Origin: Fimicolochytrium jonesii
Lineage: Eukaryota
Direction: 5' to 3'
DNA length: 64,000 nucleotides
Assembly: GCF_025526975.1 (NCBI RefSeq)
Contig: NW_026515697.1
Span: forward strand, 1-64,000
The notes beneath the pieces are model-generated. The model was not told the DNA's origin and searched no databases. It saw only the letters and a program-made list of their open reading frames with translations. The position numbers were made by a program, and so were the translations under genes. Positions 1-64,000 of the stretch are shown in pieces (the first letter of the stretch is position 1; every line of letters starts with the position of its first letter).

Positions 1-850
1 AAGGTCAACCTCTCATCGGCGTTCCATCCCCAGAGCGATGGACAAACCGAGCGGACCAATCAGATTCTTGAGCAATACCTTCGCTGCTTTTGCAACTATC
101 AACAAGATAACTGGAAGGAACTCTTGTCTTCTGCTGAGTTCTCTTACAATAACACCATCCACTCCGCCACCCAGACAACCCCCTTCTACGCCAACTATGG
201 GTTTCCATCCTCGATCCAGTCTGGCTTCCGCCACCACAACCGAATCCCTTAATCCTGCAGCCGAAGCTCGTGCCAACCATCTCAAGGAAATCCATGAACA
301 GCTTGCCACTGAGCTCAAGGAGGCCCAAGGACGCATGAAGCGCTTTGCCGATGCTAAGAGGGCACCTGGCCCAGACATGAAACCCGGGGACAGTGTCTGG
401 CTCTTACAGCGGAATCTCAAGACTCTCCGACCTTCCCAGAAACTTGATCACCGTAAGATTGGCCCCTTCACAATCACGGAGAAGATCAACTCGGTCACAT
501 ATCGCCTCAAGCTTCCCCCATCCTACAAAATTCACAACGTCTTCCATGTCTCCCTTCTTGAACCACGTTTCACCATTCCGGAGCGAACTGAGCCAGAACC
601 CACCCCACCAGAAGAAGTCGAAGGACAGGAGGAATGGATTGTGGAAGACATTCTTGACTCCCGTATTCGACGCACGCACCTTCAGTACCTCATCAAGTGG
701 CAGGGTTGGCCAAGCTCGGAGAACACATGGGAGCCAGTGGAACACCTTGCCCGATGTCAAGAGCTTGTTGCCCAGTTCCACCAAAAGTACCCCGACAAAC
801 CCCGACCAAAGCCTGCCAACATCAAAACAACATCCGGACGCCGTGGCTAA
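1..850 (+). mobile_element. Ty3/Gypsy (chromovirus) LTR retrotransposon pol 3' end: integrase core end, GPF/Y module and chromodomain; contains a frameshift
   Basis: Frame 1 from base 1 reads SSAFHPQSDGQTERTNQILEQYLRCF...EFSYNNTIHSATQTTPFYANYG (integrase). The ORF 38-850 frame continues GFHPR...KLDHRKIGPFTI...IHNVFHVSLL and EWIVEDILDSR...YLIKWQGWPSSENTWEP (chromodomain). Confidence 0.97.
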
Positions 851-862
851 AGGAGGGGGTGA
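849..862 (+). promoter_or_regulatory. Polypurine tract of the retrotransposon
   Basis: AAAGGAGGGGGTGA lies directly between the pol stop codon and the TG that starts the LTR. Confidence 0.85.
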
Positions 863-1392
863 TGTTATGGACGACGCGTCCATACCATGCGCTTACCTCA
901 TGACAGCATCCCAACAGTCAGTCAATGTCAATTCCCTGTCAAAACCTGACATCTGCCAAACCTTGCAGCCGCACGCAGCCGCGCTACCCCACACCTGCCA
1001 CTGCCTTCATTTCTCCACGCAGCCGCACGTAGCCACACCTCCCAACACTCGGCGCTTACAAACCCTTCTCCATACTTCCCCACGTACCCACCCACAGCCT
1101 CAGCGTAGCCACCCCATCCCCAGTCTTCTGTTTCTATGCTTCCCCACCCTTGGCGCTTCTCTTGGCTTCCCTCTCATTCCGTACCCTTCTGCTTCCCCAC
1201 GCTTCCCCAGCCTTCCCAGAAAAACATAAATAGCCGCCTCCCCTGAGCTCCCCACTTCCTGATCCCCCAGCAGATCAACACCAGTTCTTCCTAGTCTTGT
1301 TCTAGTTCTTGTTTCGGTCTGAATACCATTACCTGTCAACAACCTGCACCACCAGTCGCCTCTATTTCCATCGGCTCCGCCCATTCATAACA
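863..1392 (+). repeat. 3' LTR (530 bp) of the Gypsy element
   Basis: Starts TGTTATG after the PPT and ends CATAACA, a perfect 7-bp inverted terminus. The following GATAA (1393-1397) is the expected 5-bp target-site duplication. Confidence 0.9.
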
Positions 1393-2361
1393 GATAATAC
1401 TGTTGGCGCTGCGCTCGGCTAACTCCGGCTCTCCGAAGATGCAGTACGACTTGCTTCAAACCAAGCCTTTCATTGACATAGCGCAGAAACATTTGCATAA
1501 AATGCTCCTGTATGTTGACTTTGAGGTTGGTGAAGATGCTCGTAGCTGTGTACGCTGCGGTCTGTTGGCTATTTCGCATGCGGATGGGGGCGAATCCGTG
1601 AACGTTACAGTACTCTTGAACCCGTGGACGCAACTCTTGCGCGATGACCGGATTGCCGTTGTAGCCTGGATTGTTTAGCAGCTCAAATATCACACTAATG
1701 TGCTTGTCGGTGATGTTTGGGAAATCGTGTAGAGGATGATCAGCTGTGGTGGGGTGGGCAGATGTAGCAGTCAGGACATTGTTTTATGGGAAGTATACAG
1801 TATAGTGTACCTCAAAAACTCACCAAGGTAGTACTTGATAAAGAAGGTGGTGTGGCGCGCAAGGACGTGAACATTGGCGATGAACGTTGCCAGGCACTCC
1901 CTTTGAACTTGATTTTGATTATGGATGATTCGGTGAAGCGAAACCTTGGTGCTGGCATGTGTTTGCGGGCGGGGTCGTTGAACTGGTGGTGGTGGTGGTG
2001 GCGGGGGTTCATACACCAGGGATCCACCCGGTGTGCTGGGAAAACGGAAAGGGATGGGCGCGGGGAGGTTCAGTGGGCGCTGCAGACCCCTGTCCGCGGG
2101 TGAAAGCCCTCGCTGCGGCTGCTGCTGCTGCCCGTCTTCATCGCCGGAGCTCTCGCCAACCATGTCTGCAATTGCTTGGGGCAAGTGGCGATGGACAGAG
2201 GGCGGGAGCTCGAATCGTGGGGGTTGCAATGGTGTGGCTGGCAGACATATGGGCAATCGCGGGGTAACCGGAGCAACCTTCCTCCTCTTCCGCCGTGGTG
2301 TGGTTGCTCCAGTAAAGATGCCACACCACAGGTGCCCCTGGAGCGCCTGGTGTGATGACAT
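1393..2361 (-). pseudogene. Fanzor1 (TnpB/Cas12-related RNA-guided endonuclease), N-terminal WED/REC half, two exons, interrupted by the Gypsy LTR
   Basis: Exon 1 is 2361-1824, intron 1823-1744 (GTGAGT...CTGAC...CACAG), exon 2 1743-1393. Spliced protein: ...HASTKVSLHRII...FIANVHVLARHTTFFIKYYLADHPLHDFPNITDKHISVIFELLNN...VQEYCNVHGF...QQTAAYTATSIFTNLKVNIQEHFMQMFLRYVNERL. This closely matches the Spizellomyces punctatus Fanzor1 N-half as I recall it (TNLKVNVQEHFMQMLLRYIN). No RuvC domain is in the window. Confidence 0.85.
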
Positions 2362-2599
2362 GTTGGCTGTGCTGTGCCGAGACAGGTGTTGCAGGTGATT
2401 GCCGTGATGGCTGTGTGTCAAAGAACTCGCGTCAGTGCTGTGGTAAAGATTGCGGAGAGCGGCGATATACACTTTGACCCCGTCCTGTTGGGGAACGTGA
2501 GTCTCAACGCACAGAGTGTTTTTTGATATGGCGTTTAAATCAATCGATGAGGTATTTCTACGGAAATAGAAAAAAAACGGGGACACGGAACCAAATTAC
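1393..2599 (-). mobile_element. Left arm of the Fanzor-carrying transposon (putative left end near 2599)
   Basis: Minus strand reads ...TTTTGTA-CATA-GTAATTTGGTTCCGTGTCCCC, about 115 bp past the stop codon of the neighbouring gene. CATA is the published SpuFz1 TAM. Confidence 0.5.
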
Positions 2600-2714
2600 T
2601 ATGTACAAAACAAAAAATTAGAGGTTTCAAGAAGAGGTGTGAGTTCTAAATGAGGAGGCGGCGAATGTGTTCTAGAACTAGGGCGTGGTGGTGAAGCTGG
2701 AGGAGCCTTCTGTT

Positions 2715-5079
2715 CTACAGGCACAGGATCATGATCAGACACAGTAGGAATATGAGGACAAAGGCGGTGACGTAGGCCCATTCATCCGGGACTGCGTGAA
2801 GAGAAGCAAAAGGAAGGGTTAGTATTATGCAAACACTAGAACGAACGACGACCGCGATTGAACGTACCTATGAACTTGATAACCACAAACCCAAACAGCA
2901 CATAACCCAACAACATCCACTTGAACAGCCTCACATTCCTCCCGCCAATCCCAAACCACCCCACATCCTCATCCTCGCTAACCGCATACACAAACCCCGT
3001 CAAGGCAGGGTGATCCTCCGTCCCCTCCATGACCAAATGGGTATTCTCATCCCTCGACGATGGGATGGTGAACAGCACCGCGTCCTGCGTTTCGAGCGCG
3101 TTTTGTTTGAAGTAAGCGCGGATAGCGGATTTCATGAGGAAGTCGTCGTCGGAGGCGTAGTAGCGCGCGATGTAGTAAGTGGGTTCGGGGATGAAGGGGG
3201 AGGAGGGGGAGAGGGCTTGTTCGAGGAGGGGGGTGCGGCCGCGGGGGCGGTAGCGGGTGGGTGAGGGGTTGCGGCGGGTTGAGATTGAGATGGATTGGGA
3301 GGTGGAGTGGGTGTGGGAGGTTAAGGGGTTGGGGATGGCGAGGGATCGGGTGTGCGATGATAGGTCGGGTTTGGATGTGGGGAGGAGGGGTTCGGTTCCT
3401 TGGTTGTGGGTCCGCATCCAGTCCTGGGCTGTTTGTGTGGGATGGTGCTCGTTTGTGAAGCTGATGGACCGCACCCGACGGTGGATTTTGGGCGTCGTGC
3501 TTCCGGCGCGGAAGTTGGCGGTAGTCCCATGTGCGCCGTTCGTGTCTACGACGCCAGTTTGCAACGGGATGGGAGACGTGACTGAGTTAATCCCGTTCGA
3601 CTCTGCGTATGCGTCATCCATGGAGCTTCTCCTGCTTTTATCAAACTTCGGTGCTGCAAGTGCGTTCCTATCAACCGGCGACTGTAGCCTAGTATCCCTC
3701 TCGCTCAGGTCGGGCTGTGCCGAGTGCGGCCTCATCTTCCTCCGGCTAACAACCTGCTTGCCCTCCTTCGGTCGGGCTTTCCCTCCCTCTTCCTCGGTCA
3801 ATGGCACGGCGTCCTCGATCACATTCTCCACAGCATCGGGCCGCATGATCAGGTGCAGCGTTCGTTTTCGGGACCCATGTTGCCCCACTCGTAATAACCG
3901 ACTCAGTCCCGCTTTGCTCCCCTCCGAGTCATGGATGTTGACTCCGCTGCTTTTTGCGCGAGGTTTCCGCCGGAATCGGTCGAATTCTCGGCGGCCTGAC
4001 CCTACTGATCCAACGGAAGCGGTGGAGAATATTGATATCATGCTGCGAATGGAGGTCGCGGATCGGATCGAGGAGAAAGATCGCACGGAATCAAACGAGT
4101 TACGGGGGTTTTCTGCCTGCGGGCTGGTGGCTATTGCCGAGGCGGCGCTGACGACGTAGTAATGAACATCTCCGACAATTGTCATGTTGTTCAAAGGCTG
4201 TAGGAATAGAATGGGGAATGGTAAATAAAACGCAGCGAAGGGTGGTTGGATGGTTGGACGATTGGATGGCTGGAACGATACCCTGGTCGCCCCGCTCGCG
4301 ATGGGGGAAAATTGGGCTGAGTGAATGAGAGGAGTCTAGCGCCCTTGGCGCGCTTCGCTGTCACTCGCCGCAGTCCGCGCTCACTCTGCATGCCATCAAG
4401 TCAAACTCACATTCTTTGCCTTCATGCGATGTAAAAGCCCCTCCTCAGGTTGCGTTCGAAAAAGAACCTTATTGATATGATGTGCAGCATAGTAACTATA
4501 ATAAAGCCTCGTCTCATCATTCGGGTCAACAGTCGTCACCCTCGCAATGATGAAATCCTTCTCCTTCTCAATATGCATCTGTATGAGGCTGTCGAAGCCC
4601 TCCAACGTGAACGGGTCTTCATTTTCGGCTTCCAGAACGTCAACGAGCACATTCTCGTGGTCGACGGAATTCACAACCGATGCGGGGGTTGGTTTTATGG
4701 GCGCTCCCGTGAGAGGGTCGGTTTCTAAGACCTGGTCTCCAGAAGCCTCGGGTTTAGGCTGGCCGACCAGTTTGATAAACTTTGGGAATTCGGGTTCGTT
4801 GGGTGAGCCTGGGGAGAAGCAGCCGTCGTCTTCAAGAAGGTGGTCGTCGTCGTACGCAGATACTGGGAAAGGGGACTTTAGCGATGTGGGTCGGGTGATG
4901 TTGCTGTGGGGAATGTTGATGCGGACATGGCTGGCGGGTTGGTCGTCGTCGTCGTCGTCGTGGCGCCCGAATGGAAGCGCTGGCGTCGAGCCGCTCGCTG
5001 GGGAGTCGCCGGTGACGGTGAGTGAGAAAGGGGAGTCTGAGGCTTCATCGACCTCTGGGAGACGAGTGTATAGCGACAT
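2715..5079 (-). CDS. Conserved fungal protein of unknown function (DUF5092-like) with C-terminal transmembrane helices; 3 exons
   Basis: DPFTLEGF...FIIARVTTVDP...YSYYAAHHINKVLFRTQPEEGLLHRMKAKN|PLNNMTIVGDVHYY joined across intron 4410-4198. Last exon 2791-2715 encodes PDEWAYVTAFVLIFLLCLIMILCL*. Confidence 0.75.
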
Positions 5080-6716
5080 TGTGTTGAAGGCGGATGTTGG
5101 AGGCTTTCCTCGAACGTGACGGGGGCGTGCGAAAGTTGAGCTTGCGAGACTGCTTCCGCTCTGACGCCACTTTAGCTCGTCTCACAACAAAAGTCCCTAC
5201 TAGTGCTAGCGGGTGGTGGTTGACCGGCCACAAGAGTCGCTCGCTGCTTGCAGTGCCCGAGAGGAGGGACCGAGAGCGAATAGGGGTTGCGTGGGGGGGT
5301 TAGTCCGAAGCGAAGCGCCGTCTCGAAATAGCCGAAATAAGGGGATTGGGCGATTGAGCCTTGCGGGGGTGCTAAACCGATATCATATGGACAGCAGTAG
5401 GAGCCTGATAGGAGAACATGTTGGACAAGGGCATCTGGCGCAACCGCGTGCCGGGACCGCGGTATCAATCAGAGCTGCGGGGTTATACTACGTATGTACG
5501 TACTACTTACGTACTAGTGCCGACCCACATTCGCAAATGGCCGACGCAACCTCTTCGCCATCGAGCACCACTTTCTCAAAGACAAACACCCTTCTGGACA
5601 TGGACGCTGCCGAGGACACAAGGAGGTCAGCCTAGGCTCAACACTGCACGCAGGACCCCTCTGGACCAGAACCACAGCGTTCGGAAGAGGGGTTGCAAAT
5701 GGGTTATGCTGGTTCGTGAATTCGCTCACAAGGGTTGGTTGCGCCGGTAGTATTCTCTGGATGTCGTTGTTTCCTCATGCCATATTATTTTTTGCTGGAA
5801 GAGGATATCGCTCACGGCGTTTCTGTGCGGGACCAATTGACATCAGCGGGCAGGTCCTGGCGTGGCATGCCTCCCGCACTTGTGGGCTCTGATTGACACA
5901 AACAAATGTGAGAAAGCCGTCCGCTTCGAATGCTATGTATATGTACATTAGATTTTGATGATGGATAGACGTTTTCGAACGCCGTCCCTTCATTCCATGA
6001 CCTTAATAACGAACATGGCAGATATGTAGGCCGACGGATTTTCGTCCCACGACATGGGATCACCTGTTATAATTTGAAACAATTTACGTCTCATCGACAG
6101 TGTAGTACGTAGTGGCGGGGAACATCCAGATCGTGCATGAATCGAGGGTGTCGCCGTACGTTTCGAGCATCCAAAAAGGAATCCCAAAATCATGTTGCCC
6201 AACTGTGAAACAACGAGCGTAAATTATGACCTCAATTGGGGGCAATCCCGTGGCTCCTGTGAACCTCGTGTACCCACGGGCAGTGACGGCCGTTTGGGAA
6301 CAAAGGCTCCGAAAATCTTATTAGCTTTCAAATGATTCCAGGCCGGCGAGAGAGAAGACTCGCCCAGGTTCAATCGGCCGCCAGCAGGATGGATGGCATG
6401 CTCAACGTGACATGCGTGGGGGGGGGGGTTCATGAATTGATGGTTTGACCTGACCGTAATGAAGAAGTTCTAATAGAGAACCGTGAATTTGGACGTGGAA
6501 GCCGCACATGCCACGACTACTCTCTCACCTTCCGCAAAGACTCCCGCCGCCCGTGGGAAAAAGCAACTTGCCCAAACCAACAAACACGACGTAAGGCCCT
6601 CATTCTCCTCGTCCAGCACAATACAGTACAATCCTCCGGTGCAATACACCCACAATATCGATACTACTCCATATAGCCTCGTTTGCCTCTTTGCTATCCT
6701 CATTCTCTAGTGTGTT

Positions 6717-9700
6717 ATGCCCTTAGCCACCGTCGCTGCTGTGCGACCGGAACTCGACCCCATTCTCGCGGCCGACAACGCATACTTGTTCCATCTGCAG
6801 CAGCTATACCCATCCAAGCACGACGTACACCCGCAGCAGCCCACTCACAGTCTTCTCCCGGAAATCACCTCGCCCACAGCCCTGCCGCCAGTCATGGACA
6901 CCGTTCGCAACGGCGCTGGGGCCGGTGGGGACCTGAATGCAACGTCCCAGGCGCGCAGCCCCAGTCCCGACGTCCCCAGCGTCGAAATTCTCTTGCAGAA
7001 TGTTATCGCCGAGCGCAACGCACTGCGGCTGCAAAACGATCAACTATGGAAAATCATCGAAAAGCAACGGCTGATAATAGCCCAGCTGCAACAGGCCGCT
7101 CATGCCCCACCGGCGCCGCCGGTATCGAGCCAGTCCACACCGGCTTCGGCAATCGACCTCGGTGCTACTTTACCGCCCCCCGAACCTGGGACCGTGTCGA
7201 GGAAACCGTCCGCACGGCGCAACAGAGCGAGTTCGGAACGGCCGCCGAGCTCGTCACATGAACCTGATATGTTGATCAGGGCGAAATTGCAGTTAGAACA
7301 CTCAGAAGGTTCCACCCCGACAACACGGCGACGGTCATTGTCGGACCCCCATAATGCGAGTAACGTTCTCACTCTACCTGCCATTCTCCAAAACGGGGTG
7401 CCGAGAAGTACTGGGTCGGCAACGAAGCGTGACCGCGACAGGATAACGCCAACATTACCGCCGGTGACGGGAAGCATCGGGAGCATGGGCAACATGTCGG
7501 GCCTTCAGCGCAAACCGTCAAACTCAAACTCTGCCGTGAGATCCCCGCTGGCCGCTGGAAGCAATGGCAGCTGGCATGGCTCCCAAGACGATGGATCTGG
7601 CAGCAGGGCTGCCAGCGCCCGGGAACGTGAACGTTCGAGGAGATCTCAGTATCTGCCGTCGGCCGAAGATGGTGGGGAAGTGGGTAATGAAAACGGAAAA
7701 GGCGCACTGAAACCACATGCGCCAAATGACAGCCGTACCCGCCAAAGATCGCACTCTGGCCGTCAGCAACGCACACGGCGGAATTCCGAGGAATCGTCCC
7801 AACACAACGAGACTCTTGGAGTCGATAGCCTTGAATTTTTCGGGAAGGAGAATGGTGTTGAATCCAGAGCGAAACGTGAGAATGGCCACGGAAAACCAAT
7901 GCAGCAAAAGGTTCAGCAACCGGAATCAAATAAAGCAGCTATCGGTGCGGAGCTATCGGAGCAAGGGGGACCGTCTTCTTTCGGAATGCCTACAATCAGA
8001 GTGGATGGCAGCATCGACGAGCCAAGCACGTCAGAAGCGCCGGAAGGAATTACGCAAAAGGAGAAACCGAACTTGCTAGTCGCTCAAGGAAGCACAGGCG
8101 CATCTGCTCTGTCATTGACAATGTCTGGGGACTCACTAGGCAAACGCGGTGAAAACGAGGGGCGGGCGTCCAAGTGCGACGAGAGGAAGTTCCTGGAGTC
8201 TCCAGCGGACATTCGAATCGCTGTGACGGGTTCCCAGCTCAAACTCAACGAGAAAGGTCGTGAAGTCCTCAGCTTCACACTAACGATCCGAAACCCCACC
8301 AACGAAGATCTGTGGAAAATAGAAAAGGCCTACGCGGATTTCCTGCAACTGGACACAAAGCTCAAAAGCTCTACAACCAAAGCGGTCTCGAGCAAAATCG
8401 GGAAACTCCCCGATAAAGCACTCTTCACCACACATTCACCGACCAAAAACGATCAGCGGAAAGTGCAACTCGAGCTGTACACTCAGAACGTGCTCGAGCT
8501 ATGCAGGCATAGTCCGGAGATGATTGCGTTCTTGTCTACGAACGTGCTTGACGCTGCTAAGCAGTCGGCCGGTGAGACGGGCGCAAACGTCTCTGGCACC
8601 ATCAAGGAGGGATACCTGTTCAAGAAGGGGAAGAACTTTGGCGCGTGGAAATCCCGTTTCTTCGTCTTAAGATCGGGAGGTGCATTCGAGTACTTTGAGT
8701 CTCAGAAGGACCGCACGAGCTTGTTGGGTGGTATCAAGCTCAAATACGTGTTTGTGTCCCGACAATCGGGCACGGCACCGCTGGATGGGTTACCGACCAG
8801 CGATGACGGGACAGACACGCAGTCTGGGAATGACACGGATTATCGGCATGCGTTTATGTTGACGGAGTACAAGAAGAGCTGCTTTGCACCGGAGGCGAAG
8901 GAGAAGGGTGGCGAGCAGTTCTCGGAGAGTAGGGTGATCAGCCGGCATATTCTGTGCGCGGAGAATGATGAGGAGAGGGATGAGTGGGTTCGTCTCATCG
9001 CGAGGGAGATCAAGTTGGTACGGCCAGACACGACTAGGAACGGACGGAAACCGGTTGACGAACGAGGCGAGGTGGCCGAGCCCTCGCAGCAACAGCAGCC
9101 CGGCCCAACGATCGAAGACCGCGCACAGCCGATAGATATCAAAATGGCACCCGGACGGGATGCAAGGGTCCAGGACATCCAGCAGGAAGATCCCTTCAGC
9201 GCGCCATCACAGCCCTCTACCGGGTTCGGCCAATCTCCGGACGAAGCACCGGTCCAATCCGAGACTCCGGAAGAACATCCCGTAGCGCCACGACGGACCG
9301 CCTCGATCGCGATCATGTCCACCTCGAACGAAGCGCTTTCGTTGGCGCACGCTATGGGCGGCGGACGCGCGGGAACGACGTCCTCCTCATCACCGTCCAA
9401 AGGACGCACCCGCAATTTCGTTGACGACAACGAGCGCGTGATGATGCAGGCCGAACCTCCACCGCTGCTCTCGCCCGAGGAGAGTCGCGAACGGGGCCAA
9501 AGCGCGGCCGTCAACATCCCGCAGGCGGGCTCCAAAGCTACCGATAAGAAAAGCAAGCGGATCACCACGTTCAACTGGGGGAAGAAGAGTAAAGACCAGC
9601 TCTCGTCGTCGAATTCGCGGTCGCAGACTTTGAATGACCGCGGGCGACGCGTGTTTGGGGTTCCGTTGGATCAGGCGGTTGCTATCAGCCGCGTGAGGGA

Positions 9701-11062
9701 GGACTTGCAGCTGCCTGCTGTGTTGTACAGGTGTATAGAATATCTGGACGCGAAGAATGCGAATGAGGAGGAAGGGATATATAGGTTGAGCGGGAGCTCG
9801 AGCGTTATTCAGGGGTTGAAGGCTGCCTTTGACGCTGGTAAGTGGGTGCCGTATCATCACTTTTTGAGGTCCATATGATTTTACTGACCTCGTTTCCTGC
9901 AATGACAGAGGGCGATGTGGATCTCCTAGGCAGCCAGCAATTCTACGACGTCCACGCAGTCGCCGGCCTCCTTAAACTCTACCTGCGCGAGCTCCCCTCC
10001 CCCGTCCTCACAAAAGAACTCCAACGCTCCTTCCTGCACGTCATGGACCTCGCCGACCGCGAGGAACGCATCTTCGAGCTGGCTCGACTAGTCGCCCTCC
10101 TCCCGATCCCCAACTACACTCTGCTTAAAATCCTCATGGCGCATCTCGTCCGTGTCGTGCGCCGCGCGGATATCAACAAGATGAATATCCGCAACGTCGG
10201 GATCGTGTTCAGTCCGACTGTGGGTGTGCCTGCGGGTGTTTTCACACTGATGATGGCGGAATATGCGTCGGTGTTTTGGTGGGATGGGCGGGAGGAGACG
10301 AGGAATGAACGGATATTTAATACCGAGCCTACGGAGCCGATGGAGGTTGAAGCTCAACACCAGCAGCACCATGGAGGCGCCGAGGAACAACCGACGTCAC
10401 CTACACCAACGTCGCCGCCCGCGTCGATACTGTCGGAACCCATCCCCGTAGAAGACACGTCGGACCTCCCCCAGCCGAAACGCCGGCAACCCAACTCTGC
10501 CAAACGACGACAACGCCAGAACGCAATGATGGCCGGCCAGGCCCTCATGAACGGGTCCAACAACCCCGGAGGCGACGAGCCCACCCACAACAACCCAAAC
10601 AACAACAACATCTACGCCATTCCCACCCAACCCGTCCTCATCGACGCTGGAGGCCCGGATTCCATCAACAGCACCTCCGCCCCCCAACAACCAGGGGGCG
10701 GTAGCTACCACAGCACCACCCGCCACTCCCGCACCCGCCCCCTCAGCACCGGCTCCAAACGCGGGCGCGAAGGGTCCGCCAAACAATCCCAATCCTATCC
10801 AAACGAAACCACCGACCTCTCCACCCAATTCCACCGCACCTCCGCCAGCCTCCCGCCCGACCAAGCTTCCATCAACGAGGTCTTTGTCGACGGCGAGGAG
10901 GAGGTTGAGGCGGACGACGAAGTGGGCGATGAGGAGGAGGATGACGGGGATCATGGCGAAGAGGAGGAGATGGATGTGGATGGGGATGGGAGTCGTGGGC
11001 ATCCGTCGAGGGCGAGGACGTATGATGCGTATTTTGGTGAGGGGGGGGAGTTGTTTCGGTGA
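6717..11062 (+). CDS. BEM3: PX-PH-RhoGAP protein (Bem3-like Rho GTPase-activating protein)
   Basis: PX (WKIEKAYADFLQLDTKL...LPDK), PH (KEGYLFKKGKNFGAWKSRFFVL) and RhoGAP (VFGVPL...EEGIYRLSGS; DVHAVAGLLKLYLRELP; NKMNIRNVGIVFSPT). One intron near 9838-9908. Confidence 0.9.
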
Positions 11063-11431
11063 CGCCTGACTTGATTCTGCATTGAATGAAGGGGAGTAGG
11101 ATAGATGGATAGTTCCCCATCCGCCGCACACACATTACACACACGGACCGTGTCCTTGTACAAAACCCACACGCCTACCACACTGTTTATATATTTTCTG
11201 TTGTTGCGAGCTTTCTAAGGAAGCAGCATGCATGCATTTCACAAACTCATTAAATTCGCTTCTGCATCCATTCATCTCGTGTACTCTGCTTTTTTCATCA
11301 TTTCACACTGCTGATCACCAAAACATGACATCCCAAAACTCGTCTACAAGGAGCGTCCCTCACTTCCATTTGCGTTTTACTCACACTCTTGTAAGAGGAG
11401 ATAGGAGTAATATTGAGTAGTCTCTTTGTTC

Positions 11432-12952
11432 TCAGAACAAATAAGCGCCAACAATAAACGCCGCAACCGCCACCGCCGCCCCAACACCCATCGGCAACCC
11501 CTGATGCGGTTTCTCCACTTTCTCGAACCCACCAGTGGAACTCGCGCTCAGAGCCGCCGACGATGACGCCGACAAGGATCCCACACCCTCAGTAGCTGCC
11601 GCACCACCTTTGCGCTGCCGCAGCATATTCAACCGCTCGACTTCGGCTTTGTACGCGTCGCAGGCGGCTTGGAGGGTTTTCATTTTTTCGCGGACTTCTT
11701 TGAGTTCTTTTTCTGTTTGTGATTGTGATTGGGATGGGGTGGTTGAGGAGGAGGAAGGTGCAGGGAATAAGTCGACGGTGGGTTGCGGTGGGCGTTTGGG
11801 GGCGACTATGGAGAAGGCTCCCTCGGCGGGGAGTTTGTCGGAGGGGGACACGGCGGTTGGGGAGACGGGTGTTATTGGCGATGCGCCGGGGGTGGTCGTC
11901 TCGGGAGAGATGGCGGCGGTTGCGTTAGGGCGGGACTGGGCGTCGGTTAGGACGGACACGCGTCGGGAGTGGGCGTCCGAGAAGCCGTCTGTTGTTGAGA
12001 GTCGTGGGTTGGTGTTGTTGATGCTGTCGATGAGGTGGGAGGAAGCGATGCTAGCGCCTCCGGACCCAGACCCAAGCCCAGTCGATGAGGATGTGGATGT
12101 CTCACCCGCGGGCGGGAGAAAGACGCATTTCAGCTTCTTCTCCACCATCACGTCTGCCGCGGTCTGCGGACTGCTCTTGAACAGCTGATCGGCCTGACTC
12201 CACAGCGTGCTTAACCGTGCTGCAAGCTCGTCGCCCTTCAGCTCCACGACGTCGGCGGGCACTTTGATGATCTGGACGAGGAATTTGTCCTTGGACACAA
12301 ACTCGGCGGGCGGGTCCTCCTTCATGGCCTGGAGCAAGACTTGAACCTGGATGAAAGGATGAATCGTCAACCATCAACCCATCAGGATCCATCACCAAAT
12401 CATCAACCAGTTTCAAGCTCGATTCGCCAGTAATCAAAAGGACCGTCGGCCATCAAGCATCAACCATCGAACGCCAACCACCAACCATCGCGACAAGAAT
12501 GTTGGGCTAACGTGGTGAGGAGTATTGCGCTTTCGGCGCAAGGTGGCTTGCTCGGCTCGGATCGCTTTCGCTCGCGAAAGCGTTCGCACTAATCGACCTC
12601 CCCGAGCTAGGTTTCCCAGACCGAACCAACCTTAAGCATCCCTGCACCTCGTTTCCCTCGTCGCAGAGAATCACCATTGCTCGCTTCGCTCGCGGCTCCT
12701 AGACCGAACCAAACCCTCGCCACGCTCGGGATCACTCACCTCTGATTTAGATGATGGCAAGACTATGCCGCTATTCGGCCGAACGCAGTATTGTTTTGGA
12801 GCAGTTGTTTTGACTTTGAAGGCGACTGGGGAGCTGGTGTGGTGGTTTGAGACAGTGAGGGTGCGTTTGACAACTGAGGTAAAGGGGCGGGTGAATTCGA
12901 GCTGGAGCTCGGGATGGAGTGAGGCAAAGGGTTGCGGGCTGGTGGAATCCAT
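11432..12952 (-). CDS. SCS2: VAP/Scs2 family MSP-domain ER membrane protein
   Basis: VAFKVKTTAPKQYCVRPNSG, KDKFLVQ, coiled coil and C-terminal TM helix. Intron 12739-12347. Confidence 0.93.
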
Positions 12953-13523
12953 TTCTGCGAGGTATTTTTGGAGGGAGTCGGGAGACTGTTATTGGTGAGC
13001 GAGGTCCTCCCGAGACAAGTTCCACGAGGAGGTGGAGCGCTTTGGGGATATGTGTTTCCTGTCTTCTCAGAGATGTGGTGGTTCCTGCAGGATGCTGCAA
13101 CGTTTTGCGAGCCACGAGATGAGAAATCGAGCAAGTGGCGAGAGTGACGACCCGGGCGTCGCAACTCGCAAGCGTTTCTAACATCAATGCTACGCCTCTA
13201 ACATGGCAGTCCCAGTACTGTCCAAGAGTTGTTTCGTCATAAATATCATCGAAGATGCAGCGCACGTTTCACAGTATTTTGAAATCCTAGCTGTTCGATA
13301 TTACGGTGACCTCGTTCGTCTGGCATTTGCATTACTTTATTTTCATTCCCTGCTAGTATATCTATGTGTTCGTATGTTTATGTAAATGAAACATCTTCGC
13401 CTCAAGCGCAGGGCCTCAAGCACACTGAGCGATGAGGATTCTCAGCTTTTCGTTCATGTGTTCCACATGGCGACGGACCGAGCATTGCCGTTATGGCGTT
13501 TATTCCATCCGGGTCGTTCCACC

Positions 13524-14875
13524 TTATGCCTCAGCGGATGGGGAATGCTTGTCCTTCTCGGTACCCTTGTCGGCAACGTCGTTGAATCGGACACTCTTGC
13601 CAGCGGCCGCCGTATCACAACCACCCTGCTCCCCAGATTTACCCTCCTCCTTCCTCTCCTGCGCCTTCTTATTGAGCTCCGCAGCCGGCGGGACAGCCGC
13701 CTCCTCCTGGCGTTTCTCATACCCCTTCTGCATATAGATCGGCCTTGTCAACTCGCGTGGCGGCAGACCGAGCCATTTGTCGTCGGCGACACGGAAGACC
13801 GGGCGAGGGTTGGCTTCGAAACGCAGGGCGGCCTCGCTCTCGTCTCGCCATGTGTGGAGGTGAGCGCCGACTTTTTGAAACTTGCTGATCTTCCAGAGGG
13901 ATTTGGGGTCCCGCTCGGCGATGTTGACGAAGGGGATGCGATCCGAGGTGTCGGTGTCGCGGTGCTTGGCTGGCTTGGGTTTGTTTGATTTGACCTAACG
14001 AGATGGGGACATATTTTAGGTGCGGCTTTCCCATAGAGAACCGGGCTGACCACTCCTCTGACCTTTGGCAACGACCGCTCGTGCGCGAGCTTTTTGTCTT
14101 GCTGCAACTGCCATTCCCGTTGATAGCGGTCCGTCATCAAGTCCGCAACAGGAGTACTTGGTCTGCCATGAGACCTCAGGTCAGCATGGACTCACTCCCA
14201 AGCTTAAGGCCCACCAAATTGGTTATTTTACCTCGTTGGCTTCCCATATGTAAAAGCCGGGTTGGCATCACTCGGAATCGGAGCCTTCCTATTCAACACC
14301 CCTCCAACACCAGCCGTCACCGGAATGCTTGACGAAGAGCCCTTGACGCCCACTTGGATGCGAATCGGGTGCAGCTTGCGGTACTTTCGCAGATCCTTCG
14401 GGTTGATGATCCCTTCCTTTGCGGCTCCGCGGTTCATGGCGATGTAGTCGAGGGTCCGGGGCTCGGCTTTGGCGTTGGCTGCTTGGACTTTGGCGTGCCA
14501 GTGTTGCAGCACTAGAAAGTGTTGCGTGTTAGTGGGACTGACCTGCCCTAAGCATTGGCATGAAGGACGTATACACACCTTGCGCACATCCATAATCGTC
14601 CCACTAAGGGCGCACGTTCATTGTAAATTCGAGTCAGTGTGAGCATTTATAGGCATAACGTCGAGCCAAGCAAAATATCTCTCTACCTCAACTTTCTTCC
14701 CATAAACATGATTCGTAGTCGGCAAGCTGTACACAGTCGGGCGGGTCTTGCCCACCGATGAATGCACCAGGAGCACATTGTTGGTAAGACGCCCGGATGA
14801 GGTGAACGGGAGGGGATTGCTGATTGGGATGGACGCCCCGGCGGGGTGGGCAGAGAGCATTGCGGTCGCTGGCAT
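13524..14875 (-). CDS. CFAP77: Cilia/flagella-associated protein 77-like
   Basis: Spliced motifs NVLLV...VGK...YSLP...HVYGK, DYIAMNRGAAKEGII, TYGKPTRPSTPVADLMTDRYQREW, LWKISKFQKV. Confidence 0.75.
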
Positions 14876-15532
14876 CTCGGTGGGGTATTCCCGATGCGAT
14901 GTGCTTTTTGTGAATGCGGCAAGAATGTGTTGCAGACACACGGCGAGTCGGTGAGAGTTGGAGATTAGTGGTGGCTTTTGACTTCTAGCAATTGAGTTTG
15001 TTCATAGTGTTGACTCAGTTCAAACTCCGCTCATTCTGCAAAGGTACCGGAGATATTCAGCCTTGTAGGAATCGTCCTGACATGATAGGACCGATGATGA
15101 GGACACCCGCTCCAGCTCCGACATGCGGGGTACTGTCAAAGAGTGTCAAGGTTCACCATACCGAGGACTCGGCTCCGTCACGCAGGACCACCGCCGTCAA
15201 TTCTGCACAAGCAACAGAAGTTGAACGACAGCTTCGCAAAGTGCCCTCTCATTTGCCTAATCTGATGCGGAGCAGGGCAATAGTGACTTGGTAGTAATGA
15301 TGAGAATTTAAACAACAGGTCACAGGAATCTAAAGTACAAGATTGCCACAATGTCCATGGAGCATGTGATCCGTAGCGCACAGCAACGCACACCCACCAC
15401 CGTCGCTATTTATACTAGTCTTTGAAGACCGTTCGATGGGAGGGACCAGAGAGGACTCCCAGATCCGACTCCAAACCTCCGCAGGGCGGCATAGATGAAA
15501 CATGGATCGACGCAATGTTCTGCGGTTCCAGC

Positions 15533-16576
15533 TTAGACGGCTTGCACATGGAACGCCTTTCCGACCAGGAAGGTGCCTATCATCGCAATCTATTGCGTAA
15601 AACGACGTGAGTGGGAAATTCCGCGAAAGTATCGTACGCGACATCTATTTGACGTACCCAGCCACCAACGAGAACCCTGATCGCCCCCTTCCAGACAGGC
15701 GCACCACCGAGATATGCTCCCAAAAGCCCGTTGATAATCAGCCCAAAGGTACTGGCGACTACTACTGCGGCCAGACGAAATTGGTAATCCGTCACAAAGA
15801 TCGCGACTATACAGATTGCTATCAGCCTACGAAACACCTTGAAGAGGCAGCTGAGAAAACGGACATACCTGATAACGGAATAGCGGCACCAGCACTGAAA
15901 CACAGCGCCGACGTGACGGCTGCCTGGACCGGGTTCGAGAGCTCATCCACATCCACATTCAGCTCCTCCCTCAGATGCACCTTGACGATTTCGTCAATGT
16001 CCCCATTGGCTTGTGAATGCAGTTCCTCGGCGACCTGTAAAGCCAGCTGCGGTGATATTCCGCGGGCTTCGTAGATCCCAGCCAACTCCCGCAGTTCGCG
16101 TTCAATGTGTAATGGTCCCTTCAGGAATTCGGCCTTCTCCCTAACCATGTCCGCACTCTCTGTATCCTTCTGCGTCGCGACCGATACGTATTCACCTGAG
16201 CGTGAACCATGTTAGCGGGCAAAGCGAGGTGGCAAGAGGCGGGAGATCATCACTTACCACAAGCCATTGAGAGGGCGCCTGCAACGAGCGCCGCGGCTCC
16301 TGAGAGGATCATAAGGTTATGATCCTCACTGCTTCCCGCAAAACCGACGATAAGGGACGCAGTCGACACTAGCCCGTCGTTTGCTCCCAACACCGCGGCG
16401 CGGAGCCATGGCGAGCGATCGGAGTAGTGGTGGTGGCTAATTTCCGGCAGAACGTCGTCGGATATGAGACGGGTGTTCTCATGGTCGACATCGACGGTGA
16501 TGGTTGAGGACTCGGAGGACTCGGACGGTTGCTCGAGGGCTCCGTAGTTGGCGACGACGTTTTGTTTTTCCGGCAT
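15533..16576 (-). CDS. VIT1/Ccc1 family vacuolar Fe/Mn transporter
   Basis: WLRAAVLGANDGLVSTASLIVG...AGALSMACGEYVSVATQKD; ELRELAGIYEARG; NPVQAAVTSALCFSAGAAIPL. Confidence 0.93.
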
Positions 16577-16858
16577 GTCGAGGTTGTAGTTAACGTTGAG
16601 AAGCTGAAGACGGAATATGCGTTGGACTGCTGTGGACGAGAAGCGTTGAAGGAAGTAAAAAGAGAATGCGACTTCGAGCGGAGGTGGGTTATGGTATGGC
16701 TGCGGGTAATGTTGGGCTTTATGGGCTGAGGAAAGGCGAGGGAAAAACAGCGGACAAGACAGTCGCCGCCGATGGATCGCAAATTACGCGATCGTCTGGA
16801 CAGTCTGGACATGCCCTGGACTCGCACTTGACATTCCCTGTCGTGGCAATCCGAATAT

Positions 16859-17809
16859 ATGAGCATCGACAAGCATGATATAGCACAGGCCTCGGGTTCG
16901 GCTGGGGAGTGTGAGGCTCGTCCGGGCTCACTTTCGCCGAGCCCGGAGCTCCAGCAGCAATCCCCTGTCGGGATTTCAAACGCCGACACCATTGGCACCA
17001 ACCCATCCGACCCAGCGACGGGATCACCTTCTGGTTCTTCGCCAAGCGCACCATCCAAAAAAACGAAAAAGAAACCGCCCCCAAAACCCGGTTCAAAAGC
17101 CTACCTCGCCCTCAAAAAGTCCGTCCAGTCCGAACCCGCATCCGCCACACCCGACCCGTTCACTCCCCCAACCATTTCCCACTGCCCCACGCAGAATGTT
17201 CTCATCCTGTCCTTCACACGGCCCTCGGACCTCACGGCAGCGCTCGGACGGCCTCATGTGGCGTATGAAGGCGGGCACCTGAAGGGTCCATTGAAGGGGG
17301 TCAATTTCCCGGTCGACTTTCTGCGGCGTTGGGTCGAGGGGCTAGGAGCGGACCGGGTGACGGCGGAAGAAGCGTGGATGTTGGCGCTGGTCAAGGGAAG
17401 TGGGGTTCCGGTTGATTTCGGGGAACTGCCGGATGGTCCGTCCGCACCTCCACCACCACCACCATCACCACAATCGCTGGGCATCCGCACCCCCGTCCGG
17501 TACATCTGCGCCTACCTTCGCAACGACCGCTCGACCCTCCTCCACGAATGGGCCCACGCCATGTTCTTCACATCCCCATCCTACCGCGACGCTTGCGAAC
17601 AGCTGTACAAGGACGTTCTAGACGACAAGGCACGCGCGGCGGTGGGCGTCGAGTTGCGGATGAGGAATTACAAGGAGGAGGTTTATATGGATGAGTGGCA
17701 GGCGTATTGTGTGGAAGGGCCTACTGAGTTTGGGAAGAAGTGGAGTAGGGTTATGAAGGAGCCGCATGTGGTGTTGAGGAAATTGGTCGGGGCGCCGCCG
17801 GGGTGGTGA
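16859..17809 (+). CDS. Hypothetical protein with HExxH zinc-metallopeptidase-like motif
   Basis: Intronless 316-aa ORF containing TLLHEWAHAMF and a downstream DEWQAY glutamate. Confidence 0.7.
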   Translation: MSIDKHDIAQASGSAGECEARPGSLSPSPELQQQSPVGISNADTIGTNPSDPATGSPSGSSPSAPSKKTKKKPPPKPGSKAYLALKKSVQSEPASATPDPFTPPTISHCPTQNVLILSFTRPSDLTAALGRPHVAYEGGHLKGPLKGVNFPVDFLRRWVEGLGADRVTAEEAWMLALVKGSGVPVDFGELPDGPSAPPPPPPSPQSLGIRTPVRYICAYLRNDRSTLLHEWAHAMFFTSPSYRDACEQLYKDVLDDKARAAVGVELRMRNYKEEVYMDEWQAYCVEGPTEFGKKWSRVMKEPHVVLRKLVGAPPGW

Positions 17810-18168
17810 TTTGGTGTTCAGCTGGGGAGCTTGTTGTAGATAGTTAGAGGCTTAGCGTATGCTGCTGGACGATATTTTTGGATCTCACGCACCGTGACAC
17901 ACGGGATTGTACAGCGGCAGAAGAGTAGTAGAATACAACCGTCCGACTACGCTAGGTCTACTCGCTCCCGGAGACTTTAGCACGTACACATCGCCTTTGC
18001 TTCCTCACGTTGCGACAACAGTTGACAGAAGAAAGAAAGAGGCCTCGGCTGATCCATTCAATATTGACGAAGGAACAGAAAACACACTAGCCACAAGAAA
18101 GAAAGTCTGCACAAAGAACAAATTATCCACAAGGTCCTAACAGTCCCCAGCAAAGATCCAAAGTTCAT

Positions 18169-21100
18169 TCAAGCAGAGACGGGTGAGTTCTGTGACGCAG
18201 CCACGGGCTTGATGTTCCAGATCCGTTGAGCGTAGTCATTGATGGACCTGGATATGAACGGAAATCCCGTTAATCAGCATGACGACGAGTAAATAGGAAG
18301 TGCATCGCTCTCCTTGAACCGCTTTCTCCGATCAGACATACCTGTCAGAACTGAATTTGCCCATGCTGGCTGTTGCAATGATGCATTTCTTCGCCCAGCC
18401 GGTGGTGTCGCGGTACGCCGCGTCAACTTTGTCCATGGCTTGCAAGTCTGCGTGGGTGATAGGAAAGATATATTATCAGTACTCGCCTGGTGAATGCTGT
18501 TGAAGAGGGACTCCAAATCCTAACATGGCGTAAAGTCCTTGCTGATAATGTACTTGTCGCTGTCCAGTGTTTCTAGATTTGTGATGATTGATAAATCGAA
18601 GTGAGGAAACGTCCGTGCGGATCGAGCACGCATTCCAAGCCCGAAAATACAATGAATGGGAGCATACCGATCAGCGGTTCAAACACTCCGGCATCTCCGT
18701 AAGTTCCCTGCCTAATGCTCTTCACCACGGCAGCCAGCTTCTCATCCATAGGATCATGACGATACAGCTGCTTATAACGAATGTCATCCACCTCCGGCGC
18801 CAAAGCTCCAAAGAAGAAGATATTCTCCTCGCCGACTTCCTCCCCAATCTCGATGTTGGCTCCATCGACCGTTCCCAGGATCAAACCGCCGTTCAGCACA
18901 AATTTCATGTTGGACGTCCCGGAGGCTTCGGTGCCCGCGGTGGAGATGTGCTGGGAGATATCAGAGGCTGGAATCAGGATCTCGGCGACGGAGACGTTGT
19001 AGTTGGGGATGAAGATGAGCTTGAGGTACTCCGATGTAGCTGGGTCTTTGTTGATGACGGCAGCGACGTTGTTGATGAGCTTGCGGAGGAGAGCAAAGTA
19101 AAAATGTGGCGCGTCTTCATACATTTAGTCATTGCCTAAGCGTTGTATTTACCTTGATGATCAACTTGGCGATGTAGTAGCCCGGAGCGGCTTTTCCTGC
19201 GAAGAAAACTGATGCAGACGAGGACCGATGACGTTAGTAGCGTTCGGTGTCTCTCTTAGTTGAACACTGCAAAGTCTCACCAACTCGCGGAACCTCTTTC
19301 CTCAGTTCCTCCTTGCTGAGTTTCTTCAATCGCTCATAGCGATGGATCACTCCCCAAATGTTCATATGCTGACGCTTATACTCATGCAAACGCTTGCACT
19401 GCACGTCGAACAAGGCATTCGGCGAGACATCAATCTTCAGGTTTTCCTTAATGTACTCGGCAAGTCGAACTTTATTCTGGAACTTGATATCCATGAACAG
19501 CTTCTGGAAAGCCGGGTCGGTGGCGTACTTCTTGAGCTCCGACAGCTTCGATAGGTCCTTCAACCATCCCTTCCCGGAGAGCTTGTCGGTGATCAGCTTG
19601 CTGAGAGACGGGTTCGCCTGGTGCAGCCAGCGGCGGGGCGTGACACCGTTTGTCACGTTGACGAACTTCTCCGCTCCATAGAAGGCCACAAAGTCCTTCA
19701 AAATGGTCGTCTTGACAAGCTCGGAGTGCAACTCGGCGACACCGTTGACGTGGTGACTACCCACAACGGCGAGATACGCCATGCGAACAAACTGCGGGTG
19801 ACCTTCCTCGATGATCGACATGCGGCGCAGGCGGTCACGGTCGTCCGGGAACTTCTTCTCCACTTTTTGCAGGAAGTACAAGTTGAGTTCGAAGATGATG
19901 CTCATGTGTCGAGGTAGGAGATCGGAAACGAGCGGGACGGACCATCGCTCAAGCGCCTCGGGCAGAACGGTATGGTTGGTGTAGGAGTATGTCTTGCTGA
20001 CGATGTTCCATGCCTCGTCCCAATCCAGACCCTCCTCATCCAGCAAAATCCGCTGCAACTCAACAATGGACAGCGTGGGGTGCGTGTCGTTCAATTGAAT
20101 AGACACCTGATTGGGGAAGTCAGACCATGGTTTTGCAGACTTCTTGAATCGTCGAATAATGTCCTGGAGAGTGGCGCTAACGAAGAAGTACTGCTGCTTC
20201 AATCGCAACACCTTTCCGACCAAGTGGTTGTCATTGGGATACAGCACACTGGTGATGTTGGCCGCGCTCTTCTGCTCTTCAACACTTTTGTCATAGTTTC
20301 CGTCGTTGAAACTGCCATGGGAAAACGAGTCAGTAAGGCTATATCTGTGTTCAGCTTAGCATTAACTAGGACATACCTGGCGAAATCAAACTCCTTCTTG
20401 GGCTTGCTAGACCAGAGTCTAATGTTGATGCAGTTCTGCGTTCCGCACCCCGGAATCGGATAGTCATTCGCAACAGCTACGACCTTCTCGGAACTATCCC
20501 AGCGCCAGCGCTGCCGACCTTTGGCATCGGTGTACTTCTCCACTGAGCCACGGAACAAGACATCGTAGGTGACATCGAGACGCGTCAATTGCCATGGGTT
20601 ATCGGCAGTCAACCAGTAGTCAGGGTACTCGGCTTGATATCCGTCTATGATCTTCTGCTGGAAGATACCATATTCATATCTCAAGCCATATCCCCACGCT
20701 GGATAGTCCAATGTCGCGAGCGAATCCATGAAACACGCCGCTAATCTTCCCAGGCCACCATTTCCAAGCGCGGCATCGGTTTCCTCGTGGATCAGATCTT
20801 CCAAACGGAACCCAACCTGCTGGATCGCGTGCTGATAGTTGTCTTTCATACTCAGGTTGAGTAACGCGTTGTCGAGGGTACGTCCAATCAAGAACTCCAG
20901 GGACATGTAGTACACGCGCTAAATCGAACTGGATCAGGGCCCCGCAGTGCACTTTAGACATACAAGTCCAGCCGGTCTCCATTCTTACCTTGGCATCCAC
21001 CCTGCTGTGGCATTGTTGAGTCAAATTCCAGCGATCGATCAAGTGATCTCGGACGCTGATGAAAGAGATGAGAGACGCGTCGAAGATGAGCAAAATGGAA

Positions 21101-21346
21101 GATGGCCTCAGAAGTCAAGGACAAAAAGCCCTACCTATGCGCAGTCGCATTGTAGGCAGCAACGTTGTCCATGTTGAAGGAGCTGCGAGCCAAGGTCTTC
21201 GTTGCATGGCGGATGAAGGACTCTTGGATAGTAGCCTCGTCGGTATTTTCCTCCTTGCTGTACTTTTCCCACAACTCGTTGGCGGCCGGCGGAGCAGTCC
21301 AGTGTGGAGACTGACCTGGTCCCGTGTGGCTTCTCTGGCGACCCAT
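18169..21346 (-). CDS. GPH1: Glycogen phosphorylase
   Basis: [75 protein letters not shown]. Multi-exon; start codon approximate. Confidence 0.98.
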
Positions 21347-21849
21347 TACGAGAGGTGGAAAGGTTCGAACGAAACAGCGGGCAAACGCTCAAGATGCGGC
21401 GTAGGAAACAGCTTCTGCGTGGGAAGGCACGCCTTTGCCGCTGGGAGAGTTTGCAAAGTGGCTGAAGTAATTACAGTAGGGTTCCACAAGAGGACTTCTT
21501 AACAGAGAGAAGATGAATGCTTCTGTTCGTTAATGTTTTGCGTGATGGCCGTGGGAAAAAAAGGATGAGTTTATGCCCATGCTCACTTTCTACATCGATG
21601 GGGAAAGCCTCGTTCAAGTGCGCAGCAACTGATGACCGCGCGAATACTGTAGGCGGAACAAGCCAGCTATCTAAGTCTTCCCTCGTTCCACACCACTGGC
21701 TACACAACTGCAAAAGTCACCATACAAAAGCAAAGCGACACTCGACGGCTCCGTCGACATGCGCAGCATTGATTGTCGCAGCTGGTACACATACTCAACG
21801 CCCAATGGATCCAACAATGACTTTCCTGTGCACCACGGCCAAGATCGCG

Positions 21850-22900
21850 GACTGGCAAACCACCTGAGTCCTTCTAGCTACCCTACCGACCGGCGAGTAA
21901 AATATAGAGGCAAAGGGACACCGATTTTCCTGATCAGTTTGGTATGTCCTTGGGAATGTTCGAGGCCAGCGATATTACATCGAGATTTCGTCGATGCTCT
22001 CAGCTCTGCGGGGATCGTCACCACGGAAATACGATCTAGAAACTTAGAGGGTCCTGATTACGGCACGCGGGCCAAAAAGTCGTCACCCAGCATGCTCGAA
22101 CGGGAATACACGAAGAACAGTATGAAGGCGAGCGACCTCTCTTCATTGCCAGAGTGGCAAGAGCGGGCCATCGTGGATGTTCCTTTGCTCATCTTCGTAG
22201 CTGTACGGGATCTGCTTATAGTCGGCCGAGATCGTCATTAGATCCTTATGGTTCTGTTGGAACCGGAGGCATGCGGCAGCTTGCGCCATATACTCGACGA
22301 GACGCCGAGCATCGTGAGCGCCTTCCAGTTGCTCCACCCTCCTTGTCATCATCCAAGTGTTCCACTGACCGCGGACCGATTGTTCGTGTGCACGCTTCTG
22401 CTTCGCCAAACGCTCCTGGACGTGCTGTCGTTCCCGTTGGATGATAAGGGCCCCAGCGTGGCTGTACGGCTTGGGCCCCGAGCCGCCTTTCATTGATGAT
22501 GGGAGCCGTCACCATAGATTCCGCAGCTGCCACTCGTTGGTCCGCCAGGGCATTGGCAAGCTCCATGTTCGTCGTCATCAGCTGTTGCAACCTCTGAGCA
22601 ATCAGCTCGTTATTGGAGCCTTTGGCGTTACCAGCCAAAACATAAGGTTCGACCCCGGGTTCATCCCCACGACCTGTTGGTTGATACTGTACTCTTTTTA
22701 GTCCCCAATTGCTGACCCGACGCTCGACTGCAAGCTTTTATGTCTTGGCATAGAACAATATGTCTTCATCACACACCTTTGAGAACCATCTCCGCTCCAG
22801 GGCCTGGTGCGTAGAGCGGCTGATTCCACAGCAGCTGGCTCCACGCCAGCAGCCTCCACGCGACCCCCGAGCCTGAGGAGTGAGACGTACATCAATTAGT
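21850..22900 (-). pseudogene. Possible decayed coding sequence of unknown family
   Basis: Overlapping helical-looking ORFs 22246-22638 and 22143-22493 lie in different frames with no clear splice junction. Confidence 0.25.
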
Positions 22901-23830
22901 TCCCAACCTACTTACCCGCAACATGTCGAGGGCCCACAAAGCGTAATGGGACAAAAGGCAAAATGCTACGCACTTGAGGAAGTTGAAGCCTCGTTCGAGC
23001 GCGCAGCACTGAGGACCGCCGCTGCAAAACTGGTAAGATTCGCTCAGTTCCACCCTGGCTGCGCCACCCAACCGCTCTACGCGTTACCTTAAGGCACAAT
23101 TAGGGAAATTAAAGCAGTTTCCTCACAAAACCTTCTTTTTTGAGCAGCCATACCATCCCACAGACATGCAGGACAACCTATTCCATTTGCATACGCCTCC
23201 AGTTGCCTACTTTGGCCAATCCCCTCTAAGTGTCTGTGGGGGTAGCTGTTGCAACAAACTTAACACAGAGGCCCAAAAGTCTGAGTAGTAAAACTGTCTT
23301 TCCTTGGCCGTTTTTGGGTAAAACTTGCCAGTTAGAGGTGTCAAACCCTGAACCAGTGCCTTCTTCACCAAACTGCCTAATCAATCTTTCTGCTAGCATG
23401 TCTGGCTGTCAAGATACTGCTCAACATGTGCAGCAACTTTGGGTCTGCGAAAACCTCGTTAAGTCCAAAAGTCGTCAAAAAGCTGTCAGTGGCTTAGCCA
23501 GGATGGACCTGAGAAGATTCGGGCGCTCAGAACCTTTCCGTTTCTAAATAAAAATGATAAGCGTCTTTACTGAAAGACGCGCCTACAAGGTTTAATCTAA
23601 ATCATCACGGTACAGTCTCACGTCACAGGACTCGCCGCACAACTCGACATTTTGGCATCGTTTGTTCCCACGTAACAGAGCGACAGCTACCAAAGTGAAA
23701 CTCATCGTCTTAGACTTGACATAGAACATTGCACCCTTGGCGCTCCGAGCTGCACTTCAGCATTGTCACACTTGTTTGACCTTACCAACGTAAAGAGAGG
23801 ATCAGTCGTTCGCAACACCGCGCCGGCACG

Positions 23831-25067
23831 ATGTCCAACGAACGAGACGGAAGAAACCTCATTGCGGAGGCTGATAAGAAGGCCCAACACAAGGGATGGT
23901 TTGGCGGAAACAAACTAGAGGAGGCCGCGGAGCTCTATACAAAAGCCGCCAACTGCTTCAAGGTTGCGAAAAAATGTAAGTTCTCGGCCAAATTTCGTTG
24001 CCATCGCTGCATATCACTGACGGGGGACCGCTCGCATACAGGGAAGGAGGCTGGAGATGCATTTATGTCAAAGGCGACAGTACTGAACAGGATGAATGAG
24101 CGAGACGAGGCTTCTGGGGCTTACATGGACGCTGCAAAGTGTTACAAAAAGATTAGCCCTCATGGTAAGAACGGGAGCCTTCTTACCGGTCAATAAACAG
24201 CGCCTGTGAATCGATGTAACTCAGCGATGATTCCCATGTAGACGCGGTAACATGTCTTCAGCAAGCTGTGGAGATTTTGGTCGAGAAGGGCCGCTTCCAG
24301 GCTGCCGCAAACAATCAGAAGCAGATGGCAGAGATTTATGAGACAGACCTGGTCGATTTCGAGAAGGCGATGCATGCATATGAAATCGCCGCCGAGTGGT
24401 ACCACGGAGAGGACTCTAATGCGTGAGTGTCCGCGAGCGCCCCTTTGAACACCACAGCGAGGTTGATGCAGAGCACCGGGACTCACGGTCATCGACTTGT
24501 CCGTTTCGTAGGCAAGCCAACGCGTGCATGCTGAAAGTGGGGACATTCGCTGCCCAAATAGATCAGTTCGACAAGGCCATCGAGAAGTTCGAGCAGGTGG
24601 CCACAAACAGCATGGACAGCCAATTGACACGGTTCTCGCTGCGTGAATACTTCCTCAAGGCAGGGATTTGTTACCTGTGCACCGGGGTACGTGGGCCTAT
24701 TGTTGCAATCACCATGCGCAAATGGGAATGGAAGAAGCTTACTGGGTGGATCGCATATAGGACTACATTCGCGCACGCCAAGCGCTTGAGCGGTATCAGA
24801 ACATGGATGCCACATTTGCGCCGACAAGGGAATGCGGCTTCCTGAAGGTATGCATGTCAGCCAAACATCTCGTGGGTTACCGCTTTCGAGAACTCAATTT
24901 GATTTTCATCGTAGGCATTATTGGAAGCGGTGGAAGCACAAGACGCTCAAGCGTTCACAGACGCTGTATCAGACTGGAACCGCTTAACGGCATTGGATAA
25001 TTGGAAGACGGCATTGCTGCTGAAAGTGAAGAAGTCTTTGAACGATGAGGAGGTAGACTTCACATAA
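23831..25067 (+). CDS. SEC17: Alpha-SNAP (vesicle fusion protein)
   Basis: GWFGGNKLEEAAELYTKAANCFK, KGRFQAAA, KAIEKFEQVA...LREYFLKAGICYL, DATFAPTRE, C-terminal EVDFT*. Confidence 0.96.
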
Positions 25068-25319
25068 GAGCGTCGGGATCGCCAAAATGTAGTATCACAA
25101 TCTCCTCTCATATATGCATAGTATCGTTCTTTTCTGTTCTTTGTCAAATTTTTTGCGCAATCGTTTTGGGCGGAATAGTACCCAGATCAAGTTTTTCCAG
25201 TCGACAGACCAGTGCTATCTACAGGTGCTTCTTCATTTCGAACCTATAAATTACATAATGCGGGCAGGGATAACGCTACACCCGATTAACCCGCCCCTAC
25301 CGCCGAGATTCTAGATACT

Positions 25320-26606
25320 TTACTGCTGCAAAGCCTCGCTCAACTGTTGTCTCGCAGACAACACAACCTGCTGACTTATCGCCGTCTTCAATATATCTTT
25401 CACGGCATACTGGGACGCCGCCTCGTATGCGTAGACAATCATCGAATCGTTGATGAAGTTGTTGTGCTTGGCGAGGGCGAGAATGCAGTTGCACACTCTT
25501 GCAATCGTTTCCCGCTCGGATTTGGAAAGCGGCTGAGGGCGGATAAGGACGGGGGTAATCGATCAGACGATATGGCCGATCGTGGCAGAATGACCGCCCA
25601 CCTACCTCGTTGTCATTGTGATAAAGCGCATCGGGCTGATTCACCATATCCGGGGATATCGGTACATGCTTCGACACCCAGATGTATCCGTTCAGACCGA
25701 GGATGACGTCCACACCACACGGCAATGTCGCGAAATGGGATTTCGTCCGCTTCACAAGCGCCGAGGGTACGGTGACCAGAGACCCATTCCTCAGCTGTTT
25801 GGAACAAAGGTTATATGTGGCGTGAGCATCCATGTCCGCCGGTATCGCCATTCCGGAACCACTTCAACGCCGTCCGTTACCTTGCCGTATTTGATACTCC
25901 GCGTATGCACCGACACCGCACCATCCTGAAAGAACGCCTGCACCTCCGCCTACACAAGCAACACCGTCATTCCCACGGCCCGGTTTTCTCTTCCCAACAT
26001 TCGAAAGAAAAACCCACACTCAACATATCCCCCTCCGCAAAAAACGTCCGCATCTGCAGCTCATCCGACTCTGTTTTCCGTCGTTGCACTCCGCCGGGAA
26101 GGTTGACGGACGATAGCAGAAGCACGCCGTCTTGGCGGGAGTTTATGTCGACTTTCCACCGTTTTTGCGCGACCTGTGGATTCAAGTGATCACCAAAAGT
26201 CAGCAGAGCTCTCCACATCGACTTGGAGTCGAATTATGAACGTAGACCAGCACGAGCCCCACCTCCGTTATCCTCCCCACCACCACGTCTCCAATCTCCC
26301 CGTTGTACCGTGTGCGTAATGGTTTGACTGATATCAGCTTGTTCACCCGGTCCACCACCCCAGCCAATGATGCAACTAAAGATTCATCTTCTGTATATGT
26401 TCCATGGCCCCTGAAGCAAACAGCGACAGCGTAAGTATCCCTAGACCTAACCTCAGGAAATGACTCCAACGTACAAACCTCATAAAGGCAGTGTCCGTCG
26501 TCACGATTTCTCCAGGGGTCACGACATGGATATCGAGGTCGGGTTCTCCCGGGGTATCCAGGTCCATAAGCTCCCCATTGTCTTGTGCTGTTGTGTCGGT
26601 ATCCAT
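25320..26606 (-). CDS. RRP4: Exosome subunit Rrp4 (S1/KH)
   Basis: VVTPGE...[73 protein letters not shown]. Confidence 0.96.
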
Positions 26607-27079
26607 TATGGATCGTTTGCGTCGGTGCGGGGAAAGGTGGAATAGATTTTGGTGAGAGCTTTCGAAAAACGACCAGGACGACGAGAAACTGGCGAGTAGG
26701 TGCGAGTAGGTGCGAGTAGCTCGAAACGAGCGCGCTCAACGCGTGCATGCAAAAGGCAAGCTGTTTTACTGAAACCGCGAGGCCCAACCCTCCCAAAAAG
26801 GACCCAAGCACAAAAGTATGCGTACAATGGTCTGCAAAGAACGGTGCATCTTGCTCGAAGACAGGAGACAACCTGCCGAAGCTTCGTCGAAAAATATATG
26901 CATGATATTCACTTCAATGCAATCAAAAGTAAAGGCAGAATATTCTTGATAGGTACAATGTGAGAACATTTGGAGCTCCAGTTTCAGTTTCAAATCTTCG
27001 GGCTCACGCTTGAGATCCTGTGAACCTGTCGCTTGATTTTGCTTCAAGCTCATTCGAGAAGGGAAGTGGTCTGCTTCAT

Positions 27080-29292
27080 TTAACGGTGGTAGTCGCCGTA
27101 GAACTGACTAGCACCCCCTCGCACGGCGGGGTCGTAGCGATCTCCGTACGCTCCGGGACCTGCCGGCGGCGGCGCTCCGCTGCGGGGGTCAGCGTATGGA
27201 CCACCGGCTCCTCCGCGTTCTGCGTATGCGCCGCGGCTGTCGACCGGATAAGCTCCCGTGCCTGGTGGTGGCGGTGGGGGAGGGTAATCCTTGTAGAAGT
27301 CGCCACGATGGGGTGGAGGAGCGGCTAATGGAAGAGGTTTCGAATAAGTATGGGAACAGGACATCGAGGGAAACAAAAGATGGACTTTACCTCCATATTC
27401 AGGACCACCATAAGCAGGTCCTCCACGGTCGTATCCGCCGTAAGCGCCGCCGCCGCCGTAACCGCCTCCATAACCGCCTCCGTAACCGCCTTCATAACCA
27501 CCGCCACCGCCTCCGCCGTAGTAATCCCTTGGTGGCGGAGCGTCATACCCACCATAACCTCCGTGACCGCCGCCTCCGCCGTAGTAATCTCTACCCCCGT
27601 AGCCCCTGGGCTTGTCGTATCCCCGCGGGCCAGCGCCACCGTATCTGGGAGGAGGGGGTCCACCGCGACCCATCGAGCCCGTGTATCGATCCTAAGAAAT
27701 GGGTACCAGATTCCCCACATGACGAAACCATCGGTTACTATCCACCACCACTCATCCGCCACATGCAATGCCCCCCCCGACGAGGATGACACGGCTAACC
27801 AGGTTGATGTCCCGCCAGCCCATGACCACCTCGCCAGCTCAGAAAACCAATTCTATGATGCCCACCTCGCGCACTTCCAGTCGTCTCCCATGCCATTCGG
27901 TCCCGTCGAACATAGCTATCCCAAGGAATCCAGAGGAAAATGATTACCAACTTGCGCAAGCCCAAATCAATGCCACCATACCCTCTCCGTCATCCTCCGA
28001 GCCCAACGATATCGCCACCATCTCCGCCACTCGCCACCATCGAAAGGGTCAGAAGCCTCGGATTGGAAGGCGCTTCGGGTCGAAGGAACAGGGCGACGTC
28101 GACGGAGAAGCTGTCGATTCGACACATACTTATAGCGTTGTAAGCTTCCTCTGGGGTCTCGAACACGACGGTGCCGTTGCCCTTTGACTTTCCATCCGAT
28201 AACTCATGCACATCGGCGCGCACAACATGACCTGGAGGACAATGAGAATCTAGATAGAACGTTGAGAAGGCTGTGCACATGCTCACCAGCTTGGCGGAAA
28301 TGATCCTTCAAATCTTGCCACGCCACAACATACGGAAGCTACCAAGGAAGGACGACGTCAACAAGCTGAATCGGTGATGCACTCCGCCGTTTTTACAAAT
28401 CCCACTCACGTTTCCAACAAAGACAGCCTTCCCGGCATCCCGGCCACCACCAGGAGCACCCCCAAGGGCACTTTGAGAACCAAACTTAGCGTCGTTCTCC
28501 CGGTCCTATCAGAGCGATATCCATCAGTAAACTGAATGTCCTGCGATCAAATAGTTCGCCAAGAACATACCTCGCGAATGAAAACAGGTCGTCCCATGAA
28601 TGGAGTGTCGCTCAGCTCCTTGATAGCTTTCTGTGCTTCCTCGGGTGTAGAAAACTCGACGACACCACATCCTTTCGATCGTCCCGATGACAGAGTAAGA
28701 ATGTCGGCGAAGACGACTTCTCCAACTGCGACCCGCCCACAAGGCATTAGACTGACGTCATGTAGTTGTGAAACGTCGACTTCACAGAGAACAAACCTTT
28801 GCGCATGAAGTCTTTTAGATCCTGCCATCCGACTTCGTAAGCCAGGTTTCCTACATACACCCTGCACTCCTTCTTAGACGCTCCGCGAGCGGGGTCTCGA
28901 GGTCCAGCGGAATACTTGGAAGGACCACCACGAGCTAGAAGTGCAATAAGCGACGGTTATGCCTGCTCACCCACACGGATCACGGGGTGTGCCACTTCCC
29001 AATTACCTTCAGGGCGGTCATAGGGACCTCTGCGGTAGCGATCCCCACGAGGGGATCTTGCCCGATATCTCTCAGACCCGGAAGGCGCATCCCCAGCGTT
29101 GTGGCCGTCGTCGGCACCGCCAACTTTCTTTGAAGGGGAAGTGATGCCATTCTTGTCTTCGCTGTCTCGTTCCCGAAGATCCCTCGAGTCACGGTCTTGA
29201 TCACCGTCTCGGTCGTAAAGAGCGTCGTTGGCCGACTGCAGGTCAGCGACGTCGTTTTCGTCCTTCAGCACTGCGGTGAGATCTTCCTCCAT
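27080..29292 (-). CDS. Gbp2/Hrb1-like (hnRNP M-type) RRM RNA-binding protein with Gly/Tyr-rich tail
   Basis: RVYVGNLAYEVGWQDLKDFMRK...GRSKGCGVVEF...GRPVFIRED; second RRM AWQDLKDHFRQAG...KSKGNGTVVF; GGY repeats. Confidence 0.9.
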
Positions 29293-29865
29293 TTTGTGTT
29301 GGTTGTGTGTGGGAAAAGGTGGGGAATGATGGAACTTCGTCTGTGCAATCAATTTGGCTTCCACTTTGAAACCGACCCTCCGGAGGCCTTATTTAATGGA
29401 GATGAAGCCACGTGACGTCTCCACCTGCACACACACTCCACATTGAGGAGCTTTTCCGTGCTCACAACTGCACATACGAGGGAGCATACGTGCTTGAGCA
29501 AACCTTCTATCATGCGGATCCTACCGTCGATTGGAAAGAGAAAGAGATATATGTATAGGGTGGTGATATATGGAAGTACGCCAAATTCTCAGATTTCTGC
29601 CTAACTACGAACGAAAATTCCGAGCCCCAAAGTCCTCAAAGCCATACCATTGTTACTCGCTCGCAAACCAAAAGTGGCTTACCGCAGCTAAGCGTGTTCT
29701 TCATCTTCCTCGGAATCCTCGTCTGACGAATCAATAGGAATGGGAGCTTCATGCTCGAATTCTTCATTGCGGATAACATCCTGGTCGTCGTTGTTGTCCG
29801 CCAACTCTCTGTTTGTAATTTGTGCATCTGAAAATGGAAAAGAAATATCAAACGGCATAAGGGCC

Positions 29866-31088
29866 TCAAGTGATGGAAATAATGGACGTGGCCTCATCCC
29901 CACCTTGATCAAAGTTCATAACCACGAGCCACATCAACCCAATGCTATTGTTCTTCTCGATCCGATCAATTTTAGCGACCCTCAACCTCGTCTTCCTCCT
30001 CGGCTTGCGACCCCTCCTAGCCCGACGTGCCGCTAGCCGGCCTTTACGTCCGTCGGCAGGTAACGGTGCCATCTTCCCTTCTTGAATAGCGAGCAGACGA
30101 CGCTTGGCAGAGTCCTTGCCCTCTGTTCTTGCGGCTGTCCAGGTGCGGATCTTCACCGCAAGCTCTGAGGTTTTGTCCATGAGCGATTCTGGCGTCTTAA
30201 GAGGAGGGATGTTGTCGAAGGACACCGGTGCCACGTATCCCTCGATGTGGGACAGGTGGCGTTTAACGACGTCGGGTTCCGATGCATCGACCCGAGGCTG
30301 CCATTTGCACAAAGCTTTATGAGTTTCGTGATTCAAGATACCACCGACGAAGAGGTAACTACCTGATTTCCAAACGTCTCCACAATCCTTCCCATGAACG
30401 GAATCGGCAACCTCAACGCAAAGTTCTGGGCACCTCTCCCCAAAGCCTTCGCCACCATCAACGCTTGGTTTGGCGGTTTCTTCTCCGGCCCATCAATCTT
30501 GACAAGTTGCCTCATCGCCCGGTTCGTGCAAAGCCGAACGACAAGTCCACGGGGATTGAAGAAGTCGGTGTTGGCTTTCCTGATCAGTCGATCGGAGAGC
30601 GTTTTGGAAATGACGTGAGCGGCTGTTTGGGCGACGGTTTGCATGATGGGGCCGGCGATCAATGCCCAGGGTGCTGGGACGAAGCCGATAATGAGACCGG
30701 CTGTATCGACGACTCGTAACGGTGGGCTTGCAATCTATCAGAGGGTAGAAGCGACTTGAGAAGAGAGATATCTTGCAGGGTCAACGGAACTCACACGTAC
30801 CAAAGCAATATTGATAGCATCCACAAACTCCATCCAGTCCTTCACATCCACTCCAGCAGCAGCCAGTTCCGGCGAGTACACCCGTGCAATGGGCGAATCC
30901 CATCCAGCAACTTGTTGCGGGACACAAACGGGCGCTCTAAGAGCCGGCACCTGAGGAGGTGTGACGGGTGCAGCTCCGGGATGAAAAAGGGCGGCGGCAT
31001 CCTCGTTGGTGTAGGGTGGAAGGTCTGCTTGAGGGAAGGCGAGGCTGGCATCGCCGCCGACCATACCGGCTGATGGTGGATAGGACAT
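29866..31088 (-). CDS. Conserved fungal hypothetical protein
   Basis: Exons PVCVPQ...ARVYSPEL...WMEFVDAIN and DFFNPRGLVVRLC joined by GT-AG introns; ends LMWLVVMN. Confidence 0.7.
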
Positions 31089-31261
31089 GATGCCGGTGTT
31101 GCGCTGGGATGGAGCAGATGGGAGTCTGCCGGAAAGCTGAAGGCGAGGTCGAGGGCGGAGTGTCGCTCCGTGCGGTCGATGTGTCACCAGTGCGACCAGA
31201 CCAGCTTCCATTTCAGAAACTTCATATCCTTCCAACTTCCAACTTCCAAGATCCCAGAAGC

Positions 31262-33075
31262 ATGACCGGCAATTGGGACACTCAAACGCAGCATCTCGCC
31301 CAGCTCGTCGACCACCTAGCTCAGGAGAGATGGTGGCTGGACGGTTTCCACCTCTTCGACTTCTTTACCAACGACCTCTGGGCCCAAGTCGACCCGGAAT
31401 GGCGGAGATACGTAGAGGAGCATGCGAGCTCTGACGAGCTGCTGAACGAGATTGTTGCTCTCGCTGTGAGCGGGAAGCCGCCGGTGTGTGCATGGAGCTT
31501 GTGTTTTGGTTGGGACCCTGTACTGATAGCGTATTGACTTCTTGGGGATTGTAAAGGTACAATGGCCGGAAAGCTTAAAGGCTTTTGTGAGGAAAGCGGG
31601 CGAGCTCTCGAGAGACAGAACGGTGGAGAAAGACGAAGAACTGGGTATATTGGCGGGAGAGCAGCTCAACTATGATGTATGCCTATACGAGTCACTTTTC
31701 GGGGTTGTTTTGTGCTTCATATGAATCATGCATTCGTCCCTTGCAGGTAGGCCGCCACATGTAGACAAGCTGCCATGACGCCGAAGAAGCTGCATGAAGT
31801 AGATCGATTATCGAGAGTGGTTTTCACCGTTGCGGAGCGGTCGCATGTTGATGTAAGGCGTCATCTGAAAATCGGCTCCCTCGAGATATGCACATCTTGA
31901 CACCTCCCGTTAGACCATCATCGACATAGGAGCGGGGCACGGTTATCTTACACACCTAGTCGCAACACAAAACCCTTCACGCAGGGTCGTCGCCATCGAC
32001 TGCGAGGATGCACGAACATGCGGCTCCAAAGACCGCGGGTCCCGTATCCTCTCCTCAGTCCACCACCAAGTTCCAGCCGCGATGCTGAATTTCGGCGGTT
32101 ACCACCACCGTCTCAAGCTTGATCCTACGTGGACCAGCAAAGTGGAGTACGCGACCGCACGATTAGACCCGGCAACGCTGTCGGAGACGTGTGGAGGCGG
32201 GAAGGGGAGCCGATATGCGTTGGTCGGGTTGCATAGCTGTGGAGATTTGAGCGGGGTTACCATGCTTACGACGTTTCTGGAGTGTGGGGATGTGAAAGCG
32301 GTGGTTGTTGTTGCGTGTTGCTATCAGCGTATCACCACGGGAAGTGGTCCGAATGACGCAGCTGGTAAGTGGCGTGTGAACCCTTTCATTCTTTCTGGCG
32401 TGCTGACAGATTTCAGCTGGGATCCCGCTCAGCCAAACCGTCAAAGACCTCACAAGTCACCGCAACCCGCCATTCACCCTAACCCACCGCGTCCTCTCCT
32501 CCGCCCAACTAACCTTCGCCTCCTTCGCCGACTCCACCACAATCATCTCCTCCTTCAAAGGACACTACCACCGCTCCCTATTCGAGCTCGCACTCCGTCG
32601 CTGGTCGACAATGCACCCGGCTTCATTCGATAGACTCGGCTTGAACGAACCCGCCAGTTTCTCCTCGGGACCATCGTTTCGCGTGGGCGGGCTGCCAAAA
32701 GCTTGTACGAGAAATTTTAGGGCGTATTGTTTGGCTGCGGCGGGGAAGATGGGGCTTTTAGTTGGGGAGGATGTGGAGCAGGATCTGGGGCTTGGGCGGT
32801 CGCTTGATGGGTTGATTTTGGAGCTTCAGGAGGAGTTTCCTGTGGAGAGGATGTTGCCACGGATTGCGTTGATGTGTGTACTGAGATCGGTGTTGGGGCC
32901 GTGTGTGGAGGCGCTGGTTTTGTTGGATCGGGTGAAGTATTTGGAAGAGGGCCTTGGCTGCGGGCCGAATGGGGAGGCGAAAGGAAAGGTTTGGCTCAGG
33001 AACATCTTTGAGAATGATCTATCGCCGCGGAACGCCGCGATTGTTGCTGAAAAGACAGATGGTGGGCAGATATGA
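31262..33075 (+). CDS. METTL25-like SAM-dependent methyltransferase
   Basis: MTPKKLHEV, IIDIGAGHGYL, LVGLHSCGDL...VACCY, LGPCVEALVLLDRVKYL...SPRN. Confidence 0.9.
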
Positions 33076-33268
33076 AAAGGGCGATAGTTCTCAGAGAGGG
33101 AGTTAGTCTAGATTGAGTGTCGTAGGGAGCTTCAGAAGTGGTCCGCAGTGATAATCACGGGTGGACCAGGGATTGCTTTATGTACAAGAGTGCGGTCTAT
33201 AGAGCTGTAGTACAACTGACATGCAAGCAAACGGCAGTAAATTAAGATACACTACATACACGAAACTC

Positions 33269-34029
33269 CTATTTCTTGTTCTTTCCGAGGGTTTTGGAGA
33301 TAATCCCTTTGCCGGCGTTGAGAGATTCTGCTTTGGAGCCGGTGGCTTTGCCTTTAGCTGTTGGTGAAGCGAATGACATCGTTAGAGAATGGGTCTGCGC
33401 AAGATTAAGGTGACGAAATTTTGGCCCTAACCTGCAGCCTCCTCGGCCTTCCTCTTGGCGGCCTCCTCCCTTTGTTTCCTGATTATAGCCAACCTCGCCA
33501 TATCGGCACGAGCCTGGTCGGTCTTTCCCTCCGCCTGCGCCTTCCAGAACGCCGCCTTCGCCCGCTCCTTCTCCAGCGCCTCCCTCTCCCTCCTGCTCAG
33601 CTCCCGTTCACCTCCCCCCGAGGCTCCCAGATCACTAGCCTTCAAGTGCTGCTTGGCTGCCCTGTTCGGGTTGGCGATCTGCTCGTCCTCGTCATCACTG
33701 CCCGCCTTGCGTCTCGCCGCTGCCGCTGCAGCCTTCTTCTTCCGGGCCGCAGCGTCTCCTGGAGCCTCGACAGGCGCGGAATTTCCGAGTTTGGGGTTGA
33801 ATGCGATTGCAGGTGGTGGCAGGTCCTGTTGTGTCTCGTCTTCTGAGGACGACTCTTCCTCTTCGCTGGATTCTTCCTCGGACCCGGACACCTCGCCTTC
33901 GGGTTTCTCTTCGCGGGGTTGGTCCCAGACGTCGCCTTGGCCGCGGAGGACTCGGGCGGGGGTGAACTGCTTGGCACCGCCACGGGCGGGTTTCTTGCCT
34001 TTGGACTTGTTGCCGCCACCGAGACCCAT
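33269..34029 (-). CDS. PDAP1/HASPP28-like heat- and acid-stable phosphoprotein
   Basis: IANPNR, ELSRREREALEKERAK...GKTDQARADMARLAIIRKQREEAA. Confidence 0.9.
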
Positions 34030-34433
34030 GTTTGCTTGCTATGCGTTTGGTTGGGTGTGTTGTGAGAAGGAGTGAGGTTGCCAAAGGGGCGATTCTGTAC
34101 GGGTGGACTGTGGAATGTGTTGTGTGAACTAGTTTTCTCCCCAGGGGTTGTCGAATTGGGGGTTGGTGGATGAGCGGGTTCTTTCTCGCATGCGTCGAAA
34201 TGTGCTACGCCACGCCACAGACCCCACATCACAGGCGGTTTCAACTTTCTGGCAGGCAAACTGTCACTTGACTTTGCTTGCACTGTCATTGGCGCTGAAG
34301 AGATCAGGCAACAACAACAACAACAACGCAGGACAGCTGCCGGTCCGACTACCCACACAGTACTTCGTTCCCCAGGACACACTATCACAACTCAGCCGAC
34401 ATTCCTGCCACCTCGCCTTCCGTTGTGATAGAT

Positions 34434-36912
34434 ATGCGCAAGCTGGTTCGGGAGGCCGAGGGCGGCTATGCGCCAGTGGACACCGTAACAAACCACGACA
34501 GCCCTTCGAAACAGCGGGCAGGGGTTGCAGCACATAAGCAGGGGGTGAACCCCTTATGGAAGGATAAGGGGAACGTCATTCTTCTCGTCGTACTATGTAG
34601 GTGCGCGTTTGGGGGCGTTGATTTGGGGGTGTGTGCTTGTTGCTGATTTCTGGCTGCTGTGCAGACCTTTTACAAGGAGTGCCACTGGGTCTGACGTTTG
34701 GAGCTATTCCGTTCTTGCTCAAGAGTAAATTGAGCTATGCGGATATCGCCACTTTCTCGCTGTCGGGCTATCCGTATTCCCTAAAGGTACAGATCAGTCG
34801 TACCGGCACACAGGGTGGGGTATCGACAATAAGTACTTATCACATTTCCACTCCTGTAGCTCTTATGGTCCCCGATTGTGGATTCCTTCTACTTTAAGAG
34901 TCTGGGTCGGAGAAAGTCGTGGATCGTACCGATCCAGGCGTTGACAGGATTGGTCCTGTTGGGCCTAGGGTCCCAGATTGAGGATGTGCTCAACAAGGTG
35001 GGTGGGCTTCTGGCATCAGATTCACCTCAGCAGCGAGACTTATCCGCGTCTTCAACAGCCCATATTGCCGGTCAAAGCGCTCGCATTGGCATTCACAGCA
35101 CTTGTCTTCCTCTGCGCCACGCAAGGTAAGCACGCCGTGAATCTCTTCTCAACTGCTAAAAGCCTACAATACTGAGACATATTTTTGATGTCGCAGATAT
35201 TGCTGTGGATGGCTGGGCCTTGACCTTGCTCAGAGAAGAGAACAAGGTGTGTGTCTTCCTGCTAGTTCTCGTAGGCAAGTCATTTACTGACCTTACCATC
35301 TTCGCAGCACTTCGCATCGACAGGTACCTTCGAACTCACGGATGACATCTGTGAACGTCACTCGCTAACTACTGGAAACTCGTAGCTCAGACGATCGGCT
35401 TGAACACAGGATATTTCCTGTCATTCACAATCTTCTTGGCGCTCAACTCTCCTGAATTCTGGTATGCTTTGAACGTTAAATTATGATGCGTGGTTATGGC
35501 TGATGTGGTTCGCGATCCTTCAGCAATAAGTTCCTCCGAAACATCCCAGCCGAGACGGGTGTTCTAGCGCTTGGTTCATACCTGAAGTTCTGGGGTTCCA
35601 TGTTTTTGCTATGCAATGCTTGGCTGATCTTTGTCAAGAAGGAGGTGGGTGGTCAATACGAGCTTGTCATTTTGCGGAGGACAAGATCATCTGATCTCGG
35701 TCATGGCTATGCACGCTCCTTATAGGATGTTGAGAGAGATGACACCATCGACGACATTAAGGAGGTAAGTTCCATTCAATGCGATTCTCAATTGCTGGAC
35801 GAAGTAGGCTCACACGTCTATGCATTCTAGGTGTACAGCACCATCTGGGAGGTGTGCAAGAAGCCACGTAAGTCACTCGCGCACACATCAATTCACCCTC
35901 GATGCCACTCCCGTCTCACCCTCGACTCGTACGCTAGACATGAAAAAGTTCATTGGAGTCCTACTTCTAGCAAAAATCGGCTTCATCGCCAACGAAGCCG
36001 TCACACCGCTCAAACTCCTCGACAAGGGACTAAAGAAGGAAGATATGGCGCTCAGTGTCCTGATCGATTTCCCGTTCCAAATCCTGTTTGGATACTATGC
36101 TGCGAAATGGAGTAGTGGGAAGGAGCCATTACGTCCGGTGAGTCTTGCTAGCGTATTGATTGGTGCGGTTGAGGACGATGGGTGGTTTCTGACTCCTTCT
36201 GTTGCAGTGGCTGTACGCGTTCTATGGTCGCTTGGCTTTTGCCGGTCTGGGAATGTTGCTGGTCAACTCGTTCCCGGAGGGCGGGGCTAGTGGTGGTTAC
36301 TTTTTTGTGGTTATGGCCGCGACCGTCTTGAGCTCGTTCACAAGGTATATGTCCATATCACTGGAAACTTTCGGCGAGCATTCTCGCTCTTACGCATTTC
36401 ACACCTCTAGTACCGTGCAATTCGTCGGGATGGGCAGTTTCTTCACAAAAATCAGTGATCCTCTGATCGGAGGCACATACATGACATTGGTAAGTCTCCT
36501 ACGCCCTCAAACCTACAATCCACATTTACAAAAATCTAACCACCACCGCAACTCGCAGCTGAACACACTAAGCAACCTCGGCGGCACCTGGCCCCGCTAC
36601 TTCGTCCTCGAATCCGTCGAACTCCTCACCACCTCCCACTGCGAATCCAGTAAAGACGCAGCCTGGGGCGTCGACCAATCCTGCTCCACCGACACCCAAA
36701 AAGCCGCCTGCAAGGACCTCGGCGGGACCTGCGTCGTCGATCAGGATGGGTACTACGTCGTCGGCATCATTTGCGTGGTTATCGGCTTTATGACGCTGGT
36801 CGGGTTCATTAGGCCGATGATTAAGGGATTGTATAGGGTGCCGGATGCGGAGTGGCGGTTGAAGAGGGAGGATGAGGGGAAGGCCAAGAGGAAGGATGAG
36901 AAGGCTGCTTAG
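34434..36912 (+). CDS. Acetyl-CoA transporter (SLC33A1/AT-1 family, MFS)
   Basis: LLQGVPLGL, YPYSLKLLWSPIVDS...GRRKSWIVP, ATQDIAVDGWALTLL, ISDPLIGGTYMTLLNTLSNLGGTWP. Many short introns. Confidence 0.96.
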
Positions 36913-37270
36913 GGCGTGGATTACGACACGTTGGCAGGTTTTTTTTATCTTACTGCGACACTCGCTGCATATGCATGTACACTAGAAGTTTTGATCGGGC
37001 TATAGTAATAGATCCTAGAGCACGTACTACACTTTGTCGCCGAAGAGGTTGCCAAAAGGCTTTGCCTACAGATTTCTTTTACCGAGTGACTAGACATCCA
37101 CATTGGCCCCATAAGCAGCGAAAAAGCAAGGAAGTGGGGTTTTCAATGTGTATTGTATCACAGAATTTTGGTTGTGAAGACAACCGGAAAGCCCAGTAGG
37201 TCGAGGTATATGGATGTACACTACTTGCTCTCAACGCCAATCCCGCCGACTACATCGAATACTACATAAG

Positions 37271-40200
37271 CTACTCACCGTTGGGCGGCGGAAACGTGCT
37301 TTTGAACATCCAAGAGCTCGGGTTTACATTCACGCCAGGGAACCCGCCGAACCCGCCGAACCCGCCAAGAAGCTGTTCAATCATCGACCCAGTGCGCGGC
37401 ATCTCAGGGCCCAAGTTCGGAGTCACGGGAGTCACGGGAGTGACAGGTTTCACGGGACTCGGCGGTATATTCATGCTCGCCGACGACGACGCCCTGCGCG
37501 CCATGCCCATCCGCCTCCTGGCCTTCTCGTCCTCGTAGAACTGGGTACTCGCCGCCTTTTCCTCATCGTTCATTTCATCCTCGACCTCTTGCAGCATATC
37601 GGAGTGTTTGCGGACGGCGACGAGATCTTCGCGCAGGTTTCTAAGAACCGCTTCCAATGGCGGATCGGGGTTTTCTACGGGGAATAGCTCGTCTTCGTCT
37701 TCGGGGGAGAGCTGCCAACTGTCGCTCATGTCGGGGACGCGGAAGTATTGCTTCATTTCGGCTTTCGTGAAGTTCCGAGAGGTTTGCTTCTGGTCCACGA
37801 CGTGCCTGGAAGGTTGGAGAGCATCAGTCACGAGCACTCGGTGAAAGAATGGAAGTGTCATGGTTGCATACTTTGAAAGGGCCAACTTCTGGATATTTTT
37901 CTTATACAATGTCGACTCGAACGTATCGTGTGCTTGTATTCGATAAACGATGACCTCTTCCTGTTGTCGATAACGATACGCCTGCATGCAACCACGTTCA
38001 TTAGCATCAACGGCGGCAAACTCAACCGTCTCACGCGAAACACGTACCCGGGAGATAGCTTGCTCTGCATCGGATGGGTTCCAGGTTAAGTCGAAAAGGA
38101 TAACCCGGCTAGCAGCACTTAGGTTGATTCCAAGGTTGCCTGCCTTCAGTGATATGGCAAAGGCTGTGCACTTGGACTCCTTGTTGAAGGCATCAATGTC
38201 ACGCTGTCTCTTCACGAGAGAAGTACTGCCATCGAATGATAGCACGTTGATTTGCTCCTTTTTGAGCGTCTCAACGATGAAGTCTAGGAGAGCACCGTTG
38301 GTCAGCAGCCGCGAAGTCTCAGAATGGCGACAGAAGCAAAGGACATACATAGCGTCGGGATGCTGCTAGTGAAAATCAGGATCTTCTTCCCCATGTTCTT
38401 GGTGGTCCTGACAATCTCGACCAAGACTTTCATCTTGTTCGAATGTACGATGTCAACTGTATCGGAACCTAATCGAATTTTGTTAGTATGCGGATGCTTT
38501 TGCCAAGCCCTCACGGTTCTCCCTACCTGTTAGCCTTCGATCATCTTCTCCATCCACACTTCCTTCCCTTGACCCACCACGACTCCGTTCGCCAGGTGAA
38601 TATTTCGCGAAGATTTCATCGAACGTTGGATACAGGGTTTGGAGCAGCCTGCCAATTTCAAAGTCAAGTCTCCAACCAGTGGACCATGGATTATAAGCTC
38701 CATCCTTACCCATCAGCCGCGGTATTCTCGTCTTCTCCAATCTCATCCTGGCCCGGTTCCGACGTTAAAGCCAACAGTCCGGGGTCAGTAGCGGGAGTGG
38801 CTTTATCAATCCTTGCTTTCTTTGCGACAGCGCCAGATTTCTTTTTCTCAAGTTCCTCCTATGAAGGCATACGGTTGTTGGAGGGAACGATATGCACACG
38901 GTTACAAATTACATGAGCGCATACCTTGAAGATTTGTGGATGGGCACACAACTGCTTTAACGACGGTACCCGGGCTAACACAGTGGCAGCGTTCTCCTCG
39001 CGAAGATCTGCATTGGTGAGGTACGCCCGCAGCAGCTCGTATTGCAGCTGGGTGACCTTGCAGTCGATGACGTATTCGGTTTTCGGCTTGAGCTCCGTCT
39101 TTAGCACGCTGGTGTCCTTTCGTTGTACAATGGGCTCGATCAACTTGGTCAAAGCATATAACCGAAGTCTTGAGAGCTTTTTGTCCATTTCGGTGGAGTC
39201 TATATGCAACCCATTGTTGATTGGATTCTCATAGGCGTTTCGGAATTCTTTGAGGTCGCCGAGATAGTTGTTCACCGCATAATCGATCATGACCCTAAGG
39301 AAAAAGACGATATGAGGAAAGAGCACCCTGCACGACCAAGGAAAGATGAACCCACCAATATTCGCTCAAATGATTCTGCAATGGAGTTCCTGTAAGCAAC
39401 ACACGCGATGGTGTCTGGAAGAGGCCCAATGCATTCGCACGCTGCGATTCGCTGTTTTTGATCTGTAAGAAGTTGTGAGTAACCGCTTCATACGTTCACC
39501 GTCACCGCATCTCAATTCGCCAAGTAACTCACATAATGACCCTCATCACACACAATCAAAGACGCGCCTTCAAACAGCGTTTTCCGGAGCGCGACAAAGC
39601 TCGCCAGTTCCGTTTCCTTCCTTGGGTCCATCTGCAGCTTCGCTTCCGCTAGTACCAAATTCTTGTGCATTCCAGTGATGTAGTCATAGGTTGCCAGGAG
39701 AACGCCTCCGTTTTCGTGCCAATCCCGAATCTGCTCAAGACGCTGCATATCGCCTGTAATACATTTTCCGCATCAATGATGGACTGCCAGTCCTTAACGC
39801 GTATATGTCTCACCTAAGGTCAGAGCCGTCGAGAGAACGCGCACAAGACGGGAATCAGCATCTTGTGAGCGTGCTACCCATTGGTTAAACTCTCGAGCCC
39901 TTGTATCACCTCTGTTAACTCATGCGTTGAACGACGGAAGCTTGCCTTCAACGGTTCACCCACCAATTCTCAAGCACTATTGGGGGTACGACGATCAAGG
40001 CTTGTTTGTTCTGCAACAGTACCTGGTCAGCGGACGGGGCGAACGCAAGAATCCGAGGGCCAGCGAGTTGTCGGGGGGCGGGGGCGTTCGCTTCGCCCGC
40101 AAATATCCAACGCTCGCCGGTGCTCGGTAAGAACCGCGGCGAGGGAAAGATTGCGTACTCAGCGCAATAGGTACCCGCTACGGCTCGCCGTTCGCGAATT

Positions 40201-43200
40201 GAGGTCGGGCGGGTGATCGGGAACGGTCTCCTCGACGCGAGGAACTCGCTCCGCTAGCCGCTTCGCTTCGTCTCGCCGCGGAAGGCGTTCGCTCTGGTCA
40301 CCCCCGCTTGCAAGTGCGAGAACGAAAAGCCTCTCTCACCTTTGCGCCCTCGGCGCAATGTGGAAAGAAGAACTCTCTCCGCTCGACGCTCGCTTCGCCG
40401 GCGCCGGGCGAGTGACCGTCAAGTGTACCCCTCCGCGCAAGGAACTCGCTCTCTCGCGAAAGGCGTTCGCTCCGGCCGCCCTCGTTCGCAAGTGCAAGAG
40501 AACCGAAACCCTCCCTCACCTTCAAATGCTCAGGGACCGCCGGATTGTTCCGCGCGATTTCTCGGAACAGGGTATATATCAAGGTGATCGTCTGAATAGT
40601 CTTGCCTGCGCCGTAAACAGCATGAATCTCATGCTACAACAGGTAACAACAGGAAAAGCGAGAAAACAGTACCTAATCCTTGCGCATGCGCCAAAATACA
40701 TCCCGCATGCCTCATCCCGTGTCCATCAGCAGAAGGCTGCTTGACCATCAAGATATTCTTCCACATAAACTGCACACCCTGAACCTGATGATCAAACAGC
40801 TCTCTCGCCAAAAAGTTGGGAATGAAGATATCTTCCTCCGAGTCATCATGTCCCAGGTTGATGAGAATCTGAGGCGAGACATACAGTCTCAGTAACTCTT
40901 CGGGTAAGCAAGGCCTTTTTTATCACACACATTTTTCTGACCTTCTTTTCTGGACCATTGAACCGCTTCTGCTGAGCTTTCGCTCGCGACGCAATCTGAG
41001 CGTCCTGCTGCCGTCTCTTATTTCGGATGTTCAGCGTTGCCAAGTTCTCGGGCTGAATCGCTTTGATCTCCCTACGCCCTTTAGGGTGAGGCAGCCGCTG
41101 CTCTTTTGGACCGTCCGATTCGCCGGAGGCGATGTCTTCCACGGATATCGGGCTGCTGCTTCGTGGTACTGCGCGTCGAATGGTGTTGTTTCCTGAAGTC
41201 GGTCGTCGGAGGGTGCCTTTGTTCACCGTTGGTTTGAAGGAGCGCTTTCCTGTGATAGCCGATGCAAAGTCATGTTAGATCGAAGAGAAATCATATGCTC
41301 GAGCCTACCGAATGACGGGGCCAACTTACTCGTAGCCGGCTGTCTCGCGCCCAAATCTGAATCCTCCTCCTCCTGCGAATGAACCGAAACTTCCTCCGCA
41401 TCAGCTTCCGAGGCAGACGCAATCTCGTCCAAAATTCTGTCATCCACATCGTCATATGTCTTCTCCGCCAGTCGGAATTCGATGAACATCTGAAAATCTG
41501 ATTTTTCCTGTTCACGATTGTGCGCTTCCACCCACTGGTCCCGTATGGTACCCGGGTCCACCTTCTCCACCCCCTCCTCGTCCTCAGGAGGGGCGTGCAG
41601 GCCCTGGACGAAATGAACAAACTCCATCACTAAGCGGTGATGCAGCTTTTGCTTCAGGGTGCGGAGGTCTGGAAGGATGCCGAATTCAGCATCCTGACGT
41701 GCTCGATTCACGCTTTTCAATAGACGACTATCGTTCCCGGCTAACGACCAGTATTTGATGAAATAGCCATCCAAAGCCTTCTCAGCTTGCAAAGCCTGAC
41801 TAGCTTTCGATCGTGTGGACTTCGGTTTGGTGAAGCGCGGCACATCCCTTGGAATTTTGCCGCCCACGGGAATTCGGCGTTTTTTCGCCTTTTCGGAATT
41901 GGGCACAGCACGATCATCCGTCGATGAGCTCGACCCATCTACAGATACTGGCGGGTTCGACGCCTTCCCCATGTATTTGGCTAAGCGGGATGTGGGGAAT
42001 CCACTAGGTTTCGCACCAGGCATATTTGCTGGAGGCTGGGGTTTGGTGGGACTGGAGGGTTCGTCATCGGACACCAAGGAGATGACTCCATGGTCGCGGC
42101 CAGGTTTCGATGGGGGTACAGGCGCTGTCGATGGACCCCCACTGTCCCGGCGAGGCACCGGAGGCAAGACCGTCGCAGTGTTCAGCTCTTCCATTGATTC
42201 GTCTGCACCTGTCACTTCCAGGTCGCCGTTCTGTTTCAGTAGCGGGGGAGGTGTTTTTGGTGACGTTGGACTCTCCGAGCGGGGAGCCGGCGCGGGAAAG
42301 GACGGTTCAATGATCATCTCCTCCCCTGATTCTTCTGCATTTGCATCCATAGACGAAGCAACATCTTCAACGGGTATAGTGCCCTCATCAGCAGAGATCT
42401 CATCCGGAACCTCAGGAGAGACGACGGTATCATCGCTCTCATCCCTCGCAGCGGACATCTCCAAATCATCCTCTTCGCATTTCACTTCTTTCCAGGGAGG
42501 TGGCCGTTCTGCGGCCTCCTCATCGGTATCCGACCCGAATCTGTGAACCCATTTCGTTCTGGCCGGCACCTCCATCGGAAACTCATCTTCGCTGGCTATG
42601 AAATCGCTCCAGGATTCCTTCTCCGCCGCAGCTTTCGTGCCAGACTTCTTCTTGCCTCTGGCGCTGTTTATCTTCTTTCGCTCTGGGCGCCTTGGGGGCT
42701 CTGGAGGTTCACCGTGCAGCAGGTCCACTATCCATAACTTCTCACAGATCGTTCTGATCGTCTCGCTTGAAGCTGCACATTGAGTGCGTACCTCTTTCGA
42801 AGTTTGTACTCGCAGACACGCGTACGTGTTGAGGTGACCTTCCAATCTCCGCGTTTCGAGGTCCATTATTTCAGCCCGCAGTGCTTCTACCATCCCCTCG
42901 TACTGATGATAGATGTTGTGAGCCTCAAGCTCTAGTTTCGGCTTTTCGACTTCGTCCCACGTCGCCCGCATCTTTTCAAATTCCTCGGCCACTATCGTTC
43001 GGATGTCGTCTGAGGAGAGGAATTTTGTTGATCCGACGACAGCAGGCATAGGAGCCTCCTCCCGAGTTTTCCAAAATCTCTTCGCTTTAGCAGATAATGT
43101 GCTGCGCTGGCGACCAGTTCGCGTGTAGTCTCGCAGGTCGTCATCGACGTCGCCGTTGCTGACATCCACCTTCTTCCCGTTCACCAAGGGCATATATGCC

Positions 43201-44065
43201 GCCACATTTTCCTTTCCATCTCCTTCCGCAGCTTTAGGTGCGGGTTGTTCGGGTTGTTTCGCCGGCTTCGCTTCTCGTTCCTCATCCGACCACTCGGACT
43301 CATCTGACCACGCATAGTCCTCCTTATCGGACTGCCCATACGGTGGCAAAACTTCGTCCTCGTCGTCATCCCCACCATCCAACAGTTGGTCGTCTGCGCG
43401 TTTGCACGTGTATCCTCCTGCGACCTTATTCGTGTATCCTGTCGACGCCATCGGCATCCCGGGCCTATCGCTGGAATCTTCCAATTCGACTTCTTCGGGA
43501 ACGTATCGTCCGCTGTTGTCCACATAATCTAATCGATACGAATTCACCGTCGTTTGAGATGATCACGGAAACGGGTGCAGATGAACGAAGATGCTCACCA
43601 ACAACGCCGCTGAACCCTCGTTTGTAAACGCGCGCCGTGGTGTTCTTTCGGATAGGAGGTACCCAGGCTGCTATGAATTCTTCGTGTTCGGGGAAGCGCT
43701 TGTTTTCCAGGTCGGTGCGATCTACGCAGTTGTCCCGGGATAGCATGCGTTTAATGTACCGCTGCAAATGAAAGAGATAAGAAGATCGCTCCATGGAGGC
43801 ACAATTGGAAAGACCCCCTATGTACCTGGCACATTCTTCGCCGTATGGAAGCGGTCTTCGTCTTGCCTACGAAAGGCGCCCCGGTAGGTCAGCTTCACAG
43901 TCACCCTCCGGTCAATCGACAAAACTCACCTCTACTTGATATATATGCGAAACTATCGTCTTCGTCCTCCTGATCTGCGTCTCGTTTCCGTTTTCCAATA
44001 GATCGTGTGAAGAAGAATGGCAAGTATGGAACCAAAAACGGGTCCGGACCTCCCGCGGCGGACAT
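37271..44065 (-). CDS. SNF2-family ATRX/ARIP4-like chromatin-remodelling ATPase
   Basis: GCILAHAQGLGKT, IVVPPIVLENW, IVCDEGH, TGTPLQNHLSEY, SLKAGNLGINL...WNPSDAEQAISRAYRYRQ. Long acidic N-terminal region; 3' end approximate. Confidence 0.93.
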
Positions 44066-44456
44066 TATGGAGTGACAACTTGGACGCCGCGTCAGTGGTG
44101 TGGAAAAGGTATAGGGACCCCTGTAACCGCCCAAAAAGAGTAAGACTTCCTGTCTTGCAGCAAGCTACATCAGGGGTCTGTGCCGTTAGACCCCCGGCTA
44201 TTGATGCGGGGTTCGAAAGCCACGTTCGAGGAGGTTCGAGGGCTGTGACAGCAGAGCGACTGAACGCGCTTTGGTTCGCACAGGCCGAAGGCTCGTTGAC
44301 AGACGACGACGACGACGAGGACGACGCAACAACAACAACAACAACACCCACCAGCTCGCTTTCACACCACCAGGAGGAGGCTACGTATCCTATCTGTCTC
44401 AGTCACAGCTCTTTTCCTCAGCTCATTGCGAACAAAAGGGCAGAAACTCGGCAGAC

Positions 44457-44897
44457 ATGACTTCTTTCTACGACGAAGTCGAAATCGAGGACATGGACTA
44501 CGACGAGGAGACAAAGACGTACTACTACCCATGTCCATGTGGGGATAAGTTCGCTATCACAGAGGTGGGCAGCGTTTCGGGGTTGTGAAGGTGTGCTCAC
44601 ACACGACAGTCGTTGGGGAATGTCAAGTGTCGCCGGTCAGGAGGCAGGGGAGGGCATGAACGAACCCCTGCGAGACTACGCCCCTTGAGATGGAACTCCT
44701 CAAATCCCTCGTCAAGTCCATTCCCACTAACCCACTCCCTCCCTTCCCAGGATGAACTCCGCGCTGGCGACGAAGTAGCCCAATGCCCAAGTTGCTCGCT
44801 CATCATCCGCGTGATATACGATCCAGAGGAGTTCATGGACGACGAGGATGGGGGGGATACCATCGATCTGCCTGCGTTGGTCTCTGTTGAGGCTTGA
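44457..44897 (+). CDS. DPH3: Diphthamide biosynthesis protein 3 (CSL zinc finger)
   Basis: YDEVEIEDM...[39 protein letters not shown]; intron 44565-44750. Confidence 0.97.
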
Positions 44898-46369
44898 AAT
44901 CCGATTGATGTTTTGCACTCGCGGGCTAGGGCTGATCGCGGGAGGACTCCCAAGAACATGCGGCCGGACGTAGGGGGCGAGGACCCACAACCCACCCACC
45001 ACCCGGCCCGCCCGTCGCCGCCGCAGCCAGCAGATCCTTCTTTCAGCTGTATATAGGCCGTCCCTTGACTCGCCAAACTCCGCATGCCATCGTCGCATGG
45101 CCACTCACTGTAACACACCCAACGCCTCGCCCGTCGTCACTCGCCGGTCCCAATTCATGTATCTTTTTTGCAACCGTTTTGTCATCTTGATATCAGTCCA
45201 TGTATCTGTAACTTAAGAACTCATAAGAAAATGCTTTTGCATCTCTGTAAATCCCAATTTCCATCCATTCAGTGGAACTTTCGACACATCTCATGCGCAT
45301 GTGTCAATTTTACTGGGTCAAGTGTTTTCGTATTTGGTGGTGTTCCACCGATCGATGTTTGTCCCCATTGATATGTGGCCGACCCTATGTGTGTTGCAAT
45401 CTGGGCAGGGGGTTGAGCGGTTCGTTTGGGAACATCAGGTGCACGGGTTGACTCCGAGGTAGTCTATAACAAGCACCGGCAAAAGGTGGCTGACGGAGAT
45501 TGGGGCTAGCCGGGTCTTTAGTTAGACGGAGCGTCGACTAAAGATGGCACAGGTCAGCGCCGACCGAGCTATGTGCAGGAGGAGCAAAACCCATGCCGAC
45601 ATGACCTGCTCTCCCAACACAAGTTCCAACTTGGACACAGATGGACACACCTCTCTTCCGCGACAGGCTCAATCATCCTCATTCGTATCTGTACGTGTTG
45701 TGCAGCCGTTGCCACACTAAATGACGGAAAAGTCAAAGTCCTTCTGTCTTGCTGCTTGAATTCTGGATGAATTTGTTATGTTGTTTTTGAACATTCCATC
45801 GCAGGTGCTCCATGTACAAATTGATTGCCCAACACAGCGTACCAAGAAGCTGCAAATGTAGTAGCATCTGAACGAGAGTCTTACGCTGCGGACATGGATT
45901 GATGGGCCTTGCTGTCAGACACCGGGAGACCTGGGCCGACGAGAAGAGCCACCGGCTTATCGAATTGTCGCGGATTGGCCTCACCCCTTGGGTGCTGGGA
46001 ACCCGTTTAAGATCCCTATTGTGTACAAAAATAGTTGAGCCAGTTTGTCGAAATCCCTGGGTGCCAACACCCACGTTCCGATAAACATGAACAAGGTTGG
46101 TCGAGCCTACCAGCAACAAGCAGGACCTGGCTTTGACATGTCGCTGTTCGGAATGTATACCAACTCGGCGCACATCCCTCAAGCTAGCAAACCTTCTCCA
46201 GCTGGCAGATCAGTACATCGTTGACCCGGCGCTGTATACTAATAGATTTGAATGAATTTGATGCCTGCTCACATCGTGAAACGCTCATTGCATATGTCCC
46301 TGCCATGTAAACACATATACACGTTATGTGGGAATCGTTCAGCCAAGATCTGGCAGACTATCTGTCATC

Positions 46370-46573
46370 CTTGGTTGACGGCACTGACGCAACCAAAACA
46401 AATCAAGAGACTCCATCTGGCTGGCTAGCGACGGGCTCACTCTAGGTTGACGGCATTGACGCAATAGCAAAGCAAGAGACTCCGCCTGGCTGGCTAGCGA
46501 CGGACTTACTCTTGGTTGACCGCATTGGCGCATCGAGATCGAGGCAACGAGACTCTTCTGGCTGGCTAGGGAT
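46370..46573. repeat. Three diverged tandem repeats of about 70 bp
   Basis: Units start at 46370, 46442 and 46511 with the pattern CT(T/A)GGTTGAC.GCA.TG.CGCA-variable-GAGACTC...CTGGCTGGCTAG. Confidence 0.9.
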
Positions 46574-47229
46574 GTGGGGCACCCCAAAATACCCGACGAG
46601 CGAATCGGACTGAGTGACGGAGTTTGAGAAGCAAGCCTTAAGCCGCATTTGGGTACGATAAGGGCTATTCTCATTTCAAGCTCAGTACGTGGTTCAAGGG
46701 ATGGCAGAGGAAGTCCGCAATATGGCGGCTAGCGATGGGCCAGTGTCGTTTGGGACAGCAAAGTGCCAATTTGAGAGGGTCGGAGCGGAGTTGAAGTCTG
46801 AGTCAAAGGGCAAAGCTCCGGTAGGCCCCGCTATGGGCATTCTTAATCTCCTCTTCGATGGTTCAAATGGTGGCGAAATATGCTGGCTAATGACAGGCCA
46901 GTCTCGTTTGGGCAGCAAATTGCAAACCCAAGCGGTCGGAGGCGGTCGGAGTCTGTGTCGGAGTTACTGTAGAGTAAGCCGTGAGCCACGTTGGCGTGCT
47001 GTTTTTGTGCAATCACGTCACACTTCCAGAACACGGAATGACAGTATTTTCGACCAACTCCGCCTGCCACCTCCGCCTGGCTTGGCCCGCAAGCAACCAG
47101 AATTCACTTCAGTTCCCGTCTCCGACTATTTATACTCAGTTGCGTCTCAGACAATCCAGTTTCTCGCCGACCTTCTCGAGTGATAGAAGACACAGCGTTC
47201 AAAATGGCGTGTGCACAGATATGGAGTTG

Positions 47230-47757
47230 TCAAGAGTACATTGAGCTAGTGCGTCGAGATCCCTGGTGCCGACCCCGAGTTACGATAAACAAAATGCACG
47301 GATACGGCAAGACTTCCCAGGCGGTTGCCAATCGCCGGTCTATTCGTGTTCGGTTTTTTCGTGTTCGTGTTAATCGCTCAAGCCCACATCGCCGGATCCG
47401 CGCTGAACGTGGAGCTGCCTGAGCTGACCGTCTCGCAGGCCGCGTCGTTGGCGCTGCGGTAGTGGTTGTTGGCGGGGCGACCGTCGGCACTGGAAAGTTG
47501 ACGGGGACTGTGGGTAGCGTTGTTGCAAAGTACGCAGGGGTCGGGTTAGAGGCCGGTGTTGCTGTGCCGGTGGCCGTTCCAGGGGTTGTGGTGGTACTGG
47601 CGGCCGTGCTGCCGGCCGTTGTTGAAGTTCGTGCCGTGGTAGTGGAGCTGGCGACAGTCTTGTCCCGTCTATACCAGTAGAACGAGGAGGATGATATTGA
47701 ACAGCAGCAGATCAAGCATGCGGCAAACGCTAACAAGGCAATATTCATATTGCTCAC
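47230..47757 (-). CDS. Small membrane-anchored or secreted Thr/Pro-rich (mucin-like) protein
   Basis: Hydrophobic N-terminus IALLAFAACLICCCSISSSSFYWY followed by a T/P/A-rich stalk; C-terminus uncertain. Confidence 0.5.
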   Translation of the reverse strand: MSNMNIALLAFAACLICCCSISSSSFYWYRRDKTVASSTTTARTSTTAGSTAASTTTTPGTATGTATPASNPTPAYFATTLPTVPVNFPVPTVAPPTTTTAAPTTRPARRSAQAAPRSARIRRCGLERLTRTRKNRTRIDRRLATAWEVLPYPCILFIVTRGRHQGSRRTSSMYS

Positions 47758-47832
47758 TCACTGAAATGGAACCCTTTTTAAAGTCGCAATGGAAATTCTC
47801 AGGTCGGATTGATATACGAGGAATTACAAGCA

Positions 47833-49154
47833 CTACTTCAACAACTCAGAAGACTCATCCCAGAGACTCTTCATCTTCTTCACAATCCTCTCTATTTCTT
47901 CTCGTTGATCTACGTGGTTGTTATACGCACGGGTGAGTCTGGCTTTCTCTATTTCCCTCTCCTCAGCGTCTGTCACGAATCGCAGATTCTTATAATCTAC
48001 TTTGAGCTGCTTTGCAGCAGAAACATAGTCCAAAACGAGTTCCTTCCTCTCCTTAGCTAGCGTTTCAGTCTCATCCTGAATAGCTTTAACCCTGACCAAG
48101 ATATCGCACTTTCGTATCATCTCGTCAACGTCGTACTCCCTCTTTGTGCTCTTCTCTAAGAATTTTTTCGTCTGAAGCTCGCTATCGTACTCGCCGCTAG
48201 AGATATTGCTTTCATACTCGCGTATATCTGCAATATCCTTCTCGCTGAGCGGCAGGGCGGTCCAGGATGCGGTTAGATGATCGAACGTCCAACGGCCTGG
48301 GCGACAATCCTTTGCCATCTCCACTCTCTTGGGAACGGAGACGGTAATCAAGATCTTCCCATCTTCCATCAATTCTGCTGTGTGTTTTGCAATCCATCCC
48401 GGATCATCGCCTTTCGTGTCGTTCAGCGTGCGGCACTTCATGGTGTTAAGGTTCAACACACATACTTGCGCCTTCTGTTTACGGTGTCCCAAGTAACCGA
48501 GGGAACCGATAAGAACGATGGTGTCGAGTCCAACAAGGGTGGCGGTGTGGCAATCGGTAGGCGGAAAATCGTCGGTGTGGTATTGTAGCACGTGAATAGT
48601 ACCGTCGGGCTTCACCACAGTCACATCGTTGTAGATGAAATAATCCTCGTCAAGGAACTCATCATGCCACCCCCCAATATACAACTTGGTCCCAACCGGC
48701 AACTTCCCTATGCAAGTCGTATCCACCTCCTGCTCAAGAATCGTCCGGCTTCGTCCCGTTCGGTAAAAACACCACACCGGGTCTTTCTCCAAGCATCCGC
48801 GTCTCTCTTTCCCATATGATATTCGTAGGCCTGCAGGGCGGGCCACCCAGTCATAATCATCTCGATATGGTAAGGTGTAGTGATGTCTTCGGGGGATTCC
48901 TTCACTGCGTTGTGTTTAGCGAGCCCATGCTCTTTGAACATGGCTCGGGTCACTCGCTTGTCCCACTTCCGTCGGTAGTAGACCTGCTGCATCTTCGGTG
49001 GCGTATACCCGGAGCACGACTGAGGTTCAGGCAACTCAATGGGGAACCTGGGCAAATCGTCGCGAGGATCCTTCTTCTTCCTCTCAACCGGAGTCGGTGC
49101 CTGATAGTCGTCCGCGAGAACGAAAAACATGTTCCCGCCCTTGTGCTTGGTCAT
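47833..49154 (-). CDS. Intronless Kelch-like protein of a family I associate with bacteria and some fungi; split by a -1 frameshift (pseudogene or recoded gene)
   Basis: PVWCFYRTGRS...LP.GT...IGGWHDEFLDEDYFIYNDV...DFPPTDCHTATLV...IGSLGY...PGWIAKHTAEL. The N-terminal part (PEDITTPYHIEMIMTGWPALQAY) is in a different frame and there is no GT-AG intron at the junction. Confidence 0.65.
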
Positions 49155-50474
49155 GTTGTGCCGATGGATGGTTGGGTGGATGGATGGATGGATGGAAGTT
49201 AACTCCGCCTCCATTGTGCATAGATACGGAGTACCCGTGCCAAGGTCTCGTATATCATACTCGCCCGCAGTCGCGCCGATGGCGCTCCGGCGGCACTCTC
49301 TGGAGTTGTTGACTTTTGGGTTCCACAAACACCCCAAGAAAATTGCGTTGGACTGTCGTTTGCGTTGGACTGTCCGGCACTCACTTGTGAGTGCCCGGCT
49401 TCACGCACCGCGGGAAGTACGGGGTCGAGTATGATACGAGTCCCTGCATTAGTCCCTTTCTATTGTCCCTGCATTTCTATCATCTTGGCCCACTACCATC
49501 TTTCTCAAGATGCACCGATGCTGCAAATTCTGCACCGCTCAAGGCAAGTTAGCGATCGATATGCACCTTCGGGTTCTGGGGCACCTCGGAACCATCCACA
49601 ACCACAACTTAGAGTGTGCAGGGGAGGCGCAGTGATCCAGTTTCCAGCCCTAAGCGCTGTCATACAATAAAGCAAAGCTCCAGGCATCAGTTCAAGTCTC
49701 CAGGACCTGAAACTTTCACAACGGACCAAGCATATGTACTAGAGTGAGCCACAGCGGATAGACCTTCCAGAACGCGGATGGGAAAAACTTCTAAAAGTCA
49801 ACACTTTACTGATTATCAAGTCGAATAAAGTAGCTCAAGCGATTCCCCATACCCTGTTTAGTGATGTCCAGTATTCTCAGGATTGCGGGTTGGGGTTGGT
49901 TGTTTTGATGGGAGTGAACGGGCAAGAAAAAGGAGCTGTGGAAAAAGCGCCGGCGGAAAAATGAAGAATGTCCGGCGGCCGCCCGGACACCTTCGCAACC
50001 GAGTCGGGGAATCAAACTGCGGCATTCCATTACAAGAGGACTCCGGAGCAACCAGGCAGCATGATTCAGACAAGCCCTGTCTTACCAAATGGGACGAGGA
50101 AGCAAAGGATTGTGGCCCCATAGGCGCTTCACCCGAAGCGGAAGCCGCGGATTTCGGGTGCTCGGTTGTTTCAATGGAAAATGTACTTTCATTTGTTATT
50201 ATCAAAACATAGCAAAAACACACGACATCATGGATAAAGCAGAATCGCACAAGGACGAAAGAGGAGATAGCCAAGACGCTGAGTCCATGTTCCCACAGCT
50301 TCCTGCCGGTATGGCTTATATAAGGGGGTTGGTTTGGTATGGCCGCATCTGAAGTGCAGGTACGCATGCTTCAAATTGTTTCGGCGGGGGAGATTACGGA
50401 CGTGATCTGCAAAGCAAGGGCGTGAGAATGTACTGCCAACAAGTTTTGCGGACAATGAAAGAGATAACGCGCAC

Positions 50475-52993
50475 TCACCAAGCAGTAGCCGCAGCCCTTT
50501 GAGCGTAATACCTCACATCGACATCCGAGTCCTCCGACAGCCTCGCCAGCGCCGGCTTGATTTGGTCAGTGACGGTCGAGGCGAGGTTGGCCTTCCTGGC
50601 GAGGGGGATGATCTGCTCGAACGATTTGGCCACGTTGAAGCGGATGTTGGGAATCGGATCGGAGGAGAGGGTAATCACGGTGGGGAGGATGAACTCGCGC
50701 AGGGCGTCGCCGTTGACTGCTGAGGCAATGGTCTACAAAAGGTGAACGACAAACTGAGTTGGTTGCGCGCGATCGTGGTTTCAGAGGTTGCAGAACATAC
50801 CGTCAGCGCAAAGACAGTAGTCATGCGGTACAAGTAGTTCTCGTGTTTCGACATCTCCAAGATCTTGGGGATGATGGCGTGCTTGGCCCAGTCCACTCCG
50901 AACACCTCGGTCAGCTTGCGGAGGTTGATGGTGGCCGCCTCACGGATGGAGAAAACGCTGTCTCCCAGCCAGTTCATGCAGAGGTCCGCTAGTTTCTCGT
51001 CGAAGAATGCAACTCCCTACACAAGGACATCGGATTACTTTGACGCCGGACTCGTTTATGGTCTTCGTCTGATAAATTCCGCCAGCTTACCAATTGACTG
51101 GCAAGTAGAGGAATGTTCTCAATGATGGCCAATCGCACGCGCCATTGCTTGTCTTCTTGGAGCTCGATGATAGCCGGTAAGAGGGATTGGGAAAGAAGGT
51201 CGATCCCGATGACTACGGGAATGGAAGGCGGTATGAGGACAAGGCTCATCCATGAAGGTCCATCCAAATACTCCTCACCCTCGTTGACACGGTCCAATTT
51301 GGAAATGATGTTGAGTCGGACCTCTGGCGCCTCATCCTTGAGGAGCTGCAGGAAGAGAGGCAAAAGGTGCTCGATGGTGCTGCGATCGAAACAACTGATA
51401 AGCCGACATGGTTCAAACATATTCCATCCACGCAATGCCCACTGACTTGTCCTTTCCAAGGAATGGGGCCAAGCCGCTGATTTGGGTCGCCAAAGCGGCG
51501 CGCACGTGTTGAGAAGTGTCCGTGACAAGATCCTTGACGCACGGGAGGATTTCACGGAGGACGGCGTCCTGTTCAATGAGAACGCTGAAACCTAAGGCGC
51601 AATCTGAATCAGCCGCGTCCCGAGAACCTGAAAGCCCTCCCAATCTCGGTGTGTCACCTGGCACTTGTCCAGCAGCGGCTGTCCGTACTTCAGCCTCATT
51701 ATCCTTCAGTAATGTCACGAATGCGGAGATCAAATCCTCTCGGATAATTGTCGGCCCAACAGCTTTCGCAAGCTGAATCAATCATCACTTTTAGCAGCCG
51801 GTAAATTCTGAGCACGGAATGCGAGAATGTCGTACCTGCACAAACTTGTCGGCAATCATATACCGAACCCTCCATGATTTATCTGTGCACATCGTGCGAA
51901 GCAACTCCAGAAGCTGGGTTTTGGTCTCCTCGGGGCTCAGCTGCTCCGCAATAGCAACCAGGCTTTCCACTGTCAACAACCGAACTGAGTCCTGCTCATC
52001 CACGGCAAGGTGGCGGAAGAGAGGAATCACTTCGGAAAGTACGTGCTCTTTCGAGACTTTCTTTGTGAGTTTCTACAGAGGATGCGGGGTCAGGAATGGT
52101 TCCATCAACGGTTTTGCCTTTGGTTTTGCATTTTGCGTGAGCCTCACCGCCAAGTGCGTTCCAGCGGCACGGCGAACCATAGGTGTGTCATCCTGGCACA
52201 ATTGAGTGTACAGTCTAGCGAAATAAAATCCGGTCAGATTCCAGATCTAACACCATCTTCCGTCGTGTTCAAATGAACATACTTTCGCAGCTCCTCCTGC
52301 AAAGCTGGCGTGCACAAAGTATAGGCCGGTGCGTAGAGCCCGCATGCGCTCGTTCGGCTCGTGAACCAGTCGCCCGTCGAAAGGCGCCTAATCATCGGCA
52401 GGTAGTGCTCTTCTATTTGTGCCTGGGAAAGCCCCGCTCCAATTTTGGCAATCGAATCGACGGCCTGTCGAAAGAACGCTTAGCAAATACGCTTAGAGAA
52501 TCCAAAGCTGCTAAAGAATGCATACTTTGTCTCTCACAACCGTCTCTTCAACGGCAGCCAGTGTCTCCAAGGTAGGCAGAAGAAGGTGGCTGTAAGACGC
52601 TCCACCGACGTAATCTACAAAGCCCGCGAGCTCCTCGGCAAGCACCGTCAGGACCTCATCCTCATCGTCGATCGACTCTGGTTGTATGGCAAGATTAAAT
52701 GTTTTGAGTCAGCATGCTAAATCGTATAGCCCTGAATACGCCGGCAATCTCGAACGCTGCTTTCCCACGCGCTCCCCTAACCGAAGGTTTCCTCGCGAAC
52801 ACAAACGGAGAATCTGACAAGCACCTTCAAGGAAAGGGATGAGCTCCTCACGGGTCCGCTCTGGCCCAAGGGCAAGCGCAATCGTGGAAAGGCGCTTTAC
52901 TGCGTTGACGCGCAGGCTGACGTCTTCGTGCTTGAGCTCGTCAATCAAGACGGCGATGGGGTAGAGGGTGTCGTCTGCCTCGTCGGTGTTCAT
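50475..52993 (-). CDS. TPD3: Protein phosphatase 2A scaffold (A) subunit
   Basis: [16 protein letters not shown]...[62 protein letters not shown] (HEAT repeats). Confidence 0.98.
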
Positions 52994-53314
52994 GGTGTCT
53001 GTTGGCGCTTTGCGTTTGAGTTGGGTGCTGTGGGAGCCGTATGGGGTTTAGCGGAAGTAGTACAGTATGTAGCGTCCGCAGCTGCGTAGGAAAAAGCCGG
53101 CGTTGCAGGTTGCGAGAAGGAAGTCTCTGAGCCGTTTGGAGGTCGCAAAAGGGCGCCGTCTCGCTAAACACGCGGCGAGGCAAAAAGGACCGAGAACTCA
53201 CGCGTCCAGACAGGCTCGGCCATTGGGGAGGAGCAGACCGAACTGGAGAGCACGGAGCTCCCGCTAGCAATTGGATCATAGCGGTGTATAACACCGGAGA
53301 GGCCCCGCTCAAGG

Positions 53315-55547
53315 ATGGGGAAAATGAAGAAACCCCCCTGCCCCGTCTGCAACACAAGGAGCTATCGCAAAGATGACTCCGGCTTCTACGTCTGCAAGTT
53401 CGGGCATCAGCTCACGGTAGGGTAGAGCGAGTTCCTCGTCGAGAAAGGCTACCTGAGGGGGACGGACCTTAACGAGAGGGCATAGAAACTTCATTTTCTG
53501 ACTTTCTGTCAACTTGTTCCAGGGATATGTGGAGGAACGAGGCGACGAGGAGGCCCTCATGGGCTCGAATGCGCGTCGGCAGAGATCACGGTCTCGGAAA
53601 AGGATTTCCCGCGGGCGGAGCAGGAAATACGGTAAGGGACCTCAACCTCCTGGTCTCTGCCGCCGGTAGATCTGCTCTGGTCTGACCCGGAAATTTGCGC
53701 GGAATAGACTATGATGCCGCGCCCTTCAGTGTGATTTGCGAGGTCTTTCAATCTTCCTTGAGACTGCAGACTCAGAGCTTGATCAAGAGCCGAGGTCTTC
53801 CACAGGAGCTAGAGGTTAGGACCGCTAGCGTTAGAGTCTGTACACGTAGGATGAGGATGATTGACGTAGTTCCGCCCAGCTAGCAGTCCTCGATCTCTGG
53901 TCCTGCTACCTAACCGCCCTCGAAGTCGATTTAGACGACCGCCAACGCCGCGAAAGCAACTGGAGCCTGTCATCCCAGCAAGGTTCCGCTGGCCCGTCCT
54001 CAGGGGAAGAAAGCGCTACGGACTGGTCCGACACCGACCCGGAAGACATTGCTGTGCGCCGTCGTAAACGGCGACGAAGCCGGAGCAGGACGCCTGGGCT
54101 GTACCCCGATCCCGATCCTGAAAATCCGACAGCTACGCGAGATAGCAAGCGAGGGAGGACGAAGGAGCCTGGCGGGCGGTTCTTGTCCGTCATGGTGAAT
54201 ATCCACCCGTATTATTCTCTGGTGCTGTTGCATCTGGGATGTGTGCTGTTAAGGCTTCCGATTTGGTTGAGGGATGTGCATCGGTGGGCTGGGTCGGGTG
54301 AGATACCCTACTATACGGCGGCGGATCAGTTGCCCTTGGAGCTTACCTCCAAGTTCAGCTTGTTTGCTTCAGGGCTGGAACGGAAGGTACGCCGAGATAT
54401 CAGTCACCTTGACAACCGACTGAAAGATAGCTCACCGCCCATCCCTCCCTCCGCAGACACCCCCCCAAATGTCCAAACTCCACATAGTCTCCACAACCTT
54501 CCGCACCCTCTTCACCAACCGCTTCTCCATCAGCTTCCCGCCCCCAAACCTCCCCCTCCTCTGGATCCGCACCCTCACCGACCTTTCTCTCCCTCCCACA
54601 TTCTACGCCGACATGTCCACTATCCACTCCCTGGTGTTTCCCGGCGCCAACGATTGGGGCAGGGGCGGCGAGCGCTCGGGTGGGGGTGGGGGGAAGGCGA
54701 AATCACAGGTCGCGCTGGCGCTTGTGGTGTTCAAGTTGCGGTGTGGAGCAGAGAATGAGAGGAGCGAGATGAGGGGGTGGGTGGAAGGGCTGGTGAGGGG
54801 GAGGGAGGGGGTGCAGGAGTATGCGGCGTGGACTTCGAGGTATGCTGCACTATCGCCCTCATGCCTTTTCCAAGATCGAATGTGACCCTTACGCGCCCCC
54901 GCTTTTTTTTGGTTGAAAGTGACGTCCGAGAAAAAACCACCGAGGAACTAATAACATACGTCGACCGCTTCGCCAACCGTCTGGGCACCCATCAGGACAC
55001 GAGACCGAAGGGTATGTCCCCCCCCTCTCTCCTCTCCTCTCCCCTCACCCCCGGCCTTCATGCGCATCCCGCTCACCACCCCTCCCCCCTCACATGCCCA
55101 GGCTACGAAACCTTCGAAACCGCCCTCAACGCCCTCCTCGCCTCCCTCCCCTCGCCTCCTCCTTCCCACCCCCCCACCACACCCACCCCCGCGCCCACAC
55201 CAAATCATATACCCTACCCACCCATCCCCACGCAACCCCCGCGCTACATCATGTATAACGCGTCGGACACATCCGGCCCCTTCCACCACCCCTACGACAC
55301 CGTGGTCCGCGCAGCGGCGGATCTGGTCGGGGTCGGCGTGCGCGAGCTGGAGAGGGAGGTCAATCGGTTGGAGAGGCGGTTGGGCGTCGAGATGGGGTGG
55401 GTTGCCGGGTGGGTTGAGACGGCGCAAGGGGGTGCGACACACGGGACGCCGGGTGCGGGGGTTGCCATGGCTGTAAACGAAGATAGGGGCCGCGGTGGGA
55501 AGCTGGATGGAAGCGAGGACGAGGACGACCGGGAGGATTACATGTAG
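53315..55547 (+). CDS. RRN7: Rrn7/TAF1B-like RNA polymerase I initiation factor
   Basis: N-terminal zinc ribbon CPVC...SGFYVCKFGHQ; LVLLHLGCVLLRLPIWLRDVHRWAGSGEIPY cyclin-fold segment. Confidence 0.8.
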
Positions 55548-55927
55548 ATAGTAGGCACGTGCCCAACCAAGTTCGATGTGATTTGTAGGAATGCCGGGGC
55601 CTGAAACAAAAGGGCGGGGACTCGAGGCACGCCCTTCTCCTGTACGCCTCGATGAAAATGGGCACCCCTTCTCATAAATCTGCTCGTTTCCGAATCTCAA
55701 AGGATACACCAATGCTTCAAAAAATAATGACCATGAATTTTTCCTTAGAGGGTGCCTTCGGTGGTCGGTGGGGTAGTGATATGCGGGGGGGATGCTAACC
55801 AAGCTAAAATTATATATATCTACACGACGAAAAGACCGGCGGGGGTTTGTTTTTGACTCGATCGACGGGGTGGGGGAGGGGTATATAGTCTTTTCCGATT
55901 TTTTTTTTGTTTTTTGGGGGGGTTTCG

Positions 55928-58449
55928 TCATGAGGTATCCGCCCTCGCGGCAGCGAGTTCCGCGCGCAGGTCCGCGATCAGCTTATCCGATTCCTGTGCG
56001 GCTTTCTGCATTTCGATGATATAATCGCAGGCTGGAACAAACATCCCAGAACGAGGTATCATCAGCATACACCCTTCAAAACCCGCCGACTGTACATCCC
56101 CAACCCCGCCACCTTACATTTCTTCAATACAACAACTTTACTGGGATGCTTCTCCTCAATGGGCGGTAACAGCTTCTTCAGCTCCTCAAACCCATGTTTG
56201 AGCACATCTCTCCGGCGTTGCTCGGCTTGTTTGTGCCCGTCGCGTTTCGCTTCGACTGTTGCTGTTAGGTCTGTGTCGTAGGTGAGCCCGATTGTACTGC
56301 GGGTGGGGGGAGAGGTTAGATGGTGGGGTGGGGTGGAGGGGGGAAAGGGCAGGGGACGCTTACTCGGCGTTGCCTTCGCGGATGTTCTGGTAATTGGATT
56401 TGGAGGCGAGGCGTTGGACGGCTTCTGTTGTTGTTGTGTTGCCTGTTTTGCGAGGAAAAATCATTTAGCTCGACCCTCAAAAAGAAGAATCCCCGGTTCC
56501 ATCATCGCGCATACCATTAGGAAGCAACGGCTTCAACCCCACCCCTACCGGCGCAGGCACCTTATCCACCTTATGCGCCCCCGACACCGGCATCTTATTA
56601 TTCCCCCCTTCATCCACCGGATCCGCCGTCATCCTCATCAACTGGGCCGGCGTAATCGGCGCCAGACTCCTTTGCTGCTGCTGCTCATTAATCCGCGTCT
56701 CAAACTGCACATGGGTGGTAGACACGCCTGCGAAATCGGGGGTCATCGATTCGTCTGCGGAGGGGACGAGTTGTGGTGTGAGGGCGGGGGAGGCGAGGGT
56801 TGCTGCTGCGGCTTCGTTGTGTTGGGAGGTGCGGCGGGGTGGGATGGGGTAGGGTTCTTTGAACACCGGTGCGTGCGTTGTTTGCTGATGTGACGGTGCG
56901 CCGGTGGGAGGTGCGAGCTGCAATGCGTTGGGGGACAGTCGGTTAGTTGGAGAAGAGGATGAGCGGAGCGTGGCCGGAGACGACCGCGTTGTGGCGGCGG
57001 TGACTAGTAAATCGGGTGATTTGCTGCTTCGGATGCGTTGCAGTTGGGATGGTTTGAGGGCGGGGGAGATCAATTTCCCGGAGTTTCGTCGTGGGACTAT
57101 GTATGGTGCCGAGAGGGCCTGTTTCTTCAACGCTGTCTTATCCCGCATTGATGGGACTGTAGGCGCGTTGCTGAATGTGTTGGGATCGTTCGATGGCTGC
57201 ATCAAGGGTGTTCTTAAACCGCTACCCCCTGTTGCTTGCGGCTGTTCAGCCCATACATCCGAAGGCGCTAGAGCTGGAGAGACGCCAAGCATAGCGGTAT
57301 GTGGCGGCGCCGATGGGACCAGAGCGGGGGAATTGAGGAAGGGTTGGGGGACCTGCTGGTAGTAGTCGGGTATGTGGGTTGTGTTTGGTGTGTTTGGCGG
57401 GATTGAAGCGGGGTGAATGTTCTGCTGTAAGTGATATTGGTTGTGCTGGGCGAGATTGTGCATCGACGGTTCAAGCGCTGGTGAGAAAGCACTCGCTGAG
57501 GCGTACTCAGACAGCATCTGGGGCTGAATGACAGGGGACGTCAGAGGACTGAATATGTCGTTACTGTGTTGATTTAGGTTCATCCGCTGGAAGTCTGCAC
57601 TCGGCGTCATGGCTGGTGATACTAGCGGCGTCAGAAGAAGCTAGGCGAGGAGAGAAGAGGGGTTAGGTTTTCAATCCGCATCCTCACTCCGCCACAAGCC
57701 CGCTGTTATGGAGCCTGCAGAAGAGAATCCAGGCATACCTCCAACTCATCCATCGGCTGCAACCCCAACCCCGTAGCAGGAGTCTGCTCAATGCTTCCCA
57801 TATCCAACGCCGTGAAGAACGGCGAATTCCATGTATCGTATTGTTGCTGATAATGCCCATTTTGACTTTGATGCCTGCTCTTCTGCAGATCCTGCTCGTT
57901 CCCTGTCAGCATAGCATTCACTTCCGCATCATATGAGTTCGTTCCGCCACCTGCGGCAGCATGATTTGCATATACGTTTGCTGGCGAGTTCGAATTCGTT
58001 CCTGCATATTGGGTTTGCTGTAGCTGTGGGCTGTATAGGGATTGTAGGTCGAGGTCATTCGCAGACATTGAGGGAGTGTAATGCTGCTGCTGGTGTTGTT
58101 GTGCGTGGTGCTGTCCCTGTTGCTGGTGTTGTTGTGATGGTTGTTGTTGGTGGTGCTGCTGTTGCTGTTGAACTTCCATTTCCGGCTGCCAGCCCTGCCA
58201 TAGGTCTTGAGACATTGCGACGTCACTGAAGACCTCCGAGCCCATATTAACACTGGCGGCACCCTGAGCACCCTCCTGCCCCGTTATCGAGTTGCCGAGA
58301 AAGGCAGCCGGGCTGCCATTGAGAGACTCTGTCGATACAGCACCGTTCGTTTGACCCAGACTTGCACCGAGCTGGGACGTGTAAGACATGTCCACAAACT
58401 GGTCAAAGGCGAAGTGCAACGGCGAAGGGGCGGCGGAGGCTGCGGACAT
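55928..58449 (-). CDS. bHLH(-ZIP) transcription factor with Gln-rich N-terminus
   Basis: KRDGHKQAEQRRRDVLKHGFEELKKLLP...SKVVVLKKSCDYIIEM; polyQ and SP-rich exons. Confidence 0.9.
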
Positions 58450-58878
58450 TCCTTCGGACGGACGGACGGACGGACGGGGAGCGGGTGCTGACTGGTTGAC
58501 AGGAAAGGCGTTGGTTGTTGGCGAGAGTGACGAGGAAGGGTCGGGGGTCTGTCTGGGCGCACGTGTTGAGGTTATGGAGGGAAAGCCTGGCTGGGAAAGG
58601 ACAGCCGTTCGTGTTCTCTGAGGATCCGGAAAGCCGCACACGCACGGGCGAGAGACGGAGACGGCGCTGGGCGACCACACAAGATGGAACGTGCAGACAC
58701 GGAGCTCCGTGGAACCTCCTACATACAGTATATGTACAGCTACTGTACTGTACGGTACACCGAATCGATATTGGGAAAAAACTCAGAACATAGCAATAGT
58801 AAGTAGGTACAACTGTACAATAGGGATCGATGTCGCGCGCCTGCATGCGCTGTGAAGAGATCAAATCTCTCAACTACT

Positions 58879-58956
58879 TACATCCTGTAACAAGTACTAA
58901 CTGTAACAAATACATACAGTACATCCTGTTACAAGTATGGTAACTGTAACAAATAC
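58879..58956. repeat. Two-copy ~41-bp AT-rich tandem repeat upstream of the bHLH gene
   Basis: TACATCCTGT(A/T)ACAAGTA..TAACTGTAACAAATAC occurs twice. Confidence 0.8.
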
Positions 58957-59624
58957 CCATATCGATAGCAACCTCCGACAACCAGGCAGCCCGTCTGGAC
59001 TCTGCAGGAGGGGCGCTCGAGCTTATCGCGGTAATAAGCGCGTTCGCTTATCAGAACCCCTCTTGAACGTCGGAAAGGAAGCGACTTCTTCAAGCCGGTG
59101 GGCTCGTGCAAGCGCTCGCTGGCGTACAGTCCCTTCCTCAACCCGTGAGACATGAACGCTGTCGTATCTTATGGCATGTGATCTTCGGGGAGTTTGTACC
59201 TTCTTTCGTGAAGACGAGGAAGGGAGCTTACCCGGGGGAGCATACCAGATGCAGGGCGTCTTCTCCGGCAAATATTCTTTTCTACTTGCTTTCTGAATCC
59301 TTCCTTTCGAATCCAACGAGGCCCTGGTCGCTTTTCCGGAACGCCCCCATCGTAACCCCATTTGCCCAAAAGGAAGAAATGCCATCCAACCGTGACCCGA
59401 GCTTCCACCAGGCTTCCACACACCCCGAATCCTTCGGAATGCGGGCAATAACCTAAAAACGATATATCATCACGACACATGAAAGTTGCGCAGCTCGCGG
59501 ACATGCAGGCGCTTCGAATCTCAAGTCACACCGTCATCAACCTTTTCGGGACATTTCAATATGCGGAAAATATACTTTCCCATGTGCAATGTGTGCATTG
59601 GCGAGCCCACTGCTCTCACTGCTC

Positions 59625-60589
59625 TCACTGCTCTTTGCCAAAATACATTTCAATGAACTGCGTGTAGTCGAACGTGCCCGTTTGCGCTTGGGGTGCGACC
59701 TTGCCAACGCAAAGTGGCCTCCATCAGAATTCCAACTCTCCGGCATTGTGCTAGAAGGACAGCAAACTCCTGGGGCTGAAGTACCTGCGAGACCAAATCC
59801 TCAGCCTCCTCTTTTGACATGCGTTTATCTACACTTCCATAGTCTGCCAGCAGCTTCACAAGGCTGTCCATCGTGATGGCTCCCGTGGTGCTCTTATCAA
59901 ACCTTCATTTTTGGAGAAACGTCAACGTCAGATCTTGTTCCAAATGTGAGAAGTCACTCTTACAGTCGGAAGGCCCGCCGGATCTCTTCTCCCGTCATCG
60001 TTGTCTGAACCTTGCGTGACATTGCCATTACAAATGCTAGTTTCACAGGGATGGAGGAAAGCATGCAATCAGCGTCGAGCCATCCTCAGCTTTTCTGGAG
60101 CGTCCCAATCTAAGTTGCAGCATCAGAAGTTGCTTACACTCAAAGTCGATCTCTCCTGTTCCAGCCACATCGATCTCGTTCACCATGGTGTCCAGCTCCA
60201 CCTGAGACACCCGCAAACCAAGTGTTTTCATCAGAGTCGCAAGCTCGTCTTTCGAGATGGTGCCGCCATGATCCACATCGACAAGACTAAAGATCTCGAC
60301 CAGCTCGCGGAGCTCGGATTCAGGGATCCCACTCCGTAGGATGAGGTTGGGATCTACCTGTTGGTTTTGAGATGTTCAGTGGATGTCGCAGACATAGGCA
60401 CGCCACCATCGGATGTAAGCCGCATACCTGGATGTAGTCCGAAGTGGCCTGCTCCTCCACGATCCCTCTTCTAGAGGAGGATGAGGCGGCGGACTTTCGC
60501 GCTGCGGGGGTCCTGGATTCAGCGGGCGTGCTTTCAGAGGCGGAAATGGGCGGGTCGCGGTCGACGGAGTTGCGCTTCTTAGGAGGCAT
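59625..60589 (-). CDS. Calmodulin-like EF-hand protein with N-terminal extension
   Basis: EIFSLVDVDHGGTISKDELATLMKTLG...MVNEIDVAGTGEIDFE; last exon TGTFDYTQFIEMY. Confidence 0.88.
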
Positions 60590-62055
60590 TCTGACGCGAT
60601 AGGTCGATGTGGAATGCGTGGCAGCGCACGAAGGCCGCCGCACACGCAGGGCGAGAGGAAGAGGGCGAGAAGTGTTGGCGGGCCACCCAAGACGGAACGT
60701 GCAGAGACGGAACCCCGGTATGCGTCCGTATCGATATCCGCAAGGACAATAATAGGGACGACGTCGGCAGGCGACGAAAAAGCGCTTTCGTTGGGTGTGT
60801 TCGGAGGAGTTGCTGGAACATTTGTGGGCGAGTGTTACCAGAGTGGCAGCCACGAACGGTTAAGTAGATTACACCACATTTCATACCTACCGTCTTTTCC
60901 TTTCCATTCGAGTGCGACAGACTGGCAAACCGCTGCTGAGAGTTCAAGCAACACAGGCTCGGCAGGGTGTGCCCTCGGCCTTTCTCACTGCTTCCTCAAG
61001 GCGGCCGCCGGCAGCAAGGCGAGGGAACGCGTTAGTCAATCGCGCGAGGGTAAACCCACGACCGAACGCGTTTCGCCGTTTCACACCTTTTCGGCAATCC
61101 GGCAATCTTGCGCACGAAACCCCAGCGAATAGTCAACGCTTCTCAGAATCTCCTGAACGAGTGTGAGTCCACCAACAACATCTGAAAGGAGGCGACGCTG
61201 ACAACCCCAGCAAGTTCTTTAGGCCCGTAGACAAGATGTGAGGACACGCTCGAGGCATCGCAACAAAAAGACCCACACAAAGCCAACACGATGACCTTAC
61301 CTTCGCTTGTGGCCCGCCGAAACGATGTTTGAACAGGAAGGCAGCGGTACAGCGGGGAGGTTATGTTTCGGGACGGTATCGAGTTTCAACGAGCTCTCAG
61401 CGTGGATTATAGTCATACCTTTGTTGGCCGCAGCGATGGCGGTCCGCATGGTGCACACTGAAAGATGCCCCCCGCATACCTTCTTCGCTTCCCCGCTGGC
61501 ACTGGGCTCTGCTGCCCCATCTGCGATGCACCCGCAAATGCATTTTAGCTGGGACCGCTGCTACCGCGATGGATGAATGTTAGCTACCGCGATTGATGGA
61601 TTTTCAGTGGGTATAATCAGGAGAACGAGAGCATGGCTGTTTTATGGCGCGGAGACTGCGATTTGTCACATCAATGGCGTGCGACGATCAGCTTTGACAG
61701 GCAAAACTTGGCCAGGAACCGTTGCCATGACGGAGGAAGGCAGCGGAGGCGAGAAGCGTCGCGGAAAAGGTTGCGCGACCACCGGCCTGCACCCGCGTAC
61801 TGTACACCAAGCAGCAAGCTGCGACAAATATATGAGCCATCTCAAGTAAACGATCGACGACTCGGAGGCTTTGGGTGATCCCGTTCCTTCGTGATGTTCG
61901 CTCCGGGTTTGTCCTTTCAATCGGATGCAGATTGTTGTAGAAGTAGCTTGTATATTGTTCTCTATTCCTGTGTTCTGGACCTATGTAACTAGTCCGACTA
62001 ACGCATACGCCTGGCATGCACGCCCACCCACTCCTCACTCCTTACTCCTAGAAAC

Positions 62056-63533
62056 TCAGAGCATCGACTTGAAGTTCTCCCTCGACACCCGCTCCTCCTT
62101 GGTCTCCCTCCCCTCCGGCAAAAACACCTCCGGAAAGTCCTCCCCAACCCTCACCCCGGCCACCATCTCCGCGACCGCCTTCCCACTCAAGAACGCCCTC
62201 GGCATCCCATGTCCCGAAAACCCCGCCGACACAAACATGCCGGGATTCCGCGGCACAGGCCCCACAAACGGCAACCGGTCCCCGCTGAATCCCATGATCC
62301 CCGCCCACTCCATCTCCACCTCCACACCCTGTTTCTTCAACATCGGGAAGCGGTCAGGGATGTAGCTCCGCAGAGCCTTGGATACTTCAGGGTGTAAGTG
62401 CGCGTCGTCGCCGTTGCCGACCTCCATGCTGGGTGTCACGAGGTGGCGCATCCCGCCGAGGACGATACGGCCGTCTTCGCGGGTGGAGAGGTACTCGTAG
62501 CCGTTGTTGGCTGTGATGCAGAGGTCGAAGGGGGGTGGGGGCGAGAGGGGTTTGGTGACGATGACTTGGTTTTTGACGGGGAGGATGGGGAGTGTGGGGA
62601 GGAAGGTAGATGTGTGTGAGTTGGTGCAGACGATGACTTGGCGGGCTTGTAAGGTGTGCCTTTTGGAGGCTGTGATGAGGAAGGTGCCGTCCGGCTGTTT
62701 TCGGACTTTTTCGACGAGTTTTTGCGTGCAGATGGTGACTTTTCCGCCGGCATGGCGCTGCTTTGTGTTTTGGGCCAACACTTCCTTGGCGAGGCCTAGC
62801 ACCAGTTTGGCTGGCCACACGCGGTACGCCGGCGCCATCCTCACAGCGCCGAGATAAACATCCGTGCCCAGCAACTCCTTCACAGCCCTCGCATCCAACA
62901 ACTCAAACCCCTCCCCACACCCCGCCGCCTTCATCTTTCTCACATCCTCGGTCCAGAACTCTTTTTCACCGTCCGTCGCAAACACGTTCAGGCACCCGTC
63001 CTTGAACTTGTGGAAGAAGGGGTCGGGTTGGCCGCCGTGGGCGAGGTAGGTGGTGACGAACTCGGAGAGGGCGTCGGCGTTGAGTTGGTCGAATTTGAGA
63101 AGTTTACGGGTGACGGGGATGCCGAGGGCGGCGGTGGTTGTAGTCCAGGAGTCGTGGAGGCTGTATTGTACATCGCTCGTCAGCGCGGCCGTTTCCTGTA
63201 AATTACAACCTACACTTACCCTGGCACAAGCAACCCGCCGTTCCTTCCCGTAGCCCCTCCGCTGAGCTGTCGGCCCTCAACCACGACGATATGCCATTCG
63301 GGCTTCAGCTGCTGGAGGAATCGGGCGACCGACAACCCGGAGATTCCAGCTGTTCGAAAGTTGAGTGTCAGCCAGAATTCAGAAGTGGCAAACTCGTTTT
63401 TCTCACCCAATCTCCTACCTCCTATGATGGCCACATCGACTGTTTCCGTAGGCAGCGGCGCCGACTCTGGGACCTCCAGGTCACGGAGCCAGTACGATGC
63501 CGTGGGGTTGTCTGGCAAGTGGGAGTTTGTCAT
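62056..63533 (-). CDS. FAD-dependent oxidoreductase (DAO/PuuB-like family)
   Basis: SYWL...DVAIIG.GISG, LSGGATGRNGG, WAGIMGFSGDRLPFVG...AGFSGHGMPRAF. Confidence 0.93.
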
Positions 63534-64000
63534 GCTTTTGACTAACTACTGACTACTATACGAGGGTCTTTGACGACACTTTTGTAAACTGGCGACCTGA
63601 CGAAGTCGGCTCTTTCTCCATCCCCACCTTCCGCAAGGGGGCCCATGTCGGTTTTGCTTTTGTACTTCCGTGGTGGTTGTTCCCTGCAAGAAAAGGGTGT
63701 CTTTGAAATGCAACGGCGGAACCAGAATGCGCGTCGCGTGCATGTCATCTGCAAACACCGTGACGCTTTGGTGGCTTCCCCGCGGTGCCGCCCATCAATC
63801 TCAAACGTACTGTACAGCGCTCCAAGCCGCCGATTCTTACGTTACAATTCCCGCTATGTACGAGACTACGACTCTATGGCTCTCTAGTATCTATATCACC
63901 CCGCCGAATTCTGTATTTTGCCCGCACATAGACTCCCAAAAACAACCCATCAGGCACCTCAACCTCGCACATCCGCTGCAGTTGCCTCCATCTCGAAAAT

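Follow-up and report, generated by a model that had tools for sequence, protein, structure and literature searches.

A broken, intron-bearing Fanzor1 copy at a Ty3/Gypsy LTR in Fimicolochytrium jonesii and its full-length sister gene models

Background

The closest described system is Spu-1 of Spizellomyces punctatus with its protein SpuFz1 (Bao and Jurka 2013, PMC3627910; Saito et al. 2023, PMC10432273; PDB 8GKH and 9CEU-9CEZ). Spu-1 is present in dozens of copies, many of them partial, and Ty3/Gypsy elements are inserted within the gene. SpuFz1 is an intron-less single ORF of 638 aa with the order WED-REC-RuvC-zinc finger and a D-E-D triad, and its contacts with the TAM are R96, Q129, Q130, N133, R291 and Y345 (Saito et al. 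2023). TIRs, a TA duplication, a CATA TAM and an omegaRNA have been shown for Spu-1, elements of this type having TIRs of about 30 nt and a CA ahead of the left end, and the native role of Fanzor was left open by the same authors. Two other proteins, PpFz1 of Parasitella parasitica (9CF0) and GtFz1 of Guillardia theta (9CER), have the Fanzor1 fold in common with the family described here, at 26% and 18% identity respectively. Introns and NLS are common in Fanzor genes (Jiang 2023), and a TDG motif in the WED domain was given as a Fanzor1 feature by Yoon et al. (2023, PMC10711439).

The locus compared with these systems lies near the beginning of a 64,000-nt stretch of Fimicolochytrium jonesii DNA (contig NW_026515697.1, positions 1 to 64,000), hereafter the window. 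The F. jonesii family resembles Spu-1 in its dozens of copies, many partial, and in the Ty3/Gypsy insertion within the gene, and it shares with SpuFz1 the fold, the domain order, the triad and the residues Q129, Q130 and Y345. It differs by having introns and a disordered N-terminus of 130 aa, by a REC loop that is five residues shorter and lacks R96, and by the replacements N133 to Ala and N385 to Gly. The locus is read here as a broken, intron-bearing Fanzor1 copy that is likely dead, with sisters that are likely omegaRNA-guided nucleases and have a predicted TAM unlike that of SpuFz1, and this reading is considered probable, with good confidence.

Results

Gene structure and Fanzor1 identity

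The features of the locus are given in Table 1. The two exons join to 296 stop-free codons, from the ATG at 2361 to 1394. A sequence-only reading of the window had already connected ORFs 1771-2586 and 1385-1693 by removal of the 80-nt GT-AG intron. Of the 22 F. jonesii gene models with KYYL, 19 have the predicted junction, in which AD follows directly. Among the other three, P0088 enters the same intron, a read-through identical to that of the unspliced window ORF, one has six extra residues and one skips ahead. Thirteen frame-preserving GT-AG pairs were present in the range tested, and GTGAGT together with CAG was found only in the pair at 1823-1744; the 12 others keep the frame open but do not combine this donor with this acceptor. 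A CTGAC branch-like motif is located about 30 nt upstream of the acceptor, and an environmental contig has a 5-nt deletion within the intron and none in its exon part.

Table 1. Positions of the features of the Fanzor1 locus and its surroundings in the window
Feature	Position	Strand	Remarks
End of retrotransposon pol (integrase core tail, Tf2-type SH3, chromodomain)	1..850	+	Pfam
Polypurine tract AAAGGAGGGGG	849..859	+	directly before the LTR
3' LTR of Ty3/Gypsy element, 530 nt	863..1392	+	7-nt inverted termini TGTTATG...CATAACA; abuts the Fanzor frame
GATAA, predicted target-site duplication	1393..1397	+	from sequence; second copy would fall beyond the window
Fanzor1 exon 2, REC domain	1393..1743	-	ends ...QRQQYY at the LTR
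TAM-reading helix QQTAA	1553..1567	-	SpuFz1 Q129 and Q130 kept, N133 replaced by Ala
REC loop NNPGYNGNP	1649..1675	-	lacks the TAM-anchoring Arg (R96)
Predicted spliceosomal intron, 80 nt, phase 1	1744..1823	-	GTGAGT...CTGAC...CAG
Fanzor1 exon 1	1824..2361	-	ATG 2361; Pro/Gln/Arg-rich extension, WED strand TKVSL, first REC helix to FFIKYYL
Basic cluster PRRKRRK	2278..2298	-	from sequence
5' region common to another copy	2362..2444	-	candidate left boundary 2444
Alternative candidate left end CATAGT (weak)	2598..2603	-	240 nt upstream of the ATG
DUF5092 host gene	2715..5079	-	exons at 5079-2748; Pfam domain split around a long low-complexity insert

Exon 1 aligned over its full length with the sister models, which run on past the end of exon 2 into RVRQF and then to RuvC. 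Read-through models indicated more introns in the family after P0029 residues ~354, 423, 572 and perhaps 639, positions that rest on one or two models each and on two rows of Table S2 of Yoon et al. (2023). The genes of the family have at least one predicted intron and likely three to five.

Searched alone against the PDB, exon 2 matched SpuFz1 (8GKH) with E 1.1e-14, and the next match had E 0.056. This agrees with the earlier assignment to the WED/REC half of Fanzor1, and the motifs quoted there as colinear with SpuFz1 were all present and in order. Matches of exon 2 to ferrochelatase and APLP1 (E>0.05) were regarded as chance. Exon 1 alone had no PDB match at E<=10, because about 130 of its 179 residues belong to the family-specific low-complexity extension. 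Neither exon was assigned to a Pfam family, nor were 19 of 20 sisters, the remaining one having a sub-threshold match; one precomputed Pfam accession, PF26935, is common to the family and SpuFz1, as an accession alone. The window peptide is identical to the gene model P0029 (KAI8821362) at 267 of 292 positions (91%) and to SpuFz1 at 58 of 156.

The structure of P0029, predicted from a 40-row alignment (mean pLDDT 79, below 50 for residues 1-128), matched 8GKH in Foldseek with E 2.9e-53 and a TM-score of 0.87 by target. Over 581 aligned residues it superimposed on SpuFz1 with Z 38.6, rmsd 3.3 and 45% identity, whereas Z was 34 for PpFz1, 24 for GtFz1 and at most 11 for Cas12 and TnpB. Siblings continuing into a non-RuvC domain, or the lack of a structure match, had been named beforehand as results that would count against the identification; RuvC was found in the siblings, and the Foldseek match is the one given above.

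A quick 32-row tree placed the window copy within a clade of F. jonesii sequences (SH-aLRT 100) and outside that of S. punctatus, with a protein of Gaertneriomyces sp. JEL0708 (HDU85_005947, P0035) as sister to the F. jonesii clade (SH-aLRT 99). This uncharacterised Fanzor1 is 53-56% identical to the family and has the triad and the zinc finger in common with it, but it keeps the loop Arg, has His at position 133 and lacks a long N-terminal extension. That the stretch has Fanzor1 ancestry is virtually certain.

Sister gene models in F. jonesii

A search for longer relatives gave 20 matches among 155 candidates, all of them F. jonesii gene models with 61-96% identity. The F. jonesii set, pooled from several searches, comprised 38 automatic gene models. 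All three catalytic motifs (D-E-D, with a DPG-type first motif and the Glu before the zinc finger) were found in 11 of these, and two, P0029 (761 aa) and P0030 (693 aa), also have the WED start and a C4 zinc finger; intact siblings, which the sequence-only reading had thought possible, are thus represented by full-length models. Among themselves the full-length models share 88-95% identity. P0029 carries the equivalents of SpuFz1 D383/E541/D606, Y345 and R291. It also has 10 private changes, one of which alters the conserved [TS][TS] pair preceding the zinc finger, and its activity is therefore not assured. P0030 is without the first ~69 residues and has 13 private changes.

The motif of Bao and Jurka, D-X(125,275)-[TS]-[TS]-X-X-C4-X(5,50)-RD, was matched by P0030, P0013 and P0031 among seven proteins tested; P0029 and P0027 each failed the motif as written through single private changes. 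The WED motif is TDG in P0010, P0029 and P0030 and TNG in most other copies. Loci related to P0013 were not confirmed in metagenome contigs (0 of 91 pattern matches) or viral contigs (0 of 1), and a 20-nt pattern from the 5' region gave 0 matches.

The F. jonesii gene model P0059 (EV422DRAFT_623327) fuses a Fanzor fragment to an N-terminal part that looks, by eye, like a tyrosine-recombinase-type protein; the gene caller has probably drawn an adjacent or nested element into the model. A Fanzor1-like protein assigned to a Bacteroidota bacterium, P0070, comes from a 3.3-kb contig that is probably a mis-binned eukaryotic one.

TAM-contact residues, N-terminal extension and selection

Compared with SpuFz1, the family has kept Q129, Q130 and Y345, has R291 in some copies, and has Gly at 96 and Ala at 133. 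In 23 of 24 family loops the sequence is PGYNGN, with no Arg or Lys, and in one it is PRYNGN. Outside relatives have Arg or Lys at positions 90-98 in 49 of 50 cases, and at 96 itself in 34 of 50; these 50, of which 12 are S. punctatus paralogues, are the sequences covering the loop out of 181 fetched. The loss of R96 and N133 with retention of Q129, Q130 and Y345 leads to the prediction of a shorter or different TAM, and the TAM of the F. jonesii branch is likely to be altered relative to that of SpuFz1, to judge from these residues. The REC-loop Arg is described as conserved in three structures, PpFz1 and GtFz1 both keeping it, without being made a formal criterion of Fanzor1 (Xu et al. 2024).

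One outside relative, P0083 (660 aa, 40-42% identical), has no basic loop residue, with Thr at 96 and His at 133. It may represent an independent loss of the basic residue.

The N-terminus of about 130 aa is rich in Pro, Gln and Arg, contains a basic cluster and is disordered in the P0029 model (pLDDT below 50). The longest N-terminal extension among the 50 aligned relatives is 46 aa, and the best 150 representative matches included no relative from elsewhere with the 130-aa extension. The PRRKRRK cluster, present in 16 of 38 F. jonesii models, is a candidate NLS. Directly upstream of the ATG (window 2362-2375) there is a short repeat of CACAG, which appears expanded in P0018.

For the analysis of selection, 45 family sequences were mapped on P0029, with conserved sites defined independently of the family. 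Variants common to at least three copies were found 15 times at 202 conserved sites and 71 times at 387 variable sites (p 0.002), and p was between 0.0002 and 0.003 across three thresholds and two row sets. Private variants showed no difference (71 at conserved against 165 at variable sites, p 0.25). The avoidance of conserved sites by shared variants indicates that the protein was under purifying selection while the family spread. The comparison was made on protein models, not DNA, and kinship makes the copies non-independent. The pattern is that of lineages apparently selected for protein function during spread and decaying after insertion. Two environmental contigs showed a weak synonymous bias (5 of 10).

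The changed residues could also mean that the family is Fanzor1 by descent and a poor cutter, binding omegaRNA and perhaps DNA, with the disordered N-terminus serving as an effector or partner-binding tail, and being retained for this role. The basic residue missing from 23 of 24 loops and the extension unique to the family fit such a role, as does the mutation R85A of the equivalent Arg, which abolishes GtFz1 activity (Xu et al. 2024). Against it stand the retention of the triad, the zinc finger and Y345, the scarcity of shared variants at conserved sites, and P0083, a protein from outside the family that has no basic residue at this place either and looks complete. The Arg contact with the TAM was moreover called non-base-specific (Xu et al. 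2024), so another basic residue could stand in. A family of poor cutters is judged unlikely on this evidence, and the sisters are read as likely nucleases with a changed TAM. It is rather unlikely that the change went so far that the branch, having lost the Arg loop and the base-reading Asn before its expansion, is still active and cuts with a much relaxed TAM.

Truncation by a retrotransposon

The Fanzor homology stops at 1393 because a 3' LTR adjoins it, the terminal CA of the LTR falling exactly at the base where the homology ends. The Fanzor frame meets a stop at 1387-1385 (codon 298), two codons into the LTR. The sequence-only reading had described the copy as broken, and this was borne out; the LTR as the cause was not part of that description. 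The start of the LTR is supported by three environmental contigs whose match with the window starts at 862-863.

Lying antisense to the Fanzor gene, the retroelement has the features of a Tf2-like Ty3/Gypsy chromovirus: an integrase with SH3 and C-terminal chromodomain (SH3_Tf2-1 E 9e-22, Chromo E 5e-19 in Pfam), a polypurine tract and a TG...CA LTR. It disrupts the Fanzor gene and is not part of the Fanzor system; the window contains its 3' end alone. Ty3/Gypsy elements make target-site duplications of 5 nt, the length of the predicted GATAA. The integrase reading frame changes from 1 to 2 at about position 200 (window 1-250), and either the retrotransposon itself is damaged or there is an assembly error near 200.

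Within the window, the C-terminal half of P0029 matched nothing at an E-value below 0.75. The RuvC triad and the zinc finger are not in frame in the window copy, and the window contains no RuvC, zinc finger or omegaRNA; no second copy, TIR pair or second LTR was found in it. With a stop in the LTR and no RuvC half in the window, the copy is unable to make a nuclease: any product would end two codons into the LTR, without the nuclease domain. The remaining gene and the omegaRNA are predicted to lie past the 5' LTR, to the left of window position 1. With its front 296 codons severed by the retrotransposon, the window copy is almost certainly dead.

The junction at 1392/1393 might instead be a deletion end, a rearrangement or an assembly join of two repeats. 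Room for this is left by the second LTR and target-site duplication falling beyond the window, by the broken integrase frame near 200, and by the environmental reads and contigs (small shares of two DNA metagenome runs), which leave 1316-1469 with the LTR junction uncovered. It is very unlikely all the same, because the CA with its 7-nt inverted terminus coincides precisely with the end of the Fanzor homology, and Ty3 elements are reported to be nested in the same way in Fanzor genes of S. punctatus (Saito et al. 2023). That the Fanzor fragment is cargo carried by the Ty3 retrotransposon is suggested by adjacency alone and is extremely improbable.

Discussion

The preferred reading, a Fanzor1 copy cut in two by an insertion and sisters that likely still cut, can be extended by analogy with Spu-1. 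The gene would ride on a non-autonomous DNA transposon whose transposase acts in trans, and the nuclease would load an RNA made of the right end of the element and about 15 nt of flank. The RNP would cut the empty site left after excision of the element, and repair from the sister chromatid would restore it. Such restorative homing was shown for bacterial TnpB and has been proposed for Fanzor (2026 review).

The family had been called distinct and possibly undescribed. It is distinct, with 45% identity to SpuFz1 and a clade of its own with the Gaertneriomyces protein, but not undescribed, as Table S2 of Yoon et al. (2023) holds 33 F. jonesii Fanzor HMM hits. The 32 of these rows compared are all C-terminal fragments of up to 410 aa, and the accessions of P0022, P0024, P0025 and P0026 are included; the full-length models KAI8821362 and KAI8822135 are among five accessions not found in the table. 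F. jonesii is not named in the main text of that paper, nor was Fimicolochytrium found in the searchable supplement files of Saito et al. (2023). Two supplements of Jiang (2023) gave no Fimicolochytrium match, a weak blank since Spizellomyces is also absent from them. No paper characterising the family was found in a literature search that had subscription papers and bioRxiv supplements outside its range. The F. jonesii Fanzor1 family is catalogued but unstudied, and fossils like the broken copy have been reported before. Fanzor introns and Ty3 insertions in Fanzor1 genes are already published; the changed TAM-contact residues had been missed in the sequence-only reading.

The value of the window copy is that it leads to a sister family, so far uncharacterised, whose full-length gene models are public. 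At 45% identity to SpuFz1 the family allows a residue-by-residue comparison, and two of the six residues through which the solved structure reads or holds the TAM are missing from it. It offers a natural experiment on changes of TAM recognition within Fanzor1 and on whether the Arg is required. If active with a looser TAM it would be a candidate editing enzyme, and KAI8821362 would be a natural, broadly targetable eukaryotic RNA-guided nuclease. Many copies with differing flanks would let the omegaRNA, the guide boundary and the insertion preference be read from the genome.

Element ends and neighbouring genes

The position of the DUF5092 gene places the left end of the Fanzor element between 2362 and 2714. 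This host gene matches F. jonesii EV422DRAFT_542466 with 100% identity across 89% of the query, against 58% for the next best match, and is conserved across chytrids. One 151-nt environmental contig (depth 2) matches 2376-2444 with 0 differences and then diverges, and its diverging end has no match elsewhere in the window. As for the alternative end, the left end of Spu-1 has the same six letters, CATAGT, 242 nt before the ATG (Saito et al. 2023 supplement, PMC10432273); 19 CATAGT-type matches were seen in the window against 15.3 expected, which is near chance. The upstream parts of sister gene models had no match further than about 25 nt before the ATG, folding of 2362-2605, with no shuffle control, gave nothing interpretable, Rfam gave 0 matches in window 1-3000, and no transposase family was found in the 27 scanned of the 43 window ORFs of at least 200 aa.

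A PX-PH-RhoGAP host gene is located at 6711-11062, and the other host genes of the window include glycogen phosphorylase, RRP4, a helicase, Rrn7/TAF1B and an FAD oxidoreductase. At 46365-46533 there are three imperfect tandem copies, 75-88% alike, with a spacing of about 69-72 nt.
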